A stretch of 64,000 nucleotides of DNA from the sequence record MW630116.1. One strand, given 5' to 3'. The translations under genes and the position numbers were made by a program. Shown piece by piece: positions 1 through 64,000 of this stretch. This DNA is from Escherichia phage vB_EcoM-ZQ3. The notes beneath the pieces were generated by a model, which had not been told where the DNA came from, searched no databases, and saw only the letters and a list, made by a program, of their open reading frames with translations. Numbering within the stretch: position 1 is the first letter of the stretch; every line of letters starts with the position of its first letter.

Positions 1-88
1 AATTTCCGGTGATGACGATTACTATCGAAAATAACGACCAGGCATGGTCTTTGTATCAAATGTTGAAAGCTCACTTTAAGGAACAATA

Positions 89-268
89 ATGCCGTTATAC
101 GACTATAAATGTCAATCTGAAGATTGTGGTCATGAATATGAAAAAATTAAAAGGATTTCTGAACGAGAAAACGATGTTTGCCCTGAATGTCATCGTCTGT
201 CTACTCGTCGGGTTTCTGCTCCTAAACATGTGAACGGTGGTTTTTACGACTTACTTAAGAAGGGTTAA
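89..268 (+). CDS. small zinc-ribbon protein, FmdB-like (59 aa)
   Basis: ATG 89, TAA 266-268; translation MPLYDYKCQSEDCGHEYEKIKRISERENDVCPECHRLSTRR... has the MPxYxYxCxxCG...CPxC pattern of FmdB-type zinc ribbons; below the 60-aa cutoff of the ORF track. Confidence 0.5.
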   Translation: MPLYDYKCQSEDCGHEYEKIKRISERENDVCPECHRLSTRRVSAPKHVNGGFYDLLKKG

Positions 269-270
269 TT

Positions 271-696
271 ATGGCTTTTAAAGGTTTTGAAGTTGGTAAG
301 AAATATCGTATTATCAAAGGACAGGAAGATAATTTCTTGAGAATTCTTAATACGACTGGTAAACGTCTTAATACTAATCTGCATACTACTTTATTGTCCA
401 AAGATTTTATTGTGGAAGAGATGATTGGTTACGGCGTTTCTGTGATTGCTGTAGAAGCCGTAGGCGATTATGGCCGAACTATTCATAGTATGCAAGGTGA
501 TATTCTGCTTTATGGTGCAGAATTTAAATTCTTTGAAGAAGTTCCGGAACCAGATACAGCTGTCGATTTCAAAAAAGGCTCTATAGAATTTGTTGATGGT
601 TCGGTGATCGTATCAGGCGATGTGGTCATTACAGTTAAAAGTGAACAAGGGCGTTTGGCTGCAATTGATGCACTTCAGAAAATTAAATTTAAATAA
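271..696 (+). CDS. hypothetical early protein (141 aa); possibly goF-like by position upstream of gene 39 only
   Basis: ORF track 271..696; starts 3 nt after previous stop; followed by GGGC-UUCG-GCCC hairpin; size matches T4 goF but no sequence motif recognised. Confidence 0.5.
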   Translation: MAFKGFEVGKKYRIIKGQEDNFLRILNTTGKRLNTNLHTTLLSKDFIVEEMIGYGVSVIAVEAVGDYGRTIHSMQGDILLYGAEFKFFEEVPEPDTAVDFKKGSIEFVDGSVIVSGDVVITVKSEQGRLAAIDALQKIKFK

Positions 697-716
697 GGGC
701 TTCGGCCCTTTTTGCT
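697..716 (+). terminator. CUUCGG-type hairpin (gggcttcggccc) followed by T-run
   Basis: Perfect 4-bp stem with UUCG loop then ttttt; a TGCTT motif and TAGAAT -10 follow, consistent with a MotA-type middle promoter for gene 39. Confidence 0.55.
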
Positions 717-759
717 TTAGATTTCGGATGATAGAATACCTTCATAACGAGGAGACAAC

Positions 760-2577
760 ATGATTAAAAATGAAATTAAGGTATTGTCAGATGTAGAACA
801 TATTAAGAAACGCAGTGGCATGTATATTGGTTCTTCGGCCAAAGAAGCCCACGAGCGTTTTTTGTTTGGTAAATATCAACAAGTTGAATATGTTCCTGGT
901 CTGGTTAAATTAATCGATGAGATTATTGACAACTCGGTTGATGAAGCTATTCGTACATCATTTAAGTTTGCAAATAAAATTGATGTGCAAATTAAAAATA
1001 ATCAAGTTTCGGTGGAAGATAACGGACGTGGTATTCCTCAAGGTTTAGTTACCGACCAAACAGGTGAACAAATTCCTGGGCCTGTAGCAGCCTGGACTAT
1101 TCCAAAGGCTGGTGGTAACTTTGGCGATGACTCTGAACGCAAGACTGGTGGTATGAACGGCGTCGGGAGTAGTTTAACTAATATCTTCTCTACGTTGTTT
1201 ACAGGCATCACGTCAGATGGCGAAAATGAAATCACTGTTAACTGTTCAAACGGAATGGAAAACAAATCATGGTCTTCTAAGAAATCTAAAGGTAAAGGCA
1301 CTAAAGTAATCTTCACTCCTGATTTCACTTCATTTGAAGAGCATAATTTATCTCAAATTTATTTAGATATTACTTTAGACCGACTTCAAACATTGGCAGT
1401 CGTTTATCCTGATATCAAGTTCACATTTAATGGTAAAAAGGTTGATGGTAATTTTAAACGATTTGCTAAACAATTTGGTGAAGATAACATCATTCAAGAA
1501 AATGATAAAGTCTCTATAGCATTCACAACATCACCAGATGGCTTCCGTCATTTAACTTATGTGAATAACATCCATACTAAAAATGGTGGTCATCATGTTG
1601 AATGTGTAATGGATGATATCTGCGAACATCTTTTGCCCGGCATTAAAAAGAAATATAAGGGTATTGAAGTCACTAAAGCTCGTGTTAAAGAATGCCTCAC
1701 AATGTTGATGTTTATTAGAGACATGAGCAACATGCGTTTTGATTCTCAGACTAAAGAACGTTTAACGTCAACGTATGGTGATATTCGTAATCATATCCAA
1801 TTAGATGCTAAGAAAATTGCTCAGGCACTTCTTAAAAACGAAGCCTTGATTATGCCTATTGTTGAAGCAGCATTAGCTCGTAAATTGGCGGCAGAAAAGG
1901 CTGCAGAAACTAAAGCAGCTAAAAAGGCAACTAAAGCTAAGGTTCATAAGCATATTAAAGCTAACCAATGTGGTAAAGATGCAGATACGACATTGTTTTT
2001 AACAGAAGGTGATTCGGCAATTGGTTATCTCATTGATGTTCGTGACCGTGAACTACACGGCGGATTCCCATTACGTGGTAAGGTGATGAATAGCTGGGGT
2101 ATGTCATATGCTGATATGATGAAGAACAAAGAGCTCTTTGATATCTGTGCTATCACAGGTCTTATTCTTGGTGAAAAGGCAGAGAATACAAACTATCGTA
2201 ATATTGCAATTATGACCGATGCCGATCATGACGGTCTTGGAAGTATTTATCCGGCTTTGCTTGCTTTCTTTAGTAATTGGCCTGAATTGTTTGAACAAGG
2301 ACGTATTCGCTTTGTTAAAACGCCTGTAATTATTGCACAAATTGGCAAAACTCAAAAATGGTTTTATACTGTAGCTGAGTATGAAGAAGCTAAAGATACA
2401 CTGCCTAAGCATAGTATTCGATACATCAAGGGATTAGGCTCCCTTGAAAAGTCAGAATATCGTGAAATGATTCAGAACCCTGTGTACGACGTAGTTAAAC
2501 TTCCTGAAAATTGGAAAGAACTCTTTGAAATGTTGATGGGTGATGATTCAGAACTTCGTAAAGAATGGATGTCCTAA
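760..2577 (+). CDS. 39: DNA topoisomerase II large subunit (GyrB-like ATPase), fused gp39+gp60 form
   Basis: 605-aa ORF beginning MIKNEIKVLSDVEHIKKRSGMYIGS, closely resembling T4 gp39 as I recall it; the length equals T4 gp39 plus gp60, so there is no split and no bypass element. Confidence 0.92.
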   Translation: MIKNEIKVLSDVEHIKKRSGMYIGSSAKEAHERFLFGKYQQVEYVPGLVKLIDEIIDNSVDEAIRTSFKFANKIDVQIKNNQVSVEDNGRGIPQGLVTDQTGEQIPGPVAAWTIPKAGGNFGDDSERKTGGMNGVGSSLTNIFSTLFTGITSDGENEITVNCSNGMENKSWSSKKSKGKGTKVIFTPDFTSFEEHNLSQIYLDITLDRLQTLAVVYPDIKFTFNGKKVDGNFKRFAKQFGEDNIIQENDKVSIAFTTSPDGFRHLTYVNNIHTKNGGHHVECVMDDICEHLLPGIKKKYKGIEVTKARVKECLTMLMFIRDMSNMRFDSQTKERLTSTYGDIRNHIQLDAKKIAQALLKNEALIMPIVEAALARKLAAEKAAETKAAKKATKAKVHKHIKANQCGKDADTTLFLTEGDSAIGYLIDVRDRELHGGFPLRGKVMNSWGMSYADMMKNKELFDICAITGLILGEKAENTNYRNIAIMTDADHDGLGSIYPALLAFFSNWPELFEQGRIRFVKTPVIIAQIGKTQKWFYTVAEYEEAKDTLPKHSIRYIKGLGSLEKSEYREMIQNPVYDVVKLPENWKELFEMLMGDDSELRKEWMS

Positions 2578-2600
2578 GCTCCTTCGGGAGCTTCATTTTA
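2578..2600 (+). terminator. CUUCGG hairpin (gctccttcgggagc) after gene 39
   Basis: 5-bp stem with UUCG loop followed by T-rich tract. Confidence 0.5.
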
Positions 2601-2619
2601 ATTTTAATAAGGCTTAATT

Positions 2620-3720
2620 ATGAAAGTTATGTTTATCCCATCTCGTGCAGTCCCATTTAATCCTGACCGTGTACAAGGTGGTCTTGAAGCAGTACATTTA
2701 AATGTGTTGAAATATCTTGTGTCCATCGGTGCTGATATTGATTATATCGGTTTTGATAATGACACATTTGGTGATTGGAAGGTTAATCATCATCCTGTTG
2801 GTCATCTGACTAAATTCAGTCTAGGTATGAGTTATACTATGGCTCGTAAGATTGTTGAACTAGCCGGCATCCATGAATACGATTTTGTTGTTACTATGGA
2901 AACGACTAAACTAACCGTTCAGGCAATTAAAGACGCAGGTCTCTCTAAAGTTCATAAGAATTTTATGGCAACACCATTTGAACCGGTATCTCGTGGCATT
3001 GTTCAAATTTGGGACCAGACTATTCAAATTCATAAGAATGGTGGTAAGAGTTATGCTCCTACTAAAGCCTTCCGTGAATTTGAACGCAAATATTGTTATA
3101 TGACTTCAGGTCTGACTGACAAAATTGATTACGATTATTGGCGAGCAAATCCGTTGTTTGAAGCCGAAGATTATCCGGTTATTTGTTTGAATGAGAAACC
3201 TGAAGTTCTTCCGGCGACTGATCTGATTATTAGTGCACAACGTTATGACACTAAAATGCGTCGTACTGATGTTGCTCTTGAAGCGATTAAAGCACTAGGC
3301 GAAAATGGTGTAGGATACTGTCCTAGTAAATGGGCACCACCGGCTAAGTATCCTGTTATTATTGATGCTCCACACAGTGAAATCATGGAACGTCTTAAAA
3401 CAGCTAAAGCACTTATCAATACGTGTCCTGACACGGGTACGGTAGAGAATAGTTCTATTGAAGCCATCTCTAAAGGTGTCCCTGTGATTCAGTTAGTTTT
3501 TAAGGATTATCCGCACGCGACATTCGAATATGACCCAGATACTGTGCGTGTAGAAATTGATTCCTCTACTCCTAAGAAAGAAGTAGTTGCGCTTTACACA
3601 AAAGCGGTATTAGAATTCACTGACACATACGAAGCTCGAGTTAAACGTGCTGAAGCAGTATGGAAGAAGTATAACCGAGATGCGGTTGTTGCGATGTGGG
3701 ATAAAATCTTCACAGCGTAA
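2620..3720 (+). CDS. hypothetical protein (366 aa) with weak glycosyltransferase (GT-B) like C-terminal features
   Basis: Long uninterrupted ORF with RBS; C-terminal segment TGTVENSSIEAISKGVPVI resembles the sugar-donor binding region of GT-B enzymes; occupies the slot where T4 has mobA/rIIA.1; assignment is tentative. Confidence 0.6.
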   Translation: MKVMFIPSRAVPFNPDRVQGGLEAVHLNVLKYLVSIGADIDYIGFDNDTFGDWKVNHHPVGHLTKFSLGMSYTMARKIVELAGIHEYDFVVTMETTKLTVQAIKDAGLSKVHKNFMATPFEPVSRGIVQIWDQTIQIHKNGGKSYAPTKAFREFERKYCYMTSGLTDKIDYDYWRANPLFEAEDYPVICLNEKPEVLPATDLIISAQRYDTKMRRTDVALEAIKALGENGVGYCPSKWAPPAKYPVIIDAPHSEIMERLKTAKALINTCPDTGTVENSSIEAISKGVPVIQLVFKDYPHATFEYDPDTVRVEIDSSTPKKEVVALYTKAVLEFTDTYEARVKRAEAVWKKYNRDAVVAMWDKIFTA

Positions 3721-3736
3721 ATCCTGAATCGCCTGA

Positions 3737-3787
3737 GGCACTATTACACATAAGATGATAGATTATATGGTCTTTAGTAATAGTGCC
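3737..3787. repeat. 11-bp perfect inverted repeat (ggcactattac / gtaatagtgcc) with 29-nt loop
   Basis: Read directly: left arm 3737-3747, right arm 3777-3787, in the intergenic region before the rIIA.1-like ORF. Confidence 0.7.
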
Positions 3788-3812
3788 CTAGGAATCTACT
3801 GAAGAGAATATT

Positions 3813-4013
3813 ATGAGAACATATAACGTGGACTTGGAACTTTTTGATAAAGCAGTGCTCCGGGAATTCCGGCTTATCCAAAGATTTTTTGATATCGAGT
3901 CAGCAGAGTCCTTTAAAGAACGCTTTAAAGAAATTCGATATAAAATACAAACCGATACAGCTACTAAAGAAGAACTTCTTGAAGTAGCAGAAATTTTTAA
4001 ACGTAACTTGTGA
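3813..4013 (+). CDS. hypothetical small protein (66 aa), rIIA.1-like position
   Basis: ORF track; immediately upstream of rIIA with 12-nt spacing. Confidence 0.5.
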   Translation: MRTYNVDLELFDKAVLREFRLIQRFFDIESAESFKERFKEIRYKIQTDTATKEELLEVAEIFKRNL

Positions 4014-4025
4014 TGAGAGAAAAAT

Positions 4026-6239
4026 ATGATTATTGAAACGGCTAAAGAAACGATTATTGGTTCAGGCGGTAAGAGCACAGCATTCACTATTCAAGGCAAT
4101 AGCAAAGTTTATAAGATTTTGTCTAATGACCTTTATACAAACAAAGAATTGGCTTGTGTACGTGAATTAATCACAAACTGTATTGATGGACAAATTCTTA
4201 ATGGTTGCACTGATAAGTTTATTGTTCAGGCTCCAGGTCGTTTAGACCCACGTTTTGTAGTTCGAGACTTTGGTCCTGGTATGAGTGATTTCACCATTAG
4301 AGGTAATGACGAAGAGCCAGGAATCTATAACTCATATTTTGCTTCAACTAAAACATCGAGTAACGATTTCATTGGTGGATTCGGACTCGGCTCTAAAGCT
4401 CCGCTAGCATATACCGATACATTTAACCTTACGTCTTATCACAACGGTGAAGTTCGTGGTTACGTAATCTACCAAGATGACACAGGTCCACAAATTAAGC
4501 CGACCTTTGTAGATAAGATGGGTCCTGATGACCGTACGGGTGTAGAAGTAGTTGTACCGGTTAACCCGGAAGATTTTGAAAAGTTCGCATCCGAAATTGC
4601 ATATGTTATGCGTCCTCTAGGTGATATTGCAGAAGTTCGTGGTGTTAAAGATATTAAATACTTCCCTGAATTTGACGATGTATATTTGGCCAAGGAAGCT
4701 CCATGGGGTGAACGCGGTAATATCATGGCTGTTTACGGTGGTATTGTATATCCAATCGGAAGTGTTATTAAAGAACAAACATGGATGATGACTCGATGCA
4801 CCACAGCTTATATTAAATTCCCTATGGGTGAACTAGACGTAGCTCCGTCTCGTGAAGCATTGTCATTTGATAAACGTACAGTAGCAAATATCCATAAACG
4901 CGTTGCAGAAATTGATGCAAAATTATTTGCTGAAGATTCTAAGAAATGGATTGATTGTAAATACCCGCGTCATGTATTCCGTGAAATTGATTCTCTTGGT
5001 TATACCGCTCGTAAATACATGGAAAAGGCTGGGTCTAATATTGAATCACTGAAATACTCTAAAGAACAACTAACTTATTCTGAGTTGTACAAACGTTTTA
5101 AAATGGGGCCTGAGTGGTGTAATCTTGGCGTCGTATATGATATCGTTGAATCCCCTCGTCTTCGTCGTATTCGTGAAAGTGGTAGCTCATCATCGACCAT
5201 TTCAATTAACAGCCTGATTGGCATTAACATTAAAAATGTTGAAATCGTTATTGACGACGTTAAGGGACGCGTTCCATTAATGCGAGCTCTTAATTCAATT
5301 GAAATGTCTAAAGACGAGGTTAAATTAACTGGTAAAGTTCCACGCGGTTTTGGTAAAAGTGTACTATTCGTTGACCCTACAGACGAAGATGCAATGAAAC
5401 TTCTGGAACGCCTTAAAGTTATCTTTGATGGCGACAACATTAACATGTACAAGACTTCAGAGCTTTTACAAATCGTTAAGCCATGGATTGAAGTCAGGAA
5501 ACGGACTAATGAGCCTCGTCCTAAATCGCCAAGTGCTCATCGATTCTTTAAGAATGAAAACGACGTTTGGGTATCAGAAGATCTCTTTATTCCAGCGAGT
5601 GAAGCAGATGAAATCCAAGGTTATGCTATAGTTCGTAATCGTTCTAATGCTGAATGTCTTGACGCAGATAAAGGTTGGTTGAACTATGACTCCAATTTCT
5701 TGACCCGTATTGCTGATTTGTCAGGTATTAAAGAGTTCACTGTAGTTCGTCCACAGATTGCTAAGAAAGTTCGTAAACTTGGTGAAGTAGAATGCTTGTT
5801 CGAAAAATCAATTAATGACTATATTACGCTAATCGATAAAGTGGATTATGATGAGTATGTATCACCAAGTCGTAGAGCACAGCCTTATTTGAATCATATT
5901 ACTCGTAATGAAGAGCTTAACTTCCTTAGTAAGTATTTTAGCTCTAAAAACAAAGAAATCAGTAAAGATTTTGCAAAACTCTCAACAGTAAATAATCGTT
6001 GGGGATGGAATCGATTCGCAGGTGCTGAAAACAGAGATCTGAACAGGAAGTTAGAATTGTGTGCTAAAATTTTCGATAAGCTTAAAGATAATGCTTACGA
6101 TAATGATGATAAAATGGTTATTGAATTCGAAACCAATTATCATATTGTGTCAGAATACATGGGACGACGTGGTACTCTTTCTAAAGAACAGGTCGCTCAA
6201 ATCGTTAAATTCATGAAGGCCGTGGAAGCGGCCAAATAA
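4026..6239 (+). CDS. rIIA: rIIA lysis-inhibition / rapid-lysis protein (GHKL ATPase-like)
   Basis: 737-aa ORF (T4 rIIA is about 725 aa); N-terminal ATPase-like motif ELITNCIDG; followed 9 nt later by rIIB. Confidence 0.88.
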   Translation: MIIETAKETIIGSGGKSTAFTIQGNSKVYKILSNDLYTNKELACVRELITNCIDGQILNGCTDKFIVQAPGRLDPRFVVRDFGPGMSDFTIRGNDEEPGIYNSYFASTKTSSNDFIGGFGLGSKAPLAYTDTFNLTSYHNGEVRGYVIYQDDTGPQIKPTFVDKMGPDDRTGVEVVVPVNPEDFEKFASEIAYVMRPLGDIAEVRGVKDIKYFPEFDDVYLAKEAPWGERGNIMAVYGGIVYPIGSVIKEQTWMMTRCTTAYIKFPMGELDVAPSREALSFDKRTVANIHKRVAEIDAKLFAEDSKKWIDCKYPRHVFREIDSLGYTARKYMEKAGSNIESLKYSKEQLTYSELYKRFKMGPEWCNLGVVYDIVESPRLRRIRESGSSSSTISINSLIGINIKNVEIVIDDVKGRVPLMRALNSIEMSKDEVKLTGKVPRGFGKSVLFVDPTDEDAMKLLERLKVIFDGDNINMYKTSELLQIVKPWIEVRKRTNEPRPKSPSAHRFFKNENDVWVSEDLFIPASEADEIQGYAIVRNRSNAECLDADKGWLNYDSNFLTRIADLSGIKEFTVVRPQIAKKVRKLGEVECLFEKSINDYITLIDKVDYDEYVSPSRRAQPYLNHITRNEELNFLSKYFSSKNKEISKDFAKLSTVNNRWGWNRFAGAENRDLNRKLELCAKIFDKLKDNAYDNDDKMVIEFETNYHIVSEYMGRRGTLSKEQVAQIVKFMKAVEAAK

Positions 6240-6248
6240 GGAAACATT

Positions 6249-7196
6249 ATGTACAATATCAAATGCTTGTCCCAAGAAGAACAGTTAGAAGCTTACGGCC
6301 TGGTTGAATCAGGCAAATGGACTCGTAAAGAAATTGCCGATTACTTCGACATTTCAACAGATACTCTTCGTAAGATTGTTAAGAATTTTAAAGCAGAAGG
6401 CGTTGTCCCTGAAGCAAACGATGCCTCTTATGTAATCGAAGAAGTTCCAGAAAATGATGAACCTATTATCGGCGGACATCGTCCTGAAATCGTATGGAAC
6501 GCGTCATCTAAATTTATTTCAATTATTGAAGGACGCGTAGCATACAATGCGACCCCATCAAGTCATGCAAATTTTGAAGAAATTAAAGCTAATCTGGTCG
6601 CAGGAAACCTTAGTAAAGCTGTCGAACTTATTAACATCAAGAAAGCTATTAGTAAGTTTGTTGATGGTAATGTTACTATTGAAGGTGGTAGTTTATTTTA
6701 TCAAGGTATAGAAATTCGTTCAGGACTGGTTAATCGTATTATTGATTCCATGGAAAAAGGCGAAGACTTTAAATTCTATCTGCCGTTCCTTGAAAACCTG
6801 TTAGAAAACCCGAGCGAAAAAGCTGTACAACGTTTATTCGACTTCTTGGTTGCAAATGATATTGAAATCACTGAAGATGGGTATTTCTATGCGTGGAAAG
6901 TAGTTCGTAAGGACTATTTAGACTGCTATAGTGGCACATTTGATAACTCCCCAGGTAAAGTTGTTTCAATGCCTCGTACTCGAGTTAACGACGATGATAC
7001 TCAAACCTGTTCTCGCGGTCTCCACGTTTGTGCTAAATCTTATATTCGCCACTTTGGTTCAAGCTCAGATAAAGTTGTTAAGGTTAAAGTTCATCCACGT
7101 GATGTTGTATCCATCCCGGTTGACTATGGTGATGCTAAGATGCGTACTTGTCGTTATGAAGTAATTTCAGACGTTACTGAATTATTTGCAGAATAA
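6249..7196 (+). CDS. rIIB: rIIB protein
   Basis: 315-aa ORF; C-terminal region ...DGYFYAWKVVR...NSPGKVVSMPRTRVNDDDTQTCSRGLHVC... matches T4 rIIB as I recall it. Confidence 0.88.
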   Translation: MYNIKCLSQEEQLEAYGLVESGKWTRKEIADYFDISTDTLRKIVKNFKAEGVVPEANDASYVIEEVPENDEPIIGGHRPEIVWNASSKFISIIEGRVAYNATPSSHANFEEIKANLVAGNLSKAVELINIKKAISKFVDGNVTIEGGSLFYQGIEIRSGLVNRIIDSMEKGEDFKFYLPFLENLLENPSEKAVQRLFDFLVANDIEITEDGYFYAWKVVRKDYLDCYSGTFDNSPGKVVSMPRTRVNDDDTQTCSRGLHVCAKSYIRHFGSSSDKVVKVKVHPRDVVSIPVDYGDAKMRTCRYEVISDVTELFAE

Positions 7197-7201
7197 TAAT
7201 T

Positions 7202-7226
7202 GGGGACTTCGGTCCCCTTTTTTTCT
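7202..7226 (+). terminator. rho-independent terminator (ggggacttcggtcccc + T8)
   Basis: Perfect 6-bp stem with UUCG loop followed by tttttttt. Confidence 0.7.
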
Positions 7227-7238
7227 TTAGGGGTAATT

Positions 7239-7526
7239 ATGATTCATCCATTTGACGTATCAGAATCCAAAATTGCTAATCTTCGTGGTCATCATAAGTG
7301 TAAATCGGTTTATTGTGCTAAATTGGTAAAACACCCAGGTGATGCACACTATGGCTGGTTAGAATGCGACGAAGTTGTTAATGAAATTCCACCTGTAGAT
7401 GCTGAATATCTTGAAGAAGGTGACCGCATTTATTTTGGCGAACTACACATCAGAGGTATCTATGGTAAAGACGAACTTGGGATTGTTGAGACTGAAGAGT
7501 CTTCCGACATTTATCCTGTCGAATGA
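7239..7526 (+). CDS. hypothetical protein (95 aa)
   Basis: In-frame ATG at 7239 inside ORF-track entry 7200..7526; starts just after the terminator. Confidence 0.5.
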   Translation: MIHPFDVSESKIANLRGHHKCKSVYCAKLVKHPGDAHYGWLECDEVVNEIPPVDAEYLEEGDRIYFGELHIRGIYGKDELGIVETEESSDIYPVE

Positions 7527-7542
7527 GTTTTTGACTAGTGAA

Positions 7543-8019
7543 ATGAAGGTGAAGATTGCTGACACTGCTCGATATTCGTTGAGCCAAAATCCAGACCAAA
7601 ACAAAGAAGATGTAGTTCGACGTTGTAAGGTTGCAGTCTTTGCAGAGTATGTAGTAGCAAATTGGCTAGACGGATATGTTAATAAAGGTATTGAAGACGT
7701 AGAAGACCCGTACACGTATGCATGGGACGTGTTAGCCCATCCCAAGTATTGTGGAATTCGTGTAGAAGTCAAGACACACCAGATAGATTCTAAATGGATT
7801 TCTGTTACCACAGGATACAGTGGTGATTATCCAGGTGGCAACGGAATCAACATAGGGCCCTTCTTGAACCATCGAGTCGCAGATTGCATTATTATATTAG
7901 ATGTCAAAGAAACCTCACCTGACGTCTTCTCTTATTCTATAAAGTTCGTGGGAGACCATGAAGACCTAAAGAAAATCGTCCGCAAGAGCAACTACAACGG
8001 GTGGTATCTTCATCTTTAA
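7543..8019 (+). CDS. hypothetical protein with PD-(D/E)xK-like motif; possible DenB (endonuclease IV) by synteny
   Basis: ATG 7543 inside ORF-track entry 7399..8019; motif WDVLAHPKYCGIRVEVKT (D...E-x-K); position after rIIB corresponds to T4 denB. Confidence 0.45.
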   Translation: MKVKIADTARYSLSQNPDQNKEDVVRRCKVAVFAEYVVANWLDGYVNKGIEDVEDPYTYAWDVLAHPKYCGIRVEVKTHQIDSKWISVTTGYSGDYPGGNGINIGPFLNHRVADCIIILDVKETSPDVFSYSIKFVGDHEDLKKIVRKSNYNGWYLHL

Positions 8020-8030
8020 TTTCATAAAAG

Positions 8031-8087
8031 TGTTTACAACTAAGTAGGTCTATGATATAGTAGTCCTATCTAAAAGAGGATAACATC
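8031..8087 (+). promoter_or_regulatory. early promoter cassette (GTTTAC -35, dyad-flanked -10 gatatagt, RBS)
   Basis: gtgtttacaactaagtaggtctatgatatagtagtcctatctaaaagaggataacatcATG; imperfect dyad aagtaggtc/gtcctat around the -10. Confidence 0.55.
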
Positions 8088-8279
8088 ATGAAATTTAAAT
8101 TTTTCTACGCAAAACATAAAGTGACCGGTGAGTTTGTTTCAATGTACAACACCGCAGATGACGAAGGGATGATTTATACTCATTTAGGTCTATCTCATTG
8201 GGACTCAGACGTGCCTTATATGTCATCTGAAGCCGAAATAACTCGTTTAGTTAATGGACATATGAACGACCCATTTTAG
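8088..8279 (+). CDS. hypothetical protein (63 aa)
   Basis: ORF track; preceded by promoter cassette and RBS. Confidence 0.5.
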   Translation: MKFKFFYAKHKVTGEFVSMYNTADDEGMIYTHLGLSHWDSDVPYMSSEAEITRLVNGHMNDPF

Positions 8280-8544
8280 TGTTATTCTTTCTAAAGACCT
8301 TAAAGAGGTTATCAACAAAGGATATATGGAACTCGCGGAAGTTGAGATATGAGCTCTAAAATGTGGATAGGAATATGGTTGCTTAGTATCCCTATGATTT
8401 GTATAGTATTTTCAATTGTATTGAGGTACTTATGAAAAATGCACTTATTATTGTACTAAGAACAATTTGTGATACGGGTTTTTACATCGCATGTTCGTTC
8501 ACTGGAACATGGTTGGCTTTAACATATTTTAATGTAATTTAATT

Positions 8545-8602
8545 GTTTACAACAAGGTAGGATTATGGTATAGTAGTCCTACTGAAACATGAGGAACACA
8601 AA
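8545..8602 (+). promoter_or_regulatory. early promoter cassette with 9-bp dyad (gtaggatta / tagtcctac) around the -10
   Basis: gtttacaacaaggtaggattatggtatagtagtcctactgaaacatgaggaacacaaaATG. Confidence 0.55.
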
Positions 8603-8803
8603 ATGGCTAAGCTTTTTAAAGATGTTGAAATTGGTGAAAAATTTGTTCTGAATAATGGTCAGCAGCTTATTCGTGTAGCTTCTATCGCCGGACAAACTCA
8701 TAACTGTATCGCCCCAACGTGTTGGACTCGATTCTTTATTGAAGATGACACTGAATGTTTAACTGTTGAAGAGCTTTTTGAACGTTCTGATATAGCCGAA
8801 TAA
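8603..8803 (+). CDS. hypothetical protein (66 aa)
   Basis: ORF track; promoter cassette and RBS upstream. Confidence 0.5.
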   Translation: MAKLFKDVEIGEKFVLNNGQQLIRVASIAGQTHNCIAPTCWTRFFIEDDTECLTVEELFERSDIAE

Positions 8804-8805
8804 AA

Positions 8806-8879
8806 TTGTACAAACTCTTGAGAGCAGAGTATAATGCTCTCATGGATTACAAAAACATTAATCAATTGAGGAAATTAGC
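8806..8879 (+). promoter_or_regulatory. early promoter cassette with 8-bp dyad (tgagagca / tgctctca) flanking TATAAT
   Basis: ttgtacaaactcttgagagcagagtataatgctctcatgg...gaggaaattagcATG. Confidence 0.55.
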
Positions 8880-9326
8880 ATGTCCAAATATTTAACTCGT
8901 AAAGACCTTCTGGCAGTTGGCGGTGAAGTTGTTGCAGTAGTTCGTAATGGTGAATACGGTTCTGAAGTTTCTAAAGAGTTTCGTTCTCGTGAAGGTTTTT
9001 ACTTCTTTGTTAAAGGTTCATCTGACTGGCGTCAAGTAGCAGCACGATTCTTTGTAGGACGTCAACGTTCTAAACAAGGGTTGGATGCAATTCTTTCTCA
9101 CATTCGTCAAGGCCGTTCGCAACTAGCCCGTACTATGGGCACTAACAATATTGAATATGATGTAATCTTTGTCGCAGCTAAGAACATGAAACCCCTGACT
9201 ACTGGTTATGGTAAAGGACAATTGGCTCTGGCATTCACTCGCAATCATACATCAGAATATCAAACACTCACTGAAATGAACCGTCTTCTGGCAGATAATT
9301 TCAAATTCGTTCTGCAGAGTTACTAA
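8880..9326 (+). CDS. ndd: Ndd nucleoid disruption protein
   Basis: 148-aa ORF; C-terminal ...[45 protein letters not shown] matches T4 Ndd as I recall it. Confidence 0.8.
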
Positions 9327-9378
9327 TTTATACGGGCCTATTAAGTTAGGCCTTTAATTTATTTTTGAGGTAATTAAA

Positions 9379-9528
9379 ATGGTAGCATGGATTATTGCAT
9401 TGCTGTGTTGGTCGTTTTTATTCGTTAACACTTTAGTTACAGGCGAAACAACAGTATTTCAACAGGCTGTGTCACAAGGTACCTTAGCGGTCTTAGCTCT
9501 TCTTAACGTATTAAAAGGCGAGCAATGA
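9379..9528 (+). CDS. small hydrophobic membrane peptide (49 aa)
   Basis: ATG 9379, TGA 9526-9528; MVAWIIALLCWSFLFVNTLVTG...; not in ORF track (under 60 aa); position resembles T4 ac/ndd.x small ORFs. Confidence 0.35.
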   Translation: MVAWIIALLCWSFLFVNTLVTGETTVFQQAVSQGTLAVLALLNVLKGEQ

Positions 9529-9665
9529 TTAAGAAAATCTTAGCAGGAGCCTTCGGGCTCTTGTTTTTGCTTACGGTTCTGTACTACGGTGTGATGTTTG
9601 GGCTAATCCAAGTAGTGCTTTTCATTTCAGATGTTATAATGGTTATTCGTTCATTAATATGGTGA
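9525..9665 (+). CDS. small hydrophobic membrane peptide (46 aa)
   Basis: ATG 9525 overlapping previous stop (ATGA); MIKKILAGAFGLLFLLTVLYYGVMFGLIQVVLF...; ends 4 nt before gene 52. Confidence 0.35.
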   Translation: MIKKILAGAFGLLFLLTVLYYGVMFGLIQVVLFISDVIMVIRSLIW

Positions 9666-9669
9666 AAAT

Positions 9670-10995
9670 ATGCAATTGAATTCTCGTAATCTAAAAAGTA
9701 TTATTGATAACGAAGCCTTAGCATATGCGATGTACACCGTTGAAAACCGTGCAATCCCAAACATGATTGATGGATTTAAGCCGGTTCAACGTTTTGTGGT
9801 TCATCGTGCGTTAGATTTGGCTCGTGGTAATAAAGAAAAATTTCATAAACTTGCGTCAATTGCAGGAGGTGTTGCAGATTTAGGTTATCACCATGGTGAA
9901 TCTTCTGCACAAGATGCAGGTGCATTGATGGCTAACACATGGAACAACAACTATCCACTGTTAGATGGCCAAGGCAACTTTGGTTCTCGAACAGTCCAAA
10001 AAGCTGCAGCATCTCGTTATATTTTTGCTCGTGTAAGTAAAAATTTCTATAACGTATATAAAGATACTGAATATGCTCCAGCTCATGAAGATAAAGAACA
10101 CATTCCACCAAAATTCTATCTTCCTATTATTCCGACAGTTCTTTTGAATGGCGTCTCTGGTATTGCAACCGGTTACGCAACAAATATTCTGCCTCATAGT
10201 TTTAAATCAGTCAAAAAGGCTGTATTACAAGCTCTTCAAGGTAAAAATGTCACTAAGCCAAAAGTTGAATTCCCGGAATTCCGTGGTGAAGTACATGAAG
10301 TTGATGGGCGTTATGAGATTCACGGAACATATAAGTTCACATCTCGCACTCAAATGCAGATAACTGAAATCCCATATAAATTCGACCGTGAAACGTATGT
10401 GAGTAAGGTTCTTGACCCGTTGGAAGACAAAGGTCTAATCTCATGGGAAGATGATTGTGGTGAACACGGCTTTGGGTTTAAGGTGAAGTTCCGTAAAGAG
10501 TACTCGCTTCCTGATGATGAAGAGCTACGTCATGAAAAAATCATGAAAGATTTTAGTCTCATCGAACGTCGTTCACAAAACATCACAGTGATTAATGAAA
10601 AGGGTAAATTAGCAGTCTACGATAACGTAGTGGACTTAATCAAAGATTTTGTTGAAGTCCGTAAGACTTACGTTCAGAAACGTATTGACAACAAAATCCT
10701 TGAATCTGAAAAAGCATTTAAACTGGCTTTTGCTAAGGCACACTTCATCAAAAAAGTTATCAGTGGTGAAATTGTGATTCAGGGCAAGACTCGTAAAGCT
10801 TTGACTGAAGAGCTAGCACAAATCGAAATGTATAAAGAACATGTCGATAAACTGGTAGGTCTTAACATCTTCCATATCACTTCCGACGAAGCACGTAAAC
10901 TAGCAGAAGAAGCTAAAGCTAAGAAAGAAGAAAATGAGTATTGGAAGTCTACTGATGTTGTGACAGAGTACACTAAAGACTTGGAGGCACTTTGA
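9670..10995 (+). CDS. 52: DNA topoisomerase II medium subunit (GyrA-like)
   Basis: 441-aa ORF (T4 gp52 is about 442 aa); N-terminus ...AYAMYTVENRAIPNMIDGFKPVQRF is typical of the type II topoisomerase A subunit. Confidence 0.9.
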   Translation: MQLNSRNLKSIIDNEALAYAMYTVENRAIPNMIDGFKPVQRFVVHRALDLARGNKEKFHKLASIAGGVADLGYHHGESSAQDAGALMANTWNNNYPLLDGQGNFGSRTVQKAAASRYIFARVSKNFYNVYKDTEYAPAHEDKEHIPPKFYLPIIPTVLLNGVSGIATGYATNILPHSFKSVKKAVLQALQGKNVTKPKVEFPEFRGEVHEVDGRYEIHGTYKFTSRTQMQITEIPYKFDRETYVSKVLDPLEDKGLISWEDDCGEHGFGFKVKFRKEYSLPDDEELRHEKIMKDFSLIERRSQNITVINEKGKLAVYDNVVDLIKDFVEVRKTYVQKRIDNKILESEKAFKLAFAKAHFIKKVISGEIVIQGKTRKALTEELAQIEMYKEHVDKLVGLNIFHITSDEARKLAEEAKAKKEENEYWKSTDVVTEYTKDLEAL

Positions 10996-11071
10996 GTGCC
11001 ATAGCCTTAGGATTTCTCGGTGCAATAGCTGCACTAGTGATTTGGCTGTATTGGTTGGACAAACATGATTA

Positions 11072-11092
11072 GGGAGCTTCGGCTCCCTTTTG
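11072..11092 (+). terminator. rho-independent terminator (gggagcttcggctccc + T-run)
   Basis: 6-bp stem with UUCG loop followed by ttttgtgcattttt. Confidence 0.65.
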
Positions 11093-11112
11093 TGCATTTT
11101 TCTCACAAAACA

Positions 11113-11180
11113 GTTTACACGTGCTTCAAACATGATATTATAGACCTATCAAAACAAAACAACCAAATTGGAGAAATAAA
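11113..11180 (+). promoter_or_regulatory. early/middle promoter-leader cassette (GTTTAC, TGCTTCA MotA-box-like, -10, RBS), copy 1
   Basis: gtttacacgtgcttcaaacatgatattatagacctatcaaaacaaaacaaccaaattggagaaataaaATGtctaaa; near-identical to copy at 11435..11500. Confidence 0.55.
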
Positions 11181-11396
11181 ATGTCTAAAATGAAATTAAC
11201 CCAAAACACAACTACTCGTTTTGGTAAAGTTAAACCTGGTATGAATGCTCCCCGTAAAGCACTTGTTGAAGAATTAAATTTCTTAGAAGTTGAAATCAAT
11301 TCTTTAGTGGTTCGCGGTTCAAATGGACATCATTTAGAAAAGCTTCGTTCTAAAAAGGCAAAACTTATTGGCCTTATTAAAGAAATGAGTTTGTAA
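11181..11396 (+). CDS. hypothetical protein (71 aa)
   Basis: ORF track; begins MSK from the duplicated cassette; followed by hairpin gggcttttggaaaaagagccc. Confidence 0.5.
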   Translation: MSKMKLTQNTTTRFGKVKPGMNAPRKALVEELNFLEVEINSLVVRGSNGHHLEKLRSKKAKLIGLIKEMSL

Positions 11397-11434
11397 ATTT
11401 TACCAGGGCTTTTGGAAAAAGAGCCCAAAATAAA

Positions 11435-11500
11435 GTTTACTTTTGCTTCAAACATGATATTATAGACCTATCAAAACAAATACTAATTTGGAGAAATAAA
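11435..11500 (+). promoter_or_regulatory. early/middle promoter-leader cassette, copy 2 (upstream of motA)
   Basis: gtttacttttgcttcaaacatgatattatagacctatcaaaacaaatactaatttggagaaataaaATGtctaaa. Confidence 0.55.
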
Positions 11501-12133
11501 ATGTCTAAAGTTACTTACATCATCAAAGCTTCTGAAAACGTTCTGAATGAAAAAACTGCTGCAATAATGGTTTATATCATTAAGAACAACTTCACCACTG
11601 CTGCCAATGTCCGTGAAGCTCTGGAAGCTGAATACAATGCATCAGTTGTTAACTCTAACATTGGTGTATTGATTAAGAAAGGTTTAGTCGAAAAATCTGG
11701 TGATGGACTTATAGCAACAGGCGAAGCAATGGATATTATCCAAAAAGCTGCAGACCTCTTTGCCCAAGAAAATGCTCCAGAACTTCTTCAGAAACGTAAC
11801 ACTAGAAAAGCACGTGGAGTTACTCCCGAAATGCATGAATTAGCAAACTTTGTTTTTGAAAATATTAAAGATAAAGTTGAAGTTAAAGAAATTGGTGAAA
11901 ACCGTAGTAACTTGGAAGTTCGATTTGCAAAACGAGTTCTAGGTATTCGTCAGATCGAAATTCGTCGAGATGGTTGTCTTAGAATATTTGCATACAACAT
12001 GTCAGAAACTGAATCAAAGCTGTTTACTTCTCTTGAAAATGATGTTAAGATTAAGATCGGTGGTAAATATACTTACATTGACTTCCCTAATGTGTCCAAA
12101 GAAATCATTACCCTTGTAACTAACGTACTGTGA
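11501..12133 (+). CDS. motA: MotA middle-transcription activator
   Basis: 210-aa ORF starting MSKVTYIIKAS...VVNSNIGVLIKKGLVEKSGDGLI...QENAPELL, matching T4 MotA as I recall it (T4 MotA 211 aa). Confidence 0.9.
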   Translation: MSKVTYIIKASENVLNEKTAAIMVYIIKNNFTTAANVREALEAEYNASVVNSNIGVLIKKGLVEKSGDGLIATGEAMDIIQKAADLFAQENAPELLQKRNTRKARGVTPEMHELANFVFENIKDKVEVKEIGENRSNLEVRFAKRVLGIRQIEIRRDGCLRIFAYNMSETESKLFTSLENDVKIKIGGKYTYIDFPNVSKEIITLVTNVL

Positions 12134-12143
12134 GGAATACATA

Positions 12144-12488
12144 ATGAATAAGCTGAATATTATTAACGAACTTCGTAAATGTGCAGAACCTACTCAGGAA
12201 GGATGGGATATTTGGTACCACGGGGCTTATCTTGGAACTATAGTTAAAGTTAAAGCTGGGTTATATTTAATTATTCGCGAAAATTCTGAATTCCCTAATG
12301 GAGTAGCTCCTGGCGGTATACGTAAAAACTTTATGGCAGCTATCAGTTCATTTGTTGATGCAGCTTACGAAATCTATAAAGAAGATTATAAAGAATATCA
12401 GCAGTCACAACCGGTTATTCGTTCGATTGGTGTAAATAAACAAGCACAAAAATCTATTTGGCAACGTATTAAGGAATGGTTTAAATGA
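12144..12488 (+). CDS. hypothetical protein (114 aa)
   Basis: ORF track; tight spacing after motA. Confidence 0.5.
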
Positions 12489-12946
12489 AATCATTTAAAG
12501 AACGTTTAGAGCTATTAGATTTGGCCTTGTCTCGTGAGACCCCTGAAAGTCTAGCAGAAAAATTCCAGTCCTACGGTTATAATTATTCTGCTGATGATAT
12601 AATGAATGAAGTTCCTGAAATCTGTTGGCAAACGTGCTATTGGAATAATGACCAAAAAGTTCAACGTGTTATAGTATGTGCAGCTAATAGGTTTAAATTG
12701 AAGAGTGGTGGAACTCTGGTTATTCCTGGAGTTCGTCATTACTCTAAAGATATGGCTGAAGTACTTGATATAGTTGGTCCTCAATTAGTCTCGCAACAAG
12801 TTTGTGGTGACGACCAAGGCTTTATCGACCAATACTCTAATTACTGGACTCGTGAAGAAGCAATGATTATTGCAACGTATGCTGGACAGGTACGTATTGA
12901 ACGTGGCGGAAGTGAGAAAGAACTTTATTCAGAGGACCTTTATTAA
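12485..12946 (+). CDS. hypothetical protein (153 aa)
   Basis: ORF track; start overlaps previous stop (ATGA). Confidence 0.5.
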
Positions 12947-13227
12947 TGAATATTAAACAACTCCAGAAAGATGCTATTGAATCACGCATCCAAGATATCA
13001 AACGTCTTAATCATATGATGGAAGAAAACTATGGTATGTATGCTAATCAGCCTGGTTGGGACGCTTTAGACCATCCTTATTTGGTTAATTTATGTAAAGG
13101 TGATACGTTAGCAATTATTCGTGATGGGTTAAAACCTTTCTTACGCGACATGTATATTAAAATGAACGAAGAAATTATTAGCTCGTTGCAATATCAATTA
13201 AGGAAATTAGATGATGAGAATAATTGA
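12946..13227 (+). CDS. hypothetical protein (93 aa)
   Basis: ORF track; overlapping start/stop coupling. Confidence 0.5.
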   Translation: MNIKQLQKDAIESRIQDIKRLNHMMEENYGMYANQPGWDALDHPYLVNLCKGDTLAIIRDGLKPFLRDMYIKMNEEIISSLQYQLRKLDDENN

Positions 13228-13429
13228 TTCTAAAGCAGATTATTTTAATTCTGTTAATGATAAGAATAAAGCTTTAATTCGCCACTTTATTACTGAGATG
13301 GGATACACTGACTCTAAAGATTTGAAAGAGCACATTATCGAATGTTCTGTGGCTAAAAAGTTTTCTTTTACCGATAAATGTTTAAACGAGGTTATAAAGC
13401 ATTATGAACAATCTTGTAGCAAAACATAA
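13211..13429 (+). CDS. hypothetical protein (72 aa)
   Basis: ORF track. Confidence 0.45.
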   Translation: MMRIIDSKADYFNSVNDKNKALIRHFITEMGYTDSKDLKEHIIECSVAKKFSFTDKCLNEVIKHYEQSCSKT

Positions 13430-13512
13430 TTTCAATAAGGCTTCTGTTCATAAGGACAAGAAGAAATCAGAACTTCAATCTAAACGTAAACAAAAACATA
13501 AGGGTAAAGACT

Positions 13513-13812
13513 ATGCTTATTAAAATCAAAGAAAATCCTGCAACTGAACTTGTTATTCGATGCGAAGAACTTGCAGAGCTTTATCAGGTTAACCGAGAAG
13601 TATATCGTAGTGTTGTTGCAGATATGGCAGACGAAGTATGTTCTCGTATTCCTTTTAGTGTTGATTTCAATCACATGAAGCCTGGTGAAATCACTATCGT
13701 CTTTGGTTCTGACTATACTGAAGAACGGGCTCTTAATGCCCTAGAATATGAAATGTCGTTCTTCGACATACAGGACTATATTGATAGTTATAAGGAACGT
13801 TATGAGTCATAA
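13513..13812 (+). CDS. hypothetical acidic protein (99 aa); candidate Arn-like DNA mimic by position and charge only
   Basis: ORF track; acidic composition; lies in the motA-asiA interval where T4 carries arn. Confidence 0.45.
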   Translation: MLIKIKENPATELVIRCEELAELYQVNREVYRSVVADMADEVCSRIPFSVDFNHMKPGEITIVFGSDYTEERALNALEYEMSFFDIQDYIDSYKERYES

Positions 13813-13963
13813 TCTTCAGAACGTAGTAGAGGCCGAACGTGAGCGTGAGGCTTTAGTCTATAATGAACTATTAGTTCCGTTCTTGGCCTTACACTCGTAC
13901 GAACAGGAAGACTACACCAATTACGTTAAAAGCGTAGAAAAAGCCATTTACAATCAACACTGA
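13802..13963 (+). CDS. hypothetical protein (53 aa)
   Basis: ATG 13802 with aggaa RBS inside ORF-track entry 13748..13963; overlaps previous gene by 11 nt. Confidence 0.4.
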   Translation: MSHNLQNVVEAEREREALVYNELLVPFLALHSYEQEDYTNYVKSVEKAIYNQH

Positions 13964-14009
13964 TAATGGTACTATATCCATATCAACTAAGTGGAATGAA
14001 TAAAACGTT

Positions 14010-14282
14010 ATGAATAAAGACATTGAAATCGTACGTGAAATTATTACTATTGCTTCTATTTTGATTAAATTCTCTAGGGAAGATATTGTTGAAGACCGAG
14101 CAAGTTTCATCGGATTCTTGAATGAGATTGGAATTAAAAAAGATGGTCGGCAGCTAAATCAGAATTCGTTCAGAAAACTAATTACAAATTTAACTGCCGA
14201 AGAAAAGAAAACACTGATTAGTGAATTCAATGAAGGTTTTGAAAATATTTATCGTCATTTAGCGATGTATTCTAACAACTAA
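14010..14282 (+). CDS. asiA: AsiA anti-sigma-70 factor
   Basis: 90-aa ORF MNKDIEIVREIITIASILIKFSREDIVEDRASF...EFNEGFENIYRHLAMYSNN, matching T4 AsiA (90 aa) as I recall it. Confidence 0.9.
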   Translation: MNKDIEIVREIITIASILIKFSREDIVEDRASFIGFLNEIGIKKDGRQLNQNSFRKLITNLTAEEKKTLISEFNEGFENIYRHLAMYSNN

Positions 14283-14942
14283 TTATTTGGCCCTTCCTAG
14301 TATTCGGATTGCTTGGTTGCATATAGCCGCTAAGCGATCTTCCTCAAGTATATTACTCCCCTTATACCAATACATCGTCACAGTTCCAGCATAGATGTTA
14401 TCCAAATTAAAGTATGGGCAACTATACATATAAGAAAGTTCGGCGGTCTTAGATTTTGTAGGCAAAAATGCAAATTCTGATTTAGATGAGAAATGACGGC
14501 CACTTAAATGAATTATATATTCATTGGCCGTTTTATCCACAGGGAATCCGCCAAGGGACTTTTCAGAAATTGTGCTAGGTAGTTTGCCTTCGTAAGCTAT
14601 AAGGTCGACGAAATAATTTAAGTTTTTAGGTCTGAAAGAATACACAGCACTAAAATCTGCACCAGATGAGATATGAACTATTTGCAGTTGTTCTAGAGCC
14701 GCAGATTCAAAACGTAAAGCTCGTTCTTTTTGGATTATTTCAGTATAAGTATCATACTTAGCTCTTACATAATAATCCAGCAAAATACTTCCTTTGTACC
14801 ATATTAGTGCCATTAGGAACAAAAGAATAATTACCGCTACTCGAGACATTAAAACCTTTCCAGTAGCGTTATCTTTGAAAATACGATCTAGCAACCCAAA
14901 TAGAATATCACTAGGCGAAGATGATACTTTTGGTGTTGCCAT
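14283..14942 (-). CDS. t: holin T
   Basis: 219-aa ORF MATPKVSSSPSDILFGLLDRIFKDNATGKVL...AICNQAIRILGRAK, matching T4 holin T (218 aa) as I recall it; convergent with asiA with no gap. Confidence 0.9.
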   Translation of the reverse strand: MATPKVSSSPSDILFGLLDRIFKDNATGKVLMSRVAVIILLFLMALIWYKGSILLDYYVRAKYDTYTEIIQKERALRFESAALEQLQIVHISSGADFSAVYSFRPKNLNYFVDLIAYEGKLPSTISEKSLGGFPVDKTANEYIIHLSGRHFSSKSEFAFLPTKSKTAELSYMYSCPYFNLDNIYAGTVTMYWYKGSNILEEDRLAAICNQAIRILGRAK

Positions 14943-14951
14943 AATACCTCC

Positions 14952-15503
14952 TTACTTAAAGATATTTATAATCGCTTTGACAATAGATTTGTTTTCAAGG
15001 TCAGGGAATTTAGGGAATTCACCGCCGAGATGTTCATGTTTTTCTAAAAGGGCAAAGAATTTTTTGAGCTCTTTAAATTTTCGTTTTTCTTCTCTATTAG
15101 CAACCTCTGCGTCAATAAGAGAACTTAAAACACTGAATAATTTATAGAGTTCATGAATTTTCTTATCACGTTGAACTACGCATTTATACGCTTCATCTTC
15201 CTTCCACCCGGCGTCGGTCCAAATGTCAAATTCACCAGGTTCTTCTGTAGTAACATTTTGAAGAGCGCCCGGAGTGTCAATAACAATTTTTTGCTTATCA
15301 TAAGTCCATACTGTTTTTCCACGATGGTCTTCAACATATACCCATTCTTGTTCGCGTTCATCAAATACAACAGCATAGCCTTCTTTAGGGTCTAAAGGTT
15401 TTTTAACTGTTGAATGAGCAGGAAGACCAAGACCTTTAATCAGTTTGTAATTTTCTTCTTTGTAAAATTCTTTTGTGTCAAAATAATAATGATAGATTTT
15501 CAT
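14952..15503 (-). CDS. 38: gp38 tail fibre assembly chaperone (T4 type)
   Basis: 183-aa ORF MKIYHYYFDTKEFYKEENYKLIKGLGLPAHS...FFALLEKHEHLGGEFP; length equals T4 gp38; adjacent to gene 37. Confidence 0.88.
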   Translation of the reverse strand: MKIYHYYFDTKEFYKEENYKLIKGLGLPAHSTVKKPLDPKEGYAVVFDEREQEWVYVEDHRGKTVWTYDKQKIVIDTPGALQNVTTEEPGEFDIWTDAGWKEDEAYKCVVQRDKKIHELYKLFSVLSSLIDAEVANREEKRKFKELKKFFALLEKHEHLGGEFPKFPDLENKSIVKAIINIFK

Positions 15504-15510
15504 ATTTAGA

Positions 15511-15526
15511 AGGGGCCGAAGCCCCT
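15511..15526 (-). other. CUUCGG hairpin between genes 37 and 38 (no T-run)
   Basis: aggggccgaagcccct on the plus strand, i.e. a GGGGC-UUCG-GCCCC hairpin on the mRNA strand immediately upstream of the gene 38 start. Confidence 0.5.
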
Positions 15527-15530
15527 CTCC

Positions 15531-18500
15531 TTATGCTAAACGAACGATATAGTTAAAAGCAATGTTTTTAACCGTGTTTTCTGTATTACCTGTACTATTT
15601 ACAGTGATAGTATGACCATGCGAACCAATAGCTACCGTGTGAGTATGAGCACCTATACCAACCGAATGGCTATGAGCACCAATACCAACGGTGTGGGCAT
15701 GGTTACCGGTCGTGTTGGTTACACCAGACCAGTTTCTTGAAGCGTTGAAGTTGACAGGGATACCATTAACAAAGTTATTACCAGTATACCCTCTAGAGCC
15801 TGCCTGACCACCGAGGTAGAATGCACCACTTGCTGTGTAGAAGCTACTGTTGTCACTTCTAAAGTAACCAAATGAACCAGAGATTTCCATATTACCTCTG
15901 TTGTGGTTATGGTTGCCAGTAGTGTTGGTTGTCTTAGTACCATAGTCGAAGCTACTTGTTGTCTTAGTACCATAATCAAAACTTGACGTGGTTTTAGTAC
16001 CCAAGTCAGTACTCGAAGCAGATGCGCTATGGTTATGAGCCTTAACACCGTCTGCTTCTGTACTTAATACAGCACGCCCGGATGGTTTACCTTTAATAGT
16101 TTGACCACGCATATCCGGAATAGTACCGGTAGGATATGCTATAGCGAGCTTAGGATAAGCTGAAGTATCAAAAGTCTGACCTTCCATTATGGCATAACCT
16201 TCAGGAGGTGTATCAGTAGGCCAAGGAATCGGAGCTCCAATAGGATAACTTGAAACAATATCAGTTTTAAGTGATTCAATCGTACTGTTTAAGTTAGCAA
16301 AATTACCAGAACCACCCGTAATATTGCCGTCAGTTCCTAAAGTTGTGTTGCCTACAATAATTTTACCAGGTAAGCGGAAGTCACCGGTGCGACGGAATTC
16401 CCAACTTATATCGGTGCCACCCGTACTAGTGCCTTGGTGGTAATGAACACGGAAATCTCCTTGATTAATTAATGTCCCAATAGAATAAGTGCTATCACCT
16501 TGCACATAACGCTGTTTAACAATAGGAATATATTCAGAAGTAGCAGTACGCTCTATATTCATATAAATCGGAGCTCTGACGTTTACGTCGTTCTGAGATG
16601 CAAATGAACCGCACCCTGCTGGACGAACGCCGTCAGAAGCCTGAATATCTATATAAGCGTTTTGCCCTAATTGCATATTATAATTAGGACTTATGCGAGA
16701 ATTAGAAGTCAAAACAACAAGTTTACTATCATTATCAACAGTAACCATATTGCCGCCTAACCCATCATCACCTAATGTAACAGAATGACGCATTTGCACC
16801 ATACCATTATGAAGAGCAATACTTAACGGGCGAAGATTACCTATTTCGCCATTTTCTCCTTGGTCTTTAAGAGTAGGAATAATGTGCAATGCTGTTTCTG
16901 AACGACGGAAAATAGCACCATATTCAGCGTTCCAAATTCTTAGTGCGTTTGCTGTTCCGCCAAATTTAGCTTGTCCATTTACAGTCAATCCATTATTTGC
17001 AACTAAGCTTGATTCGGTTGTAATAGAACCAGAAGCAACAATACTACCTGAAGTTAATAAACCGCCATTAACTCGAAATTGAATAGGTCCGACAGTAGAA
17101 CCCGATCCAGGAGCAACTCGCTGAGAATAAAAATGGTAACCTTGCCCATCTGATACTTCAAAAACTGTTTCACGACTACGATCACCAGATGCGTTAAATG
17201 AATTACCCCACGCTTTAACAGTTACATAGCTTTTATTCTGCCCAGCACGAGTACCGCCTTCCCACAAAATTTGCTTAGTGCCATCAACTGTAGTAGTTGG
17301 AGCGAATGTTAGCCCAGCAGTAGAATTATTAGCTGCTAAATATACACCATTATATATTGAAAGCTGCTTAACAGATGTAATACCGCCATCAGCATAAAAC
17401 ATCACATTATTTGCACCGGTTACCAATTTCAAAATACCCGGGTTAATTTCCATACCTTGTTGGGTATTGATATTCATCTGACCTGTACCGCGGAAATAGT
17501 GGTTCATTTTACCGCCAGCATTGTACCCGATATGGGTTTGACCGTCTCCAGCATTGTTATTATCAGCTTGTGTTTGAACTGATAAAAGAGCGGCGTTGGT
17601 TCCAGGCATAATCCAAGTTGTGCCTTGGTCCTCGGAACGACCAAATATACCTTTACGAGTACTACGGAAACTGTCAGGAGTAATAGAAGCGACAGATTTA
17701 CCTGAACCAACTAAATCATAAACACCGGTTTTTTTGTATGATAAACCCGTCCCGTTATCGCCTAGAGCTAAATAAGCACCGAATCCTAAAGCGCCACCGT
17801 TACCGTAATCGCTTGACGGATATCCTTCAGTCACGGTCCCAATGGCTACACTATTGCGGACGATCATTCGGCCGTCATTACGAATACCATATAGTTTAAA
17901 TAATGGTGTATTACCAGTCCACCAAGAAACTTCATCAGCCAGGCCAGTTTGAGCTGTACAAATTTCATGGTAAATAGTTCCGCCCGATTTAGCACGAACT
18001 TTACGAAGATAGTTTACACCATTTGTTTCTCCGGTTCCAGGATAAACATAGTTAACCAAAGATTGAGAATCATATTGCCCAAAGGCTTTAGAATCATGAT
18101 TAATTAAATTAACACTAATAGATGGTGTACTAATAGAAGTTAAAGCAGTTAATTTGCGTGCCTGGAAAATACCGCCATCAGTAGAAATGAAATGAAATTC
18201 TGAATTTTGAGCCCCTGCTGCGGTTCCTTGGCGAACACGCATTGTAATTACGCCTTCATTTTCAGACTGCGGTTTTGAATATAAAACACCTCTCTCTGAT
18301 CCATCTGTATTTTCAAACCAAAGATGGGCATTGGAAGTATCATTTGTTGCTCTTGTGTAAAATGACCCTCGCATAGATCTAAAAACTAAGGCGGATACGC
18401 CTTCAGTAGAACCAATAGGTCCATTTACGGTCATTCCGCCGGTTTGTACATAATCGCCGTTTAATTTCAAAAGACCATTGATAGTTACATTTCCATCAAC

Positions 18501-18671
18501 TTGGCCGCCTTTAGCAAAACCCAGATCAATGATATTTCCTGAATCGTCTTTAGTAAAAATTGTTCTATCTTTTAAGTTTATAGCCAATTCACCTTCGGCT
18601 AATACTGAAGCAGCAGGACGTGCACCTGCAGTTTTGCTTCTTTTAAATTGTATTTGTTTTAAAGTAGCCAT
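15531..18671 (-). CDS. 37: gp37 long tail fibre distal subunit (receptor-binding, His-box tip)
   Basis: 1046-aa ORF; C-terminal His-box repeats GNHNHN / [33 protein letters not shown] typical of T4-type gp37. Confidence 0.9.
15931..16020 (-). repeat. three tandem copies of a roughly 30-bp in-frame repeat inside gene 37 (encodes [10 protein letters not shown] repeats)
   Basis: gtcttagtaccatagtcgaagctacttgtt / gtcttagtaccataatcaaaacttgacgtg / gttttagtacccaagtcagtactcgaagca (plus strand); protein shows ...[25 protein letters not shown]... Confidence 0.8.
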
Positions 18672-18679
18672 AAGTCCTC

Positions 18680-19345
18680 TTAATAATAGCCGAAATCTTG
18701 AACAGAATCTTTAATTACAATCTGGTCGAAACGAGGAACATGATTAGCCTCAGACGCCGGATTCTGTGAGAAAAAGTTTGGTGCTGTTAAAGTACCAGCC
18801 ATGGTATCGCCAGAACGCAATACACGGGAATTTGCGTTATCTGTAACAATATTTATTCGTCCATCAACGTAATCTTTTCTTGTGAGATCATTCGCTGCTA
18901 TAGGAGCAGTAGCGTTAGAACGGACAGGTCCAGTTGCATAAACCCCGCCCTTAGTGCTGATATCACCGGTACGAGTGTTAATAACCACAGTACGTAATGC
19001 AGAACCTTGAGAAGATTTAAATCCAATGCCATACCATGAAACAATATCAATGTTTGTCATATCATATGTTGCAGCATCACCGTTGCCCGGGAAAATACCA
19101 CTTTGATTTGTGTTATTTACGGCATAAGGTATTTGCACACCATTATTAAATGTTACTCGAGAGGCATACGTACCACCATTAGCTTTAGAAACGAAATCGT
19201 TATCAGCAGCTTGTGGTTTATTATATTCTGAATAGAGTTTAAACGTTTTATACAGGACGTCATCACCTGCTGGCATTAAAGGGAAATTACCTTGATGCCA
19301 TATAACGGCACCACCAGTTGTACTACCAGCTTTTAAATCGGCCAT
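18680..19345 (-). CDS. 36: gp36 long tail fibre hinge connector subunit
   Basis: 221-aa ORF (T4 gp36 221 aa), between genes 35 and 37; late promoter upstream. Confidence 0.8.
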
Positions 19346-19369
19346 AGTTGTCTCCTTATATGTATACCA

Positions 19370-19377
19370 TATTTATA
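19370..19377 (-). promoter_or_regulatory. late promoter TATAAATA for gene 36
   Basis: Plus strand tatttata at 19370-19377 is TATAAATA on the minus strand, about 25 nt upstream of the gene 36 start. Confidence 0.6.
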
Positions 19378-19384
19378 CAAAAAT

Positions 19385-19402
19385 GGGAGACCGAAGTCTC
19401 CC
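19385..19402 (-). terminator. terminator after gene 35 (gggagacttcggtctccc + U-run on minus strand)
   Basis: Plus strand gggagaccgaagtctccc; on the minus strand the hairpin is followed by atttttg. Confidence 0.6.
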
Positions 19403-19407
19403 TAAAT

Positions 19408-20535
19408 TTATTCTGATGCTTCTTTAAATTCTTGTCCAAATACCTTACCAGTATCAGTTGAAGATTGAGTAGGTAATGTCATTATGTCTGGAGCACTTAA
19501 AGATTCTGAAACATAATTTACACGAATACCATTTATACCAAACTCAGCAGGTTTTGAAACGCTTCCATTACATGACACTTCAGTGAATATAACGTTTCTT
19601 AATCCACCTTGCCCGACTGGAGCTGTACGATAACAATAAATCGTGAACCCGTCAGCACCAGCAGGAATTTCTATGTAGTCTTCATATATCTTCCATTCAC
19701 CTGCAGCCCCATCAAAGTTTATATCCTTAAATGAAATAGGTGAAGTAGAAGGAGATTTAAAGAAACGAATAGAAAGTCGTGTCGTCCCTTGTGCTAACAA
19801 ATCAGCATCGGCCATTAGTTGGAATTTCATATAAAGGAAATCTCCAGGCTTCAATTTATACCCAGCGAGAGGTGTAATAAGGGACGTTGTAGGCATCCTT
19901 TTAATTTCATTATTAGTACCTCCAACAGCAGATAAAAATGTGTCTGTCGATTCGTACGTACGACTAGGGAAGCCGGTAGCACCAATATCATCGATCGTGT
20001 CGTACACAACATCAAGTGGTGTACTATAGTCGGTTGAAGTTTTCTTATTACTATACTTAATATGTTCTAGTGCTATAGCATTCTTACCAGAAATATAAAA
20101 TGCTGAATAAGAAATGTCCACTATATTTAAAACTTGTTGAGCTAATGGAATAACAGAACTCCCAGCTTTAGTAAACCATGCGAGAACTTCGGGTGGAAAG
20201 TTTGTTTTAGCATTAGTAACAAGAGCAAATATAAAATTTGAAGCGTATGTGTCCATGTAAGTAACGAATGCGCTTGACGTGGCGTCGTTTTCAGTAGAGA
20301 AATTATATGTCTTAGATTCAACTACTGCACCTGTTGTAGGATTTATTACACGAACGTTTAATCCAACGGAAAAAACCTGGGACCCAAGTGGATTATCTTG
20401 GAACTTAATATAAGCAGGAGATGTTGATAGCGGGCAAGAGCCCGCTATGCTTAATTTAAATCGTACTGAATTGCTTTCCGATAAAAATGGCGTTTGGACG
20501 TATCCTTGTCCGAACTTAGCCATAAATTTTTCCAT
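19408..20535 (-). CDS. 35: gp35 long tail fibre proximal connector
   Basis: 375-aa ORF (T4 gp35 372 aa) between genes 34 and 36. Confidence 0.8.
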   Translation of the reverse strand: MEKFMAKFGQGYVQTPFLSESNSVRFKLSIAGSCPLSTSPAYIKFQDNPLGSQVFSVGLNVRVINPTTGAVVESKTYNFSTENDATSSAFVTYMDTYASNFIFALVTNAKTNFPPEVLAWFTKAGSSVIPLAQQVLNIVDISYSAFYISGKNAIALEHIKYSNKKTSTDYSTPLDVVYDTIDDIGATGFPSRTYESTDTFLSAVGGTNNEIKRMPTTSLITPLAGYKLKPGDFLYMKFQLMADADLLAQGTTRLSIRFFKSPSTSPISFKDINFDGAAGEWKIYEDYIEIPAGADGFTIYCYRTAPVGQGGLRNVIFTEVSCNGSVSKPAEFGINGIRVNYVSESLSAPDIMTLPTQSSTDTGKVFGQEFKEASE

Positions 20536-20543
20536 AATACCTC

Positions 20544-23500
20544 TTATTCAATCCACTCGAATTTAACAGATTTATTCACAGGATCTGGAATAATGCGGAC
20601 ATTACCAATCCTTAAGAAATCCCTTATTGTCAAGTTTCCGATTGTTGCATTATCAGAAGGTAAAGCGCCAATATCAGAAGGTTGAGGAGGGTTTCCACCA
20701 TCAAATACCTGAACAAAACTCGACCAAGAATTTTTAGTTTTCTGCCATGTACGTGTCCAACGGGTTGTACGTGCTTCTGGAGTTGTTGGATAAGTAATCC
20801 AATCTTGGTAAAGCGAATCAAGTGTGTTACCAAACTGAGTCAGTGTACCAGGAGATTTAACTTCTTCGCCACGTTCTAAGTATGGAAGTCCAGTCACTTC
20901 ATTAGTTTTTTCAACCATTTTAAAATAACCCGGGAACTGGTTATAAGTGGCTGAATCGTTAATATCTATTGACCAGAATCCGACTGTATCAGCAGTAGGA
21001 GCACGAGTGTATAAATCAGCAGTTTTAGAACCATGAGAACGAATTCTCGAGTTAACAGTTAAACCACCTGAATTTATAGTAGCACCTTTGGCAATGATTA
21101 AGCCTTCACCAATCGTTACTTGGCCGGATGCATTATTAATAGCTAAAGGACGTAATCCATTAAATCCGCCAGTCTGATCACCTGATGCAGTAAGCATAAA
21201 ATAGGTATTAACAGCATCATTACGAATAAAGAATCCGTAATTACCACTAATTGCTCTGAATGCGTTTGCACTATAGGTTATAAATTCACCCTGTGCTGTC
21301 ACCGAACGTCCAAATGTTGCCGCACCATTAGCATTCAATGTTCCGGATGCATTAACATTAATCGGCCGAACTGTACCGTTGATGCTGAAAGTAATATTAC
21401 CAAGGTTATCCCGTTGTGAATAAAAGTGGTTAGATGTTTCATCACCAACTTCAAATATCGTAGCACGAGATGTATCAGAACCGCCGGCGAATTGGTTACC
21501 CCATACACGGATATTCATCGCCTGAGCAGGGTTGTTTCCAGTTTGTGGACCTTTTTCAAATATTAAGCGAGTTGAAGCACCTGTATTAGAAATAGTTAAT
21601 GTACTATTAGCAGATACCGAACCACCAAACGTAGCCGTACTAGATGATACAAGAGGGGCACTCAGATTCGTTTGTTGGGTTAAGGTTAGTGAACCATTAA
21701 CCGTCTGTGCAATGTCCCTACGAATGAACTGAGATGAATCTAGGCCATCTAATAAATTTGCGTCAGCAGCTTTTGCTTTTAATGGCAAGTAATTTGCCAA
21801 TACACGGTTTAATTCATACGGTGATACTGCATAGCTATTTTTCTCGTATAGCTCTAAGTTTTGTGTAGAACCGACTGTATCATTACCAACGAATGTAATA
21901 GAACCGGATGAAGTTTTAACGAATCCGCGAATTGCTGTAGTAGCAGCCCATGTTGGTTCACTCTGCACAATCCATTTTAAATTCTTAGGAGATACAGCAG
22001 TGTTCGCTGACGTTCCAGTCACAGTTTCAGACTGGGTTGCAACCTTGATTACACCTTCAGACGTTTCAGTGGACTTAGTCCCTAAAAGCTTTTTAGGAGT
22101 AATAAGAACATCATCTAAAGTTCCTGCATTAGATTCTGCCTGGGTCGCTACGCGAAGTGTACCACGTTGTGTTTCATTTGCTTTAGAAATATCAAGAGTA
22201 TAATGGTTCCACAAGGTTCCTTCTTCAATAAGTCCGGAATCAGAATTAACACTGGTACGGTCAGAAGAATCAAAATGAGTTTTAATTTTCAGTGGAGTTG
22301 AGATACGAGTATCATCAGTTCCAGTATCAAATTCAACTTGCGTAGCAATTTCGGCTATGCCGGATAATCCTTCCGTAGCTTTCCTATCATTTAACGTCTT
22401 AGGCGTTACTGCACGTGTATAATCAGTCCCAGCATTAGTTTCTGTTTGCGTAGCAATTTCAATTAAACCAATACGTCCATCAGTAGAAGTTTTCTTATGT
22501 AGTGTTTCAGGAGTTACTACAGCGTGAGAATAACCTGCTTGTGATTGACCAGCAATTACTTCACTATCAACAGCTAAAATTACTGCACCTTGTTGAGCAT
22601 ACGTTGCTTTATATTGGTCAAGGGCTTTAGGAGAAATAGTTAAATTATTTACGGTTTTATTATAAACGTTAGTGCCTGCGGCCCCACGAGTTTCGGCAGG
22701 AGTAGCAGAAGTAGTTGATACATATTTAACTATACCAGATAGTGTTTCAGAACCCTGACGTGCCTGCAATTTCTTAGGTGTAATAATCGTTGTGTCATCA
22801 AGACCAGCATCGGTTTCAGTCTGAGTAGCAATTTCGGCAAGACCGCGACGAGTTTCAGTTGCTGTACGCTCATTTAGTTTTTTAGGCGTAACAATAGTAT
22901 CGTCCACAAATGATGCTGTGGAATTCTGGTTAACTTGTGCTGTTGTAGCAATTTTAGCGATACCACGTCGAGCTTCAGTTGCTGTACGATTTGCCAACGT
23001 TTCAGGAGTAATAGCAACTTCTTTAGCTGGAGTATTCTCTAAATCAACATTTGCTTGCGCTTGAGTAGCAAGAGCAATAACACCTAAACGAGCTCGTGTA
23101 GCATCAGTTCCAGCATCAACACGTTCTACCGTAGGGACGTTTTGTTGAACAACCCAATAACGTGTACCAGCAACGGTGTCTTCGATATACGATAATTCTA
23201 ATACAGGAACATATGAAGTAGTGCCATTGAATTCTAGTTCAGTAACAGAGACCCATTGAGCATCAGGTGGATATTCAGAACGTTTAGGGAACTGAAGCAA
23301 CGCAACAGAAGAAGCAATTGTATCACCTTCGGCAGCTTTAATTTTTACTGTTTGGCCTTTACGCATGTAGTTCATTGAAATTTTAACAGTGTCACCACTC
23401 AAAATTCCAGTAGGCAGCGTAAGATTAATAGTTCCGGTTGTAGCGTTATTTGTGCCAAAAATAAGAACTTCTTCATTTGGACGAATATTTGAATCAGCAC

Positions 23501-24419
23501 GGATAATACGAAGACGCGATTTCTGGCCGCCTTCCCATATACGCCATAAACTATTTGAAGCATCAAAAACAAAAAACGCGTCAGAGTCATTTCTGCCTTC
23601 GGCAATATGAGTCCCGACTTCACCAATAGACGTTGTATCATCAAATGTTTTAACAATTGTATGATACAGCGGGTTTAATTTATCTAAATCGACTAGGCTG
23701 ATTATATCACCATTGTTAGCATTACGTGGAAGTGTAATGTTGATTGGTGCTGCACTAGTAAAACGACGAATGATAAAATCATTTGCTTGTGCTTGATATG
23801 GCGCCGCAGGTGTAACAGTGATTGATTCTTTACCATAATCAATGATATACATCTGCCACAAACGATTACTAAACACAAACAATAGTTGTGAACGTGGGCG
23901 CGTCATTAAAACTGTACGAACTTGTTCACCTCTAAAGTTTAAAATACTCTGCACAGACGCGTTAATCTGTACTTTAACTGTCCCGGTTCTTCCACCAATA
24001 TCAGCCAAAACAACAGTATCACCATCAACCGGTGCACTTGGCAACGTGAAAACCATATCATTGCCGGCACCAGTGTTAACCGAAATCGATTCACCTGAAG
24101 AAAGTTGATAAGTCCCAGAAGCGACAGTTATCCATTGTGCATCAGTACGAACTGCACGCCATTGTAAAAGGTTAAATGCCCCGGAAGGAGACACGATATC
24201 ATTTATTGCTTGATATAATCGGTTGTCATAAAGAACAACAAATCCTTTGTTATATCCACGCGTAGAATCATATACTTGAACGGTGTTTTCTTGTACCAGG
24301 AAGTCAACGTTTACGCCATCAGTACCTACTGTACGGTCGGCTAATGCTACGTTAACAATCTTGTCGCCACCGGCGTCCAGACCGTCTTCGGCTCTGAACT
24401 TACGTTTGATGTCGGCCAT
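20544..24419 (-). CDS. 34: gp34 long tail fibre proximal subunit
   Basis: 1291-aa ORF (T4 gp34 1289 aa); late promoter upstream; divergent from rnh as in T4. Confidence 0.88.
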   Translation of the reverse strand: MADIKRKFRAEDGLDAGGDKIVNVALADRTVGTDGVNVDFLVQENTVQVYDSTRGYNKGFVVLYDNRLYQAINDIVSPSGAFNLLQWRAVRTDAQWITVASGTYQLSSGESISVNTGAGNDMVFTLPSAPVDGDTVVLADIGGRTGTVKVQINASVQSILNFRGEQVRTVLMTRPRSQLLFVFSNRLWQMYIIDYGKESITVTPAAPYQAQANDFIIRRFTSAAPINITLPRNANNGDIISLVDLDKLNPLYHTIVKTFDDTTSIGEVGTHIAEGRNDSDAFFVFDASNSLWRIWEGGQKSRLRIIRADSNIRPNEEVLIFGTNNATTGTINLTLPTGILSGDTVKISMNYMRKGQTVKIKAAEGDTIASSVALLQFPKRSEYPPDAQWVSVTELEFNGTTSYVPVLELSYIEDTVAGTRYWVVQQNVPTVERVDAGTDATRARLGVIALATQAQANVDLENTPAKEVAITPETLANRTATEARRGIAKIATTAQVNQNSTASFVDDTIVTPKKLNERTATETRRGLAEIATQTETDAGLDDTTIITPKKLQARQGSETLSGIVKYVSTTSATPAETRGAAGTNVYNKTVNNLTISPKALDQYKATYAQQGAVILAVDSEVIAGQSQAGYSHAVVTPETLHKKTSTDGRIGLIEIATQTETNAGTDYTRAVTPKTLNDRKATEGLSGIAEIATQVEFDTGTDDTRISTPLKIKTHFDSSDRTSVNSDSGLIEEGTLWNHYTLDISKANETQRGTLRVATQAESNAGTLDDVLITPKKLLGTKSTETSEGVIKVATQSETVTGTSANTAVSPKNLKWIVQSEPTWAATTAIRGFVKTSSGSITFVGNDTVGSTQNLELYEKNSYAVSPYELNRVLANYLPLKAKAADANLLDGLDSSQFIRRDIAQTVNGSLTLTQQTNLSAPLVSSSTATFGGSVSANSTLTISNTGASTRLIFEKGPQTGNNPAQAMNIRVWGNQFAGGSDTSRATIFEVGDETSNHFYSQRDNLGNITFSINGTVRPINVNASGTLNANGAATFGRSVTAQGEFITYSANAFRAISGNYGFFIRNDAVNTYFMLTASGDQTGGFNGLRPLAINNASGQVTIGEGLIIAKGATINSGGLTVNSRIRSHGSKTADLYTRAPTADTVGFWSIDINDSATYNQFPGYFKMVEKTNEVTGLPYLERGEEVKSPGTLTQFGNTLDSLYQDWITYPTTPEARTTRWTRTWQKTKNSWSSFVQVFDGGNPPQPSDIGALPSDNATIGNLTIRDFLRIGNVRIIPDPVNKSVKFEWIE

Positions 24420-24449
24420 TCGTTTTTCCTTTATTGTTTCAATAATACT

Positions 24450-24457
24450 TATTTATA
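24450..24457 (-). promoter_or_regulatory. late promoter TATAAATA for gene 34
   Basis: Plus strand tatttata, reverse complement TATAAATA, about 30 nt upstream of the gene 34 start. Confidence 0.6.
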
Positions 24458-24460
24458 CCA

Positions 24461-24522
24461 GTTTACGCTTTCAAATGAGTGTGTTACTATAGACAAGTTG
24501 ACTAACTGAACAAGAGGTTCAT
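24461..24522 (+). promoter_or_regulatory. early promoter (GTTTAC ... tactatag) for rnh
   Basis: gtttacgctttcaaatgagtgtgttactatagacaagttgactaactgaacaagaggttcatATG. Confidence 0.5.
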
Positions 24523-25440
24523 ATGGATTTAGAAATGATGTTGGATGAAGATTACAAAGAAGGTATTGCACTTGCCGACTTTAGTAACATTGCATTGGCC
24601 GCCGCATTAAACAACTTTGAAGACGGCGATAAAATTACTGTTCCGATGGTTCGCCATGTAATCTTGAATTCAATTCGTAAAAACGTGGTGATGTTCCGTA
24701 AGCAAGGCTATACAAAATTTGTATTGTGTATGGATAATGCTACTTCAGGTTATTGGCGTCGTGACTTTGCTTACTATTACAAGAAAAATCGTAAAACCGA
24801 TCGTGAAGCTTCAAAGTGGGATTGGGAAGGATATTTTACTGCACTCCATCAAGTTGTTGATGAGATTAAGAAATACATGCCATACGTTGTAATGGATATT
24901 GACAAGTATGAAGCGGATGACCATATCGGTGTATTAACTAAATATTTGTCATTAGCTGGTCATAAGGTATGTATTGTTGCATCAGATGGTGACTTTACAC
25001 AATTACACAAATATCCTAACGTTAAACAGTGGTCGCCACCACAGAAAAAATGGGTTAAAATTAAGAACGGTTCTGCTGAAATTGATTGCATGACTAAAAT
25101 TCTTAAAGGTGACCGTAAAGATGGCGTTGCATCTGTTCGAGTTCGTGGTGACTTCTGGTTTACTCGAGTTGATGGTGAACGAACTCCGAGCATGAAAACA
25201 ACGATTATTGAAGCAATTGCCAATGACCGTTCTCAAGCCGAAGTATTATTAAGTGCAGAAGAATATAAACGGTATCAAGAAAATTTGGTTCTCATTGATT
25301 TTGATTATATCCCTGATAATATTGCTTCAACCATTATAGAGTATTATAACTCATATAAACCACAACCTAAAGGCAAGATTTATTCATACTTTGTAAAATC
25401 TGGTCTTTCTAAATTAACAAGTGTAATTAATGAATTCTGA
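24523..25440 (+). CDS. rnh: RNase H (5'-3' exonuclease / flap endonuclease)
   Basis: 305-aa ORF (T4 RNase H 305 aa); sequence matches T4 rnh as I recall it; synteny next to gene 34. Confidence 0.9.
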   Translation: MDLEMMLDEDYKEGIALADFSNIALAAALNNFEDGDKITVPMVRHVILNSIRKNVVMFRKQGYTKFVLCMDNATSGYWRRDFAYYYKKNRKTDREASKWDWEGYFTALHQVVDEIKKYMPYVVMDIDKYEADDHIGVLTKYLSLAGHKVCIVASDGDFTQLHKYPNVKQWSPPQKKWVKIKNGSAEIDCMTKILKGDRKDGVASVRVRGDFWFTRVDGERTPSMKTTIIEAIANDRSQAEVLLSAEEYKRYQENLVLIDFDYIPDNIASTIIEYYNSYKPQPKGKIYSYFVKSGLSKLTSVINEF

Positions 25441-25447
25441 GGTAAAC

Positions 25448-25717
25448 ATGGCTAAGAAAGAAGCAGTTGAATTTAATCAAGATGTGCATGGTGAAGAACT
25501 GGCTAAACTAGTCAAGGAAGCTTCCGATAACAAACTTAAAATTTCTGGTTATAATGAACTGATTAAAGACATTCGTACTCGTGCTAAAGAAGAGCTTGGT
25601 GTCGATGGAAAAATGTTTAATCGTTTGTTAGCTCTTTATCATAAAGACGCTCGTGACCAATTTGAAGCTGAAAACGAAGAGGTAGTCGAGCTTTATGACA
25701 CAGTTTTCACTAAGTGA
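25448..25717 (+). CDS. dsbA: DsbA double-stranded DNA-binding protein (late transcription enhancer)
   Basis: ATG 25448 with GAGG RBS; 89 aa MAKKEAVEFNQDVHGEELAKLVKEASDNKLKISGYNELIKDIR..., matching T4 DsbA (89 aa) as I recall it. Confidence 0.85.
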   Translation: MAKKEAVEFNQDVHGEELAKLVKEASDNKLKISGYNELIKDIRTRAKEELGVDGKMFNRLLALYHKDARDQFEAENEEVVELYDTVFTK

Positions 25718-26033
25718 TATTAAACCGGTTGATGAGGCCGGTTTATCTGAACAAGAATTAGCAGTAAAACACGATAAAGATGATATCGCTAAATTGCTTG
25801 ACCGACAAGAAAACGGATTCATTATCGAATCCATGGTTGAACAATTTGGTATGTCTTATTTAGAAGCAACAACTGCTTTCTTGGAAGAAAATTCTATTCC
25901 AGAAACACAATTTGCTAAATTTATTCCTACAGGAATTGTTGAAAAAATTACAAGCGAAGCAATTGACGAAAACATGCTTCGCCCATCAGTTGCTCGTGGT
26001 GAAAAAACTAATACGTTAGATTTCTTATTATGA
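25695..26033 (+). CDS. 33: gp33 late transcription accessory protein
   Basis: 112-aa ORF MTQFSLSDIKPVDEAGLSEQELAVK...RGEKTNTLDFLL, matching T4 gp33 (112 aa) as I recall it. Confidence 0.85.
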   Translation: MTQFSLSDIKPVDEAGLSEQELAVKHDKDDIAKLLDRQENGFIIESMVEQFGMSYLEATTAFLEENSIPETQFAKFIPTGIVEKITSEAIDENMLRPSVARGEKTNTLDFLL

Positions 26034-26683
26034 TTAAAATACGCATGCCTCCTGATGGAGAACGTTATATTAACGGAAAATCGGTATACAAACTATACTT
26101 GATGTGCAAACAACATTTTAATGGTCGGTATGACGTAATCAAATATAACTGGTGCATGCGTGTTTCGGATAATGCGTATCAAAAACGCCGAGATAAATAT
26201 TTCTTTGAAAAGCTAGCAGAGAAATATAAATTGAAGGAACTCACCTTGATATTCATCAGTAACTTAGTTGCTAACCAAGATGCATGGATTGGTGAGATAT
26301 CAGACGCTGATGCATTAGTTTTCTATAGGGAATATATTGGACGTCTCAAACAAGCCAAGGAGACGTTTGCTGAAGATGTACGTAACATCTACTATTTCAG
26401 TAAGAAAGTTGAAGTTAGCGCGCTTCAAGAGATATTTGATTATAATAACAACGTTCAGTCGAGCTACATATTCAAATTGCTACAAAGCAATATAATTTCA
26501 TTTGAGACTTTCTTATTGTTGGACTCATTTTTGAATATTATAGATAAGCACGACGAACTTACTGACAATTTAGTCTGGCAAAATTATTCTACCAAATTAA
26601 AGGCATATCGAAAAATACTCCAAATCGATGGAAATGCTGCTAAGAAATTGTTCATAGAAACAATCAAATCATGTAAGTATTAA
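26030..26683 (+). CDS. 59: gp59 helicase loader
   Basis: 217-aa ORF MIKIRMPPDGERYINGKSVYKLYLMCKQHFNGRYDVIKYNWCMRVSD..., matching T4 gp59 (217 aa) as I recall it. Confidence 0.9.
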   Translation: MIKIRMPPDGERYINGKSVYKLYLMCKQHFNGRYDVIKYNWCMRVSDNAYQKRRDKYFFEKLAEKYKLKELTLIFISNLVANQDAWIGEISDADALVFYREYIGRLKQAKETFAEDVRNIYYFSKKVEVSALQEIFDYNNNVQSSYIFKLLQSNIISFETFLLLDSFLNIIDKHDELTDNLVWQNYSTKLKAYRKILQIDGNAAKKLFIETIKSCKY

Positions 26684-26712
26684 GCTTTATTTCTTGTGTG
26701 TTAAAATTACTT

Positions 26713-26797
26713 TATAAATAAATCATACCAGCTACGAGGTATAAGTGTCGTAGCAACCAACTGTAAAATTTAATTAATCTAAATAAAGGCAAATAAA
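26713..26797 (+). promoter_or_regulatory. gene 32 leader: TATAAATA late-type promoter, hairpin gctacga...tcgtagc, and AU-rich unstructured operator
   Basis: tataaata at 26713-26720; hairpin 26731-26754; AU-rich aaccaactgtaaaatttaattaatctaaataaaggcaaataaa before ATG, resembling the T4 gene 32 autoregulatory operator. Confidence 0.55.
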
Positions 26798-27700
26798 ATG
26801 TTTAAACGTAAAAGTACCGCAGACCTCGCAGCTCAGATGGCTAAACTGAATGGTAACAAAGGTTTCTCTTCAGAAGATAAAGGTGAATGGAAGCTGAAAC
26901 TCGATGCGTCCGGTAATGGTCAAGCGGTAATTCGTTTCCTGCCGGCAAAAACAGATGACGCACTTCCGTTTGCAATTCTTGTTAACCACGGGTTCAAGAA
27001 AAATGGTAAATGGTATATTGAAACCTGTTCATCTACACACGGCGATTACGACTCTTGTCCGGTATGTCAGTACATTAGTAAAAATGACCTGTACAATACA
27101 AACAAAACAGAATATTCTCAACTGAAACGTAAAACTTCTTATTGGGCTAATATCCTGGTTGTTAAAGACCCACAAGCTCCAGATAATGAAGGTAAAGTAT
27201 TCAAATACCGTTTCGGTAAAAAGATTTGGGACAAAATCAATGCAATGATTGCAGTCGATACTGAAATGGGTGAAACTCCTGTTGATGTAACTTGCCCATG
27301 GGAAGGTGCTAACTTTGTGCTGAAAGTTAAACAGGTTTCTGGTTTCAGTAACTATGACGAATCTAAATTCCTGAATCAATCTGCGATTCCAAACATTGAT
27401 GATGAATCTTTCCAGAAAGAATTGTTCGAACAAATGGTTGACCTTTCTGAAATGACTTCTAAAGATAAGTTCAAATCGTTTGAAGAATTGAATACTAAAT
27501 TTACTCAAGTTCTTGGTACTGCCGTTCTTGGTGGTGCAGCAGCTGCCGCAGCTTCTGTTGCAGATAAAGTTGCTTCTGACCTCGACGATTTTGATAAAGA
27601 CATGGAAGCCTTTAGTTCTGCAAAAACTGAAGATGACTTCATGAGCTCTACCTCATCCTCTGATGATGGCGACCTCGATGACCTGTTAGCTGGTCTATAA
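26798..27700 (+). CDS. 32: gp32 single-stranded DNA-binding protein
   Basis: 300-aa [52 protein letters not shown]... with acidic C-terminal tail; matches T4 gp32 as I recall it. Confidence 0.93.
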
Positions 27701-27706
27701 TAAATT

Positions 27707-27728
27707 GGGAGACTTCGGTCTCCCTTTT
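27707..27728 (+). terminator. rho-independent terminator (gggagacttcggtctccc + T-run)
   Basis: 7-bp stem with UUCG loop followed by ttttga. Confidence 0.65.
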
Positions 27729-27755
27729 GAGTATCTGTAAATTGCCAAAAAAGAT

Positions 27756-27813
27756 GTTTACTTCTTCCCTAGATGTGATATTATAGTTCTATCAACAACA
27801 TGAGGAAATCAAA
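27756..27813 (+). promoter_or_regulatory. early promoter cassette (GTTTAC ... gatattatag ... caacaacatgaggaaa RBS module)
   Basis: gtttacttcttccctagatgtgatattatagttctatcaacaacatgaggaaatcaaaATG. Confidence 0.55.
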
Positions 27814-28218
27814 ATGGAAATCGGAAAATCTTATATCATTAACCCTTTGTTTAAAGACGACTTTGTTCAAGAAGCACCACACAATAACGCTAAGATGTTA
27901 AAATTGATTGAACTCCACGGGCCTAGTTTTGTTGTAAACGGAATGGAACCTGATTATGATGGCGATACGCCAAACGTAGTAAGTGTAACTATGGAAGATG
28001 GTACTGTATGTTCTGCCGGTGGTGAAATTGAAACTTATTTTGAGATTTATCCTGACGAGTTCAAATACTTTATTGAGTACTTTACTGAGGTAACTTTAGA
28101 AAAGCCTCAACCTACTAACGAAGGTATAACTTTAGGTGTAACAAAAATCCATTGTATCGTAGATGAAACCAACGTCGACGAAATCATCAAACTTTTGCAA
28201 AAAACTTTTAAAAAGTAG
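27814..28218 (+). CDS. hypothetical protein (134 aa)
   Basis: ORF track; promoter cassette upstream. Confidence 0.55.
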   Translation: MEIGKSYIINPLFKDDFVQEAPHNNAKMLKLIELHGPSFVVNGMEPDYDGDTPNVVSVTMEDGTVCSAGGEIETYFEIYPDEFKYFIEYFTEVTLEKPQPTNEGITLGVTKIHCIVDETNVDEIIKLLQKTFKK

Positions 28219-28279
28219 TGTACAATCAGATAGGGTTATGTTATAGTAGTCCTATCAAATAAAAGTGAAGGAGAATAAA
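28218..28279 (+). promoter_or_regulatory. early promoter cassette with 6-bp dyad (gatagg / cctatc)
   Basis: gtgtacaatcagatagggttatgttatagtagtcctatcaaataaaagtgaaggagaataaaATG. Confidence 0.55.
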
Positions 28280-28528
28280 ATGAGATTGCAACGCCAGAGC
28301 ATCAAAGATTCGGAAGTTAGAGGTAAATGGTACTTCAACATTGTCGGTAAAGACGCTGAACTCCTTGAACAAGCCGAAGAAGCTTTACGTGAAATGGGTT
28401 GGAACGAAGAATGCGATGGATGTCCACTCTACGAAGATGGTGAAAGTGCAGGATTCTGGATTTATCATTCTGACGTCGATCAGTTTAAAGCTGATTGGAA
28501 AGTTGTTAAGAAAAATCTGAGGAAATAA
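28280..28528 (+). CDS. hypothetical protein (82 aa)
   Basis: ATG 28280 with gaaggag RBS inside ORF-track entry 28265..28528 (track start is GTG). Confidence 0.5.
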   Translation: MRLQRQSIKDSEVRGKWYFNIVGKDAELLEQAEEALREMGWNEECDGCPLYEDGESAGFWIYHSDVDQFKADWKVVKKNLRK

Positions 28529-28530
28529 TT

Positions 28531-28779
28531 ATGAATGTTGTTGTTGAATACTCTCAAGGCGCTGATGTCGGATATGAAGTTTATACTTCAGTTAATTTAG
28601 ACCATCCGGATTTGGCCGAATTCATTGGCGACGCATTTGATTTGTCTGGGCGATACACAACAAAACCTCGCGTTTGTGTTATAACATTTGACCCGACCGA
28701 CGGCTGTCAAATCCAGACTGATTTGGTTTCTTCTAAATCACAAATCCAAAAAGTTATTAAAGGACTTAAAAATGCTTAA
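28531..28779 (+). CDS. hypothetical protein (82 aa)
   Basis: ORF track; start 3 nt after previous stop; overlaps frd start. Confidence 0.5.
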   Translation: MNVVVEYSQGADVGYEVYTSVNLDHPDLAEFIGDAFDLSGRYTTKPRVCVITFDPTDGCQIQTDLVSSKSQIQKVIKGLKNA

Positions 28780-29359
28780 ATTAGTATTCGCATGTGCTCC
28801 GACTAAAACAGTTGATGATAAGCTGGAATATGCTTTTGGATTAGGTGATGGACTTCCATGGAAGCATATCAAACAAGATATGAGTAACTTTGTTGCTCGC
28901 ACTAAAAACACTGTAATGGTTATGGGTGCTAAGACTTTTGCATCATTACCTCGTCTACTACCAGATCGCACTCATGTGGTTGTCACTGATATGGCCAGAA
29001 AACTGCCTAGGACTAAAACCAACGAACTTGCACGGTTCTATATCACCCAATCTGAATTTATTACCTTGGTAACAGGTGGTGAAATTAACCTGTTTAGACC
29101 TGCAACTGACGTACCGTTTAAACTTTCTACTGAACATGTTAATGTCTCGGTTATTGGTGGTCCTGCTTTATTAAAACAAGCACTGCCTTATGCCGATGAA
29201 ATCGTGATGACTAAAATCATTAAGAAATGTCGTGTTAATTCCGATGTTCAACTTGATAAAGATTTCGTCCAAGATATTATGCTTCAACGTTCTATGGTAG
29301 AATCTCATTACTACAGAATCGATGAACTCACCGAAATTACTGAGAGCGTTTATAAATGA
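28772..29359 (+). CDS. frd: dihydrofolate reductase
   Basis: ATG 28772 inside ORF-track entry 28688..29359; 195 aa MLKLVFACAPTKTVDDKLEYAFGLGDGLPWKHIKQDM...; size and position match T4 frd; stop overlaps td start. Confidence 0.85.
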   Translation: MLKLVFACAPTKTVDDKLEYAFGLGDGLPWKHIKQDMSNFVARTKNTVMVMGAKTFASLPRLLPDRTHVVVTDMARKLPRTKTNELARFYITQSEFITLVTGGEINLFRPATDVPFKLSTEHVNVSVIGGPALLKQALPYADEIVMTKIIKKCRVNSDVQLDKDFVQDIMLQRSMVESHYYRIDELTEITESVYK

Positions 29360-30216
29360 AACAATACCAATACCTAATTAAAGATATCTTAGAAAATGGC
29401 TACGAAACAGACGACCGTACAGGTACCGGCACTATTGCCCTGTTCGGAACTAAATTACGTTGGGATCTGACTAAAGGATTCCCTGCGGTAACAACTAAGA
29501 AATTAGCATGGAAAGCTTGTATTGCCGAGTTACTGTGGTTCATGTCCGGTTCTACTAATGTTAACGAATTACGTCTTCGTACCCATGGTAGTCTAATTGA
29601 AGGTAAAACTATTTGGGACGATAATTACGAAAATCAGGCAAAAGACCTTGGGTACCATAGCGGTGAACTTGGTCCTATATATGGTAAACAATGGCGTGAT
29701 TTCGGCGGTGTAGACCAATTAGTTGAAACAATCGACCGTATTAAAAAATTACCAACTGATCGTCGTCAAATTGTTTCTGCCTGGAATCCAGCTGAAATAA
29801 ATCAAATGGCACTTCCTCCTTGCCATATGTTCTACCAGTTCAATGTGCGTAATGGTCATCTTGATTTACAATGGTATCAACGCAGTGTAGATGTTTTCTT
29901 GGGCCTGCCGTTCAACATTGCCTCGTACGCTGCCTTGACGCATATTGTAGCGAAGATGTGTAACCTTATCCCAGGTGATTTAGTGTTCTCAGGCGGCAAC
30001 ACGCATATCTACAGCAATCATGTAGAACAATGCAAAGAAGTTCTTCGTCGTGAACCTAAAGAGTTGTGTGAATTAGTTATTAACGGATTACCATACAAAT
30101 TTAGACATCTATCAACCGAAGAACAAATCGAATATGTATTAAAACTTCGTCCTAAAGACTTTATTCTTAAAAATTACGAATCACATCCAGCTATCAAAGC
30201 TAAAATGGCGGTATAA
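29356..30216 (+). CDS. td: thymidylate synthase (intron-free)
   Basis: 286-aa continuous ORF MKQYQYLIKDILENGYETDDRTGTGTIALFG...; same length as spliced T4 TS; no interruption. Confidence 0.92.
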   Translation: MKQYQYLIKDILENGYETDDRTGTGTIALFGTKLRWDLTKGFPAVTTKKLAWKACIAELLWFMSGSTNVNELRLRTHGSLIEGKTIWDDNYENQAKDLGYHSGELGPIYGKQWRDFGGVDQLVETIDRIKKLPTDRRQIVSAWNPAEINQMALPPCHMFYQFNVRNGHLDLQWYQRSVDVFLGLPFNIASYAALTHIVAKMCNLIPGDLVFSGGNTHIYSNHVEQCKEVLRREPKELCELVINGLPYKFRHLSTEEQIEYVLKLRPKDFILKNYESHPAIKAKMAV

Positions 30217-30217
30217 A

Positions 30218-30472
30218 ATGATTTTACGTTTTATTAATTCATATGGCACCACAATTTTTGAAATGAAAAATCCTACAGAACTAGATATCCCTTCGCCAAA
30301 TAGTGAAATCACAGTTAAAGGTGAACGATTCATTTGCTATTCACATGAACGAATTTATGACTATCGTGAATTTTGTGGTGGTTACGGTATAGAAAAAGAA
30401 CCGTTGGTTTATTTCGATATCACAGTCTTGACACCTAAAGAATACGAAGAAATTATTGCTGAGGATAATTAA
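30218..30472 (+). CDS. hypothetical protein (84 aa)
   Basis: ORF track; starts 2 nt after td stop. Confidence 0.5.
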   Translation: MILRFINSYGTTIFEMKNPTELDIPSPNSEITVKGERFICYSHERIYDYREFCGGYGIEKEPLVYFDITVLTPKEYEEIIAEDN

Positions 30473-30487
30473 CGCTTCAGTTTAAAA

Positions 30488-30524
30488 GTGTATAATAAAT
30501 TAACGGGATAAATACTATCCCGTT
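30488..30524 (+). promoter_or_regulatory. TGnTATAAT-like -10 (tgtataat) followed by 9-bp perfect hairpin (aacgggata / tatcccgtt) in nrdA leader
   Basis: aagtgtataataaattaacgggataaatactatcccgtttggagtaatg; hairpin 30502-30524. Confidence 0.5.
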
Positions 30525-30559
30525 TGGAGTAATGTCTATCAACCTATACTGAGGACTAT

Positions 30560-31984
30560 ATGCAAGTAACTAAGAGCAGTGGTGTATCCCAAAATTTTGA
30601 TGCACAGAAAATTATTCAAGTCTTAACTTGGCAATGTGAAGGAACACAAATTGACCCATATGAATTGTACGAAGAAATTAAGACCCATCTTGTTGACGGG
30701 ATGAGCACCAAAGATATCCAGAAGATTTGTATTAAAGTTGCAGCTAACTCGATTTCTGTCGAAGAACCTGATTATCAGTATGTCGCCGCCAAAGGGCTAA
30801 TGTTTGCACTCCGTAAAGATGTATACGGACAGTTTGAACCGCCTGCTTTTATCGACCATATTTCTTATTGTGTTAATGAAGGCAAATACGACCCTGAGCT
30901 GTTGTCTCAATATTCAGCAGAAGAAATCATTTATCTCGATTCACAGATTAAACATGAACGAGACTTTGACCTGACTTATGCTGGTGCTATGCAGCTTAAA
31001 GAAAAATATCTAGTTAAAGATAAAACAACTGGGAAGATTTATGAAACTCCACAGTTTGCTATCATGGCTATTGGTATGGCCTTACATCAAGACGAAACTC
31101 ATGACCGTTTGAAACATATTATTCGTTTTTATGATGCCGTTTCTACTCATCAAGTTTCATTGCCTACCCCAATTATGGCAGGTGCTCGTACTCCGACTCG
31201 CCAGTTCTCTAGTTGTGTAGTTATTGAAGCAGGTGATTCGTTAAAATCTATTAACAAAACTTCAGCATCAATTATTGAATATATTTCTAAACGAGCTGGT
31301 ATCGGTATCAACGTTGGTATGCTTCGTGCAGAAGGTTCTAAGATTGGTATGGGTGAAGTTCGACATACAGGTGTTATTCCATTCTGGAAACATTTCCAAA
31401 CTGCAGTAAAATCTTGTTCTCAAGGTGGTATTCGCGGTGGTGCTGCTACAGCGTATTATCCGATGTGGCACTTAGAAGTAGAGAACCTATTAGTTCTGAA
31501 AAATAACAAAGGTGTGGATGAAAACCGTATTCGACATATGGACTACGGAATTCAGATTAATGACCTTATGATGGAACGCCTTGGTAAAAATGATTATATT
31601 ACTTTATTTAGCCCTCACGAAATGTCAGGCGAACTATACTACTCGTTCTTTGAAGATCAAGATAAATTCCGTGAGCTTTATGAGAAAGCTGAAAAAGACC
31701 CGGCAATCAGAAAGAAAAGAATCAAAGCACTAGAACTCTTTGAATTGTTCATGACTGAACGTTCTGGCACTGCTCGAATTTATCCACAGTTTGTTGATAA
31801 CACGAATAACTACACTCCATTTATTCGTGAAAAAGCTCCAATTCGTCAGAGTAACTTATGTTGTGAAATCGCTATTCCAACTAATGATGTGAATAGCCAA
31901 CAAACCCGTTTAATCAAAATTAAGAAGTCGGATGTAGCTAAGTTTTATGAAGCTAATCCTGGCGGTATAATTCAAAGCAAATAA
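30560..31984 (+). CDS. nrdA: ribonucleotide reductase alpha subunit, N-terminal fragment (NrdA-a), ending just after the NLCxEI active-site motif
   Basis: 474-aa ORF; ATP-cone and catalytic core up to ...QSNLCCEIAIPTNDVNSQ, then about 25 unrelated residues and a stop. Confidence 0.88.
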   Translation: MQVTKSSGVSQNFDAQKIIQVLTWQCEGTQIDPYELYEEIKTHLVDGMSTKDIQKICIKVAANSISVEEPDYQYVAAKGLMFALRKDVYGQFEPPAFIDHISYCVNEGKYDPELLSQYSAEEIIYLDSQIKHERDFDLTYAGAMQLKEKYLVKDKTTGKIYETPQFAIMAIGMALHQDETHDRLKHIIRFYDAVSTHQVSLPTPIMAGARTPTRQFSSCVVIEAGDSLKSINKTSASIIEYISKRAGIGINVGMLRAEGSKIGMGEVRHTGVIPFWKHFQTAVKSCSQGGIRGGAATAYYPMWHLEVENLLVLKNNKGVDENRIRHMDYGIQINDLMMERLGKNDYITLFSPHEMSGELYYSFFEDQDKFRELYEKAEKDPAIRKKRIKALELFELFMTERSGTARIYPQFVDNTNNYTPFIREKAPIRQSNLCCEIAIPTNDVNSQQTRLIKIKKSDVAKFYEANPGGIIQSK

Positions 31985-32795
31985 AGTACACAGACCGTTA
32001 ATAAATAATCCATAACAAGAGGAAAAGTTATGGATTATTCTAAAATTTACAATAACCTTATTTCTAAAGCTAAGAACAGAAAATTAGATTGCTATACCGA
32101 ATCACACCATATTATACCTCTGTGTATTGGTGGTTCTGATACAAAGGAAAACCTGGTAGATTTGACACCCGAAGAGCATTACATAGCTCATCAATTATTA
32201 GTAAAGATATATCCAGATAATTATAAATTGGTATTTGCCGCTAATATGATGTGTGTTTATTCTGAAGATAATATTGAACGAAAGAACACCAATAAACGCC
32301 ATGGGTGGCTTAGAAGAAAATTGGCTATTTCTGTATCTGAAAATAATAAAGGCAAACCAGCTTGGAACAAAGGTATTCCGGTAACTGACGAGCATAGAGA
32401 AAAACTTCAAACAACTTGGGTATTTACTTTCCCAGACGGTCATGAAGAAATCCATAAAGGCCTAAGAGAATTTTGCGAACTACATTCACTCAATGCTTCG
32501 GCAATGTCGGCCGTATGCAAAGGCAAAAGGTCTCAACATAAAGGCTTTAAGTGTCGAAAGCTTGATAATATCTCTGAAAACGATAATCAAGAATACGTCA
32601 GTAAACCTCATCCAAAGGGATTAAAACCCCATAACTTAATTGCTGTAAAAATAAACGGTATAGAATATCAATCAATACATCGAGCATCTAAAGCTCTAGG
32701 AATATCTCGAAAAAAGGTAGAAGAATTAAATGAATATTGATTATGAATTTGTAGATGAATTTTACGAAGATGATGAGTATACAACAATACAAGTT
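31985..32795 (+). mobile_element. homing endonuclease gene insertion splitting nrdA (approximate boundaries)
   Basis: Segment between loss of NrdA homology in nrdA-a and its resumption in nrdA-b (around ...ENKGEVGLCTLSAF); contains the HNH ORF plus a new stop and a new start. Confidence 0.7.
32030..32740 (+). CDS. free-standing HNH homing endonuclease (MobE-like) inserted within nrdA
   Basis: 236-aa ORF; N-terminal HNH motif ESHHIIPLCIGGSDTKENLVDLTPEEHYIAH; C-terminal basic repeats (NKGKPAWNKGIPVTDEHREKL, IAVKINGIEYQSIHRASKALGISRKKVEE) typical of homing-endonuclease DNA-binding modules. Confidence 0.82.
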   Translation: MDYSKIYNNLISKAKNRKLDCYTESHHIIPLCIGGSDTKENLVDLTPEEHYIAHQLLVKIYPDNYKLVFAANMMCVYSEDNIERKNTNKRHGWLRRKLAISVSENNKGKPAWNKGIPVTDEHREKLQTTWVFTFPDGHEEIHKGLREFCELHSLNASAMSAVCKGKRSQHKGFKCRKLDNISENDNQEYVSKPHPKGLKPHNLIAVKINGIEYQSIHRASKALGISRKKVEELNEY

Positions 32796-33719
32796 ATTGA
32801 AAACAAAGGTGAAGTGGGCCTCTGCACTCTTTCTGCCTTTGTTCTTGATAAATTTGATTGGCAAGACCAAGATAAAATTAATGAACTTGCTGAAGTACAA
32901 GTACGTGCACTTGATAACCTGTTAGACTATCAAGATTATCCGGTTCCAGAAGCTTTAAAAGCTAAAAAGCGTCGAAACCTCGGGGTTGGTGTTACGAACT
33001 ATGCTGCATGGTTAGCTTCTAACTTTGCTTCATATGAAGACGCTAACGATTTGACTCATGAATTGTTTGAGAGATTGCAATATGGCCTTATCAAAGCTTC
33101 AATCAAACTCGCCAAAGAAAAAGGACCTTGTGAGTATTATTCAGACACTAAATGGTCTAGAGGCGAATTACCTATCGATTGGTACAATAAAAAGATTGAC
33201 CAAATCGCAGCCCCGAACTACGTCTGTGACTGGGAAGAACTTCGAGCTGAACTCAAAGAACATGGAATTCGTAACTCAACGTTGTCTGCACTCATGCCTT
33301 GTGAGTCAAGCAGTCAAGTATCAAACTCTACAAACGGGATTGAGCCCCCGCGCGGTCCGGTAAGTATTAAAGAATCTAAAGAAGGAAACTTCCGTCAGGT
33401 TGTTCCTAATATAGAACATAACATGAGTCTTTACGACTACGCGTGGAAACTTGCTAAGAAAGGTAATAAACCTTATTTGACCCAAGTTGCTATCATGTTG
33501 AAATGGGTGTGCCAATCTGCTTCTGCTAATACTTACTATGACCCTGCAGTATTTGAGAAAGGTAAAGTGCCAATGTCAGTAATGCTTGACGATCTGCTTT
33601 ACTTCTGGTACTTTGGCGGAAAAAACCTCTACTATCATAACACTCGTGATGGGTCAGGTACAGATGACTATGAATTAGAAACACCTAAAGCTGAAGATTG
33701 TTCTGCTTGTAAGCTTTAA
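32730..33719 (+). CDS. nrdA: ribonucleotide reductase alpha subunit, C-terminal fragment (NrdA-b)
   Basis: 329-aa ORF; after about 20 novel residues resumes NrdA homology at ...GLCTLSAF... and runs to the C-terminal redox tail ...EDCSACKL; start overlaps HNH ORF end by 11 nt. Confidence 0.88.
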   Translation: MNIDYEFVDEFYEDDEYTTIQVIENKGEVGLCTLSAFVLDKFDWQDQDKINELAEVQVRALDNLLDYQDYPVPEALKAKKRRNLGVGVTNYAAWLASNFASYEDANDLTHELFERLQYGLIKASIKLAKEKGPCEYYSDTKWSRGELPIDWYNKKIDQIAAPNYVCDWEELRAELKEHGIRNSTLSALMPCESSSQVSNSTNGIEPPRGPVSIKESKEGNFRQVVPNIEHNMSLYDYAWKLAKKGNKPYLTQVAIMLKWVCQSASANTYYDPAVFEKGKVPMSVMLDDLLYFWYFGGKNLYYHNTRDGSGTDDYELETPKAEDCSACKL

Positions 33720-33774
33720 GACTTTTGATTATAATTTACTCATGGATGAGTTAATAACTAAGTGAGAAAATATA

Positions 33775-34953
33775 ATGAGTACAGTTTTTAACACACAACA
33801 AGTCGATGTTTTGAATGAACCAATGTTCTTTGGTTCTGGTCTTGGCCTCGCACGTTATGATATTCAGCGACATAAAGTTTTTGAAGAACTTATTGAAAAG
33901 CAATTGTCGTTTTTCTGGCGCCCAGAAGAGGTAAACTTGATGTTGGACTCTGCGCAGTTCAATAAGCTTCCTCAGTTCCAACAGGACATCTTTACAAACA
34001 ATCTTAAGTATCAATCATTATTAGATTCTATCCAAGGCAGGGCCCCATCTGCGGTACTTATGGCACTGATTTCCGACCCTTCATTAGATACGTGGGTTGC
34101 AACATGGACATTCAGTGAAACTATTCACTCTCGTTCGTACACTCATATTATGCGAAATCTTTATACCGATCCATCTAAGGTATTTGATGAAATTGTATTA
34201 GACGAAGCAATCATGAAACGAGCTGAATCAATAGGTAAATATTACGATGATGTTCTGGTTAAAACTCGTTATTGGGAAAACGCTAAAGCCGATATCGAAT
34301 ACCAAAAAGAAATTAATGCAGACGAAGACGTTATTGAAGATGCTATTGAGCATGAGACATATTGGAAGCGTGAGCTAATGAAATCTCTTTATCTTTGCCT
34401 TCATGTAATTAACGCCTTAGAAGCTATTCGTTTTTACGTATCATTTGCATGTACTTTCAACTTCCATAAAAATATGGAAATTATGGAAGGTAATGCAAAG
34501 ATTATGAAGTTCATTGCTCGTGACGAACAACTCCATCTCAAGGGTACTCAGTACATTATCCGTCAACTTCAATCTGGTACTGACGGTGATGAGTGGGTTC
34601 AAATTGCTAAAGAATGTGAACAAGAAGCAGTTGACATTTTTATGGAAGTAAATAGTCAAGAGAAGGAATGGGCTGCACACCTCTTTAAAGATGGTACATG
34701 TCCAGGTATCAATACGCAGAGTATGTGTGCTTTTGTTGATTACTTGACTGTGTCTCGTATGAAACAGTGTGGTTTGCCATGTCCAATTACTGATGCTCCG
34801 ACCAAGCATCCGTATCCTTGGATTCGTGAATATCTGAACTCTGATTTAGTTCAAGCAGCTCCTCAGGAAGTTGAAATCAGTTCTTATCTTGTCGCACAAA
34901 TTGATAATGATGTAGACCAAAATGTAATCAATTCATACAAAAAATATTTCTAA
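33775..34953 (+). CDS. nrdB: ribonucleotide reductase beta subunit (intron-free)
   Basis: 392-aa continuous ORF with class Ia R2 features; T4 NrdB 388 aa. Confidence 0.9.
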   Translation: MSTVFNTQQVDVLNEPMFFGSGLGLARYDIQRHKVFEELIEKQLSFFWRPEEVNLMLDSAQFNKLPQFQQDIFTNNLKYQSLLDSIQGRAPSAVLMALISDPSLDTWVATWTFSETIHSRSYTHIMRNLYTDPSKVFDEIVLDEAIMKRAESIGKYYDDVLVKTRYWENAKADIEYQKEINADEDVIEDAIEHETYWKRELMKSLYLCLHVINALEAIRFYVSFACTFNFHKNMEIMEGNAKIMKFIARDEQLHLKGTQYIIRQLQSGTDGDEWVQIAKECEQEAVDIFMEVNSQEKEWAAHLFKDGTCPGINTQSMCAFVDYLTVSRMKQCGLPCPITDAPTKHPYPWIREYLNSDLVQAAPQEVEISSYLVAQIDNDVDQNVINSYKKYF

Positions 34954-34957
34954 GGAC

Positions 34958-34971
34958 GGGACTTCGGTCCC
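34958..34971 (+). terminator. CUUCGG hairpin (gggacttcggtccc) after nrdB
   Basis: 5-bp stem with UUCG loop; weak T-run (actttatta) and the denA start follows within 10 nt, so possibly a stability element rather than a strong terminator. Confidence 0.45.
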
Positions 34972-34979
34972 ACTTTATT

Positions 34980-35389
34980 ATGAAAGATATCGCCGCCGAA
35001 TATTCCTTTATTAAATATACAGAATTGGAGCTATTAGAAGATGCAACAATTAAAACAGTTGATGTCCCTAATAAGAAAAATGTCATATATGCTATTGCTA
35101 TAGATGACGAACTTGTGTATATTGGTAAAACCAAGAATTTAAAGAAACGCATTAACTATTATCGAACAGCCATAAATCGAAAAGACCAGACTTCAGATTC
35201 AAGAAAATCACTTATGATTTTGGATGCCTTAATGCAAGGCAAAAAGGTTGAATTCTGGGCCCGCCAATGTTTTGACCTTTCAGTCACCAACGAACTTGGT
35301 TCAATGACCATCGCAACAATGGACCTTGAAGAACCACTTTTTATCAAAAAGTTCAACCCGCCTTGGAATATCCAACATAAGAAAAAGTA

Positions 35390-35390
<1 letters not shown>
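34980..35390 (+). CDS. denA: endonuclease II (GIY-YIG family)
   Basis: 136-aa ORF (T4 DenA 136 aa) with GIY-YIG-like motif VIYAIAIDDELVYIGKTKNLKKRINYYR; position after nrdB as in T4. Confidence 0.8.
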
Positions 35391-36571
<1,181 letters not shown>

Positions 36572-36573
36572 TG

Positions 36574-36633
36574 GTTTACAAACACCAAGGAAGGTGTTAC
36601 TATGGTTTTTATCAACAACACGAGGAGAAAATT
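36574..36633 (+). promoter_or_regulatory. early promoter cassette (GTTTAC, dyad aacacc/ggtgtt, tactat -10, caacaacacgaggag RBS)
   Basis: gtttacaaacaccaaggaaggtgttactatggtttttatcaacaacacgaggagaaaattATG. Confidence 0.55.
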
Positions 36634-37134
36634 ATGAATATGCAATTGATTACTAACGATATGGTTGTGGCAGCATTTGGTGATTCTACAGATGGAATCC
36701 GAGTCTTTAAGAAAGGACGTCCAGTTGGTTATCTTACTGACCTACGTGTTACTCTAGCGAAAAATGCTAAAAAGAAGTTAAAGCAAAAGGAATATTCAAC
36801 ACGTTACACCGAAGAGAAACGTGAAGCGATGCCGGAAGCAGTTAATGCCATGGTAGAATTTCTTCAAAACAATTTGACTAAATATGACGCTAATGTGTTC
36901 ATTAATATTAGTCAACCAAATGTACATATCGCAGGTATAAAATTCTACATTATTTGCGACCCTCTTACCGACAAATTCAACCGCCTCGGAATTTCAAGTC
37001 CATATCATACAGCAGAAGAGTTGTGTGTATTGTTTGAATCGTACAAAATCCAGTGCGATGGTCCGAAAACCGTTCTTATCAATGGATTATCCCGAGATGA
37101 AATCATTGAGATTATTAAAACATGCTTAAAGTAA
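36634..37134 (+). CDS. alc: probable Alc (transcription terminator on dC-DNA), by size and synteny
   Basis: ATG 36634 inside ORF-track entry 36571..37134 gives 166 aa (T4 Alc 167 aa); lies between rnlA and the spanin pair as in T4; no motif confirmed. Confidence 0.5.
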   Translation: MNMQLITNDMVVAAFGDSTDGIRVFKKGRPVGYLTDLRVTLAKNAKKKLKQKEYSTRYTEEKREAMPEAVNAMVEFLQNNLTKYDANVFINISQPNVHIAGIKFYIICDPLTDKFNRLGISSPYHTAEELCVLFESYKIQCDGPKTVLINGLSRDEIIEIIKTCLK

Positions 37135-37478
37135 ATCCGATTTATGCTATAGTAGCAGCTTTTGCTCTAGTTTCTACGGTAACAATAGTTGTCTTAAACA
37201 ACAAAGTTGATTCGTTGAATACTGAATTAGCTTCTGTCAAAGAGACCGCTAAAAACAATGCTAAAGTATTAGACGACTTCAAGGTTCAATATCAGTCAAT
37301 CGAAGAAATGACTTATAAGAACCGTGTTTTAGTTGACCAACTTAAGGCCGAAAATGAAAAGCTCCGTAAGGATTCGAAGAAGAAGAACGTGGTGGCAAGT
37401 AAACCAGGATTGGTCGAAAAACAAATCAACAAGTCCTTCGATTCCTTTGCAGAAGACCTCAGGAAGCTCTCAGAATGA
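37122..37478 (+). CDS. i-spanin (Rz-like; T4 pseT.3 equivalent)
   Basis: 118 aa; N-terminal transmembrane helix (IYAIVAAFALVSTVTIVVL) then coiled-coil-like region; followed by lipoprotein ORF. Confidence 0.7.
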   Translation: MLKVNPIYAIVAAFALVSTVTIVVLNNKVDSLNTELASVKETAKNNAKVLDDFKVQYQSIEEMTYKNRVLVDQLKAENEKLRKDSKKKNVVASKPGLVEKQINKSFDSFAEDLRKLSE

Positions 37479-37765
37479 TTAAATTAACCGCAGTTGTATT
37501 ATCTATTAGTATTTTGGCTGGATGTGCCCAGGATGTGCCCTTAAGCCCTAAAGAAACTTTACATCCGCCATGGCCTGAATCTATTGTTGAATATAACCAG
37601 AAATGGCAAGTAAAGGTTATTGATGGTAATCCGTGGGTTGGAATGCCGTTTGAAGACTCTCAAGAATTTCGTATCTGGTTAAACGATGTAAAAAGATATG
37701 TACATGACCAGAAGACTATGATATGTTATTATCGTAGTGGTTTAAAAGAGGAAAAATGCCAATGA
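37475..37765 (+). CDS. o-spanin lipoprotein (Rz1-like; T4 pseT.2 equivalent)
   Basis: 96 aa; signal peptide with lipobox LAGC (MIKLTAVVLSISILAGCAQ); start overlaps i-spanin stop. Confidence 0.7.
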   Translation: MIKLTAVVLSISILAGCAQDVPLSPKETLHPPWPESIVEYNQKWQVKVIDGNPWVGMPFEDSQEFRIWLNDVKRYVHDQKTMICYYRSGLKEEKCQ

Positions 37766-37980
37766 CTAAAGAACAACATGAATACATTAAAGGGCTTATC
37801 TATGAATCTGAAATGGCGGCTATGATTTATGGGCGCCAGATTCAACGATTAGAATCTTTGCCTCCGACTAATGACCGATTGTTAGTTCAGTCTCGTGCTA
37901 ATCTGAAAAATGAATATCAGAATAAGTGGGCAGTAGCGACTAAAGCTCTTCACGAGTATATTGAATCTTTAGTAAAATAG
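37756..37980 (+). CDS. hypothetical protein (74 aa)
   Basis: ORF track. Confidence 0.5.
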   Translation: MPMTKEQHEYIKGLIYESEMAAMIYGRQIQRLESLPPTNDRLLVQSRANLKNEYQNKWAVATKALHEYIESLVK

Positions 37981-38037
37981 TTTACAAACTCTCAGGAGCA
38001 GAGTATAATGCTCCTATGGATAATTGAGGAAATCTAA
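37980..38037 (+). promoter_or_regulatory. early promoter cassette with 7-bp dyad (aggagca / tgctcct) flanking TATAAT
   Basis: gtttacaaactctcaggagcagagtataatgctcctatggataattgaggaaatctaaATG. Confidence 0.55.
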
Positions 38038-38336
38038 ATGAAAACATTACTAGAGAATTACATCAAACGGTCTGATGAGTATATTGATATCTGTCGTGGA
38101 ATGTCACTCGGCAATTATGACAAAGATGCAGCAAAGGCACTAGATGAAGCAGGTAAAGCTCTTCGTAAAGCTGCTAAAGAAAAAGGGTTGGATTTGCAAC
38201 AACTCAAAAGTCATATGATTAAATTTATTTCTTCAAACGTTAGAAGTACGTCAATTAATAAAAACGTTGCTGAAATTAATAAAGACCGGCGCGAGCATAA
38301 CATTCGTATTCTTGAAATTTTCTTAGGAATAAAATA

Positions 38337-38337
<1 letters not shown>
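38038..38337 (+). CDS. hypothetical protein (99 aa)
   Basis: ORF track. Confidence 0.5.
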
Positions 38338-39419
<1,082 letters not shown>

Positions 39420-39420
<1 letters not shown>

Positions 39421-39611
39421 TGAAACGATTATATGAAGTGATTGAGGCCATCGAACAGCATAAAGAATATTTGTTTGTAGCCTGGCCTTTAGTAAATGGA
39501 CAGTTCGGTATTGATGTGCTGGACTATGAGCATGAAGAACGTTTGGACGGTGGTATATTTGATAACGTCGACCAGGCAATTGAATGGTTAAATGAAAACT
39601 ATGTACGATAA
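39420..39611 (+). CDS. hypothetical protein (63 aa)
   Basis: ORF track; start overlaps pseT stop. Confidence 0.45.
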
Positions 39612-39816
39612 ACATCATGAAATCGAAGATGAAGCATACAAAATGCTTCGTAAACTAGTGGGACTTAATATGAGTCCTACATTAATCAACAAACTCGCAG
39701 GAATTCGTAATGATCTGAATACTCGTTACAAAGGTGAATATCATGTAGAGTTTGTTCCTGTAGGTGAACCGACCGAGCGATTTGTTGTTCGAGTTAAAGT
39801 AAATACTGTACACTGA
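39592..39816 (+). CDS. hypothetical protein (74 aa)
   Basis: ORF track. Confidence 0.45.
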   Translation: MKTMYDKHHEIEDEAYKMLRKLVGLNMSPTLINKLAGIRNDLNTRYKGEYHVEFVPVGEPTERFVVRVKVNTVH

Positions 39817-39823
39817 GGTAATT

Positions 39824-40099
39824 ATGTTCCCAACTTATTCTGAAATTGTAAAGGTAGTCTTCAGTCAGATTATTGCTAATAATATGTTTGAAGTGCTTGA
39901 TAATGCAGCCGAACTCAGAGTTCATGCTCAACTAACTCATGTACTCAATGCTTTGCTCCCAGACCAAGTAGATTCTATTGCTATTACTCTTCTCCCTGGG
40001 TCTGCACACGTCATAGTGGTATTTGATCTTGACGGCGATTTAGTTATCCAATGTGATATCAATTTCGGTACACAAAAAATTGAATGCAAAGCAATTTAA
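39824..40099 (+). CDS. hypothetical protein (91 aa)
   Basis: ORF track. Confidence 0.45.
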   Translation: MFPTYSEIVKVVFSQIIANNMFEVLDNAAELRVHAQLTHVLNALLPDQVDSIAITLLPGSAHVIVVFDLDGDLVIQCDINFGTQKIECKAI

Positions 40100-40101
40100 T
40101 G

Positions 40102-40159
40102 GTTTACAACATGGTGGAGTTGTGATACTATAACTCTACCAACAAATGAGGAAATAGAA
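40102..40159 (+). promoter_or_regulatory. early promoter cassette with 9-bp dyad (ggtggagtt / aactctacc)
   Basis: gtttacaacatggtggagttgtgatactataactctaccaacaaatgaggaaatagaaATG. Confidence 0.55.
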
Positions 40160-40396
40160 ATGCTAAGTGAAAACCCAATTACAGTACACGAATTTCAGAT
40201 TAAAGTAAAAGAATTTGCTCAAGCACTCATCAATAAAGTGTCTGAACGTTTCCAAGATGCAACATTACGAGTTATTCAAGAATCTCCACGTTCTTTTCTC
40301 ATAATCGTTAATCCTAAAGATGGTGACCAAATTACTAATCTTAAATTAGGCAGTGATGGTCTTGTTGAAGCAACTCGAGTATATGGAACACTATAA
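40160..40396 (+). CDS. hypothetical protein (78 aa)
   Basis: ORF track. Confidence 0.5.
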   Translation: MLSENPITVHEFQIKVKEFAQALINKVSERFQDATLRVIQESPRSFLIIVNPKDGDQITNLKLGSDGLVEATRVYGTL

Positions 40397-40516
40397 TGAG
40401 AGCTATCTCATTACTATCGTGAATGGTCATAAATCTGAGCACTACCAACTTAGCCTGTCTAATCCGGTTAAAGGTATTGTTGAATCAGAATCTGTTTATA
40501 TCTCCTAAGGATTGTT

Positions 40517-41509
40517 ATGTTACCTGTCATCAGAAAACTTATTTCTCCAAAAGAACTGGCTGAGATTATTCCTTTGTCGGAAGCTTACGCATCACAAGTG
40601 GCTTCTCATCGCGAACAAGTTAATTCGATTATGAACGGTGAAGACCCACGCAAACTTATTGTTGTAGGTCCTTGTTCAATTCATGACCCTATTGCTGCTG
40701 TTGAATACGGCAAACGTCTGGCTGAACTTCAAACTCGTCTTCCTAATGTTCTGTTAGTGATGCGCGTTTATTTTGAAAAGCCTCGAACTACCGTAGGTTG
40801 GAAAGGTCTTGTAAATGATCCATATCTTGACGGAAGTTTTGATATGAACCACGGTCTTATAGTTGCACGAACATTGTGTCGTAAACTTCTACGTATGGGA
40901 CTTCCATTAGCAACTGAAGTATTAGACCCATTCACGATTAAGTATCTTTCTGGTATTTTCTCATGGGTTGCTATTGGCGCCCGTACGACTGAAAGTCAGA
41001 CACATCGTGAAATTGCTTCAGGTCTACCGATGTGCGTAGGCTTCAAGAACGCAACCAATGGTTCTATTAAAGTAGCTACAGACGCGATGTATAGTGCCGC
41101 CTGGCCTCATCGGTATATGGGTATGGACGTCGATGGTACTGTAGGCATTGTTGAAGCTGAAGGTAATCAGAATACGCATATCGTATTGCGTGGCGGGACT
41201 AACGGCCCGAACTATCATTCTTCTGATATTCAAGAAGCTTCTAACAAAGCAAGTGCATTAGGTCTGAATCATTATGTAATGGTTGACTGTAGCCATGCAA
41301 ACGCTGATGGGTATTATAGCAATCAAATTGGTATTGGTAAAAATTTAGCAGCTAATGATTTGGTCAAAGGAATTATGATAGAATCATTCCTACATGAAGG
41401 AAATCAAAAAATTTCTGATAATATGTCCTATGGCGTTTCCGTTACCGATGCGTGCATCGGTTGGGAACAAACTAAAGAGCTGTTAACTTATATTAATAAG
41501 GTTCAATAA
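40517..41509 (+). CDS. 3-deoxy-D-arabino-heptulosonate 7-phosphate (DAHP) synthase, class I alpha (AroG/AroF/AroH-like)
   Basis: 330-aa ORF with canonical motifs aligned to E. coli AroG as I recall it: VVGPCSIHDP, MRVYFEKPRTTVGWKGL, IGARTTESQTHRE, VGFKN, DCSHAN, ESFLHEGNQ, TDACIGWE; stop overlaps cd start. Confidence 0.9.
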   Translation: MLPVIRKLISPKELAEIIPLSEAYASQVASHREQVNSIMNGEDPRKLIVVGPCSIHDPIAAVEYGKRLAELQTRLPNVLLVMRVYFEKPRTTVGWKGLVNDPYLDGSFDMNHGLIVARTLCRKLLRMGLPLATEVLDPFTIKYLSGIFSWVAIGARTTESQTHREIASGLPMCVGFKNATNGSIKVATDAMYSAAWPHRYMGMDVDGTVGIVEAEGNQNTHIVLRGGTNGPNYHSSDIQEASNKASALGLNHYVMVDCSHANADGYYSNQIGIGKNLAANDLVKGIMIESFLHEGNQKISDNMSYGVSVTDACIGWEQTKELLTYINKVQ

Positions 41510-42090
41510 TGAAAGCTAGCACATATCTTCAAATTGCTTATTTGATTTCTCAAGAATCAAAATGTTGTTCATGGAAAGTTGGTGCCGTCATTGAAAAAGA
41601 TGGACGCATTATCTCTACTGGATATAATGGCTCACCCGCAGGTGGCGTTAACTGTTGTGAACATGCATCCGAAAATGGTTGGTTGAAGAATAAACCAAGC
41701 CCGGTCATCGTTGCTGGACATAAAGAAGGCACTACAGCATTTGGACGGGCAGATAATTTTGTTTTGGCTAAAGAACATCGGGCCGCTCATAGTGCATGGT
41801 CTGCCAATAACGAAATCCATGCGGAACTGAATGCAATTTTGTTTGCAGCTCGTAAAGGTAATTCTATTGAAGGTGCTACGTTATATACTACGCTTTCTCC
41901 ATGTCCTGATTGCACTAAAGCTATTACGCAGTCAGGTATTAAAAAGGTTGTATATGCAGAATTATATGACCGATCTCCTGAAAATTGGGCAGACATTCTT
42001 AAACAAGCTGGTATTGAAGTAATTCAGTACTCTCGTAATAATCTTCGTTCTCTGAATTGGGAACAAATCCGAAACTTTTGTGGTGAATAA
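41509..42090 (+). CDS. cd: dCMP deaminase
   Basis: 193-aa ORF (T4 Cd 193 aa) with zinc-binding deaminase motifs HAELNAI and SPCPDC. Confidence 0.88.
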   Translation: MKASTYLQIAYLISQESKCCSWKVGAVIEKDGRIISTGYNGSPAGGVNCCEHASENGWLKNKPSPVIVAGHKEGTTAFGRADNFVLAKEHRAAHSAWSANNEIHAELNAILFAARKGNSIEGATLYTTLSPCPDCTKAITQSGIKKVVYAELYDRSPENWADILKQAGIEVIQYSRNNLRSLNWEQIRNFCGE

Positions 42091-42091
42091 T

Positions 42092-42388
42092 ATGATTTTA
42101 ACTGAACAAGAAACTATGGTTCTTCGTGAACGTATTAAAACTATTCTGTCTGTAGGCGTTCATTGTGTTGTATTTGAAAAGGCTAACGGTGATGTTCGTA
42201 CGATGTTTGCCTCCCGTGATGAACTTGAAGTCAAATACGAAAATAACAATCCGGCAACAGAAGTTCGTTATGAACCTCGTGAATCAGTTCGAGCATTCGA
42301 TACCAAGTTAGGCCAGTGGCGTTCTTTCCGCCTTGATAAAGTAATTTCGGTTGATGGTACTCCGGTAGAACGTTTGCTTCTTATGTAA
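42092..42388 (+). CDS. hypothetical protein (98 aa)
   Basis: ATG 42092 inside ORF-track entry 42080..42388. Confidence 0.5.
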   Translation: MILTEQETMVLRERIKTILSVGVHCVVFEKANGDVRTMFASRDELEVKYENNNPATEVRYEPRESVRAFDTKLGQWRSFRLDKVISVDGTPVERLLLM

Positions 42389-42445
42389 TATGCTTTACGA
42401 ATAGTATGGTATTATTAATCTATCGTCAAACAACAAGGAAATAAG

Positions 42446-42778
42446 ATGTCTGAAGTACAACTCCCAATTCGTGCTATTGGTGAATATGTCATTCTGGTTT
42501 CTGAACCTGCTCAAGCAGGTGATGAAGAAGTTACCGAATCAGGACTTGTGATTGGTAAACGTGTTCAAGGTGAAGTTCCTGAACTATGCGTAGTTCATTC
42601 TGTAGGTCCTGATGTTCCTGAAGGTTTTGTTGAAGTAGGTGATTTGACTCCACTACCAGTTGGACAAATTCGAAATGTTCCACATCCATTTGTGGCTTTG
42701 GGACTTAAACAACCTAAAGAAATTAAACAGAAATTCGTAACATGCCACTATAAAGCTATTCCGTGTCTTTATAAGTGA
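42446..42778 (+). CDS. 31: gp31 co-chaperonin (GroES-like) for capsid folding
   Basis: 110-aa [45 protein letters not shown]...[14 protein letters not shown], matching T4 gp31 as I recall it. Confidence 0.9.
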
Positions 42779-42779
42779 T

Positions 42780-42787
42780 ATAAATAA
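42780..42787 (+). promoter_or_regulatory. late promoter TATAAATA upstream of rIII
   Basis: gtgatataaataac; followed by hairpin gaagagaacactcttc. Confidence 0.5.
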
Positions 42788-42902
42788 CTATATGAAGAGA
42801 ACACTCTTCTAAGCGGTAGCCTACAACTGAGAGACTTGTCGAAAGAAGGTGAAATTCAGACGAACGTGGCTACTAAATATTATCTCGAATTGAGAATTTA
42901 AA

Positions 42903-43151
42903 ATGATTAAACAATTACAACACGCTCTTGAACTGCAACGCAACGCATGGAATAACGGTCACGAAAACTATGGCGCATCTATTGATGTTGAAGCCGAAGC
43001 TCTTGAAATCCTGCGTTATTTCAAACATCTGAACCCAGCACAGGCCGCACTGGCTACTGAACTGGAAGCAAAAGATGAACTGAAATATGCTAAGCCTTTG
43101 GCTTCAGCAGCTCGTAAAGCAGTACGTCATTTTATTATTACCCTGAAGTAA
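42903..43151 (+). CDS. rIII: rIII lysis inhibition accessory protein
   Basis: 82-aa ORF MIKQLQHALELQRNAWNNGHENYGASIDVEAEALEILRYFKHLNPAQ..., matching T4 rIII (82 aa) as I recall it. Confidence 0.9.
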   Translation: MIKQLQHALELQRNAWNNGHENYGASIDVEAEALEILRYFKHLNPAQAALATELEAKDELKYAKPLASAARKAVRHFIITLK

Positions 43152-43516
43152 GTTAAATCGAGGAGCCGTCGAACTGTCTGATTAATGATTTGCGAATCAT
43201 TATAGTTTTAAGACCCCGGCAGTTTTACGGTGTACCTCTTGAATGTTATTCTTATAGCGGCAAGTGCATGCTACCCCGAGGTGATGGCCAATCGGGAGTA
43301 CGCCTCAAGGCCTATATATCCATCAGTATATATCTTATCCTCGAGAAATCGAACCCGGAACCTTTAAGCTAACGGTGTGCAACAGATAAGAGCTATAAGG
43401 TATGATGACGGGTTTATGGTTATCCTGTCGTTAAATATCCGAAAACCTATGTTCCCCTTGAGGGCTTGCGCAGGCAATGTCAATAAGTCCTGCATTTTCA
43501 TTAAAGAGAATTTATA
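43152..43516. other. ORF-poor, relatively GC-rich intergenic region (about 365 nt) of unknown function
   Basis: No convincing ORF in any frame; contains hairpin taatgatt-tgcg-aatcatta (43183-43202); atypical for this otherwise tightly packed AT-rich genome. Confidence 0.5.
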
Positions 43517-43696
43517 ATGGCAAAACAAGCTAAAGCAAAGAAAGCAGTTGAAAAGAAAGTTGATGGTACCTCTAAACGCGCTGGATACAAGCGTGGGTCG
43601 AACTCTCGTATTAATCAAACAGTTGAGAAGATCATGCGCAGAGCACGTGCAGTTCTTCGAGATGATGCTTCTCGTTTTGGAAAGGTTGTTGCATAA
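43517..43696 (+). CDS. small lysine-rich basic protein (59 aa), tentative
   Basis: ATG 43517, TAA 43694-43696; MAKQAKAKKAVEKKVDGTSKRAGYKRGSNSRINQTVEKIMRRARAVLRDD...; followed by a strong terminator; an alternative overlapping frame (43548..43733) exists. Confidence 0.4.
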   Translation: MAKQAKAKKAVEKKVDGTSKRAGYKRGSNSRINQTVEKIMRRARAVLRDDASRFGKVVA

Positions 43697-43701
43697 TTTT
43701 A

Positions 43702-43724
43702 GGGAGACTTCGGTCTCCCTTTTG
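43702..43724 (+). terminator. rho-independent terminator (gggagacttcggtctccc + T-run)
   Basis: Identical hairpin to the one at 27707; followed by ttttgtgcgttt. Confidence 0.65.
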
Positions 43725-43756
43725 TGCGTTTAGGGCAGAAAAAGTTTAAAAAAGAT

Positions 43757-43827
43757 GTTTACTCTCCTGTAGGATGTGTTACTATAGACTTGTACCACCT
43801 AATCAATAAAAACAACCGGAGAATAAA
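43757..43827 (+). promoter_or_regulatory. early promoter cassette (GTTTAC ... tactatag ... ggagaataaaATG)
   Basis: gtttactctcctgtaggatgtgttactatagacttgtaccacctaatcaataaaaacaaccggagaataaaATG. Confidence 0.5.
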
Positions 43828-44199
43828 ATGAACACTATCAATTTAAATGCTACAATTAAATGCCGTGACCATGATGGATATAAATCTCAAGTTGTTAACG
43901 AGTTACAGTGGATGGTTCGTTCAGTTCAAGGTGATGTGGTTTATTGTACAACTCCTGATGGCCCTTCAGACGATTTTTGTTATCATATCGAAATTGAAAA
44001 CTTTTTCACTGGTGAAATTTACCGTCTGAATTCTACAGTTTATGGTTGTATTCGTTCTAAAACTTACGAAGATGAAGAGACTGGTTACTCTGAAGATGTT
44101 GTATGGTACGAAAATGCCAGAAATCGTGCAGAGTCATTAATCGAGAAGATTAAAGCAAAAGGTGTTATTGATTCAGCTAAGTGGACAAAAATCAAATAA
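43828..44199 (+). CDS. hypothetical protein (123 aa)
   Basis: ORF track; promoter cassette upstream. Confidence 0.55.
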   Translation: MNTINLNATIKCRDHDGYKSQVVNELQWMVRSVQGDVVYCTTPDGPSDDFCYHIEIENFFTGEIYRLNSTVYGCIRSKTYEDEETGYSEDVVWYENARNRAESLIEKIKAKGVIDSAKWTKIK

Positions 44200-44203
44200 A
44201 AAT

Positions 44204-44273
44204 GTTTACTTTGGTACAGGTTATGTTATTATAGACCTGTACCAACAAACAACTTAAACATCTGGAGAATAAA
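44204..44273 (+). promoter_or_regulatory. early promoter cassette with perfect 8-bp dyad (ggtacagg / cctgtacc)
   Basis: gtttactttggtacaggttatgttattatagacctgtaccaacaaacaacttaaacatctggagaataaaATG. Confidence 0.6.
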
Positions 44274-44639
44274 ATGAACTACACCAACTTCGAACGCAAA
44301 TATGTTTCTAACGGTATCGCTGGTTCTATCGATATGGTTTGTTTGTGGAAGCATAAAAATGGTTCAGTATGTGAAATTGAGCAGTGCATGGCTCCTAATT
44401 ATGTTTATATGCGATTTGAAAATGGCATCACGGTTTCAATCACGATGGAAGGTTCCAACTTCAAAATTGCATTAGATGACGATTTCCGTCAACGTGATTT
44501 AGGTACTCATCCTTGCTGGAACGGTGTTAATCGTAAACTTCTGGTTAAAACTTGGATTCGTCATATCCTGAGTAACCGAGCTAAACCTGAACACCTGGAA
44601 GCAATCTTTGATGTAGTTCTGAACGAATTCGACATCTAA
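44274..44639 (+). CDS. hypothetical protein (121 aa)
   Basis: ORF track. Confidence 0.55.
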   Translation: MNYTNFERKYVSNGIAGSIDMVCLWKHKNGSVCEIEQCMAPNYVYMRFENGITVSITMEGSNFKIALDDDFRQRDLGTHPCWNGVNRKLLVKTWIRHILSNRAKPEHLEAIFDVVLNEFDI

Positions 44640-44646
44640 TTTAACT

Positions 44647-44662
44647 GGGAGCTTCGGCTCCC
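44647..44662 (+). other. CUUCGG hairpin (gggagcttcggctccc) without T-run, immediately upstream of an RBS
   Basis: Hairpin ends 4 nt before gagg RBS of the ORF at 44675; more consistent with an mRNA stability or processing element than a terminator. Confidence 0.5.
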
Positions 44663-44674
44663 ACTGAGGAAATT

Positions 44675-45289
44675 ATGTTTAAAGTTAATACTTTTTATAA
44701 AATGAATTTTAAAAATGGGGATATTACTCCACGCCTTAAAAACATGTTCTCATATGACCTTATCGAGCCTTTTGAAGTTTTAGAAGTTACTGATGCCGGC
44801 TCGGTTTGTGAAATTAGAACTTCTGAAGGTAAAATTTATCAGGCAGGTGTTGGTAAATTCAGTAATTGTTTTACTTTAATATTCTCGACCGATTTAGATG
44901 AGCATTTTATTGAATGTCCTAACCCTAAGGTCCACGAAGTTCCACATCAAGAAACTAAGAAAAATGGCCCGCACGAATATACGAAGGTTGAAACTCCTCA
45001 CGGCGTGATGTGGCGTCATAACTCTCCTTTTGGAAGTAAAGGAACATTTGCTCAACCGTCTAAACCGTATGACGATGAAAAATACATCGTCGTCTTTTTA
45101 TCTGAACAAGGTACTCAAGACCGTGGATGCCAGCGAAGTGGTTTACTAAGTGAACTTGAAGCTCATAACCAAGCACGTGAATTCGTTGAGAAAAATCCTG
45201 GTTCTGAAGCTCTAGTCATGAAAGCAATTACTCAATATATCACTGCTCAACCTGTTGTTCATCCGGTAGAAATTAATTTCGTTAAGTAG
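44675..45289 (+). CDS. hypothetical protein (204 aa)
   Basis: ORF track. Confidence 0.55.
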   Translation: MFKVNTFYKMNFKNGDITPRLKNMFSYDLIEPFEVLEVTDAGSVCEIRTSEGKIYQAGVGKFSNCFTLIFSTDLDEHFIECPNPKVHEVPHQETKKNGPHEYTKVETPHGVMWRHNSPFGSKGTFAQPSKPYDDEKYIVVFLSEQGTQDRGCQRSGLLSELEAHNQAREFVEKNPGSEALVMKAITQYITAQPVVHPVEINFVK

Positions 45290-45343
45290 TTTACATCCAA
45301 GGACGGATTAGAGTATAATGATTTCTTTAGTAAGTGGAAAAAT
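45289..45343 (+). promoter_or_regulatory. early promoter (GTTTAC ... TATAAT)
   Basis: gtttacatccaaggacggattagagtataatgatttctttagtaagtggaaaaatATG. Confidence 0.5.
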
Positions 45344-45541
45344 ATGAAATTTTTAATAGCACAAACAGTTCAATTAAAAGGTGTTGGAATTCCTGGGGTG
45401 ATTTTTAAAGTTCTCCCTGAATTTAAAACCGGCGCTGGAATTATCAATGAAGCGTATGCTGTTCAATGGGTTGATTGGACTTCTGACATACGTATGGGTA
45501 AAGAGTTATCTCCTATTAAAGGGTTGAAACATGTTGAATAA
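45344..45541 (+). CDS. hypothetical protein (65 aa)
   Basis: ORF track. Confidence 0.45.
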   Translation: MKFLIAQTVQLKGVGIPGVIFKVLPEFKTGAGIINEAYAVQWVDWTSDIRMGKELSPIKGLKHVE

Positions 45542-45743
45542 ATTAATCCAGAAATTGTTTGGTACGGAAATGATCGAAGTTACTTATCGTGTAACAGACT
45601 GCTCGCCTATTCATCCACAGGATGAACCGTTTATCAAGACAATTAAAATGCTTAAAAATGACGGTGGTTTATCTATTGAAGACCGTCTGCCTAGTTACGG
45701 ACATTGGGCTGATGTTGAAATTATAAGTGTTAAAGATGTCTGA
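45531..45743 (+). CDS. hypothetical protein (70 aa)
   Basis: ORF track. Confidence 0.45.
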   Translation: MLNKLIQKLFGTEMIEVTYRVTDCSPIHPQDEPFIKTIKMLKNDGGLSIEDRLPSYGHWADVEIISVKDV

Positions 45744-46194
45744 ATTAGAAATAAGAAGCAATTTCAAATGGCCGTCATGCGCATTAAGTAATTTTGCCCA
45801 GTGGCCTTTCGTTATGGATGGTATTCAATTCGGAGGTCTTGAAGGATTTCTCCAAGGATGTAAGGTGAAAAATGTTGAACAACAAAGACGTATATTTGGG
45901 CTGTCAGGACTGGCCGCACAGCAAGCTGGAAGGTCTTATGCAAGAGCTCAGGACCATGGGACTCTCTTCTGGTTAGGAGTTCCATTTTCAAGATACTCTG
46001 AAGCATGGAAAGAATTATATACAAATGCATATTTTGAAGCAGCGATCCAAAACAAGGGGTTTCGCGACGCCTTACAAGCCTCTAAAGGAAAAATTTTGAA
46101 GCACAGCATGGCCAGCCACCTAACAAAAGATGATACAATATTAACTGAAGCTGAATTTATTGATGTGTTAAACCTATTAAGAGACTCTTTATGA
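45736..46194 (+). CDS. NADAR-like (DUF1768/YbiA-like) domain protein, tentative
   Basis: ATG 45736 inside ORF-track entry 45727..46194; motif ...ALSNFAQWPFVMDGIQFGGLEGFLQGCKV... resembles the NADAR signature (SNF...PF..DG..F...E.F.Q..K). Confidence 0.5.
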   Translation: MSELEIRSNFKWPSCALSNFAQWPFVMDGIQFGGLEGFLQGCKVKNVEQQRRIFGLSGLAAQQAGRSYARAQDHGTLFWLGVPFSRYSEAWKELYTNAYFEAAIQNKGFRDALQASKGKILKHSMASHLTKDDTILTEAEFIDVLNLLRDSL

Positions 46195-47006
46195 AGCCTA
46201 CTATTTTGACTGATATTGATGGTGTATGTTTAAGCTGGCAATCTGGACTTCCTTATTTTGCCCAAAAATATAATCTTCCATTAGAACATATTTTAAAAAT
46301 GATTCAGGACGAAAAATTTATTTCTCCTGGTAAACTGTTCAATACCGACGATAACCTTGGTAAACAATTAATAGAAAAATATAATAGCTCTGATTTTATT
46401 CGTTACTTAGCGCCTTATTCGGATGCTCTTCGAGTTATCAATAAACTAAAAGAAGACTATAATTTTGTAGCCGTGACGGCGCTAGGTGATTCAATTGATG
46501 CTCGATTGAATAGACAATTTAATTTGAATGCTTTGTTCCCAGGCGCTTTTTCTGAAGTAATGATGTGTGGTCATGATTCGTCAAAGGAACAATTATTTGA
46601 ACTAGCTAAAACAAAATATAACGTGATTTGTTACGTTGACGATTTAGCTCATCATTGCGACCATGCAGCAGAAATTCTTAATGTACCGATTTATTGGTTG
46701 GCTCGTGGTGAACGTGATGCCATTCCTCGTACTGCACAACGTGTACACACGTGGGATGATATTGAATCTCGTTTGGTTCCACCCGAGCATAATTCAGATT
46801 CAGATCGTGAAGACCTTTTAAAACGATTGGCGGATTTGCTTAAAGAATCTGGTACAACAAGTCCAGGTGCATGGCCTAATCAAATTGGCGCTCCGTCGAA
46901 TCCGTATACCTGGCGAACCCAAGGACCAACCGATATGCGGCCATGGTGGACGATTCAAACCTTTCCTTTAGATTCGTCCAAATGGACTTGGTCTACAAAT
47001 TGTTAA
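46191..47006 (+). CDS. HAD-superfamily hydrolase-like protein
   Basis: 271-aa ORF with N-terminal motif ILTDIDGVCL (DxDG motif I of HAD phosphatases); start overlaps previous stop. Confidence 0.55.
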   Translation: MKPTILTDIDGVCLSWQSGLPYFAQKYNLPLEHILKMIQDEKFISPGKLFNTDDNLGKQLIEKYNSSDFIRYLAPYSDALRVINKLKEDYNFVAVTALGDSIDARLNRQFNLNALFPGAFSEVMMCGHDSSKEQLFELAKTKYNVICYVDDLAHHCDHAAEILNVPIYWLARGERDAIPRTAQRVHTWDDIESRLVPPEHNSDSDREDLLKRLADLLKESGTTSPGAWPNQIGAPSNPYTWRTQGPTDMRPWWTIQTFPLDSSKWTWSTNC

Positions 47007-47015
47007 GGGTTAATT

Positions 47016-47285
47016 ATGTTTGTAGTTCATGATATTACAGATGGCAAAAACACCACACGTGACTACGGTCATGTTAACATGTTCTTTCGAGACTGGCCGT
47101 TGTTTCGTTCAGTAAAAGACGCAGAAATATTTAAAGAGTGTGTTGAACAAGGGTTCATCTACATTTCAGAATACTATGTTGAAGGACTCGGTAAATGGAT
47201 TACCACTTATCAGAAAACGCTGAAATCGCTTCTAGATGAAGTGGCTTATAATAGAACCGTAACCAAAATCGAGGACATCAAATGA
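47016..47285 (+). CDS. hypothetical protein (89 aa)
   Basis: ORF track. Confidence 0.5.
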   Translation: MFVVHDITDGKNTTRDYGHVNMFFRDWPLFRSVKDAEIFKECVEQGFIYISEYYVEGLGKWITTYQKTLKSLLDEVAYNRTVTKIEDIK

Positions 47286-48775
47286 TTTTAGATATTTTAA
47301 ACCAAATAGCTGCGATCGGTTCTACTAAAACAAAACAAGAAATCCTTAAGAAAAATAAGGACAACAAATTACTTGAACGTGTGTATCGTTTAACATATGC
47401 ACGTGGTATCCAGTATTATATTAAGAAATGGCCAGGACCAGGTGAAAGGTCTCAAGCGTATGGTCTTCTTGAATTAGATGACATGTTGGATTTTATTGAG
47501 TTCACATTAGCCACTCGTAAACTCACTGGTAATGCTGCAATTAAAGAGCTCATGGGTTATATCGCTGACGGTAAACCTGATGATGTAGAAGTCCTTCGTC
47601 GTGTAATGATGCGAGACCTTGAAGTAGGTGCTTCAGTGTCTATCGCGAATAAGGTGTGGCCTGGACTTATTCAATTGCAACCACAGATGTTAGCATCTGC
47701 ATATGATGAGAAATTGATTACTAAAAATATTAAATGGCCCGCATTTGCCCAATTAAAAGCAGATGGTGCTCGTTGTTTCGCTGAAGTTCGCGATGATGGT
47801 GTTCAATTCTTTTCTCGTGCCGGTAATGAATACCATGGTCTTACTCTATTAGCTGATGAACTAATGGAAATGACTAAAGAAGCTCGTGAAAGACACCCTA
47901 ATGGGGTTTTAATCGACGGTGAATTAGTTTATCATTCATTCGATATTAAAAAGGCTGTGAGCTCAGGAAATGACCTGTCGTTCTTATTTGGTGATAATGA
48001 AGAATCCGAAGAAGTACAAGTTGCAGACCGTAGCACTTCAAATGGTTTAGCAAATAAATCTCTTCAAGGGACTATTTCTCCTAAAGAAGCGGAAGGTATG
48101 GTTCTTCAAGCCTGGGACTATGTTCCTTTAGATGAAGTCTATTCTGACGGCAAAATTAAAGGTCAGAAATACGATGTTCGTTTTGCTGCTCTTGAAAATA
48201 TGGCTGAAGGCTTTAAGCGAATTGAGCCAATTGAAAATCAGTTAGTTCGTAATCTTGACGAAGCTAAAGTGGTTTATAAAAAATATGTTGACCAAGGTCT
48301 TGAAGGTATTATCCTTAAAAACCGTGATTCATATTGGGAAAACAAACGCTCTAAGAACCTAATTAAATTTAAAGAAGTTATTGATATCGCTTTAGAAGTT
48401 GTAGGATACTATGAACATTCTAAAGACACTAACAAATTAGGTGGTGTCGAACTCGTATCACGTTGTCGTCGTATTACAACCGATTGTGGTTCAGGGTTTA
48501 AAGATACAACTCATAAAACAGTTGATGGTGTAAAGGTTCTTATTCCTTTAGATGAGCGTCATGATTTGGACCGTGAACGATTAATGACCGAAGCTCGTGA
48601 AGGTAAATTGATTGGACGTATTGCTGATTGTGAATGCAATGGTTGGGTTCATTCTAAAGGACGTGAAGGCACTGTAGGTATTTTCCTTCCAATTATTAAA
48701 GGGTTCCGTTTTGATAAAACAGAAGCGGATTCGTTTGAAGACGTATTTGGACCGTGGTCCCAGACAGGTTTATAA
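47282..48775 (+). CDS. 30: ATP-dependent DNA ligase
   Basis: 497-aa ORF MILDILNQIAAIGSTKTKQEILKKNKDNKLLERVYRLTY... with active-site lysine motif AQLKADGAR; matches T4 DNA ligase (487 aa) as I recall it. Confidence 0.93.
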   Translation: MILDILNQIAAIGSTKTKQEILKKNKDNKLLERVYRLTYARGIQYYIKKWPGPGERSQAYGLLELDDMLDFIEFTLATRKLTGNAAIKELMGYIADGKPDDVEVLRRVMMRDLEVGASVSIANKVWPGLIQLQPQMLASAYDEKLITKNIKWPAFAQLKADGARCFAEVRDDGVQFFSRAGNEYHGLTLLADELMEMTKEARERHPNGVLIDGELVYHSFDIKKAVSSGNDLSFLFGDNEESEEVQVADRSTSNGLANKSLQGTISPKEAEGMVLQAWDYVPLDEVYSDGKIKGQKYDVRFAALENMAEGFKRIEPIENQLVRNLDEAKVVYKKYVDQGLEGIILKNRDSYWENKRSKNLIKFKEVIDIALEVVGYYEHSKDTNKLGGVELVSRCRRITTDCGSGFKDTTHKTVDGVKVLIPLDERHDLDRERLMTEAREGKLIGRIADCECNGWVHSKGREGTVGIFLPIIKGFRFDKTEADSFEDVFGPWSQTGL

Positions 48776-48963
48776 TGAAAGCTTATTTAGAAACAGTTAT
48801 TGTAGCTAAGAAGGATGGTGGAGATGTTTCCACCTCTTGCTCTCAGATTATATTAGATTTTCCTAATGAAAATTCGTATCGGGTTTTCGTAGATAACGTT
48901 AATGGGTACGAAAAAGGCCCTAATTTTGAAGTTTATCGTACTTTGCTCCCGATTGTGGATTAA
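48775..48963 (+). CDS. hypothetical protein (62 aa)
   Basis: ATG 48775 overlapping ligase stop (TAATG) inside ORF-track entry 48754..48963. Confidence 0.45.
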   Translation: MKAYLETVIVAKKDGGDVSTSCSQIILDFPNENSYRVFVDNVNGYEKGPNFEVYRTLLPIVD

Positions 48964-48984
48964 GAGCCTTCGGGCTCTTTTTGG
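48964..48984 (+). terminator. rho-independent terminator (agagccttcgggctct + T-run)
   Basis: 6-bp stem with UUCG loop followed by ttttgg. Confidence 0.6.
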
Positions 48985-49018
48985 CATAAATATAAATTAT
49001 TACTAAAAGGAAAACACT

Positions 49019-51106
49019 ATGTCTGAACAATTAAATGAAGTGTTTGAATCTGAAGGCGGTCTTCCTGTCGTCAATTTGAACCCTAAAGCTAAAGTTCCAC
49101 AAGTCTGGAAAATTGGTGATATCGATACAAACATCGTAGTTCGCTTATTCTCTTATCTTTCTGAAGGCGATGCTGTAAAACAAGTTAAACTTGGCGACAA
49201 ATATGCTCATGTTGTTATTATGAGTCTGTCTGAAAAGGGTAATCTCGCTGAATTGAAAAATGGCCTTGGTCCTGCTCCTATTGATGCAATCAACACTATT
49301 TTCAATACAGTATATGAACAGGTTAAAGCTCTTCGTATGGATGCAGTTCTGTTCCGGTTCCCTACCAAGAAATTGAAAGGACGTGGACAGCAGCTTCAAA
49401 CTCTTCTTGCTCGTTTAGTTTCTACTAAAACCGGTGGTCGTTTTAAAGTATTGTCGGCAATGTATCAATTCACAGGTAAACACACCTATGTGATGATGGT
49501 TCGTAAAAATGCTAACATTGAAGATATTAAAGGCATCCCTAACATTAACACAGAGTTGTACACGAAAGTAGATTCTGATGTTGGCGAAGTTTATGTGAGT
49601 AAAAAGACTGGCGAAACGGTCACCAAAGAAACAGCTATCGCTGGTTCTATTGCTGCTGTAGAAGAAAAACGTAAAGATAAGCCTGTTATTGCTCGTACTA
49701 AAATTTCTCGTCGTGCTATTGCAGCAAGTCAATCTTTAGAAGCTGACCGTCAAGAAGGTGAGTTATTCCAGAAATACGAAAATTCTGCTAAAGAAGTTAG
49801 TGGCCCAGCTACAGCCGAATTACTTCCTGAAGCATATGAAATCGTACTAGCCCAAGCATCGTCCACAGCAAAAGGCACTTTAGTTGCTGATATCGAAAAT
49901 AAGATTTATAATCGTATTGATGAATCCTTTAAATTTGCCGATGAAGTTTCTTATGGTAGTGTTATTAAGCCAACTTTAGAAAAGTTTGCTAAGAAAATTA
50001 AAACTGAAAAAACAACATCTGTTAAAGCATTAGCTGCTTTTGTTGAAGCTGCAAATGAAATTGCAGACTCTATTAAAGACGAATGGTTTGAAGATTTTAG
50101 ACGTGATAATTTCCAACTGCCCGACGACGTTTTAGCTGAAGTATCTGAAAGAACTTGGAAACAACGTAAATCAGCGTTCTTGTCTAATGTGATGTATACT
50201 TATGCACGGGAATCGGCTAGAGGCACCTTTAATATAACAATGAATCGGGACCCTAAACAATACTCTGTTGCTGAAAAACGAGCTATTCGTGAATATGCCT
50301 CTTCTGCGTATATCGATATCAATAATATGTTGTTAGGTCGTTATAAACCAGATTTTTACGATGTTGCAGATGAAGATGAAGTTAAACGCGCTATTGATGG
50401 TCTTGATTCGGCGTTTTTAAATGGAGACCGTTTACCTGAAGGACTAACGTTATATAGAGCTCAGTCTATCAGAATGCCTATTTACGAAGCAATGGTTAAA
50501 AATAAGGTATTCTACTTCAGAAACTATGTTTCCACTTCACTAGCTCCTATTATTTTCGGCGGGTTTAAAGAGAACGTTGCCCTTGGACTTGCTCCTGAAG
50601 AAGTTCGCAAAGAGCTTAACATTGATAATAATGACGAAGGTGTTACTATTTCTCCTAGTCAAGTAAGAACAGCTATGCATGCACCAGACCAAATCCGTGT
50701 TAACGTTGGATGGGCTATTGATGGCGCCCATAAAGTTAACGTGATTTATCCTGGACAGTTGAGTAATCACCCTAATGAGCAAGAAATTATTTTGCCTAGA
50801 GGCATTCTCTTGCAGATAAATAAAATTACAGATGCGTCATCTGACACTGGTGCAGGTTTAGAATCCAACCTTAAATTTATTCAAGCTGAAGTCATGTCCT
50901 CGGACCAGTTGGACGAAGCTGTCATTTACGACGGTGATGTTCTCATGGAAACAGGTGAGGTGGTTGCTATGACGGGTGAAATCGAATCAGATGAGCCGAT
51001 ATCGTTCTCCTCATTTGTAGAAAAAACTAGTGCTCCTAAAGGATTGAAATTGTTAGCATCTTTAATGGATTTAGAATCAGTTCCGTTTAAATTTGTCCAA
51101 GGATAG
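49019..51106 (+). CDS. alt: Alt ADP-ribosyltransferase (virion-packaged)
   Basis: 695-aa ORF (T4 Alt 682 aa); C-terminal region carries ADP-ribosyltransferase R-S-E triad candidates (YTYARESARG, NYVSTSLAP, EQEIILPRG); adjacent to ligase as in T4. Confidence 0.85.
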   Translation: MSEQLNEVFESEGGLPVVNLNPKAKVPQVWKIGDIDTNIVVRLFSYLSEGDAVKQVKLGDKYAHVVIMSLSEKGNLAELKNGLGPAPIDAINTIFNTVYEQVKALRMDAVLFRFPTKKLKGRGQQLQTLLARLVSTKTGGRFKVLSAMYQFTGKHTYVMMVRKNANIEDIKGIPNINTELYTKVDSDVGEVYVSKKTGETVTKETAIAGSIAAVEEKRKDKPVIARTKISRRAIAASQSLEADRQEGELFQKYENSAKEVSGPATAELLPEAYEIVLAQASSTAKGTLVADIENKIYNRIDESFKFADEVSYGSVIKPTLEKFAKKIKTEKTTSVKALAAFVEAANEIADSIKDEWFEDFRRDNFQLPDDVLAEVSERTWKQRKSAFLSNVMYTYARESARGTFNITMNRDPKQYSVAEKRAIREYASSAYIDINNMLLGRYKPDFYDVADEDEVKRAIDGLDSAFLNGDRLPEGLTLYRAQSIRMPIYEAMVKNKVFYFRNYVSTSLAPIIFGGFKENVALGLAPEEVRKELNIDNNDEGVTISPSQVRTAMHAPDQIRVNVGWAIDGAHKVNVIYPGQLSNHPNEQEIILPRGILLQINKITDASSDTGAGLESNLKFIQAEVMSSDQLDEAVIYDGDVLMETGEVVAMTGEIESDEPISFSSFVEKTSAPKGLKLLASLMDLESVPFKFVQG

Positions 51107-51164
51107 TTTACAAACACATGGATGTGTGATACTATCATCCCATCAACAACATGAGGAAAACGTT
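51106..51164 (+). promoter_or_regulatory. early promoter cassette with dyad (ggatg / catcc) and caacaacatgaggaaa RBS module
   Basis: gtttacaaacacatggatgtgtgatactatcatcccatcaacaacatgaggaaaacgttATG. Confidence 0.55.
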
Positions 51165-51458
51165 ATGAAATCTATGCTTCGCTTTAATGGTCAAGAACTA
51201 GTAGTTGAAGATGTTATCCCAGCGGATGATGCTTTTAACGAAGCTGTGATTGACGAATTGAATCGAGTATTCCCAGGTGCATTCCATATTGCTATGGAAC
51301 CTCTTAAAAACTTTCGTGACCCTGAACACACCGATCAAATTTTTGTCGGTGTAGTGACGGGTCATTTAGAAACAGAGGTACCAATGGTCGTATTAGTTAA
51401 ATACTCTAAAGATGATACTCCATTCCGAGCACCAGCATTCCTTTCATTCCGTAAATAA
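51165..51458 (+). CDS. hypothetical protein (97 aa)
   Basis: ATG 51165 inside ORF-track entry 51093..51458, downstream of the promoter cassette. Confidence 0.5.
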   Translation: MKSMLRFNGQELVVEDVIPADDAFNEAVIDELNRVFPGAFHIAMEPLKNFRDPEHTDQIFVGVVTGHLETEVPMVVLVKYSKDDTPFRAPAFLSFRK

Positions 51459-51467
51459 ACCCCTAAA

Positions 51468-51484
51468 GGGAGACAACGTCTCCC
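51468..51484. terminator. bidirectional hairpin (gggagac-aac-gtctccc) between convergent genes
   Basis: 7-bp stem; T-run ttttt follows on the plus strand; lies between the plus ORF ending 51458 and minus gene 54 ending 51492. Confidence 0.6.
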
Positions 51485-51491
51485 TTTTTCT

Positions 51492-52454
51492 TTATAGTCC
51501 TAAAACTCTTGACGCAGAATTCACCACACCTGTCAATGTGTTTATATTAGACACACCTCCAGCAGTCCCACCTAATCTAGAAAGTCTTGATACTGCACTT
51601 CCTAGACCAGAATCATTCTGATTATTTCCAAACATTCCTGAAACACTACTAATAAGTCCTGATTCCAGCCATTCTAAAGCAGCCTGTCTATTTACAGCAC
51701 CTGATTGCATAACGCGATAAGCAAATGTTACATCAAAAACTGTTATCTGATTATCACCATCATATGTTAACTCAGGAGAAGAGACACTAACAGGAATACA
51801 TCCGGTGAACATGACAGCGGTATGTGGTAAGCCATTTCGTGCGTGTAAATTAACCTGAATATCTGCTTCGACGTCTTGTGGTAAAGCACGAAGACCTGTT
51901 ACAGGGTCTTGGACTGAGTTTACCCAGTCTTGCATTGCTCTAAAGTTAGATGCTTCGGAATCCATTCTAAAGCTTATTACTAACGGGTCCATTTCACGGC
52001 CGGTAATTCGGATGTTCGGGGAGTTATAGTTGAAATCCGTTTCATAAGATAATCGGTTCTCAGGCATTTTTACAGAATAAATCATTAAACCTGTATTATT
52101 ATATGCCATATTGAAGAAGTCTATCAAATAAGCTCCTACTGTGAACTCGCCTAACAAGCTTTGTACCGTACGTTGACTCATTGCTCCAATCAGATATTTA
52201 CTTACACCTGATTTTCGAATTAATTTCTGTGTCCCTGCTGTAATCAGGGTTGTTACGCCCTGATTGATATCACCTTGAGTCAATCCTAGCCAATCGGAAT
52301 CCAACCCTAAGTTATTATAAGCAAAACTACCAATTGACGAAATTAGTGAAGACGATTTGGTTGATGGTGTAGTAGCAAATACACAACTAAACATATTGTT
52401 TCGTTGGAAATCTGCATTTATAGCTTGGTTATTAAATTCTTCTAAAGAGTACAT
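51492..52454 (-). CDS. 54: gp54 baseplate tail-tube initiator
   Basis: 320-aa ORF (T4 gp54 320 aa); order 51-27-28-29-48-54 on the minus strand matches T4. Confidence 0.8.
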   Translation of the reverse strand: MYSLEEFNNQAINADFQRNNMFSCVFATTPSTKSSSLISSIGSFAYNNLGLDSDWLGLTQGDINQGVTTLITAGTQKLIRKSGVSKYLIGAMSQRTVQSLLGEFTVGAYLIDFFNMAYNNTGLMIYSVKMPENRLSYETDFNYNSPNIRITGREMDPLVISFRMDSEASNFRAMQDWVNSVQDPVTGLRALPQDVEADIQVNLHARNGLPHTAVMFTGCIPVSVSSPELTYDGDNQITVFDVTFAYRVMQSGAVNRQAALEWLESGLISSVSGMFGNNQNDSGLGSAVSRLSRLGGTAGGVSNINTLTGVVNSASRVLGL

Positions 52455-53563
52455 TAGAAAGTCCCCGCATAAAGTGAAGAACGGTTTAATGTAATAATTT
52501 CTCGCATTGTTATCTCTAACGTAAATGTTGACGGTAAGTTAGGAGCAATAGCGAGACCATTAAATTGACCATTTGGAGTTTTATCAAAACGTACGCTTTG
52601 AATTTGACATGGGCCAAATACGTCAGTTAATCCATCAAATTTAGACGTATAACCAAAGTTTTTAACCATCCAAATTGTAGGGTTGCTTACAACTAATACA
52701 TTTGTTAATGACGCAGTAATCTTTTCAAACAATGTCTTATTTTTTACTGCATCATCAGGCGTCATAGGCTCAATAAACGTTGAACGGTACCATTCGTCTA
52801 AATAACTTTTAATCTCTTGGGCGTACTGTGATTTACCGGTCTCACCATATGAGAAATAGTTAAAATACTGGTAAATGTTTATAATAGCCATAAGGTCTTC
52901 GGTTGAACGTGGAGTTAAATCCCATGTAAAGACTTTAGTACGGTTCTCAGCACCGCCATACATACTACGAGAAGTCGTATAAATCTGTTCGTTATTATCA
53001 GCCATAAGCCCTTGAGTAATAGAATCTAATGCACCAAAAACTGCAGTAGAAGCAATGTTACTTAAAACACCTGTAGCAGTACCTCCACCTTTAGTAATAA
53101 GACTATCACCGATATCATTAAAACGATGTGAAGTTGTATCAACGTCAGATTTGGAACGTGGCAAAAGTATATTAGCAACAGGAGTTTTGTTTATAGTAGG
53201 TTTATTAGCTCCGGCAGGAAGCAACCCATTAGAGAATTTAGTCACTGCATCTTTCACATTATCAGTTAAATCTGATATGATACCATTAGATGAAGTGCCG
53301 GCGTACGCCGGACGTAAATTCCTGAGGGATCCTGAATCGCGTGCAGACATATTGTACGCGGTAAATAATAATCCATTCTTATAAAGGTCCGTTACCTGGA
53401 AGTCTCCTGCGGAGTCATTTCCGGCTGCTCTTCCTGTAGGAAATTGAGCAACATAAGTTTTAGTAGTTGTTTCGGTTTTAGTGCTTTGCCCAGCACTTTC
53501 TGAGACTGGGATTGCTTTATTTAAATCCTTTGCATCTACTACTATTTCTTTTACACTAATCAT
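52454..53563 (-). CDS. 48: gp48 baseplate tail-tube cap
   Basis: 369-aa ORF (T4 gp48 364 aa); synteny. Confidence 0.8.
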   Translation of the reverse strand: MISVKEIVVDAKDLNKAIPVSESAGQSTKTETTTKTYVAQFPTGRAAGNDSAGDFQVTDLYKNGLLFTAYNMSARDSGSLRNLRPAYAGTSSNGIISDLTDNVKDAVTKFSNGLLPAGANKPTINKTPVANILLPRSKSDVDTTSHRFNDIGDSLITKGGGTATGVLSNIASTAVFGALDSITQGLMADNNEQIYTTSRSMYGGAENRTKVFTWDLTPRSTEDLMAIINIYQYFNYFSYGETGKSQYAQEIKSYLDEWYRSTFIEPMTPDDAVKNKTLFEKITASLTNVLVVSNPTIWMVKNFGYTSKFDGLTDVFGPCQIQSVRFDKTPNGQFNGLAIAPNLPSTFTLEITMREIITLNRSSLYAGTF

Positions 53564-53571
53564 AATAATCC

Positions 53572-55344
53572 TTAATTAACACCGGTGGCATGGAAAATTC
53601 CAGGAGCCGTTGTACTTGTTACAGGGGTCATATTCTGGACTACGGTATTCTTTTTGACGACATTATTTGTGTTACTAATCGCCGCTACCGGTTGTTGCTG
53701 TTTAGATTCAGAAGCACGTCCTTTCTCTATTGACTGAACTTGTTTTGCTTCAGGAGATTTAGTCGAAGATTCAGGCTTAACTGTTGTCTGAGCCTTTTTG
53801 GCTTCAGCCATTTTATTATTTAGCTTTTCAAATCTAGCATCTAATTCCTTTTTAACAACAGGAGTTTTATTAAGTTCAGGGTCTTTAATAAGTTTACTTA
53901 AATCGGCATAAGACTTCTCGACGTTTTTAGCATTTTCCGGATTAGACATATCGATTTTATCGATATAATCCTCAAATCTAACTAGTGCCGCACGAGTTTC
54001 ATTAGCTTTTATATACGCCTCTTTACGCTCCTCTTCAGGTAACTCTTTTAATTTTGCCGATTCCGCAGCACGCTCATCGCTTGTACTAAACTCTTCTTTA
54101 TTGTCATTACCACGAACCCAGTTAGTAACGAATGTTTTGCCGCGTTGTAACATATCAAGACCTTTAGAAACGGTTCCTAATTCCCCATCGTCACGCTTCA
54201 TTTGATATTTAGCGACTTTCTCTTGGTCTTCTTTCTTTAATTTGTTCCCAGTAGTTTCTTGGAATCCTTCCAAAGCACGTCCTTCTATTTCGTCCGCGGT
54301 ATCGCCAAAACCTATAGCACGCAATATAGACGCAGAGAGTTTAGCCATTCCTAATTGAATTAGTTCACCTAAGTTCATTAATGCTGTTCCTACACCTTTG
54401 ACAATAGCAACGGTTAAACCACCCCAGTCTCCAGCTTCCCACAATTGTTTTATAGAGTCAATAGAAGTGAATATATCACTTAAGAATTTACCCCACTCTT
54501 TAGCTTCATCGGAGAATTTAGTAAAGTTTTCATCAAATAAATCCCAGGCAGAAGTGAACTTGTCTGTCCAATATTTGAAATGGACTATCAATAAATCAAT
54601 ACCGATAACAATACCAAGAATAAGTGCGGCCATTTTTGCTGCTTCAATAGCAGCCGTTATAGTGTATTTGAAAAGCATTCCAGCAATTCTGTCCGAAATT
54701 GATATTGATTTATTAAACCCGGCTTGAACTGTTTTGGTGAGCATTGCAATTTTATCGCTCAATTTAAAGCTAATCCCGCCTTTAGAATCGGAAGTAGAAT
54801 TAGCACTTTCTTGAACCGGGGCTGGGAAGAAATCTTCGTCTGGCTTATTATCAATCTTTTCAGGTGTAGGTAATGCTTTAAACAGCTCATCATAAGTTTC
54901 ATTCTCAACCACTTTAACAGGTATTGCGTTCTCAATTACTTCAAGAGAGGTGCCTCCTGTATTTTGAATAGCGGTAGATGTTTGTAATTTTTGCTCTAAT
55001 AATGTAGCTAATCGGTCTAACTTGGAGCTTATTGCACTAGAAACTTCGTTTATACTTTTAGTGACTTCAGTTTGTTTTTCAATAACTTCTGCGATAAGCT
55101 CTGTGCCTTCAGCAGTATTATCTGTCGAATTCTTTAAGTCTCCAATTGATTCAATAATTCCATTGCCTTTATCTTCTACACTTTGTGATGTGAGTTCAGA
55201 CGCGGCTTGGACATCGTCTAGTTTTGATGAAATGTTATTCAATGCTTCTAATGAATCGGTAGCTGCATCAGCAGCTACTTTTTGTGGTTTATTATCGGCA
55301 ATGACCTTATTTCTACGCATGGATTTCATTTCTTCAGGTTTCAT
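53572..55344 (-). CDS. 29: gp29 tail length tape-measure / baseplate hub protein
   Basis: 590-aa ORF (T4 gp29 590 aa); synteny. Confidence 0.82.
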   Translation of the reverse strand: MKPEEMKSMRRNKVIADNKPQKVAADAATDSLEALNNISSKLDDVQAASELTSQSVEDKGNGIIESIGDLKNSTDNTAEGTELIAEVIEKQTEVTKSINEVSSAISSKLDRLATLLEQKLQTSTAIQNTGGTSLEVIENAIPVKVVENETYDELFKALPTPEKIDNKPDEDFFPAPVQESANSTSDSKGGISFKLSDKIAMLTKTVQAGFNKSISISDRIAGMLFKYTITAAIEAAKMAALILGIVIGIDLLIVHFKYWTDKFTSAWDLFDENFTKFSDEAKEWGKFLSDIFTSIDSIKQLWEAGDWGGLTVAIVKGVGTALMNLGELIQLGMAKLSASILRAIGFGDTADEIEGRALEGFQETTGNKLKKEDQEKVAKYQMKRDDGELGTVSKGLDMLQRGKTFVTNWVRGNDNKEEFSTSDERAAESAKLKELPEEERKEAYIKANETRAALVRFEDYIDKIDMSNPENAKNVEKSYADLSKLIKDPELNKTPVVKKELDARFEKLNNKMAEAKKAQTTVKPESSTKSPEAKQVQSIEKGRASESKQQQPVAAISNTNNVVKKNTVVQNMTPVTSTTAPGIFHATGVN

Positions 55345-55874
55345 TCAAGCAATCCAATAATTTCTGCTATACCCTTAATAGGGCCATTAGGGCCTGGAAT
55401 AGCAATAGTTGTCGAAAGGTCTTCTGCCCATTTGATTACAAAAGCAGGCATCTCAAGGAAAGAAATTTCTTTCTCTTCGTCATTAACTTTTATTAAGCAA
55501 TTTGATAGCATTTCACTGATTGTAGCGAATTGTTCAAATTTGCCTGGGGGTCTAAAATAAAAAGTATTACCTTGAAATTGGAATTCTGTTCGTTGGCATA
55601 CATAGACGTCATCTAGTTTATAAGTGAATCCATCTTTTTCAACTTCAGACTTAAGTTTGTTATTAAATTCCAATATGTGTAGACATGCAAAATCAAAATC
55701 TGCTGGACTCATATTTTTACAAATAGAATCAGCTAAGATTTTCATGTTTTCGTCAGGGCCTTTAACGTCCTTTAAAAGATTATAATGTTTGAGCCCTAAT
55801 TTGGGAATCATTACCTTTTTATTAGACTGTGGTAGAATTATTTTCTTTAGAGGTAGAATCAGATTTAAGTTCAT
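55341..55874 (-). CDS. 28: gp28 baseplate hub distal subunit
   Basis: 177-aa ORF (T4 gp28 177 aa); synteny. Confidence 0.78.
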
Positions 55875-56994
55875 TTTTAACCTTAACTGGGTTAACAGGT
55901 TCTAACACCATTGAGTTGGTAAACATGTACAGATGAGTTTGTGAGTTGTTATTTGATAACTCATGAATAACTTCATCCACGTAAAATTCGGATTTGAATT
56001 GGTTCTTTTGGTCAACAAATATAATTTTAGTAGCAGGCGTTATGTTAAAATTACCTGTAGTAGTGCATTTAGCATATCCGTCGTATTGAGCCATTGTCTG
56101 AAGACGACTTGCTTCTTCAAATCCATTACGATAGGTCATTTCAGAATATCCACCTGATCTTGACACAAGAATAGCATTATCACCATCACCTGTAACAATA
56201 ACCGGAATAGATGTATCTAAAAATGAATGAGCGAATATCGTGGCGTTTTTAATAGGGTCTCTTGTAAATTGGTTAGCTTTAGTCATCCAGGTGAAATCCC
56301 ATACTAATGGATACTCAAGCTCTTGAATATACTGACCTACAGTATTTGGCTCGCCTACAACCATCTTAATGCCTTCCTGACCAATAAGAGTATCATAGTC
56401 AATCATGTTTACGCCTAAAATATCTTGCCATACGAATACGAACTTATCACTCGCTGTAGCAAGTCCTAATTCTCTGACATATGCCAAATAATCATCAAAT
56501 GTGCTTGTCCAAGGAATATCAGGAACATAAGCATTAATAGTGTTTATTGGCGGAGTAATTAACGTACGGTCTTTATATATGACACCTAACATTTCACGTA
56601 TAGATTCTCCTGCGTCTGAGAAGAATGGTCGCCCAAATTTAAGGTTCTCTATAGAATGTATTGTTCCAAGCTCAATTGCAATAATATTGTCACCTTTTGA
56701 GTCCACAGACACAGAATAATGTCTACATCCGTAAATTCGAGTTCTAACTTGGAGAGGTGTGTTTGAATTTGAAACAGAGATTTGGACTATCTGTCTACCA
56801 TCCATTTTAGTGTGGATGTTTTTAGTGTCATAAAATTGAAGAATCCCTTCATTTCTTCCATATAGCGAATCTCGCATGGTTAAAGTTGTTATTGTTGCTG
56901 CGAGTTCAACATATCTATTTTCTTGCCAAGCCGAATAATCTTGATATAATTTAACGCTTAAGTTAGGATATCCTGGACGTTGGAATACTGTCAT
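55822..56994 (-). CDS. 27: gp27 baseplate hub subunit
   Basis: 390-aa ORF (T4 gp27 391 aa); synteny. Confidence 0.82.
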
Positions 56995-57743
56995 TTTTTA
57001 TGGTCCTTTTCTACTAATGTTAAAGCAATACCACGTTCAACAGGAATCATTTGCATAATAGAATCCAATGTGTATTGACTCTTTACTAGTGAATGGTTTA
57101 TCTGATAGAATGTAAAAATCTCATCAGGGTTAACTAACAATTTAAAAACCTCTAAGATATCAGTATATGTTTTAACATGACGTTCACAACAACCTAATCT
57201 AAGGGCCAAATTAATAGGGTTCATAGAAGCAATAACCTTCTCGAGCGAGTCAATGTCTATTGCTTCTATTACTTGGATTTGGTTCTCTTCAGTCAAATCA
57301 TTCCATGGGTACCATTCATCATTATAATATATTTCTTTTATGTTTTCGCTTATCATTAATGCTTTATTGTCATAAAACTTTTCAGGGAAAGAAAAACGTA
57401 TTTTTATACCAGCAACATCAAGTTCAGGTTCGACTAGTTCTTTTTGATATATCTCAAATGGTGCAGTTTTTTCTTTAGAGCATTTAGGGCAAGTGAAAAT
57501 AACGGGAACTTTTGTTTTGCCTATAGAGCCTGCAAAAACTTGCAGGAATATAAATGGTTGCCATGTTTTAGGGTACTCGCCAAAATAATCATCAATCAGA
57601 TCGGCAATTATTTCTTTTTGTTCTTGCGGCGAACGATGTTCGATATCATTTCTAACTAGTAAAAAGTCTCTATAATCCGCCACAGTGAACGGCTTAAAAC
57701 GATGAACACCATCCGGTAATTTACAACGAATTATATTAGCCAT
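56991..57743 (-). CDS. 51: gp51 baseplate hub assembly catalyst
   Basis: 250-aa ORF (T4 gp51 249 aa); divergent from gene 26. Confidence 0.78.
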
Positions 57744-57760
57744 AATTACTCCTTTTCTAT

Positions 57761-57772
57761 TATTTATAAATA
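57761..57772. promoter_or_regulatory. bidirectional late promoter (TATAAATA on both strands) between genes 51 and 26
   Basis: tatttataaata: plus-strand TATAAATA at 57765-57772 (gene 26), minus-strand TATAAATA from plus tatttata at 57761-57768 (gene 51). Confidence 0.65.
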
Positions 57773-57790
57773 CACAATAAAGGAGTTAAC

Positions 57791-58417
57791 ATGTACAAAT
57801 ATACGTTTACCGTACGTTTAGGCGATAAAGAAGTGAATTGTAGAGCCTTTACTTTAAAAGAATATTTAGGACTCATAGGTGCGCGGGCTACCGGTACTAT
57901 TGAATCAGCAGTGAACAATATTATCACTAATTGCTCTAACGCTAAAAACTTGACTAAACAAGAAGCCGAGTTATTGTTGGTAAATCTGTGGGCACATTCA
58001 TTAGGTGAAGTGAATCAAGAACACACCTGGAATTGTTCCTGTGGGCATTCATTTCAAGTCTATATGAATTTATTGCACACTCAATTAGATGAACAGGCCG
58101 ATCCCTGGTATTCGTTCAGCGGTATTAAAATTAAGTTCCGTCAACCTAAATTATTTGACGATAAAAATATCGCATTAATGATTGCTTCATGTATTGAGGC
58201 CGTTTTTGTCAATGGAGAGTCCATCCCTGTTGAAGATTTAACTGAAGCAGAAATAAACGACCTTTACGGCCTTATAACAGAAGATGACATGATCAATATT
58301 AAAAATCTTTTAGTATCGCCATCAATTTATCTGGCAACCCCTATTAAATGTCCCAAATGTGGGGCGTCACACGTTCACACAATACGAGGCCTCAAAGAAT
58401 TCTTTGAGTTACTATAA
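57791..58417 (+). CDS. 26: gp26 baseplate hub subunit
   Basis: 208-aa ORF (T4 gp26 208 aa); synteny. Confidence 0.8.
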   Translation: MYKYTFTVRLGDKEVNCRAFTLKEYLGLIGARATGTIESAVNNIITNCSNAKNLTKQEAELLLVNLWAHSLGEVNQEHTWNCSCGHSFQVYMNLLHTQLDEQADPWYSFSGIKIKFRQPKLFDDKNIALMIASCIEAVFVNGESIPVEDLTEAEINDLYGLITEDDMINIKNLLVSPSIYLATPIKCPKCGASHVHTIRGLKEFFELL

Positions 58418-58815
58418 TGTCTAATATCAATAAACTTTATTCAGATATCGACCCAGAAATGCGTATGGATTGGAACAAGGACGTTGCTCGTTCTGTAGGA
58501 CTTCGTTCTATTAAAAATAGTCTTCTTGGCATAGTGACAACTAGAAAAGGCTCACGCCCCTTCGACCCTGAATTTGGATGCGATTTGGTCGACGAACTTT
58601 TCGAGAACATGACACCACTTACAGCCGATACGATTGAGCGTAATATCCAGGCAGCTGTTCGTAACTATGAGCCACGCATCGACAAACTTTCTGTAAGTGT
58701 AACGCCAGTATATGATGACTATACGGTTATAGTAGAGATTAGATTTTCGGTCGTAGATAACCCTGACGATATTGAACAAATTAAACTTCAGTTAGCGTCA
58801 AGCAATAGAGTGTAA
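58417..58815 (+). CDS. 25: gp25 baseplate wedge subunit
   Basis: 132-aa ORF (T4 gp25 132 aa); start overlaps gene 26 stop. Confidence 0.82.
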   Translation: MSNINKLYSDIDPEMRMDWNKDVARSVGLRSIKNSLLGIVTTRKGSRPFDPEFGCDLVDELFENMTPLTADTIERNIQAAVRNYEPRIDKLSVSVTPVYDDYTVIVEIRFSVVDNPDDIEQIKLQLASSNRV

Positions 58816-58895
58816 TGCTTCAAGGCAACCTATGTATAATGGTTTTAGGTCCTTCCGATACAGCCGGGAGATTATTAGTTAAAAGAGAGAACATT

Positions 58896-59309
58896 ATGAA
58901 GCTGGAAGATTTACAGGAAGAGTTAGACGCAGACTTAGCTATTGATATGACAAAGTTGCAATATGAGACAGCGAATAATGTTAAGTTATACAGCAAATGG
59001 CTACGTAAGCACTCATTTATTCGTAAAGAAATGTTGCGTATAGAGACTCAGAAGAAAACTGCTCTAAAAGCAAGATTAGACTACTACTCGGGACGAGGTG
59101 ACGGTGATGAATTCAGTATGGACCGATACGAGAAATCTGAAATGAAAACTGTCCTGGCTGCAGATAAAGATGTGCTTAAAATAGAGACTACTTTACAATA
59201 CTGGGGAATTTTACTTGAGTTCTGTAGTGGTGCACTTGACGCAGTTAAGTCTCGTAGTTTTGCACTTAAACATATCCAGGATATGCGAGAATTTGAAGCG
59301 GGGCAATAA
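58896..59309 (+). CDS. uvsY: UvsY recombination mediator
   Basis: ATG 58896 inside ORF-track entry 58815..59309 gives 137 aa MKLEDLQEELDADLAIDMTKLQYETANNVKLYSKWLRKHSFIRKEMLRIETQKK...; matches T4 UvsY (137 aa) as I recall it. Confidence 0.9.
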   Translation: MKLEDLQEELDADLAIDMTKLQYETANNVKLYSKWLRKHSFIRKEMLRIETQKKTALKARLDYYSGRGDGDEFSMDRYEKSEMKTVLAADKDVLKIETTLQYWGILLEFCSGALDAVKSRSFALKHIQDMREFEAGQ

Positions 59310-59533
59310 TGCGTTATTCAATTGAAGATGCCTTTAATAATGATGAAGAATTTGAAACTGAAATTAAATTCTTAATGGAAAAGTATCGTCTGCGTCGCCA
59401 GGATATTCGTATTCTGGCAGACCACCCTTGTGGCGAAGACGTCCTTTATATTAAAGGGAAGTTTGCCGGGTACATCGATGAGTATTTTTATACAAAAGAT
59501 ATGGGTATCGATATGTGCATGCGAGTGGTATAA
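59309..59533 (+). CDS. hypothetical protein (74 aa), uvsY.-1-like position
   Basis: ORF track; start overlaps uvsY stop. Confidence 0.5.
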   Translation: MRYSIEDAFNNDEEFETEIKFLMEKYRLRRQDIRILADHPCGEDVLYIKGKFAGYIDEYFYTKDMGIDMCMRVV

Positions 59534-59536
59534 ATA
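59529..59536 (+). promoter_or_regulatory. late promoter TATAAATA
   Basis: gtggtataaatagat, about 30 nt upstream of the ORF at 59566. Confidence 0.55.
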
Positions 59537-59565
59537 GATATGTAATTTCAACTTAGGAGGCAATC

Positions 59566-59733
59566 ATGTCAGATAAGATTTGTGTTGTCTGTAAAACTCC
59601 AATCGATTCTGCATTGGTTGTTGAAACAGACAAAGGACCAGCACATCCTGGCCCTTGTTATAATTATGTCCAACAAATGCCGGTTTCAGAAAGTTCAGAA
59701 GAGCAATTGAACGAAACCCAACTTTTACTATAG
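59566..59733 (+). CDS. small cysteine-rich protein (55 aa), possible zinc ribbon
   Basis: ATG 59566 with aggagg RBS; MSDKICVVCKTPIDSALVVETDKGPAHPGPCYNYV...; under the ORF-track cutoff. Confidence 0.45.
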   Translation: MSDKICVVCKTPIDSALVVETDKGPAHPGPCYNYVQQMPVSESSEEQLNETQLLL

Positions 59734-59756
59734 TGTTACCTTTTTGCCTATGGTTT

Positions 59757-59787
59757 TGGCCCTTCCAAAAAGGTCGGGCCTTTTTTT
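59757..59787. terminator. hairpin (ggccc ... gggcc) followed by T7 between convergent transcripts
   Basis: ggcccttccaaaaaggtcgggcc then ttttttt; lies between the plus ORF ending 59733 and minus ORF ending 59790. Confidence 0.6.
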
Positions 59788-59789
59788 AA

Positions 59790-60023
59790 TTAGAAGTCTT
59801 CTTCCTCATCCTCATCATCGTCGCCTTCAAGTTCGGCACGCTTACCTGCTAAGGCATCCCTGACAGAAATATCATCTGTATCTTTTAATTCCGTTTCTTT
59901 TATACGTTTCTTATAATAAGCTTCCAATTCTTCAAGCCCTTCTAAGGTATGACAACTAGCAATTTTACCCATGAATTCGTCAATAGATGCTTCGTATAAA
60001 AATTGTTTAAATTCAAGTACCAT
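59790..60023 (-). CDS. small acidic protein (77 aa), UvsW.1-like
   Basis: ORF track; highly acidic C-terminus (EGDDDEDEEEDF); immediately downstream of uvsW on the same strand. Confidence 0.6.
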   Translation of the reverse strand: MVLEFKQFLYEASIDEFMGKIASCHTLEGLEELEAYYKKRIKETELKDTDDISVRDALAGKRAELEGDDDEDEEEDF

Positions 60024-60048
60024 TTTTATCTCCTAAGGGCCGAAGCCC

Positions 60049-61563
60049 TTATAAATTAATTGTTTTCATTACATAGTTAAATTTCTCATCAGCGTAACGT
60101 TGGATACGATCAATACCGTGTTTTAACAAGTAATTAAGATGAGTATACTTCTTTTTAGTATTTAATGATTTAGGTTTTACACCTGCGTCATCGATGAGAT
60201 CCCAAACTGTAGCAATAGCTTTAGAACCATGCTTACGAAGCACGCGACCTACGGTTTGAAGTACGATAATTTTTGATTTAACACCATGGGCAAAAATAAC
60301 ATGATGAAGATTCTTGACTGAAATACCAGTAGAGAATACTCCATACGATGCGACAATAATAATGCCTTTGCCATTTTCTGCCATGACTTTAAGCGCGTTA
60401 CGTGTTTCAGTATCAACTTCACCTGATACGTAATAAACTTTTTCGTATCCAAGCTCTTTAATAGCTTCAAATATTTCTTTACCGTGTGTAACGTGTTTAA
60501 ACATTACAAAGGCGTTCTCGTCTTTCTTAGCCAATTTGACTGAAAGTTGAGCAATCCACTTTGTACGTCGTTTTAGTCCGGTAATAATTTTAACTTCTTC
60601 TTGGTATGTTTTACCTTTTAATTTAACAGTGAATTCGTCCGGATAACGAAGGAAAATACTATTAATCTTAAGCTCAGTTACCTGTCCGTCTTCCATTAAT
60701 TTAGACGTGCTAACAGGACGGAAGATTTCACCGAACATACCTACATACTGCATTACATTGGCTTTTCCATCTCTTAATGAGCCAGATAAACCGAATTTAA
60801 ACATGCAATTATTTAATCCCGAGATGATTGAAGAAATACTTTTGCCTGTTGCTAAGTGGCATTCATCATTCATCATCATACCGAACTGAGAGAACCATTC
60901 TTTAGGCTGCTTAACTACGGTTTGCCATGTGCCAACAATAATTGGAGCATCGTTTTTAGATTTGTCTGCTTTATCAGCACCACCACCAATTTTCTTAATC
61001 ATCGAATGGCTAAACAAGCGATAATCAACAAAATCATTAGCCATCTGGGTTGTCAATGCTGTTGTAGGGACGATAATGAGAATTTTACCTTCATAGTTCT
61101 CTAGATAATATCGAGCTAAAAGTGCTTGGATTAGTGATTTACCTGCTGATGTCGGAAGGTTTAAAATTCGACGACGATTAACTAGTCCTTCATATACTGC
61201 ATCTTTTTGATACCAATGTGGTTCGATTTTGGAGTTGCCTGAATAAATTTCTTGTTTAGAAAGCCATGCGTCAAAATCTTCCCTGGTAAGGTCTTCGGTC
61301 TCAAAGATTTTAGGGTCAATCCATACAGAATAACTCATATTGTTACAGAACTTTTTTATTTGTCCTACAAGTCCATATGGTAACAAACGATTGTAATCTA
61401 AAAGTCGAATTCTACCATCCCAGTTCCCATATTTGTAACGCGGGTTGAATTTGTACCCATCGGCTTCAAAGCTAAAAAAGTCACGAAGTTCGTAAAACGT
61501 ACTTTCGTCGCATTCAATGCGCACGTGACTAAAATCATAAAAATGTACTTTAATGTCAGTCAT
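60049..61563 (-). CDS. uvsW: UvsW DNA/RNA helicase (SF2)
   Basis: 504-aa ORF (T4 UvsW about 503 aa) with helicase motifs (LNLPTSAGKS Walker A; DECH box). Confidence 0.88.
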   Translation of the reverse strand: MTDIKVHFYDFSHVRIECDESTFYELRDFFSFEADGYKFNPRYKYGNWDGRIRLLDYNRLLPYGLVGQIKKFCNNMSYSVWIDPKIFETEDLTREDFDAWLSKQEIYSGNSKIEPHWYQKDAVYEGLVNRRRILNLPTSAGKSLIQALLARYYLENYEGKILIIVPTTALTTQMANDFVDYRLFSHSMIKKIGGGADKADKSKNDAPIIVGTWQTVVKQPKEWFSQFGMMMNDECHLATGKSISSIISGLNNCMFKFGLSGSLRDGKANVMQYVGMFGEIFRPVSTSKLMEDGQVTELKINSIFLRYPDEFTVKLKGKTYQEEVKIITGLKRRTKWIAQLSVKLAKKDENAFVMFKHVTHGKEIFEAIKELGYEKVYYVSGEVDTETRNALKVMAENGKGIIIVASYGVFSTGISVKNLHHVIFAHGVKSKIIVLQTVGRVLRKHGSKAIATVWDLIDDAGVKPKSLNTKKKYTHLNYLLKHGIDRIQRYADEKFNYVMKTINL

Positions 61564-61592
61564 GTCAAATTACCATGTAATAAATATAGTTA

Positions 61593-61600
61593 TATTTATA
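61593..61600 (-). promoter_or_regulatory. late promoter TATAAATA for uvsW
   Basis: Plus strand tatttata at 61593-61600 is TATAAATA on the minus strand, about 30 nt upstream of the uvsW start. Confidence 0.55.
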
Positions 61601-61613
61601 ATGAGGAAATACC

Positions 61614-62282
61614 ATGATCGATAAAGACTATATTGAAGAGTTACGTGCTCTTTCTGATAAAAAGGAAGCCAAAGCTAAACTGTTTGAATATGCGGAACAA
61701 TTTGGCATTAGTGTTAAGAAAACAAAATCATTCGATAATATTGTTATTGATATCGAAGAAGCTCTTAACGCACTGGCTGATGAACCATTACCTGAAACTG
61801 ATGGATTATCTATCACCGATTTAATTACTGCCGCAGATGATGTAGACGGTGTTAATTTCACCAACGAAGAAGTTAAAGAAGAAGCTATTCTGTTGTTTGA
61901 TTCTCCAACAGAACAAGTTGAAGTATTAGAAGTTGTCGAACAAGAAAAAGAATTCGACCATGATAAATTCGAAGAAGCAATTACTCAGGTTATTGAATCA
62001 GAAAAAGAGCCCGAGGCAGAGGTAAATAAAGAAGTAAAATTTGTTCTGCCTGAAAATTTTAGTCCTACACTCATTAAATTAGGCAAAAGCCCGGGATATG
62101 TTACTGTTCCTTGGTGGATTTATCAATGGATAGCCGAAACGCCTGATTGGAAATCTCGCCCAACTAGTTTTGTGCATGCTTCTGCTCACCAAACATTATT
62201 TAGCTTAATTTATTATATTAATCGCGATGGATCAGTTCTAATTCGTGAATCTCGTAATTCTTCTTTCGTAACATTAAAATAA
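61614..62282 (+). CDS. inh: probable Inh (inhibitor of prohead protease), by size and synteny
   Basis: 222-aa ORF (T4 Inh about 226 aa) immediately upstream of hoc. Confidence 0.6.
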   Translation: MIDKDYIEELRALSDKKEAKAKLFEYAEQFGISVKKTKSFDNIVIDIEEALNALADEPLPETDGLSITDLITAADDVDGVNFTNEEVKEEAILLFDSPTEQVEVLEVVEQEKEFDHDKFEEAITQVIESEKEPEAEVNKEVKFVLPENFSPTLIKLGKSPGYVTVPWWIYQWIAETPDWKSRPTSFVHASAHQTLFSLIYYINRDGSVLIRESRNSSFVTLK

Positions 62283-62291
62283 GGATAACTT

Positions 62292-63422
62292 ATGGCTTTT
62301 ACAGTTGATATAACTCCTAAAACCCCTACTGGAGTTATAGATGAGACTAAGCAGTTTACTGCTACTCCCAGTGGTGAAACTGGAGGTGGAACTATTACCT
62401 ATGCATGGAGTGTAGACGGTGCTCCTCAAGTAGGATCGGCAGAAACTTTTGATTATGTGTTAAAAGGACCTGCTGGAACAAAAACAATTAAAGTTGTTGC
62501 AACAAATACTATTCCTGACTCTGAAGCTGAAACAGCTGAAATTAGTACAACTATTACAGTTCAAAACAAGACACAGACAACTACCTTGGCAGTAACTCCC
62601 AATAGTCCTGCTGCTGGAGTAATTGGAACCCCGGTTCAATTTACTGCTGCATTAGCTTCTCAACCTGACGGAGCGTCTGCTACGTATCAGTGGTATGTAG
62701 ATGATTCACAAGTTGGTGGAGAAACTAACTCTACATTTAGCTATACTCCAACTACAAGTGGAGTAAAAAGAATTAAATGCGTAGCCCAAGTAACTGCAGA
62801 AAATTACAATGAAAAGGAAGTTACTTCGAATGAAGTATCATTGACAGTTAATAAGAAGACAATGAATCCACAGGTTACATTGACTCCTCCTTCTATTAAC
62901 GTTCAGCAAGATGCTTCGGCTACATTTACTGCTAATGTTACTGGCGCACCTGAAGCAGCACAAATTACTTACTCATGGAAGAAAGATTCTTCTCCTGTAG
63001 AAGGGTCAACTAACGTATATACTGTCGATACCTCATCTGTTGGAAGTCAAACTATTGAAGTTACTGCAACTATTACTGCAACTGATTACGATAGCAAAAC
63101 TATTACAGCAGAAGGTCAAGTTCAGGTAACTGATAAAGTTGCTCCAGAACCAGAAGGTGAACTACCTTATGTTCATCCTCTTCCACATCGCACTTCAGCT
63201 TATATCTGGTGCGGTTGGTGGGTTATGGATGAAATCCAAAAAATGACTGAAGAAGGTAAAGATTGGAAAACTGAAGATCCGGATAGTAAATACTACCTGC
63301 ATCGTTACACTCTTCAGAAGATGTTGAAAGACTATCCAGAAGTTGATGTTCAAGAATCACGTAATGGATACATCATCCATAAAACTGCTTTGGAAACTGG
63401 TATCATCTATACCTATCCATAA
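62292..63422 (+). CDS. hoc: Hoc highly immunogenic outer capsid protein (Ig-like domains)
   Basis: 376-aa ORF (T4 Hoc 376 aa); repeated Ig-like segments (TITYAWSVDG..., ATYQWYVDDS..., QITYSWKKDS...). Confidence 0.85.
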   Translation: MAFTVDITPKTPTGVIDETKQFTATPSGETGGGTITYAWSVDGAPQVGSAETFDYVLKGPAGTKTIKVVATNTIPDSEAETAEISTTITVQNKTQTTTLAVTPNSPAAGVIGTPVQFTAALASQPDGASATYQWYVDDSQVGGETNSTFSYTPTTSGVKRIKCVAQVTAENYNEKEVTSNEVSLTVNKKTMNPQVTLTPPSINVQQDASATFTANVTGAPEAAQITYSWKKDSSPVEGSTNVYTVDTSSVGSQTIEVTATITATDYDSKTITAEGQVQVTDKVAPEPEGELPYVHPLPHRTSAYIWCGWWVMDEIQKMTEEGKDWKTEDPDSKYYLHRYTLQKMLKDYPEVDVQESRNGYIIHKTALETGIIYTYP

Positions 63423-63427
63423 TCGTA

Positions 63428-63455
63428 AGGGGCTTCGGCCCCTTTCTTCGTTTTT
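63428..63455 (+). terminator. rho-independent terminator (aggggcttcggcccct + T-rich)
   Basis: 6-bp stem with UUCG loop followed by ttcttcgttttt. Confidence 0.65.
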
Positions 63456-63521
63456 AAAGCATACAAAACACATCTTGAGATTGATGTATAATGGCACAAA
63501 CCAAATAATACAGGATTGATT

Positions 63522-63716
63522 ATGAGAGCTGAAGTTGAAGTTTATACATTACATGAGGCGGGATTTTCATTCGTAGAAATTGCTCAAAAAATCGGTTTAC
63601 AACCTAAAGAAGTTGGATTACTATGGACTAAAGCCGAGACAGCTCGGTCAAAGTTTAAAGCAAAAGAAAAAGTTGTATACCGTAAACGTTTTATTAACAA
63701 AAAGGTGAAGAAATGA
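63522..63716 (+). CDS. hypothetical small basic protein (64 aa)
   Basis: ATG 63522 inside ORF-track entry 63516..63716; preceded by tgtataat -10-like element. Confidence 0.45.
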   Translation: MRAEVEVYTLHEAGFSFVEIAQKIGLQPKEVGLLWTKAETARSKFKAKEKVVYRKRFINKKVKK

Positions 63717-63964
63717 GTTTTGCACAGGAATTAAGAGAAAGGGCGCTGGCCACTAAAGCCAATTTGTTGAAAGATTTTATTACTAACTTCTCTGTGATGG
63801 CAGAGAAAGCCGCTGACAAAGGCCAGACACAATTTACATACTATCCGTCAAAGAATGATTTAACTATCACCGAGCAAATCGACCAGTGGTTCCGTGATAA
63901 CGGCTTTCAGTACAAAATTAATCACGACCAGCGTGATGGGCACTGGATAGAAATCAAGTTCTAG
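63713..63964 (+). CDS. hypothetical protein (83 aa)
   Basis: ORF track; start overlaps previous stop. Confidence 0.5.
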   Translation: MSFAQELRERALATKANLLKDFITNFSVMAEKAADKGQTQFTYYPSKNDLTITEQIDQWFRDNGFQYKINHDQRDGHWIEIKF

Positions 63965-64000
63965 TATGCTTTACATTTTTTGATGGTATAATGAATCTAG

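Follow-up and report, generated by a model that had tools for sequence, protein, structure and literature searches.

A T-even coliphage nrdA divided into two genes by a MobE-type endonuclease gene

Three genes at the nrdA locus

The DNA analysed here (the window) is a stretch of 64,000 nucleotides from Escherichia phage vB_EcoM-ZQ3 (MW630116.1). In its ORF listing, the split nrdA locus consists of three plus-strand ORFs, followed by nrdB, whose product is the small subunit partnering the split large one:

30560..31984, + strand: nrdA-a, 474 aa (ORF list, Pfam, NCBIfam, alignment to intact NrdA)
32030..32740, + strand: free-standing HNH gene, predicted MobE-type, 236 aa (Pfam, PHROG, homology to Aeh1 MobE)
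32730..33719, + strand: nrdA-b, 329 aa (Pfam, NCBIfam, alignment to intact NrdA)
33775..34953, + strand: nrdB, intact, 392 aa, no intron (ORF list, Pfam)

The nrdA of this T-even coliphage is thus cut into two genes by a MobE-type endonuclease gene. The HNH gene begins 45 nt after nrdA-a and shares its frame, with two in-frame stops between them (31982 and 32003). The nrdA-b gene lies in another frame, its first 11 nt being shared with the end of the HNH gene. The in-frame stops and the frame change had both been read correctly in an earlier note on this DNA.

Together, NrdA-a and NrdA-b cover class Ia NrdA end to end. In Pfam, NrdA-a matches the ATP-cone, Ribonuc_red_lgN and positions 1-221 of 523 of the barrel, and NrdA-b matches barrel positions 219-523. 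On NCBIfam NF006578 (761 positions), NrdA-a spans 5-452 (E 3e-184) and NrdA-b 451-760 (E 3e-112), so that no part is lost and none doubled. NrdA-a comprises the N-terminal 445-446 residues (ATP cone, all-alpha domain and first barrel half) and a basic tail of 28-29 residues, for which the earlier note had counted about 25 unrelated codons. NrdA-b comprises an acidic tail of 26 residues, put at about 20 in that note, and the C-terminal 303 residues of NrdA. When compared with the intact NrdA of phage vB_Eco_F27, residues 1-445 of NrdA-a are 99.8% identical to residues 1-445, and identity is 99.0% between residues 27-329 of NrdA-b and residues 449-751.

Residue alignment places the break exactly where it had been noticed, after NLCxEI and before homology resumes at GLCTLSAF. 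In fact, it falls between NLCCEI in NrdA-a and GLCTLSAF in NrdA-b, in the loop between the equivalents of Cys439 and Cys462. NrdA-a stops at the N453 equivalent, NrdA-b picks up at the G457 equivalent, and nothing of the catalytic core is missing across the break. NrdA-a carries C219, N432, C434 and E436 (C225, N437, C439 and E441 in E. coli), and NrdA-b carries C32 (C462), Y301/Y302 (Y730/Y731) and a C-terminal C324-x-x-C327 that corresponds to the C754/C759 pair. The catalytic residues are complete, and they are divided between the halves in the same way as in phage Aeh1 (PMC3045599). The Aeh1 precedent named in the earlier note is real: in this phage, a MobE cassette separates nrdA-a from nrdA-b (PMC3045599, PMC2988022).

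The inserted cassette and its spread

The boundaries of the insertion were set against the intact nrdA (751 aa) of the 98%-identical relative vB_Eco_F27. This comparison, which the earlier note had proposed, defines a 915-nt insert (31895-32809) standing in place of 11 nt of the intact gene. The features in and beside it are:

31895..32809, + strand: inserted cassette, 915 nt, with the a-tail coding sequence, spacer, HNH gene and b-tail coding sequence
31895..31981, + strand: coding sequence of the NrdA-a C-terminal tail, SQQTRLIKIKKSDVAKFYEANPGGIIQSK (comparison with intact relatives and Aeh1)
32000..32039, + strand: putative control region of the HNH gene (folding test, sequence, analogy with the Aeh1 hairpin)
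32730..32807, + strand: coding sequence of the NrdA-b N-terminal tail, MNIDYEFVDEFYEDDEYTTIQVIENK, acidic (comparison with Aeh1)
32810..32850, + strand: co-conversion tract in the downstream exon (comparison with the intact relative)

Within the cassette, coding sequence flanks the HNH gene over about 87 nt on the a side and 78 nt on the b side. The GC content of the cassette is 0.336, versus 0.38-0.41 in the flanks.

The middle ORF is predicted to encode a MobE-type HNH homing endonuclease, in agreement with its first reading as a free-standing HNH endonuclease of 236 aa. The product matches PHROG 655 (E 4e-60), Aeh1 MobE (48% identity over 227 aa, E 3e-62) and T4 MobE (46% identity over 126 aa). 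The nuclease assignment is founded on this homology to MobE proteins and PHROG 655, because the Pfam HNH match alone (17.9 bits) lies under the gathering score of 21.4 bits; the I-HmuI_NUMOD-like match (32.2 bits) is over its cut-off. The protein combines an N-terminal HNH nuclease domain with a C-terminal NUMOD / I-HmuI-like DNA-binding region, and Aeh1 MobE shares its residues H26, H27, N41, H50 and H54 unchanged. Each of the six cassettes compared keeps the ORF intact at 236 aa, with a dN/dS of 0.15-0.26 among cassette variants.

A putative control region lies at the start of this gene. Seven of the eight positions of AATAAATA (32000-32007) match the T4 late promoter TATAAATA, and the RNA can fold into a 13-bp hairpin (arms 32004-32016 and 32027-32039) that carries the Shine-Dalgarno GAGG (32019-32022) in its loop and the AUG (32030) within its 3' arm. 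The fold has a z of -3.5, and none of 200 shuffles folded equally well. By analogy with Aeh1, we infer a control function for this region: the hairpin over the start codon would probably restrain translation of the endonuclease, and late transcripts would release it.

The same three-gene arrangement is present in 34 independent phage records, belonging to Mosigvirus and Tequatrovirus phages of Escherichia, Shigella, Yersinia and Salmonella. When compared with HY01, the cassette is 99.7-100% identical, versus 70-83% for the nrdA flanks. A near-identical cassette between such divergent flanks points to recent spread as one unit. Immediately downstream, the 32810..32850 tract differs at about 10 synonymous positions from the intact relative, which is otherwise 98-100% identical, and the length of the donor-exon tract differs among cassette-bearing phages. 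This co-conversion pattern is an indirect sign of homing.

A proposed split reductase and a possible origin of its tails

Both tails are missing from intact NrdA relatives and resemble those of Aeh1. The NrdA-a tail has a pI of 10.0 (Aeh1 10.4; PMC3045599) and the NrdA-b tail, computed on residues 1-29, a pI of 4.05 (Aeh1 3.8; PMC3045599). The a-tail aligns with the Aeh1 a-tail at L.K.KKS.V.KF, and the b-tail is homologous to its Aeh1 counterpart through a YED(D/E)EYTT motif. In Smith-Waterman comparisons with the Aeh1 tails, z is 11 and the score was attained by none of 2000 shuffles; in a multiple alignment, the tails of Aeh1 and of the window fall in identical insert columns. In Aeh1, the tails are essential for enzyme activity, and the active enzyme formed by the two polypeptides with NrdB, an (alpha-a/alpha-b)2 beta2 complex, depends on them (PMC3045599).

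To explain these observations, we propose that a mobile MobE-type cassette has inserted in nrdA, leaving two genes whose products reassemble as a split reductase, a reading to which we give a probability of roughly 85%. In this Mosigvirus-like T-even coliphage, the cassette occupies the tip of the NrdA active-site finger loop, and it shares an element family with the mobE cassette splitting Aeh1 nrdA. In mixed infections, the endonuclease would nick or cut a cassette-free nrdA near the loop, and recombinational repair would then transfer to the recipient both the cassette and a short piece of donor exon. NrdA-a and NrdA-b would join non-covalently, building one active site from residues of two chains, and together with NrdB they would make up a holoenzyme of composition (alpha-a/alpha-b)2 beta2. 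This assembly would require both tails, the basic one of NrdA-a and the acidic one of NrdA-b, as measured in Aeh1. Non-covalent assembly into an active reductase is thus proposed by analogy, and the activities ascribed to split reductase and endonuclease in coliphage carriers are extrapolated from Aeh1 and T4 MobE.

Alternatively, nrdA could simply be inactivated, the two ORFs being a young pseudogene pair in a phage that uses host NrdAB or its own anaerobic reductase. T4 nrdA is known from T4 genetics to be non-essential in laboratory hosts, where a young inactivating cassette might not be purged yet. The insertion is indeed recent in coliphages, given a cassette about 100% identical across hosts, and the intact flanking halves therefore tell little about selection since insertion. 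We nevertheless consider inactivation improbable, because the tails share motif, length and charge with those of Aeh1 though the endonucleases are only 48% identical, which indicates long-term selection on the tails. It also fits poorly with an Aeh1 split enzyme that is fully active and tail-dependent (PMC3045599), with both ORFs open and all catalytic residues kept in six of six cassette-bearing alleles, and with an nrdA-b start codon retained at the site that corresponds by homology to the Aeh1 start.

Splicing could also remove the interruption, either as a group I intron with an HNH ORF or with the tails acting as split intein halves. In T-even phages, group I introns harbouring endonuclease ORFs occur in td, nrdB and nrdD; td and nrdB are interrupted in this way in relatives of vB_EcoM-ZQ3, and split inteins in nrdA are recorded from metagenomes (PMC2677866). 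At this locus, splicing is very improbable. An Rfam scan (cmscan) of 29000-36000 at E <= 1 found no intron family and matched no intron core (P3-P9) model, returning one chance snoRNA match only. Outside the HNH ORF, the insert holds about 135 nt and 70 nt, mostly read as tails, so an intron core cannot fit. Pfam finds no Hint/intein domain, and the tails (29 and 26 aa) are without the terminal Cys/Ser or the His-Asn plus nucleophile signatures of inteins, which agrees with the earlier dismissal of an intein. The homologous Aeh1 tails are, moreover, retained on the mature proteins, as seen by mass spectrometry (PMC3045599). The sequence thus supports an interruption that is neither intron nor intein. 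Finally, that faulty sequencing or assembly, or a chimera, produced the break is next to inconceivable: nothing spoke in its favour, and 34 independently deposited records share the identical three-gene layout with clean boundaries and reading frames open throughout. This also answers the artefact objection raised in the earlier note.

Returning to the reassembled split reductase, where could its tails come from? Tentatively, as an idea we find possible rather than probable, Aeh1-type tails could together make up a small folded domain of ~55 residues, one half on each chain, by which the active-site finger loop is lengthened. MobE may then lie in a surface loop of the small domain, the cassette may bring both half-domains along, and the split enzyme may reassemble by fragment complementation of these half-domains, which would account for the indispensable tails. 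The reverse history is possible as well: the endonuclease gene would have been lost and the halves re-fused in frame, leaving the insert as a scar.

The idea draws on an unbroken loop insert of 54-57 aa found in NrdA of almost all Acinetobacter T4-like phages, and in some uncultured relatives; a Vibrio phage and Stenotrophomonas jumbo phages have inserts of similar size in the identical loop. The Acinetobacter phage NrdA has 803 aa, equal to the lengths of NrdA-a and NrdA-b together, and the tails combined (55 aa) match its loop insert in position and length. Structure prediction gives tails and insert a common strand-helix-strand-strand-strand topology with the break in the loop of lowest confidence; the alignment behind the model of the fused window protein includes unbroken inserts, so this model is not independent of them. 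Against an insert-only profile, the window tails score 8.8 bits, attained by 2 of 2000 shuffles, and their hydropathy correlates with that of the insert at 0.52. With flanks excluded, tails and insert show no significant pairwise similarity (z 1.5-1.8); the Aeh1 tails by themselves fail to match the insert-only profile, and hhalign of tails against insert gives P of just 0.025-0.037. Taken together, the sequences link tails and insert weakly.

The insert is polymorphic, present or absent among close relatives. A GTDB scan of 185,579 bacterial and archaeal genomes contained no Acinetobacter-type insert, and the base composition of unbroken inserts does not discriminate between insert-first and endonuclease-first histories. 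The Aeh1 relatives phiAS5, PX29, Ah1 and AsFcp are without tails, so Aeh1 is likewise not the home lineage of the insert. Searching a large protein database with a loop and tail profile yielded no new context and short fragments only, including two further tail variants (P0001, P0002). An IMG/VR scan with the HNH alignment recovered Aeh1 and canonical nrdA-mobE-nrdB loci, with no additional split genes, and the back-translated YED(D/E)EYTT pattern matched only Aeh1 and two unrelated contigs in IMG/VR. Apparent b-tail extensions found by tblastn in Dhakavirus, Jiaodavirus and Karamvirus phages proved to be ordinary intact nrdA with no insert.

An Aeh1-type cassette with its tails has thus been recently mobile in E. 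coli T-even phages, beside near-identical cassette-free relatives, and the T-even system offers the best available genetics for the MobE cut site, tail co-conversion and two-chain assembly of an active site. If the link to the Acinetobacter insert is true, it would give the tails an origin. We envision that it would also suggest a general recipe, in which a gene survives splitting when it is broken inside a dispensable, self-complementing small domain.

Comparison with known systems

The Aeh1 nrdA-a/mobE/nrdA-b locus was reportedly presented as a ribonucleotide reductase of the "genes-in-pieces" kind by Friedrich et al. in PNAS in 2007. The split reductase was also treated by Crona et al. 2010/2011 in NAR (PMC3045599), and the 2023 literature handles it as practically a lone case (PMC10448857); a 2022 preprint mentions further such split cases as unpublished. 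Aeh1 is interrupted in the identical NrdA loop with the identical gene order, and its sizes are close to those found here: 473/237/323 aa with a 46-nt gap and a 14-nt overlap, versus 474/236/329, 45 and 11. Homologous tails, one basic and one acidic, occur in both, those of ZQ3 being about 35-40% identical to those of Aeh1. A hairpin covers the endonuclease translation start in both cassettes (PMC2988022), but the Aeh1 hairpin pairs the Shine-Dalgarno whereas in that of ZQ3 the AUG is covered and the Shine-Dalgarno lies within the loop. The lineages also differ, Aeh1 being a Cinqassovirus and ZQ3 a T-even coliphage. Unlike in Aeh1, the coliphage cassette exists in many near-identical copies that make its spread visible.

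T4 MobE has a homologous HNH domain and, like the ZQ3 protein, is tied to the aerobic RNR operon. It has 141 aa, lies between nrdA and nrdB, as the earlier note stated, and splits no gene (Wilson and Edgell 2009; PMC2988022). It targets nrdB (PMC2988022) and is without the long C-terminal region of the ZQ3 HNH protein. In T4, the topoisomerase large subunit is divided into genes 39/60 by the mobA cassette (PMC2988022; bioRxiv 10.1101/2022.08.31.505936), which likewise places an HNH Mob endonuclease in an essential enzyme gene, with tail-like extensions on both products that move with the element. It differs in its target gene and in a 50-nt translational bypass that has no counterpart at ZQ3 nrdA. 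Intron-borne I-TevI/I-TevIII and intein-borne endonucleases are also selfish genes in conserved regions of nucleotide-metabolism genes (RNR, td), but they restore the product by RNA or protein splicing, which the ZQ3 cassette does not appear to do. The split nrdA of ZQ3 is a further case of the arrangement already studied in Aeh1.

Layout of the split nrdA and limits of the insertion

In the window, which comes from a Mosigvirus-like T-even coliphage, three plus-strand ORFs together replace the single nrdA gene and are followed by nrdB:

30560-31984, +, nrdA-a, 474-aa ORF
32030-32740, +, middle (HNH) ORF, 236 aa
32730-33719, +, nrdA-b, 329-aa ORF
33775-34953, nrdB, intact, after nrdA-b

NrdA-a and NrdA-b add up to one complete NrdA. 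In Pfam, the hits of NrdA-a are to the ATP cone, the all-alpha domain and, in the RNR barrel profile (523 positions), positions 1-221, and NrdA-b takes over at positions 219-523; the NCBIfam class Ia NrdA model (761 positions) is divided in the same way, into 5-452 and 451-760. When aligned to E. coli R1, NrdA-a carries C219, N432, C434 and E436 (C225, N437, C439 and E441 in E. coli), and NrdA-b carries C32 (C462), Y301/Y302 (Y730/Y731) and the C-terminal Cys pair. The middle ORF shares its frame with nrdA-a, from which two in-frame stops separate it, and nrdA-b is read in a different frame, from a start 11 nt before the end of the middle ORF.

The earlier note had proposed intact nrdA in close relatives as a guide to the insertion site. 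Phage vB_Eco_F27, with an intact 751-aa nrdA and 97-98.5% identity to the window on either side, fixes the boundaries: homology ends at 31894 and restarts at 32810, so that 915 nt (the cassette) stand in place of 11 nt of the intact gene. At the protein level, NrdA-a 1-445 matches intact residues 1-445 and NrdA-b 27-329 matches 449-751, leaving a 28-29-residue tail at the end of NrdA-a and a 26-residue tail at the start of NrdA-b. Escherichia phage AV111 shares 98.2% identity with the nrdA region, and over the next 20 kb the figure is 98% for Shigella phage phi25-307 and phage F2.

An intron or intein is very unlikely: an Rfam scan of 29000-36000 (E <= 1) found no intron, Pfam gave no match to an intein domain and intein termini are missing from the tails. 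The break is not an assembly artefact, the possibility raised in the earlier note, since the same layout occurs in 34 independent phage records.

Spread of the cassette and its surroundings

Six alleles with the cassette, aligned with an intact one, provide clear sequence evidence for recent lateral spread of the cassette among T-even coliphages.

Identity of the window to HY01 (Tequatrovirus) in and around the cassette
Cassette, 31895-32809: 99.7-100%
nrdA left of the cassette: 69-89%
nrdA right of the cassette, past about 70 nt: 72-84%

The 40 nt directly 3' of the insert, coding for GLCTLSAFVLDKF, are a patchwork of synonymous variants. Here the window shows about 10 synonymous differences from F27 and AV111, which are near-identical to it elsewhere, and equals HY01 across most of the stretch; AV111 returns to host-type sequence about 12 nt past the insert. 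This is what variable co-conversion tracts from recombinational repair look like, and the sequences suggest a break close to the insertion point, probably downstream of it. The endonuclease ORF is maintained, given that it is 236 aa long in all six alleles with a dN/dS of 0.15-0.26. The cassette is itself mosaic, because the C-terminal half of the endonuclease exists in two versions (81% vs 99% nucleotide identity), the N-terminal half and the tails being nearly identical. The presumed DNA-binding half (32330-32729) is only 81% identical to the window in vB_Eco_F26 and BYEP01, vs 98-99% in the N-terminal half and tails.

Within the window, td (29356-30216) and nrdB are uninterrupted. Among the relatives compared (loci L001, L002, L006 and L007), td is annotated in pieces in F27, F26 and BYEP01, and nrdB in AV111, F26 and BYEP01. 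An endonuclease gene separates the pieces in F27, F26 and AV111, with none annotated in BYEP01, and in F26 a 1.6-kb 'endonuclease' gene also separates nrdA-b from nrdB. On these annotations, td-nrdA-nrdB is a hot spot with a different set of selfish elements in each phage. A 136-aa ORF with a GIY-YIG match (34980-35390) is DenA (endonuclease II), annotated so in HY01 and F2, and not a homing endonuclease; RNA ligase 1 (35447-36571) comes after it. In Acinetobacter phage 133 (L016 5095-5246) rnlA is annotated 'split RnlA RNA ligase 1', another gene in pieces, near that phage's RNR operon. Between 36000 and 56000, DAHP synthase (aroF-like) and ribD-like genes, unusual metabolic genes for a T-even phage, are annotated in relatives beside baseplate and ligase genes.

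An unbroken insert in the same loop

With the end of NrdA-a as query, tblastn gave at least 80% query coverage in 100 records, 66 of them beyond the 34 split genes. These extra records are Acinetobacter T4-like phages, whose nrdA is unbroken, 803 aa long (also the total of NrdA-a plus NrdA-b in the window), and carries a 54-57-aa insert in exactly the same finger loop, the active-site loop between the Cys439 and Cys462 equivalents. Altogether 65 Acinetobacter phage records have the loop insert, at 60-100% identity, as do uncultured relatives, including a separate lineage (protein P0069); Vibrio phage vB_VmeM-32 and Stenotrophomonas jumbo phages have inserts of 46-50 aa at this position.

Examples of nrdA with an unbroken insert
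L012 1113-3524, Acinetobacter phage vB_AbaM_3014
L016 1202-3613, Acinetobacter phage 133
L014 1211-3589, Vibrio phage vB_VmeM-32
L015 1190-3652, Stenotrophomonas phage RAS14

Presence of the insert is polymorphic: Acinetobacter phage Acj61 and protein P0063 lack it, and P0063 is 81% identical outside the loop to the insert-bearing P0058. No Acinetobacter-type insert turned up when 185,579 bacterial and archaeal genomes were scanned for its pattern. Alignments to the PRK07088, PRK12364 and PRK08447 NrdA models (NCBIfam table) take in a little of each tail, reaching NrdA-a residue 453-460 at most and beginning at NrdA-b residue 13-20; longer finger loops may also exist in some cellular NrdA families.

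Could the tails be two halves of a finger-loop domain? We give this roughly one chance in three and keep it as a lead, not a finding, on the basis of structure predictions and insert-only sequence tests. In the predicted structure of P0040, an Acinetobacter phage NrdA (mean pLDDT 78.8; insert 86-93), the insert forms a strand (449-457), a helix (458-468), a two-residue strand and strands at 483-485 and 495-503. A fused window model has the same order of elements (447-455, 456-465, 470-471, 479-482, 491-499), with the 474|475 break inside its least confident stretch, and is not independent since its alignment included unbroken inserts. Insert-only pairwise scores are not significant (z 1.5-1.8). 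Against an insert-only profile the window tails score 8.8 bits, a score reached by 2 of 2000 shuffles, and the tails of Aeromonas phage Aeh1 give no match; insert-restricted hhalign gives P 0.025-0.037, and hydropathy correlation with the insert, over an optimised alignment, is 0.52 for the window and 0.28 for Aeh1. If the idea is true, either MobE moved into a small domain that was already there, whose halves were then carried elsewhere by the cassette, or the unbroken inserts are scars, the endonuclease having been lost with in-frame re-fusion. That the predicted fold is compact and confident mildly favours entry of MobE into a domain.

Kinship with the split nrdA of Aeh1

The middle protein matches PHROG 655 'homing endonuclease' (E 4e-60) and, above threshold, an I-HmuI NUMOD-like domain. 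As the earlier note had supposed, it is related to MobE, with 46% identity to T4 MobE over 126 aa and 48% to Aeh1 MobE over 227 aa (E 3e-62). Gene sizes are 473, 237 and 323 aa in Aeh1 vs 474, 236 and 329 aa in the window, and spacer and overlap measure 46 and 14 nt vs 45 and 11 nt. The window tails align with those of Aeh1, TRLIKIKKSDVAKF with KMLFKVKKSEVDKF and EFYEDDEYTTIQVIE with EVYEDEEYTTVEIEV, at a tails-only Smith-Waterman score 11 sd over shuffles; their pI values are 10.0 and 4.05, those reported for Aeh1 10.4 and 3.8 (PMC3045599). Multiple alignment places both pairs in identical finger-loop columns. On tails, gene layout, MobE matches and shared columns, this is thus one cassette family at one site, not an independent look-alike, and the homology of both tails and endonuclease to their Aeh1 counterparts is proven. 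Neither the close relatives of Aeh1 nor those of the window have the insert, so the tails came with the endonuclease gene in both lineages.

A 13-bp hairpin (32004-32016 with 32027-32039) joins the 45-nt spacer to the first endonuclease codons, with GAGG in its loop and AUG in its stem; folding of the region is 3.5 sd stronger than that of shuffles. In Aeh1 the spacer hairpin is a different one, in which the Shine-Dalgarno sequence is paired (folded here; published, cited in PMC2988022). At 32000-32007, AATAAATA matches the T4 late promoter at 7/8 positions, and a late transcript from this putative promoter would be without the hairpin's 5' arm. This scheme, here only read from the sequence, resembles the model published for I-TevI and Aeh1 mobE.

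The split Aeh1 enzyme has full activity as (alpha-a/alpha-b)2 beta2; its mature proteins retain the tails, which are essential for heterodimer dimerisation, tight NrdB binding and activity (PMC3045599; summary PMC2988022). The tails matched nothing in the databases, and the authors proposed that they are foreign DNA gained with mobE (PMC3045599). A 2023 paper still writes 'at least one instance' (PMC10448857), and our literature search found no paper describing the coliphage split-nrdA cases. Since such cases are annotated piecemeal in GenBank and mentioned briefly in a preprint, the locus is not new in kind; what we add are the exact boundaries, the homology of tails and endonuclease to Aeh1, recent lateral spread and a testable idea of tail origin. 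The earlier note's observation is real and its account was correct in substance; the window locus adds one more case of the Aeh1-type MobE-split nrdA.

Follow-up and report, generated by a model that had tools for sequence, protein, structure and literature searches.

The 330-residue protein encoded next to the dCMP deaminase gene cd of Escherichia phage vB_EcoM-ZQ3 is a type I-alpha DAHP synthase (3-deoxy-7-phosphoheptulonate synthase, DAHPS), as judged from its sequence and its structural model. The gene itself is already known; it is an accessory gene that is routinely annotated in Mosigvirus and other T4-like phages related to it. What this analysis adds is an allosteric-site signature that extends over the whole phage clade, in which the N-terminus is shortened and the canonical inhibitor pocket is replaced. 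On balance we favor, with reasonable but far from complete confidence, a reading in which the phage makes an active, early-transcribed and feedback-insensitive enzyme that would hold the shikimate entry step open and supply aromatics. All positions refer to the window, the whole stretch of 64,000 nucleotides that was analyzed (MW630116.1).

Gene boundaries and transcript

The host phage of the gene is T4-like and belongs to Mosigvirus. All six class I-alpha motifs that first pointed to this family are present in the translation: GPCSIHDP at residues 51–58, KPRTTVGWKG at 88–97, GARTTESQ at 154–161, DCSHAN at 257–262, EGNQ at 294–297 and TDACIGWE at 310–317. The N-terminus cannot extend further upstream, because between the in-frame TGA at 40481 and the annotated start there is no ATG, GTG or TTG. 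A Shine-Dalgarno sequence, TAAGGA, lies 5 nt 5' of the ATG. The stop codon does overlap the start of cd as originally predicted, with one base shared between TAA and ATG (TAATG); "fused" into the cd operon is nevertheless a misnomer, as DAHPS and cd are two separate, tightly packed reading frames. The Shine-Dalgarno sequence of cd (AAGG, 7 nt 5' of its start) is located inside the 3' end of DAHPS. Co-translation of the two genes, also proposed earlier, is plausible here but is not a conserved feature, since in other genera they are separated by a gap of 0–2 nt or by one to two small ORFs.

Table 1. Features of the cd.2–DAHPS–cd region, with positions in the window.
Feature	Position	Strand	Description
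Early promoter-like site, T4-type	40103..40131	+	TTTACA, 17 nt spacer, TG-TACTAT; between cd.3 and cd.2
cd.2 homologue, 78 aa	40160..40396	+	65% identical to T4 Cd.2, E = 7e-35; phrog_1504
Candidate 41-aa ORF	40383..40508	+	Hypothetical protein in SSE1 and Bas47 annotations (MK639187, MZ501047)
Left 13-nt direct repeat ATAATGAGAGCTA	40393..40405	+	Degenerate copy of cd start region
DAHP synthase gene	40517..41509	+	ATG 40517 to TAA 41507–41509; 330 aa
Right 13-nt direct repeat ATAATGAAAGCTA	41506..41518	+	Spans DAHPS stop and cd start
dCMP deaminase cd, 193 aa	41509..42090	+	PF00383 92.7 bits; phrog_174 253.7 bits

The promoter-like site sits about 390 nt upstream of DAHPS. Approximately 40 nt around it align almost base for base with the region of the T4 early promoter Pe133295, which also lies between cd.3 and cd.2. 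This homology to an annotated T4 site is the evidence for the promoter, and not the promoter and terminator scan, which overall found no enrichment over shuffled sequence (21 sites against 19.3 expected). The scan gave no terminator-like site on the + strand between the promoter and cd. The site is the probable start of a cd.2–DAHPS–cd transcript, so that DAHPS would probably be transcribed early, together with its two neighbors, from a conserved T4-type promoter. Rfam and tRNA scans of the whole window returned no matches. The candidate 41-aa ORF is contained within a 51-aa ORF (40353..40508). The two direct repeats match at 12 of 13 bases, and RB69, which is without DAHPS, has one copy of the repeat exactly at the cd.2/cd junction.

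Fold and catalytic residues

The phage protein matches the DAHP synthase families far above their cutoffs: NCBIfam TIGR00034 (aroFGH) at 426.8 bits (cutoff 173.2), PRK12755 at 454.1 bits (cutoff 343) and PF00793 at 250.5 bits (cutoff 25.5). Among PDB sequences it matches the E. coli AroF structure 6AGM with E = 3.9e-104. The AroG-specific and AroH-specific models remain under their cutoffs, so the protein cannot be assigned to any single E. coli isozyme. KDO8P synthase, the other branch of PF00793, was considered and rejected, as only DAHPS families matched in NCBIfam and the E4P motif KPRTTVGWKG is present.

The protein is 51, 48 and 45% identical to AroF, AroG and AroH, respectively, and is of the same fold and length class, but lacks about 8–11 N-terminal and about 10–20 C-terminal residues and carries two short internal deletions. 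The AF2 model (pLDDT 94.4, pTM 0.92) is a (β/α)8 barrel with the I-alpha additions, namely N-terminal helices and the β6a/β6b hairpin, and Foldseek superimposes it on the N. meningitidis and E. coli DAH7PS structures with TM scores of 0.94–0.96 and rmsd of 1.4–1.6 Å. The β6a/β6b regulatory hairpin is kept and confidently modelled (strands 198–203 and 209–214); at the position of AroG residue 211 it has Gly, which is also the residue of AroF.

Alignment to the three E. coli enzymes shows the metal ligands and the PEP-binding and E4P-binding residues to be identical. In AroG numbering, the metal ligands are Cys61, His268, Glu302 and Asp326, and the PEP and E4P residues are Arg92, Lys97, Pro98, Arg99, Thr100, Gly163, Ala164, Arg165, Lys186 and Arg234. 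This set, taken partly from PMC9529685 and partly from AroG structures, is identical at 14 of 14 checked residues in all 15 phage-clade copies tabulated. The best explanation is that phage DAHPS is catalytically active and is predicted to convert PEP and erythrose-4-phosphate to DAHP.

N-terminus and inhibitor pocket

The original prediction suggested that a shorter N-terminus than that of AroG may alter feedback control. The protein is indeed shorter, also relative to AroF and AroH, and this is a property of the clade: the first six or more residues are missing in 31 of 31 phage copies, and the catalytic Cys is preceded by 48–52 residues, whereas every bacterial relative (n = 98) has 58 or more. 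Asp6 and Asp7 of AroG are said, in the 1KFL structure paper, to take part in inhibitor binding.

The pocket is changed as well. We scanned without bias for alignment columns fixed in at least 90% of each group but with a different residue, using 30–31 phage copies and 98 bacterial relatives. Only six columns separate the two groups, with the substitutions P150I, Q151K, D155G, S180P, F209Y and T223A common to the phage copies (AroG numbering). The E. coli enzymes have P, Q, D, S, F and T at these positions (G at 150 in AroH). These residues are kept in 91–100% of the 98 bacterial relatives, or 91–98% per position for the canonical pocket set of 150, 151, 155, 180 and 209, while I150, K151, Y209 or A223 was seen in none of them. 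According to a review (PMC9529685), Q151 and S180 of AroG bind the main chain of the inhibitor, D155 forms a salt bridge, and P150L, S180F and F209A/S are feedback-resistant changes. Five of the six separating positions are documented there as inhibitor-site or feedback-resistance positions (hypergeometric p = 3.7e-7, for a position list compiled after the fact). Four of the replacements, P150I, Q151K, S180P and F209Y, fall on residues that contact or shape the inhibitor pocket.

The phage clade is thus naturally changed at three positions (150, 180 and 209) that are altered in engineered aroG-fbr alleles (P150L, S180F, F209A/S, L175D, D146N), and also at the inhibitor-contacting Q151. The residues differ, I, P, Y and K in place of L, F and A/S, and the phage changes form a fixed set of six combined with the N-terminal truncation; resistance of the phage enzyme is a prediction. 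With the pocket replaced and the N-terminal residues that help close the AroG site missing, Tyr, Phe and Trp would be unable to switch the enzyme off, and we infer that phage DAHPS is probably insensitive to all three. The suggestion of altered feedback control gains strength from this clade-wide pattern in the aligned sequences. Since the canonical pocket is replaced, the GenBank labels "Tyr-sensitive" or "aroF" on many phage copies are probably over-specific.

Insensitivity is not the only way to read the new pocket. The site may be retuned and not disabled, with DAHPS regulated by a different ligand or partner and a phage-specific signal taking the place of Tyr, Phe or Trp. Among divergent phage genera 14 of 19 pocket positions are invariant, compared with 111 of 330 for the whole protein; a merely disabled site would not obviously need such conservation, and the pocket could still bind something. 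The retained and well-modelled hairpin fits this idea, and a ligand would be given space by Gly at AroG position 211 and a charge by Lys at 151; the lysine could still bind a carboxylate. However, segments 146–152 and 175–181 are also highly conserved in bacteria, where they have structural roles, so conservation alone is no proof. With its first N-terminal residues gone the site would stay open, single changes at these positions abolish AroG inhibition, and the ligand is purely hypothetical. We consider retuning unlikely, and equally so the wider idea that the pocket is not broken but rebuilt as a strictly conserved new site, which would leave the enzyme locked on or sensing an infection-specific ligand.

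Distribution, selection and proposed role

The gene is not new, contrary to what the original prediction implied: about 140 near-identical Mosigvirus genomes already have it annotated, and it occurs in 212 phage records. The protein belongs over its full length to phrog_5045 (603 bits), which is categorized as auxiliary metabolic, and the phage proteins named "phospho-2-dehydro-3-deoxyheptonate aldolase" (Mosigvirus, Kanagawavirus KLB31 and others) are the same gene without difference. The SSE1 protein (Shigella phage) has 100% identity to the window protein, and a cluster of 164 sequences has 98%. The gene was flagged as a candidate auxiliary metabolic gene in bioRxiv 10.1101/2020.01.19.911818 and PMC11845039. 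So far as these two sources and the phrog_5045 annotation are searchable, they do not discuss the allosteric-site signature. The searchable literature yielded annotation-level mentions only, and no enzyme assay, expression data, knockout phenotype or fitness study of the gene. BASEL phage Bas47 (AlbertHofmann) carries it, and the BASEL paper contains nothing on it.

The position pseT...cd.2-DAHPS-(cd.1)-cd is shared by at least six genera (Mosigvirus, Kanagawavirus, Winklervirus, Kagamiyamavirus, Marfavirus and Bragavirus) and by a divergent metagenomic T4-like contig. In T4 the interval from pseT to cd contains nothing but cd.5 to cd.1, in line with the original prediction, and RB69, although of the same genus Mosigvirus, lacks the gene. 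DAHPS is dispensable, as both phages grow well without it. Matches in "Acinetobacter phage MD-2021a" were left out, because they lie on bacterial contigs with clpS, clpA and fadH.

In a neighbor-joining tree the phage copies form one clade, with 57–77% identity across genera over the whole protein. Identity to the best bacterial match is about 55%, and GC content is 40.9% overall and 29% at third codon positions (GC3), compared with 52% and 50% in E. coli aroF; the identity and the GC3 value rule out a recent copy of a host gene. Between genera dN/dS is 0.15–0.18, where some pairs approach synonymous saturation (dS 1.2–1.8) and PEi26 versus Entb_45 (dS 0.62) is the most reliable. Within Mosigvirus there are 9 nonsynonymous and 4 synonymous differences, and 9–13 differences are too few for an estimate of selection; they occur at positions also variable between genera. 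No frameshift was found in the copies examined. Phage DAHPS has been under long-term purifying selection. It is a host-type enzyme, conserved and under selection in a virulent phage, as is characteristic of auxiliary metabolic genes.

How could such an enzyme serve the phage? Because Alc and further shut-off functions are encoded by the phage, the host would be unable to induce aroF, aroG and aroH after infection. In that situation the phage enzyme would keep the first, flux-controlling step of the shikimate pathway open. It would thereby provide aromatic amino acids, and perhaps also cofactors made from chorismate, to a proteome that contains more Tyr and Phe than that of the host: F+Y+W make up 10.0% of residues in the phage ORFs (Y 4.3%), compared with 7.6% (Y 2.6%) in a sample of 41 E. 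coli genes. This demand argument is weak, because the T4 proteome is similarly AT-rich and aromatic-rich and T4 does without the gene. The redirection of host carbon, as originally proposed, and any benefit to the phage are inferred. Cyanophage pentose-phosphate and photosynthesis genes are single-enzyme auxiliary metabolic genes at pathway control points, and the phage DAHPS resembles them in that one flux-controlling host-type enzyme is carried and not a whole pathway; the pathway and the host group are different, and the effect of DAHPS is a prediction.

A quite different role was also considered. DAHPS might act as a sink that drains E4P and PEP and in this way draws the non-oxidative pentose-phosphate pathway toward pentoses for nucleotides, or as a specificity variant that uses arabinose-5-phosphate and is linked to arabinosyl-hydroxymethylcytosine, a DNA modification of Mosigvirus. 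Five-carbon sugar phosphates are poor substrates of some DAHP synthases, and the gene sits among nucleotide-metabolism genes, adjoining cd. Many DAHPS-bearing phages also carry arabinose-5-phosphate isomerase and other putative UDP-arabinose genes, of the kind listed for a similar phage set (PMC8056088). However, RB69, in which arabinosyl-hydroxymethylcytosine was discovered (PMC8056088), makes the modification without DAHPS, and the isomerase is distributed differently, which rules out that the modification requires DAHPS. For the isomerase there are 57 Acinetobacter-named records and 6 from Yersinia phages. DAHPS matches under an Acinetobacter name (4 records) all belong to the mislabelled bacterial assembly, Yersinia is absent among the DAHPS matches listed, and about 22 Klebsiella phage records have DAHPS without the isomerase. 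Draining E4P would also waste carbon, and the intact KPRT motif and catalytic set, with no KDO8P-synthase family match, speak against this role as well. This role is very improbable. Least probable of all is that the gene is carried along neutrally or is decaying and plays no part in infection, which would suit the absence of the gene from RB69 and T4 and the nonsynonymous excess within Mosigvirus, but not the catalytic residues kept down to 56% identity, the low dN/dS with intact frames, the position held in at least six genera, the composition fully adjusted to the phage, or within-genus changes confined to positions that vary between genera.

The preferred reading, a feedback-insensitive DAHP synthase, bears on why the gene is carried. 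If the insensitivity is real, there is a clear rationale for a virulent phage to carry the first of seven pathway enzymes and no other: once host transcription has stopped, an unregulated entry enzyme would be the one remaining control over shikimate flux. The question can be tested directly, as Bas47 carries the gene and RB69, of the same genus, naturally lacks it. The enzyme would also be a natural, stable, deregulated scaffold for metabolic engineering. If the pocket has been rebuilt, it would represent a virus-evolved deregulation of the entry into aromatic biosynthesis, unlike any of the feedback-resistant alleles made in the laboratory.

Identity of the protein and its feedback-inhibitor site

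By sequence and by model, the product of the DAHPS gene is securely a type I-alpha DAHP synthase (3-deoxy-7-phosphoheptulonate synthase). The protein exceeds the curated cutoffs of NCBIfam TIGR00034 (aroFGH, equivalog; 426.8 bits against 173.2) and PRK12755 (454.1 against 343) and of Pfam PF00793 (250.5 against 25.5), and it scores below the cutoffs of the AroG-specific and AroH-specific NCBIfam models. All six motifs quoted in the original prediction occur in the translation. The closest solved structure is E. coli AroF (6AGM; E = 3.9e-104, alignment over residues 8–327), and identity to the MG1655 isozymes is 48% for AroG, 51% for AroF and 45% for AroH. An AlphaFold2 model made from a 53-sequence alignment (mean pLDDT 94.4, pTM 0.92) superposes on N. 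meningitidis and E. coli DAH7PS crystal structures with TM 0.94–0.96 and rmsd 1.4–1.6 Å, and it includes the β6a/β6b hairpin typical of type I-alpha enzymes. The metal ligands Cys61, His268, Glu302 and Asp326 (AroG numbering) and the PEP and erythrose-4-phosphate residues Arg92, Lys97, Pro98, Arg99, Thr100, Gly163, Ala164, Arg165, Lys186 and Arg234 are shared by the window protein and all tabulated phage homologues, 14 of 14 catalytic residues in all. The KPRT motif and the family scores make a KDO8P-type role unlikely.

Judged by residues, the phage clade departs systematically from the cellular enzymes only at the inhibitor site and leaves the catalytic machinery untouched. Only six columns have one residue in at least 90% of the phage clade and a different one in at least 90% of bacterial relatives: Pro150 to Ile, Gln151 to Lys, Asp155 to Gly, Ser180 to Pro, Phe209 to Tyr and Thr223 to Ala. 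After group membership was corrected by tree, Ile150, Lys151, Tyr209 and Ala223 were each found in none of the 98 bacterial sequences, Gly155 in one and Pro180 in two. Five of the six columns are documented inhibitor-site positions, since they are listed in a review (PMC9529685). This overlap, against 14 listed positions in about 330, has a hypergeometric p of 3.7e-7, which is indicative only because the list was compiled post hoc from that one source. The feedback-resistant AroG changes given there are P150L, S180F, F209A/S, D146N, L175D, L179A and V221A; Gln151 and Ser180 contact the inhibitor main chain in both AroG and AroF, and an Asp155 salt bridge stabilises the site (PMC9529685).

The N-terminus is also shorter than that of AroG, as had been noticed originally: 48–52 residues precede the catalytic Cys in every phage copy, whereas bacterial relatives all have at least 58. 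The shortening is real and not a mis-called start, because this frame has no start codon between the upstream in-frame stop (TGA at 40481) and the ATG at 40517. The ATG is preceded, at a distance of 5 nt, by a TAAGGA ribosome-binding site. The positions of AroG Asp6 and Asp7 fall in the missing stretch; in the Phe-bound AroG structure 1KFL these residues, from the neighbouring subunit, presumably help to bind the inhibitor.

With the catalytic set intact and the inhibitor site changed clade-wide, the straightforward prediction is that the phage enzyme would not be inhibited by Tyr, Phe or Trp. The GenBank labels 'Tyr-sensitive' or 'aroF', carried by many records, are probably over-specific. 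The changed pocket shows no drift, with 14 of its 19 positions invariant across the phage clade versus 111 of 330 positions overall. It may have been rebuilt for a purpose, with the active state locked or another effector bound; its constancy may also reflect structural constraint, the pocket segments being conserved in bacteria too.

The locus, its junctions and RB69

Features in and around the DAHPS locus (window coordinates)
Feature	Position	Strand	Detail
pseT (polynucleotide kinase/phosphatase)	38525–39420		split into 58-aa and 237-aa ORFs
Early promoter-like site	40103–40131	+	TTTACA, 17 nt, TG-TACTAT; homology to T4 region
cd.2	40160–40396	+	65% identical to T4 Cd.2
13-nt direct repeat, left copy	40393–40405		ATAATGAGAGCTA
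DAHPS ORF	40517–41509	+	330 codons, uninterrupted
13-nt direct repeat, right copy	41506–41518		ATAATGAAAGCTA
cd (dCMP deaminase)	41509–42090	+	ATG shares a base with the DAHPS TAA
Non-coding stretch	43152–43516		365 nt, rIII/30.9 interval

The neighbourhood of DAHPS is that of the T4 early region and reads alc, spanins, pseT, cd.4, cd.3, cd.2, DAHPS, cd, 31.2/31.1, 31 and rIII. T4 itself, as the original prediction said, has no DAHPS between pseT and cd, and its interval holds cd.5, cd.4, cd.3, cd.2 and cd.1. The ORF that separates DAHPS from cd in Winklervirus and EcS1 is homologous to Cd.1 (34%, E = 3e-10); with cd.2 upstream in the window, DAHPS is therefore flanked by cd.2 on one side and by cd.1 on the other, or by cd itself in genomes without cd.1. 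A survey of T4-like loci finds the same position in Mosigvirus, Kanagawavirus, Winklervirus, Kagamiyamavirus, Marfavirus and Bragavirus. A divergent T4-like contig from a metagenome keeps this position too, with a 4-nt overlap of DAHPS and cd; the gene of a more distant relative, P0022, is on a T4-like contig and does not adjoin cd.

DAHPS had been described as fused into the cd operon, with its stop overlapping the cd start. The two are separate ORFs with no fusion, and the overlap is 1 nt, the last base of the TAA (41507–41509) being the first of the cd ATG. A separate AAGG for cd sits 7 nt before the cd start, within the DAHPS 3′ end. Translational coupling is possible in the window; it is not a conserved property, because the spacing elsewhere varies from gaps of 0–2 nt to one or two small ORFs. 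The stretch around the promoter-like site aligns almost base for base with the region of T4 early promoter Pe133295 (cd.3/cd.2), and no + strand terminator-like site follows it. From these two features we reasonably infer that cd.2, DAHPS and cd would be co-transcribed early.

RB69, the type Mosigvirus, has cd.2 directly followed by cd, without DAHPS. In the window the two repeat copies, identical at 12 of 13 bases, delimit a 1113-nt cassette of a 41-aa ORF and the DAHPS gene, and the junction alignment shows a single copy at the RB69 cd.2/cd junction (RB69 7240–7260). The repeat looks like a deletion (or insertion) scar that gives the exact cassette boundaries. Because many genera have DAHPS at this locus, the simpler interpretation is that RB69 lost it when the repeats recombined; insertion with duplication is a less simple alternative. 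Whether lost in RB69 or inserted elsewhere, DAHPS is dispensable for laboratory growth.

Two neighbouring features were also recorded. The pseT split is due to a 4-nt deletion at about 38690 within a short repeat (AAAAAGAAAGTATCG in the window, AAAAAGAAAGAAAGTATCG in Shigella phage SSE1). The gene is intact, about 300 aa, in SSE1, RB69, Bas47 (another Mosigvirus) and T4, and the split is either a real pseudogene of the isolate or a sequencing or assembly error. The non-coding stretch recurs with at least 90% identity in 898 phage records from several T4-like genera, and SSE1 has a different, shorter sequence there. It has no Rfam or tRNA match, and its RNA fold z-score is −2.2, with 1 of 100 shuffles folding equally well.

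Distribution, previous reports and age

Copies at least 95% identical to the DAHPS gene are present in 139 phage records, of which nearly all are Mosigvirus of Escherichia or Shigella and most carry the label 'phospho-2-dehydro-3-deoxyheptonate aldolase', 'DAHP synthase' or 'aroF'. The DNA of the window gene is 100% identical to that of SSE1 (Mosigvirus JS09 species), but the 4.7 kb around it show 236 differences from SSE1 (about 5%), which indicates mosaic recombination among Mosigvirus genomes around the locus. Homologues occur in 212 phage records by tblastn, including Kanagawavirus (77%), Winklervirus (69%), Kagamiyamavirus EcS1 (68%), Klebsiella Marfavirus and relatives (67%) and Proteus Bragavirus (58%). 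Phage counts are inflated by mislabelled entries in the phage collection: the matching 'Acinetobacter phage MD-2021a' records (CAKLQH020000043.1 and CAKLQH020000056.1) are bacterial chromosome contigs with clpS, clpA, fadH and aroF. Aeromonas phage HJ05 (OQ594355.1), an unrelated 79-kb phage, has a distant DAHPS at 3899–5062 (38% identity, 387 aa), annotated only as hypothetical, with a long N-terminus and different pocket residues, and this gene was probably acquired independently. Similarly distant copies are in a few human-gut 'Bacteriophage sp.' contigs.

The gene and its reading as an auxiliary metabolic gene (AMG), proposed in the original prediction, are already in databases and literature as a hypothesis, and their novelty is low. 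The window protein matches a dedicated PHROGs family, phrog_5045, end to end (603 bits), under the category 'moron, auxiliary metabolic gene and host takeover'. Mosigvirus DAHP synthase is among suggested AMGs of unknown function (Olsen et al., bioRxiv 10.1101/2020.01.19.911818), aromatic amino acid supply was proposed for the Kanagawavirus KLB31 copy (2025 PLoS One paper, PMC11845039), and the domain was noted in the phiC120 genome paper (PMC8022965). No enzymology, expression data or genetics of phage DAHPS were found in the literature searched.

A neighbour-joining tree places all 31 phage-type sequences in a single clade. The closest proteins from bacteria show only about 50–55% identity, are longer (341–388 aa versus 319–343 aa for the phage copies) and belong to unrelated phyla (Planctomycetota, Kiritimatiellota, various Gammaproteobacteria). 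With 40.9% GC and 29% GC3 the gene resembles the phage (37.8% GC in the window) and not E. coli aroF, aroG and aroH (GC 52–53%; aroF GC3 50%). Between genera dN/dS is 0.15–0.18, and the cleanest pair, PEi26 and Entb_45, gives 0.17 at a dS of 0.62. Within Mosigvirus the 9 nonsynonymous and 4 synonymous differences are too few for a selection estimate, and they sit at positions also variable between genera. By these comparisons it is an old phage gene, vertically inherited and selectively maintained, and no recent host capture.

Possible role in infection

DAHP synthase is the flux-controlling entry to the shikimate pathway, and in metabolic engineering it is established that overexpression of a feedback-resistant allele alone lifts flux (background in PMC9529685). 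Phe, Tyr and Trp make up 10.0% of the ORFs of this phage versus 7.6% in a 41-gene E. coli K-12 sample, and Tyr 4.3% versus 2.6%; aromatic demand per residue is therefore about 1.3-fold higher, and that for Tyr 1.65-fold. The demand argument is weak because T4, with a similarly AT-rich genome, manages without DAHPS. Chorismate-derived cofactors (folate, quinones) are a possible beneficiary.

A link to the arabinosyl-hydroxymethylcytosine modification of Mosigvirus fails as a requirement. Many DAHPS-carrying phages also have arabinose-5-phosphate isomerase, but RB69, in which the modification was discovered, lacks DAHPS, and about 22 Klebsiella phage records have DAHPS and no isomerase. The isomerase is also in 57 Acinetobacter-named and 6 Yersinia phage records; Acinetobacter-named DAHPS matches are only 4 records of a mislabelled bacterial assembly, and Yersinia is absent among the DAHPS matches listed. 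In SSE1 the isomerase and a 'bifunctional protein', putative UDP-arabinose genes for this modification, lie beyond the window (SSE1 22675–25177), where they immediately follow the DNA polymerase gene; as annotated, the isomerase appears to begin about 17 codons too early, because all tblastn matches start at residue 18–19. A role of DAHPS as a sink for erythrose-4-phosphate or PEP is conceivable but has no support.

We favour a role at the pathway entry. Alc, a host transcription inhibitor, is encoded a few kb upstream of DAHPS, and because of it the infected cell would be unable to derepress aroF, aroG and aroH. An early-expressed, unregulated phage DAHPS would restore control of the shikimate entry step. 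The conserved position with its early-promoter context and the natural RB69 deletion with its 13-nt repeat boundary are each a useful addition to existing annotation. The clade-wide, statistically concentrated changes at the feedback site go beyond annotation and make a constitutively deregulated DAHP synthase a sharp prediction for these phages.

Follow-up and report, generated by a model that had tools for sequence, protein, structure and literature searches.

Comparative genomics has yielded orphan structured RNA motifs from phages and bacteria (Weinberg et al, 2010, PMC2864571; Weinberg et al, 2017, PMC5737381), and a later catalogue adds further examples (Fremin et al, 2023, PMC10690425). 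Like these motifs at their discovery, the 149-nt RNA cassette described here is intergenic, conserved, supported by covariation and of unknown function, and it is phage-borne; it differs from the motifs collected in Rfam 15 in that it matches none of the models. Small non-coding RNAs whose function is likewise unknown are present in T-even phages as T4 rnaC and rnaD (the species 1 and 2 stable RNAs, 119-139 nt), which differ from the cassette in lying within the tRNA cluster, in having a tRNA-like 3' part and in being present in T4, a phage without the cassette. Homology to these RNAs was considered and rejected: a cmsearch with covariance model R1 against the T4 tRNA/rnaC/rnaD region gave only noise (best score 6.9 bits), and BLAST of the cassette against rnaC/rnaD found no similarity.

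Folds that combine a junction with a loop-loop clamp are found in the purine riboswitch, the extended hammerhead and the VS ribozyme. The cassette resembles them in having two parallel helices held together by their loops beside a multi-way junction, in placing invariant nucleotides in junctions and internal loops, and in being bounded by a closing helix that makes it a portable unit. In contrast to these RNAs, it combines a four-way with a nested three-way junction over 149 nt, has neither an expression platform nor a known cleavage site, and shows no sequence or covariance-model similarity to any of them. A further comparison is offered by the PeSL ('promoter-early stem-loop') cassettes of T4-type phages, which Arbiol and colleagues reportedly described in 2010 as occurring in many copies per genome. 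These too are short non-coding modules shuffled among intergenic sites of T4-type genomes, and one unit of this type, a terminator hairpin with an early-promoter-like site, lies just downstream of our locus (43702-43790). However, PeSLs are simple hairpins with a promoter and multicopy, whereas the cassette is single-copy and promoterless, folds into a complex tertiary structure and keeps its sequence across genera and phage families. Phages also produce RNA decoys that mimic host repeats, such as the pseudo-ToxI of type III toxin-antitoxin systems and the RNA anti-CRISPRs. The cassette shares with these decoys that it is non-coding, carried by virulent phages, patchily distributed and horizontally acquired, but it has no internal direct repeats and no tandem repeats like those of a host antitoxin RNA. 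Similarity to it is absent from 5,426 complete E. coli genomes and from PLSDB plasmids, which rules out a host mimic at the BLAST level for both, and its sequence pattern does not occur in 185,579 GTDB species genomes.

The cassette lies in a T4-like (Tequatrovirus-type) phage genome, in the gap between rIII and the homologue of gene 30.9 (Table 1; positions refer to the 64,000-nt stretch analysed, hereafter the window). A perfect T4 late-promoter consensus, TATAAATA, can be read at 42779-42786 upstream of rIII, and the transcript of rIII, as the upstream gene, would run into the gap. The long rIII-30.9 gap is unusual, yet it is not peculiar to this phage: T4, which has 30.9 without the cassette, shows the identical gene order with a 244-nt gap of its own. 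Within the window, another long gap, of 124 nt, separates gene 31 from rIII.

Table 1. Features of the rIII-30.9 interval and its surroundings (positions in the window).
Feature	Position	Strand	Basis or remarks
cd	41509-42090	+	gene order upstream of gap
31.1	42080-42388	+	gene order upstream of gap
gene 31	42446-42778	+	gene order upstream of gap
rIII, lysis inhibition accessory protein	42903-43151	+	PHROG 1457, E 2.7e-43
Gap from rIII to 30.9	43152-43516	+	365 nt
Module A, branched long hairpin	43160-43238	+	MFE -25.9 kcal/mol, z = -2.6
Module B, structured RNA cassette, 149 nt	43251-43399	+	insertion relative to T4; covariation
P0 5' strand CUUAUAG	43251-43257	+	pairs with CUAUAAG 43393-43399, closes cassette
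Arm 1 (P1-P2)	43259-43312	+	RNAalifold
P1	43259-61 with 43310-12	+	RNAalifold
Arm 1 internal loop, nearly invariant	AAGUGCAU 43262-69 / CUCAAG 43304-09	+	RNAalifold
P2	43270-79 with 43292-43303	+	loop carries GAUGG 43283-87
P3 hairpin, 7 bp including conserved U-G pair	43313-43332	+	loop CCAUC 43320-24
Kissing helix, 5 bp	GAUGG 43283-87 with CCAUC 43320-24	+	covariation
Arm 3, three-way junction	43333-43391	+	P4, P5, P6
P4	43333-39 with 43385-91	+	4 covarying pairs
P5 hairpin, GAAA/GNRA-type loop	43341-52	+	3/4 pairs covarying
P6	43353-57 with 43373-78	+	invariant save one A-U to U-A swap
Invariant strand GCUAA	43368-72	+	arm 3
Invariant strand GCAACA	43379-84	+	arm 3
P0 3' strand CUAUAAG	43393-43399	+	partner of 43251-43257
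Module C, 30.9 leader	43400-43516	+	97-98% identical in T4 and Mosigvirus phages without module B
Module C hairpin GACGGG..CCUGUC	43407-43429	+	within longer predicted stem 43403-43433
Module C mini-hairpin CCC-UUGA-GGG	43455-64	+	preceded by motif GUUAAAUA
Module C hairpin GCAGG..CCUGC	43470-93	+	followed by AUUUUCAUU, then ribosome-binding site
gp30.9 homologue, 59 aa, Lys/Arg-rich	43517-43696	+	PHROG 1427, E 2.4e-31
Terminator-type hairpin GGGAGAC-UUCG-GUCUCCC + U-run	43702-43723	+	read from sequence
Early-promoter-like GTTTAC..TACTAT	~43758-43788	+	3' of terminator hairpin; read from sequence

An earlier note on this DNA had singled out the gap as GC-rich and free of credible ORFs, and both observations hold. 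At 42.5%, its GC content exceeds the window mean of 37.8% (sd 2.8), just 4.8% of the window being equally GC-rich over 365 nt, and the excess is confined to 43251-43399 (47%), with both flanks at 39%. The only + strand ORFs of the gap are mechanical ones of 45-60 aa, the sole further frame is an 84-aa minus-strand ORF overlapping 30.9, and searches of the gap ORFs against PHROGs and Pfam returned zero matches at E ≤ 1. The same searches gave no match to a GIY-YIG, HNH or LAGLIDADG endonuclease for any of these ORFs; with no frame and no protein similarity, the suggestion of a decayed homing-endonuclease or mobile-element remnant finds no support. The cassette nevertheless acts as a horizontally exchanged unit. 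The small lysine-rich ORF noted at the end of the gap is the gp30.9 homologue, and the terminator said to follow it is visible as a hairpin with a T-run, although a simple terminator scan missed it; a terminator is annotated at the homologous place in the Mineola and Merlin records, and the terminator portions of Rfam sRNA models match the hairpin locally.

When aligned with T4, a Mosigvirus (phage 55) and a Klebsiella Jiaodavirus (Mineola), the gap resolves into three RNA-structure modules arranged end to end. Module A (43152-43246) is common to T4, and module C is common to T4 and phage 55. Between them, module B (~43247-43399) is absent from T4 and phage 55 and ~95% identical in Mineola, in which its flanks are otherwise unalignable to this phage. 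The cassette proper is the segment missing from T4, save for four linker bases (43247-43250). At the exact junction where it sits here, T2 and HX01 carry an unrelated insert of ~45 nt (a 45-nt replacement of B in T2 and Mosigvirus) and T4 carries nothing. Thus, the site is polymorphic, with at least three alleles: cassette, 45-nt insert and empty. Modules A and C appear to be ordinary structured UTR elements, a 3' hairpin of rIII and a leader of 30.9.

This division also sorts the earlier proposals for the gap. A structured non-coding RNA had been suggested, and this is strongly supported for the 149-nt cassette, which the earlier note had not delimited. The perfect 8-bp hairpin that it highlighted does exist (43183-43190 / 43195-43202, loop TGCG), but it belongs to the simpler module A, which is also present in T4, and not to the cassette. 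A long regulatory leader is plausible for the last 117 nt only, that is, for module C, and not for the rest of the gap. Among the checks proposed at the time, alignment to related phages brought out compensatory base changes without any protein similarity, and the comparison revealed no conserved coding frame, the observation that had been named as speaking against a non-coding region. Covariance-model and tRNA searches had been proposed as well: Rfam gave zero matches in the whole window at the gathering threshold and none in the gap in a permissive search of 1.2 kb, and ARAGORN finds no tRNA or tmRNA in the window. RNA folding, also suggested, yields a stable structure for module A, but for the cassette an energy no better than that of shuffled sequences.

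The module A fold is equalled in energy by 4 of 200 shuffles. Its stems are GAGG..CCUC, GCCGU..ACGGU and GAACUGUC..GGCAGUUU, and they enclose the 8-bp hairpin at 43183-43202 (loop UGCG), which is followed by the U-rich UAGUUUUAAG. The module is common to T4, T2 and HX01. In HX01, pairing is preserved by compensatory changes of the inner hairpin (T-A to C-G) as well as of the outer stem (C-G to U-A). Module A probably stabilizes the 3' end of rIII or serves as its weak terminator. Over 19 nt it is similar to a stretch of the coding sequence of 30.9 (p ~0.004 by shuffling). Long-range pairing of 43172-86 with the 30.9 coding sequence at 43610-24 (14/15 complementary) was considered and set aside, as it is not kept in HX01. 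Module C is kept upstream of 30.9 in all genera examined, with or without the cassette. Its fold is not significant alone (z -0.17), and homologous hairpins with changed sequence but retained pairing are found in EcS1, PS49, Merlin and Cronus.

Module B is a self-contained 149-nt structured RNA on the + strand. Its helices meet in a four-way junction (P0, P1-P2, P3 and P4) with single-nucleotide linkers. The loop-loop kissing helix clamps arm 1 (P1-P2) alongside P3, and P4 opens into a three-way junction with the GNRA-capped P5 and the invariant P6. The unpaired strands, AAG-GCAU (43262-69), GCUAA and GCAACA, are invariant or nearly so. Some other pairings were tried and dropped: the kissing loop took precedence over pairs that RNAalifold had placed within the P2 loop (core-alignment columns 23-33, 24-32 and 26-31); an H-type pseudoknot, GAGGYG/CGCCUC, involves bases accounted for by P2; and a UGCA/UGCA pairing of the 5' internal loop with J6/4 is invariant on both sides and conflicts with a covarying P6 pair.

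From 22 copies of module B, RNAalifold derived 39 pairs, of which 17 had compensatory changes; inspection added the kissing helix and P0. When the full 48-pair model was tested on 32 distinct variants with their flanks included, many being close relatives of one another, 95.9% of cells were paired against 30-44% in slid controls, and double compensatory changes were present in 26 of the 48 pairs against 11.5 ± 1.6 in shuffles, none of 500 shuffles reaching the observed value on any of five measures. The corresponding core-only test gave 99.0% paired cells and 19 covarying pairs out of 41. The closing helix P0, which spans 4-8 nt on either side of the core, is paired in all 33 flank variants despite many sequence types, including AAACAG/CUGUUU in PKM.Lu.22.1, AUAUUA/UAGUAU in EcS1 and UAAA/UUUA in Klebsiella phages, and its inner four pairs are 91-100% paired and all covarying. 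Within the core, P2 has five pairs with double changes (97-98% of cells paired) and P3 has four covarying pairs. All 32 sequences keep the kissing helix fully paired, with GAUGG/CCAUC replaced by AAUGA/UCAUU in Cronus and EcS1 and by UAUGG/CCAUA in two further phages. Compensatory changes beyond chance are the generic mark of a conserved structured RNA, and we consider it almost certain that module B is a real structured RNA family. Its single-sequence folding energy is no better than that of shuffles (z -0.75 for the core and -1.42 once P0 is included) and is not significant on either strand; the case thus rests on comparative data.

The same alignment bears on the strand. Among the pairs of module B there are 58 G-U cells as against 12 A-C cells, the U-G pair of P3 is kept in 30 of 32 sequences, and in both of its genomic contexts the cassette points the same way as its flanking genes. 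This G-U excess, together with the gene orientation, indicates an RNA of the + strand. A promoter just upstream of module B was considered and rejected, since its A/T-rich -10-like bases belong to the P0 strand and show no conservation as promoter elements. Nor is the module an intrinsic terminator: a terminator scan finds no such site, and P0 is followed by GUAUGAUGA.

The fold was also compared with known RNA classes. Rfam 15 (4,227 models) has zero matches in the cassette at E ≤ 10, even when 171 nt are searched alone. The kissing loop joins arms 1 and 2 rather than D- and T-like arms, as a tRNA-like RNA would have it, and no aptamer coupled to an expression platform for a downstream ORF, as in a riboswitch, was recognized. 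Full-text literature searches on sequence strings and on T4-like structured RNAs found no description of it. The text of the Fremin et al (2023) catalogue (PMC10690425) mentions neither T4-like phages nor rIII, the catalogue being one in which the family could be listed unnamed. Module B is, apparently, an undescribed RNA family among the orphan structured RNAs of phages.

By BLAST, module B is present in 407 phage records at 408 places, essentially one copy per genome, and the family covariance model finds a single copy in the window. The carriers, ~400 of whose records are of virulent Tevenvirinae, phages of Enterobacterales, are named after Klebsiella (161), Escherichia (130), Shigella (27), Enterobacter (27) and Yersinia (18), as well as Salmonella, Citrobacter, Serratia, Raoultella, Erwinia and others. 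Of the Escherichia phages, 567 match some part of the gap, and only a minority of them have the module B allele. Each of the 40 Tevenvirinae copies fetched lies between the rIII and 30.9 homologues and on their strand, so far as the contig extends to these genes (a few short contigs miss one side); in Moonvirus, Roskildevirus and Karamvirus, module B begins 11-22 nt past the rIII stop codon. In Tequatrovirus, the AU-rich hairpin and U-tract of module A stand between rIII and the cassette and could lower read-through. Exact-pattern scans recovered 17 IMG/VR and 14 metagenome contigs, all of which are T4-like where enough flank is available, and four looser patterns gained only two extra T4-like copies; their other matches were chance hits, mostly GC-rich, and were rejected by the covariance model. 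A truncated copy in Klebsiella phage AM.K1 was discarded as an assembly artefact of an UNVERIFIED record.

Sequence identity of module B to the copy in this phage is 95.6% in Mineola and Merlin, 85% in PS49 and 81% in Cronus. Across genera it is 81-96% identical, as against a DNA identity of 66-77% for rIII, 30.9 and gene 31 in the same pairs; its high identity could in part reflect recent horizontal spread rather than constraint. A copy with 85% identity is carried by PKM.Lu.22.1, a 76-kb podovirus of the Grimontviridae (7-11-like) that is unrelated to T4. There, the cassette lies 8 nt past the stop codon of an SSB-like gene (with an acidic ...DDDCPF tail) and upstream of the intrinsic terminator of that gene (CCCCUCUUCGGAGGGG + U-run), and the next gene encodes an ECF sigma factor, not 30.9. 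Taken together with its placement in Tevenvirinae, this makes the cassette a 3'-UTR passenger in two unrelated contexts with different downstream genes. In PKM.Hi.22.6, a 98%-identical sibling of PKM.Lu.22.1, and in phage 7-11, exactly the P0-bounded cassette is missing; the cassette is gained or lost as a precise unit. Its insertion and deletion alleles are clean, it encodes no protein and leaves no clear target-site duplication, and its terminal inverted repeat is the RNA helix P0. We regard it as a likely autonomous module, independent of its neighbours. Its absence from T4, T2 and most Escherichia T-even phages argues that it is dispensable in laboratory hosts.

From its sequence we infer a function for module B, and as a whole we lean towards a new family of functional RNA that is exchanged horizontally and whose core either binds a partner or is catalytic. 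The cassette would be transcribed as the 3' UTR or an intercistronic part of the rIII-30.9 mRNA, as its orientation and covariation suggest, and would work as the folded RNA itself, independently of the flanking genes. The invariant junction strands, whose position the kissing loop and the GNRA hairpin fix, point to a specific binding pocket or an active site. The invariant junction and loop nucleotides could form a pocket for a specific partner, either a small molecule or a protein of the host or the phage, or else a catalytic site. Since all carriers infect Enterobacterales, the target may be host-directed, and the RNA might, for example, act as a decoy or sponge that helps infection of these bacteria. 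A non-catalytic mode of this kind, with the cassette as a decoy or sponge that binds such a partner, is a real but tentative possibility.

Catalysis would take the form of a self-cleaving ribozyme or RNA-processing module that cuts the rIII-30.9 transcript, splitting the messages or releasing itself. The compact closed fold with its multi-way junction, loop-loop clamp and invariant internal-loop and junction nucleotides would suit such an activity, conservation of this sort being typical of the hammerhead, hairpin and VS ribozymes, and the intergenic, patchy, phage-borne distribution of the cassette resembles that of small ribozymes in phages. However, no Rfam ribozyme model matches at E ≤ 10, a length of 149 nt exceeds that of most self-cleavers, and no cleavage-site signature is readable in the sequence; we regard cleavage as unlikely.

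It is more doubtful that the cassette is a riboswitch-like cis-regulatory aptamer or a protein-binding operator for the translation or termination of 30.9, even though every Tevenvirinae copy precedes 30.9, the architecture with its closing helix is aptamer-like, and module C, which follows, has a hairpin and a U-rich run ahead of the ribosome-binding site. The distance to the 30.9 start ranges from ~73 to ~176 nt among complete copies, and both module C and 30.9 remain fully conserved in the absence of the cassette, as T4 and Mosigvirus show. In PKM.Lu.22.1, it is the upstream gene's terminator, and then the sigma-factor gene, that follows. Moreover, no alternative pairing with downstream sequence is conserved, the one 7-mer shared with module C being at chance level.

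A passive role, in which a bulky and stable fold blocks exonucleases or insulates cistrons without any specific partner, has a slim chance at best. The position in a 3' UTR just past a stop codon in both contexts would fit, as would the neighbouring modules A and C, which are simpler structured elements of such a kind; against this, ordinary hairpins serve that role elsewhere in these genomes, and invariant unpaired strands, a covarying kissing loop and 81-96% identity exceed what a nuclease barrier needs. Very improbable, in turn, is an element acting at the DNA level, such as a recombination or insertion hotspot, an origin or a single-stranded DNA structure: inverted repeats can act in DNA too, and the site between GAATGT and GTATGATGA is polymorphic for the three alleles described above, but the strand asymmetry of the pairs, with its conserved U-G pair, the covariation of a loop-loop tertiary contact and an orientation that is always that of transcription all argue against it. 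Hardly credible, finally, is a small protein-coding gene or an endonuclease or mobile-element pseudogene, in spite of the likeness of module A to 30.9 and of the 44-49-aa hypothetical CDSs that some public records annotate over module B (CPT_Mineola_216 of Mineola, COW86c_228), since among 22 distinct copies stops occur in essentially every sequence in all six frames on both strands, variable sites show no codon-position bias (26/21/21) and lengths differ by 1-nt indels, which marks these CDSs as spurious, and PHROG and Pfam give nothing at E ≤ 1.

Within the preferred reading of a horizontally exchanged functional RNA, the cassette would go further if it were the first of a new functional class, either a new self-cleaving ribozyme or a high-affinity aptamer or decoy that virulent Enterobacterales phages direct against a host factor, for example a defence protein or signalling molecule, and one that spreads as an autonomous RNA 'gene' between Straboviridae and Grimontviridae. 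As a specific proposal, this is rather unlikely and is put forward as such.

Few viruses have been studied as well as the T-even phages, whose relatives are commonly isolated for use in phage therapy. Nevertheless, a highly constrained, tertiary-structured RNA is present in ~400 sequenced relatives, either unannotated or mis-annotated as tiny hypothetical proteins; the family was probably overlooked because it is missing from T4, the reference phage. As a minimum, the calling of CDSs over the cassette should cease in genome annotation. Its conservation above that of the adjacent proteins and its crossing into an unrelated podovirus suggest a function that pays for itself in nature, and a direct test is possible, since alleles with and without the cassette exist in nature (T4 and T2 versus carriers; PKM.Lu.22.1 versus PKM.Hi.22.6). 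If the cassette proves to be catalytic, or a decoy or aptamer, it would represent a new class in phage RNA biology.

Comparison of the window with T2, HX01, phage 55 and T4 identifies the junction GAATGT / GTATGATGA as an insertion hotspot with three alleles, listed in the table together with the locus of the cassette copy in the 7-11-like podovirus PKM.Lu.22.1.

Alleles of the insertion hotspot and the podovirus locus of the cassette
Feature	Coordinates	Content	Genome
Allele 1 at GAATGT / GTATGATGA	43246/43247 and 43399/43400 (junctions)	149-nt cassette	the window
Allele 2 at GAATGT / GTATGATGA		~45-nt insert TACTATCATGCGTCAGAAAAGTGTTATCTGTGTAAGTCTTGGTG, unrelated to the cassette	T2, HX01, phage 55
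Allele 3 at GAATGT / GTATGATGA		empty	T4
PKM.Lu.22.1 locus (L006)	723-2294	cassette flanked by an SSB-like gene and an ECF-type sigma-factor gene	PKM.Lu.22.1

The two neighbours of the podovirus copy belong to PHROG 6599 (the SSB-like gene, whose product carries an acidic DDDCPF tail) and PHROG 1740 (the sigma-factor gene), and a CCCCUCUUCGGAGGGG terminator lies downstream of the copy. It differs by 15% from all of the T4-like copies sampled, so its donor lineage is unsampled.

In several GenBank entries, hypothetical proteins of 44-49 aa are assigned to the cassette or to its flanks, and in KMB38, HY126 and EC101 a feature in the rIII-30.9 interval is labelled '1,4-alpha-glucan branching enzyme, GH-13-type'; both kinds of label look like annotation artefacts. 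In the 100-kb record of Klebsiella phage vB_Kpn_AM.K1 (L069, UNVERIFIED_ORG), the 3' half of the cassette directly abuts the gene 31 coding sequence (1190-1270), a fusion most likely produced by misassembly and not a truncated allele that occurs in nature.

Elsewhere in the window, the longest stretches without an ORF of at least 50 aa are 8280-8602 and 9327-9669. They contain ORFs of 46-49 aa, two of which resemble hydrophobic membrane peptides, and Rfam and tRNA searches gave no match in either stretch.

Upstream of rIII, a perfect late-promoter consensus, TATAAATA, occupies 42779-42786 within the 124 nt that separate this gene from gene 31 (42779-42902); the sole Rfam near-match there, SNORD127 (E 0.85), is noise. 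Downstream of 30.9, a terminator hairpin with a UUCG loop is followed by GTTTAC..(17)..TACTAT (43702-43790), an order of terminator and early promoter typical of T4-type intergenic cassettes. A second such promoter-like site is present at 44205-44232.

Module A separates rIII from the cassette in Tequatrovirus and some Mosigvirus members, and is missing from Moonvirus, Karamvirus and Roskildevirus. It folds into a branched closed hairpin (43160-43238; z = -2.6), with compensatory changes seen in HX01. Module A also shows two short matches to the 30.9 coding sequence (43168-43186 versus 43597-43624): a 19-nt stretch agrees with part of it at 84% identity, and a 15-nt stretch is complementary at 14/15 positions to 43610-43624; this pairing is not kept in HX01. 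The likeness may have been left by an old partial duplication, or it may be due to chance (p about 0.004-0.01).

In module C, the leader of 30.9 (43400-43516), a hairpin (GACGGG..CCUGUC in the window) followed by GUUAAAUA is kept across genera, its bases changing while the pairing is preserved. The same leader also contains a CCC-UUGA-GGG-CUUG mini-hairpin; EcS1 and PS49 have a similar one upstream of the cassette instead. Module C may constitute a second conserved RNA element, one that regulates 30.9.
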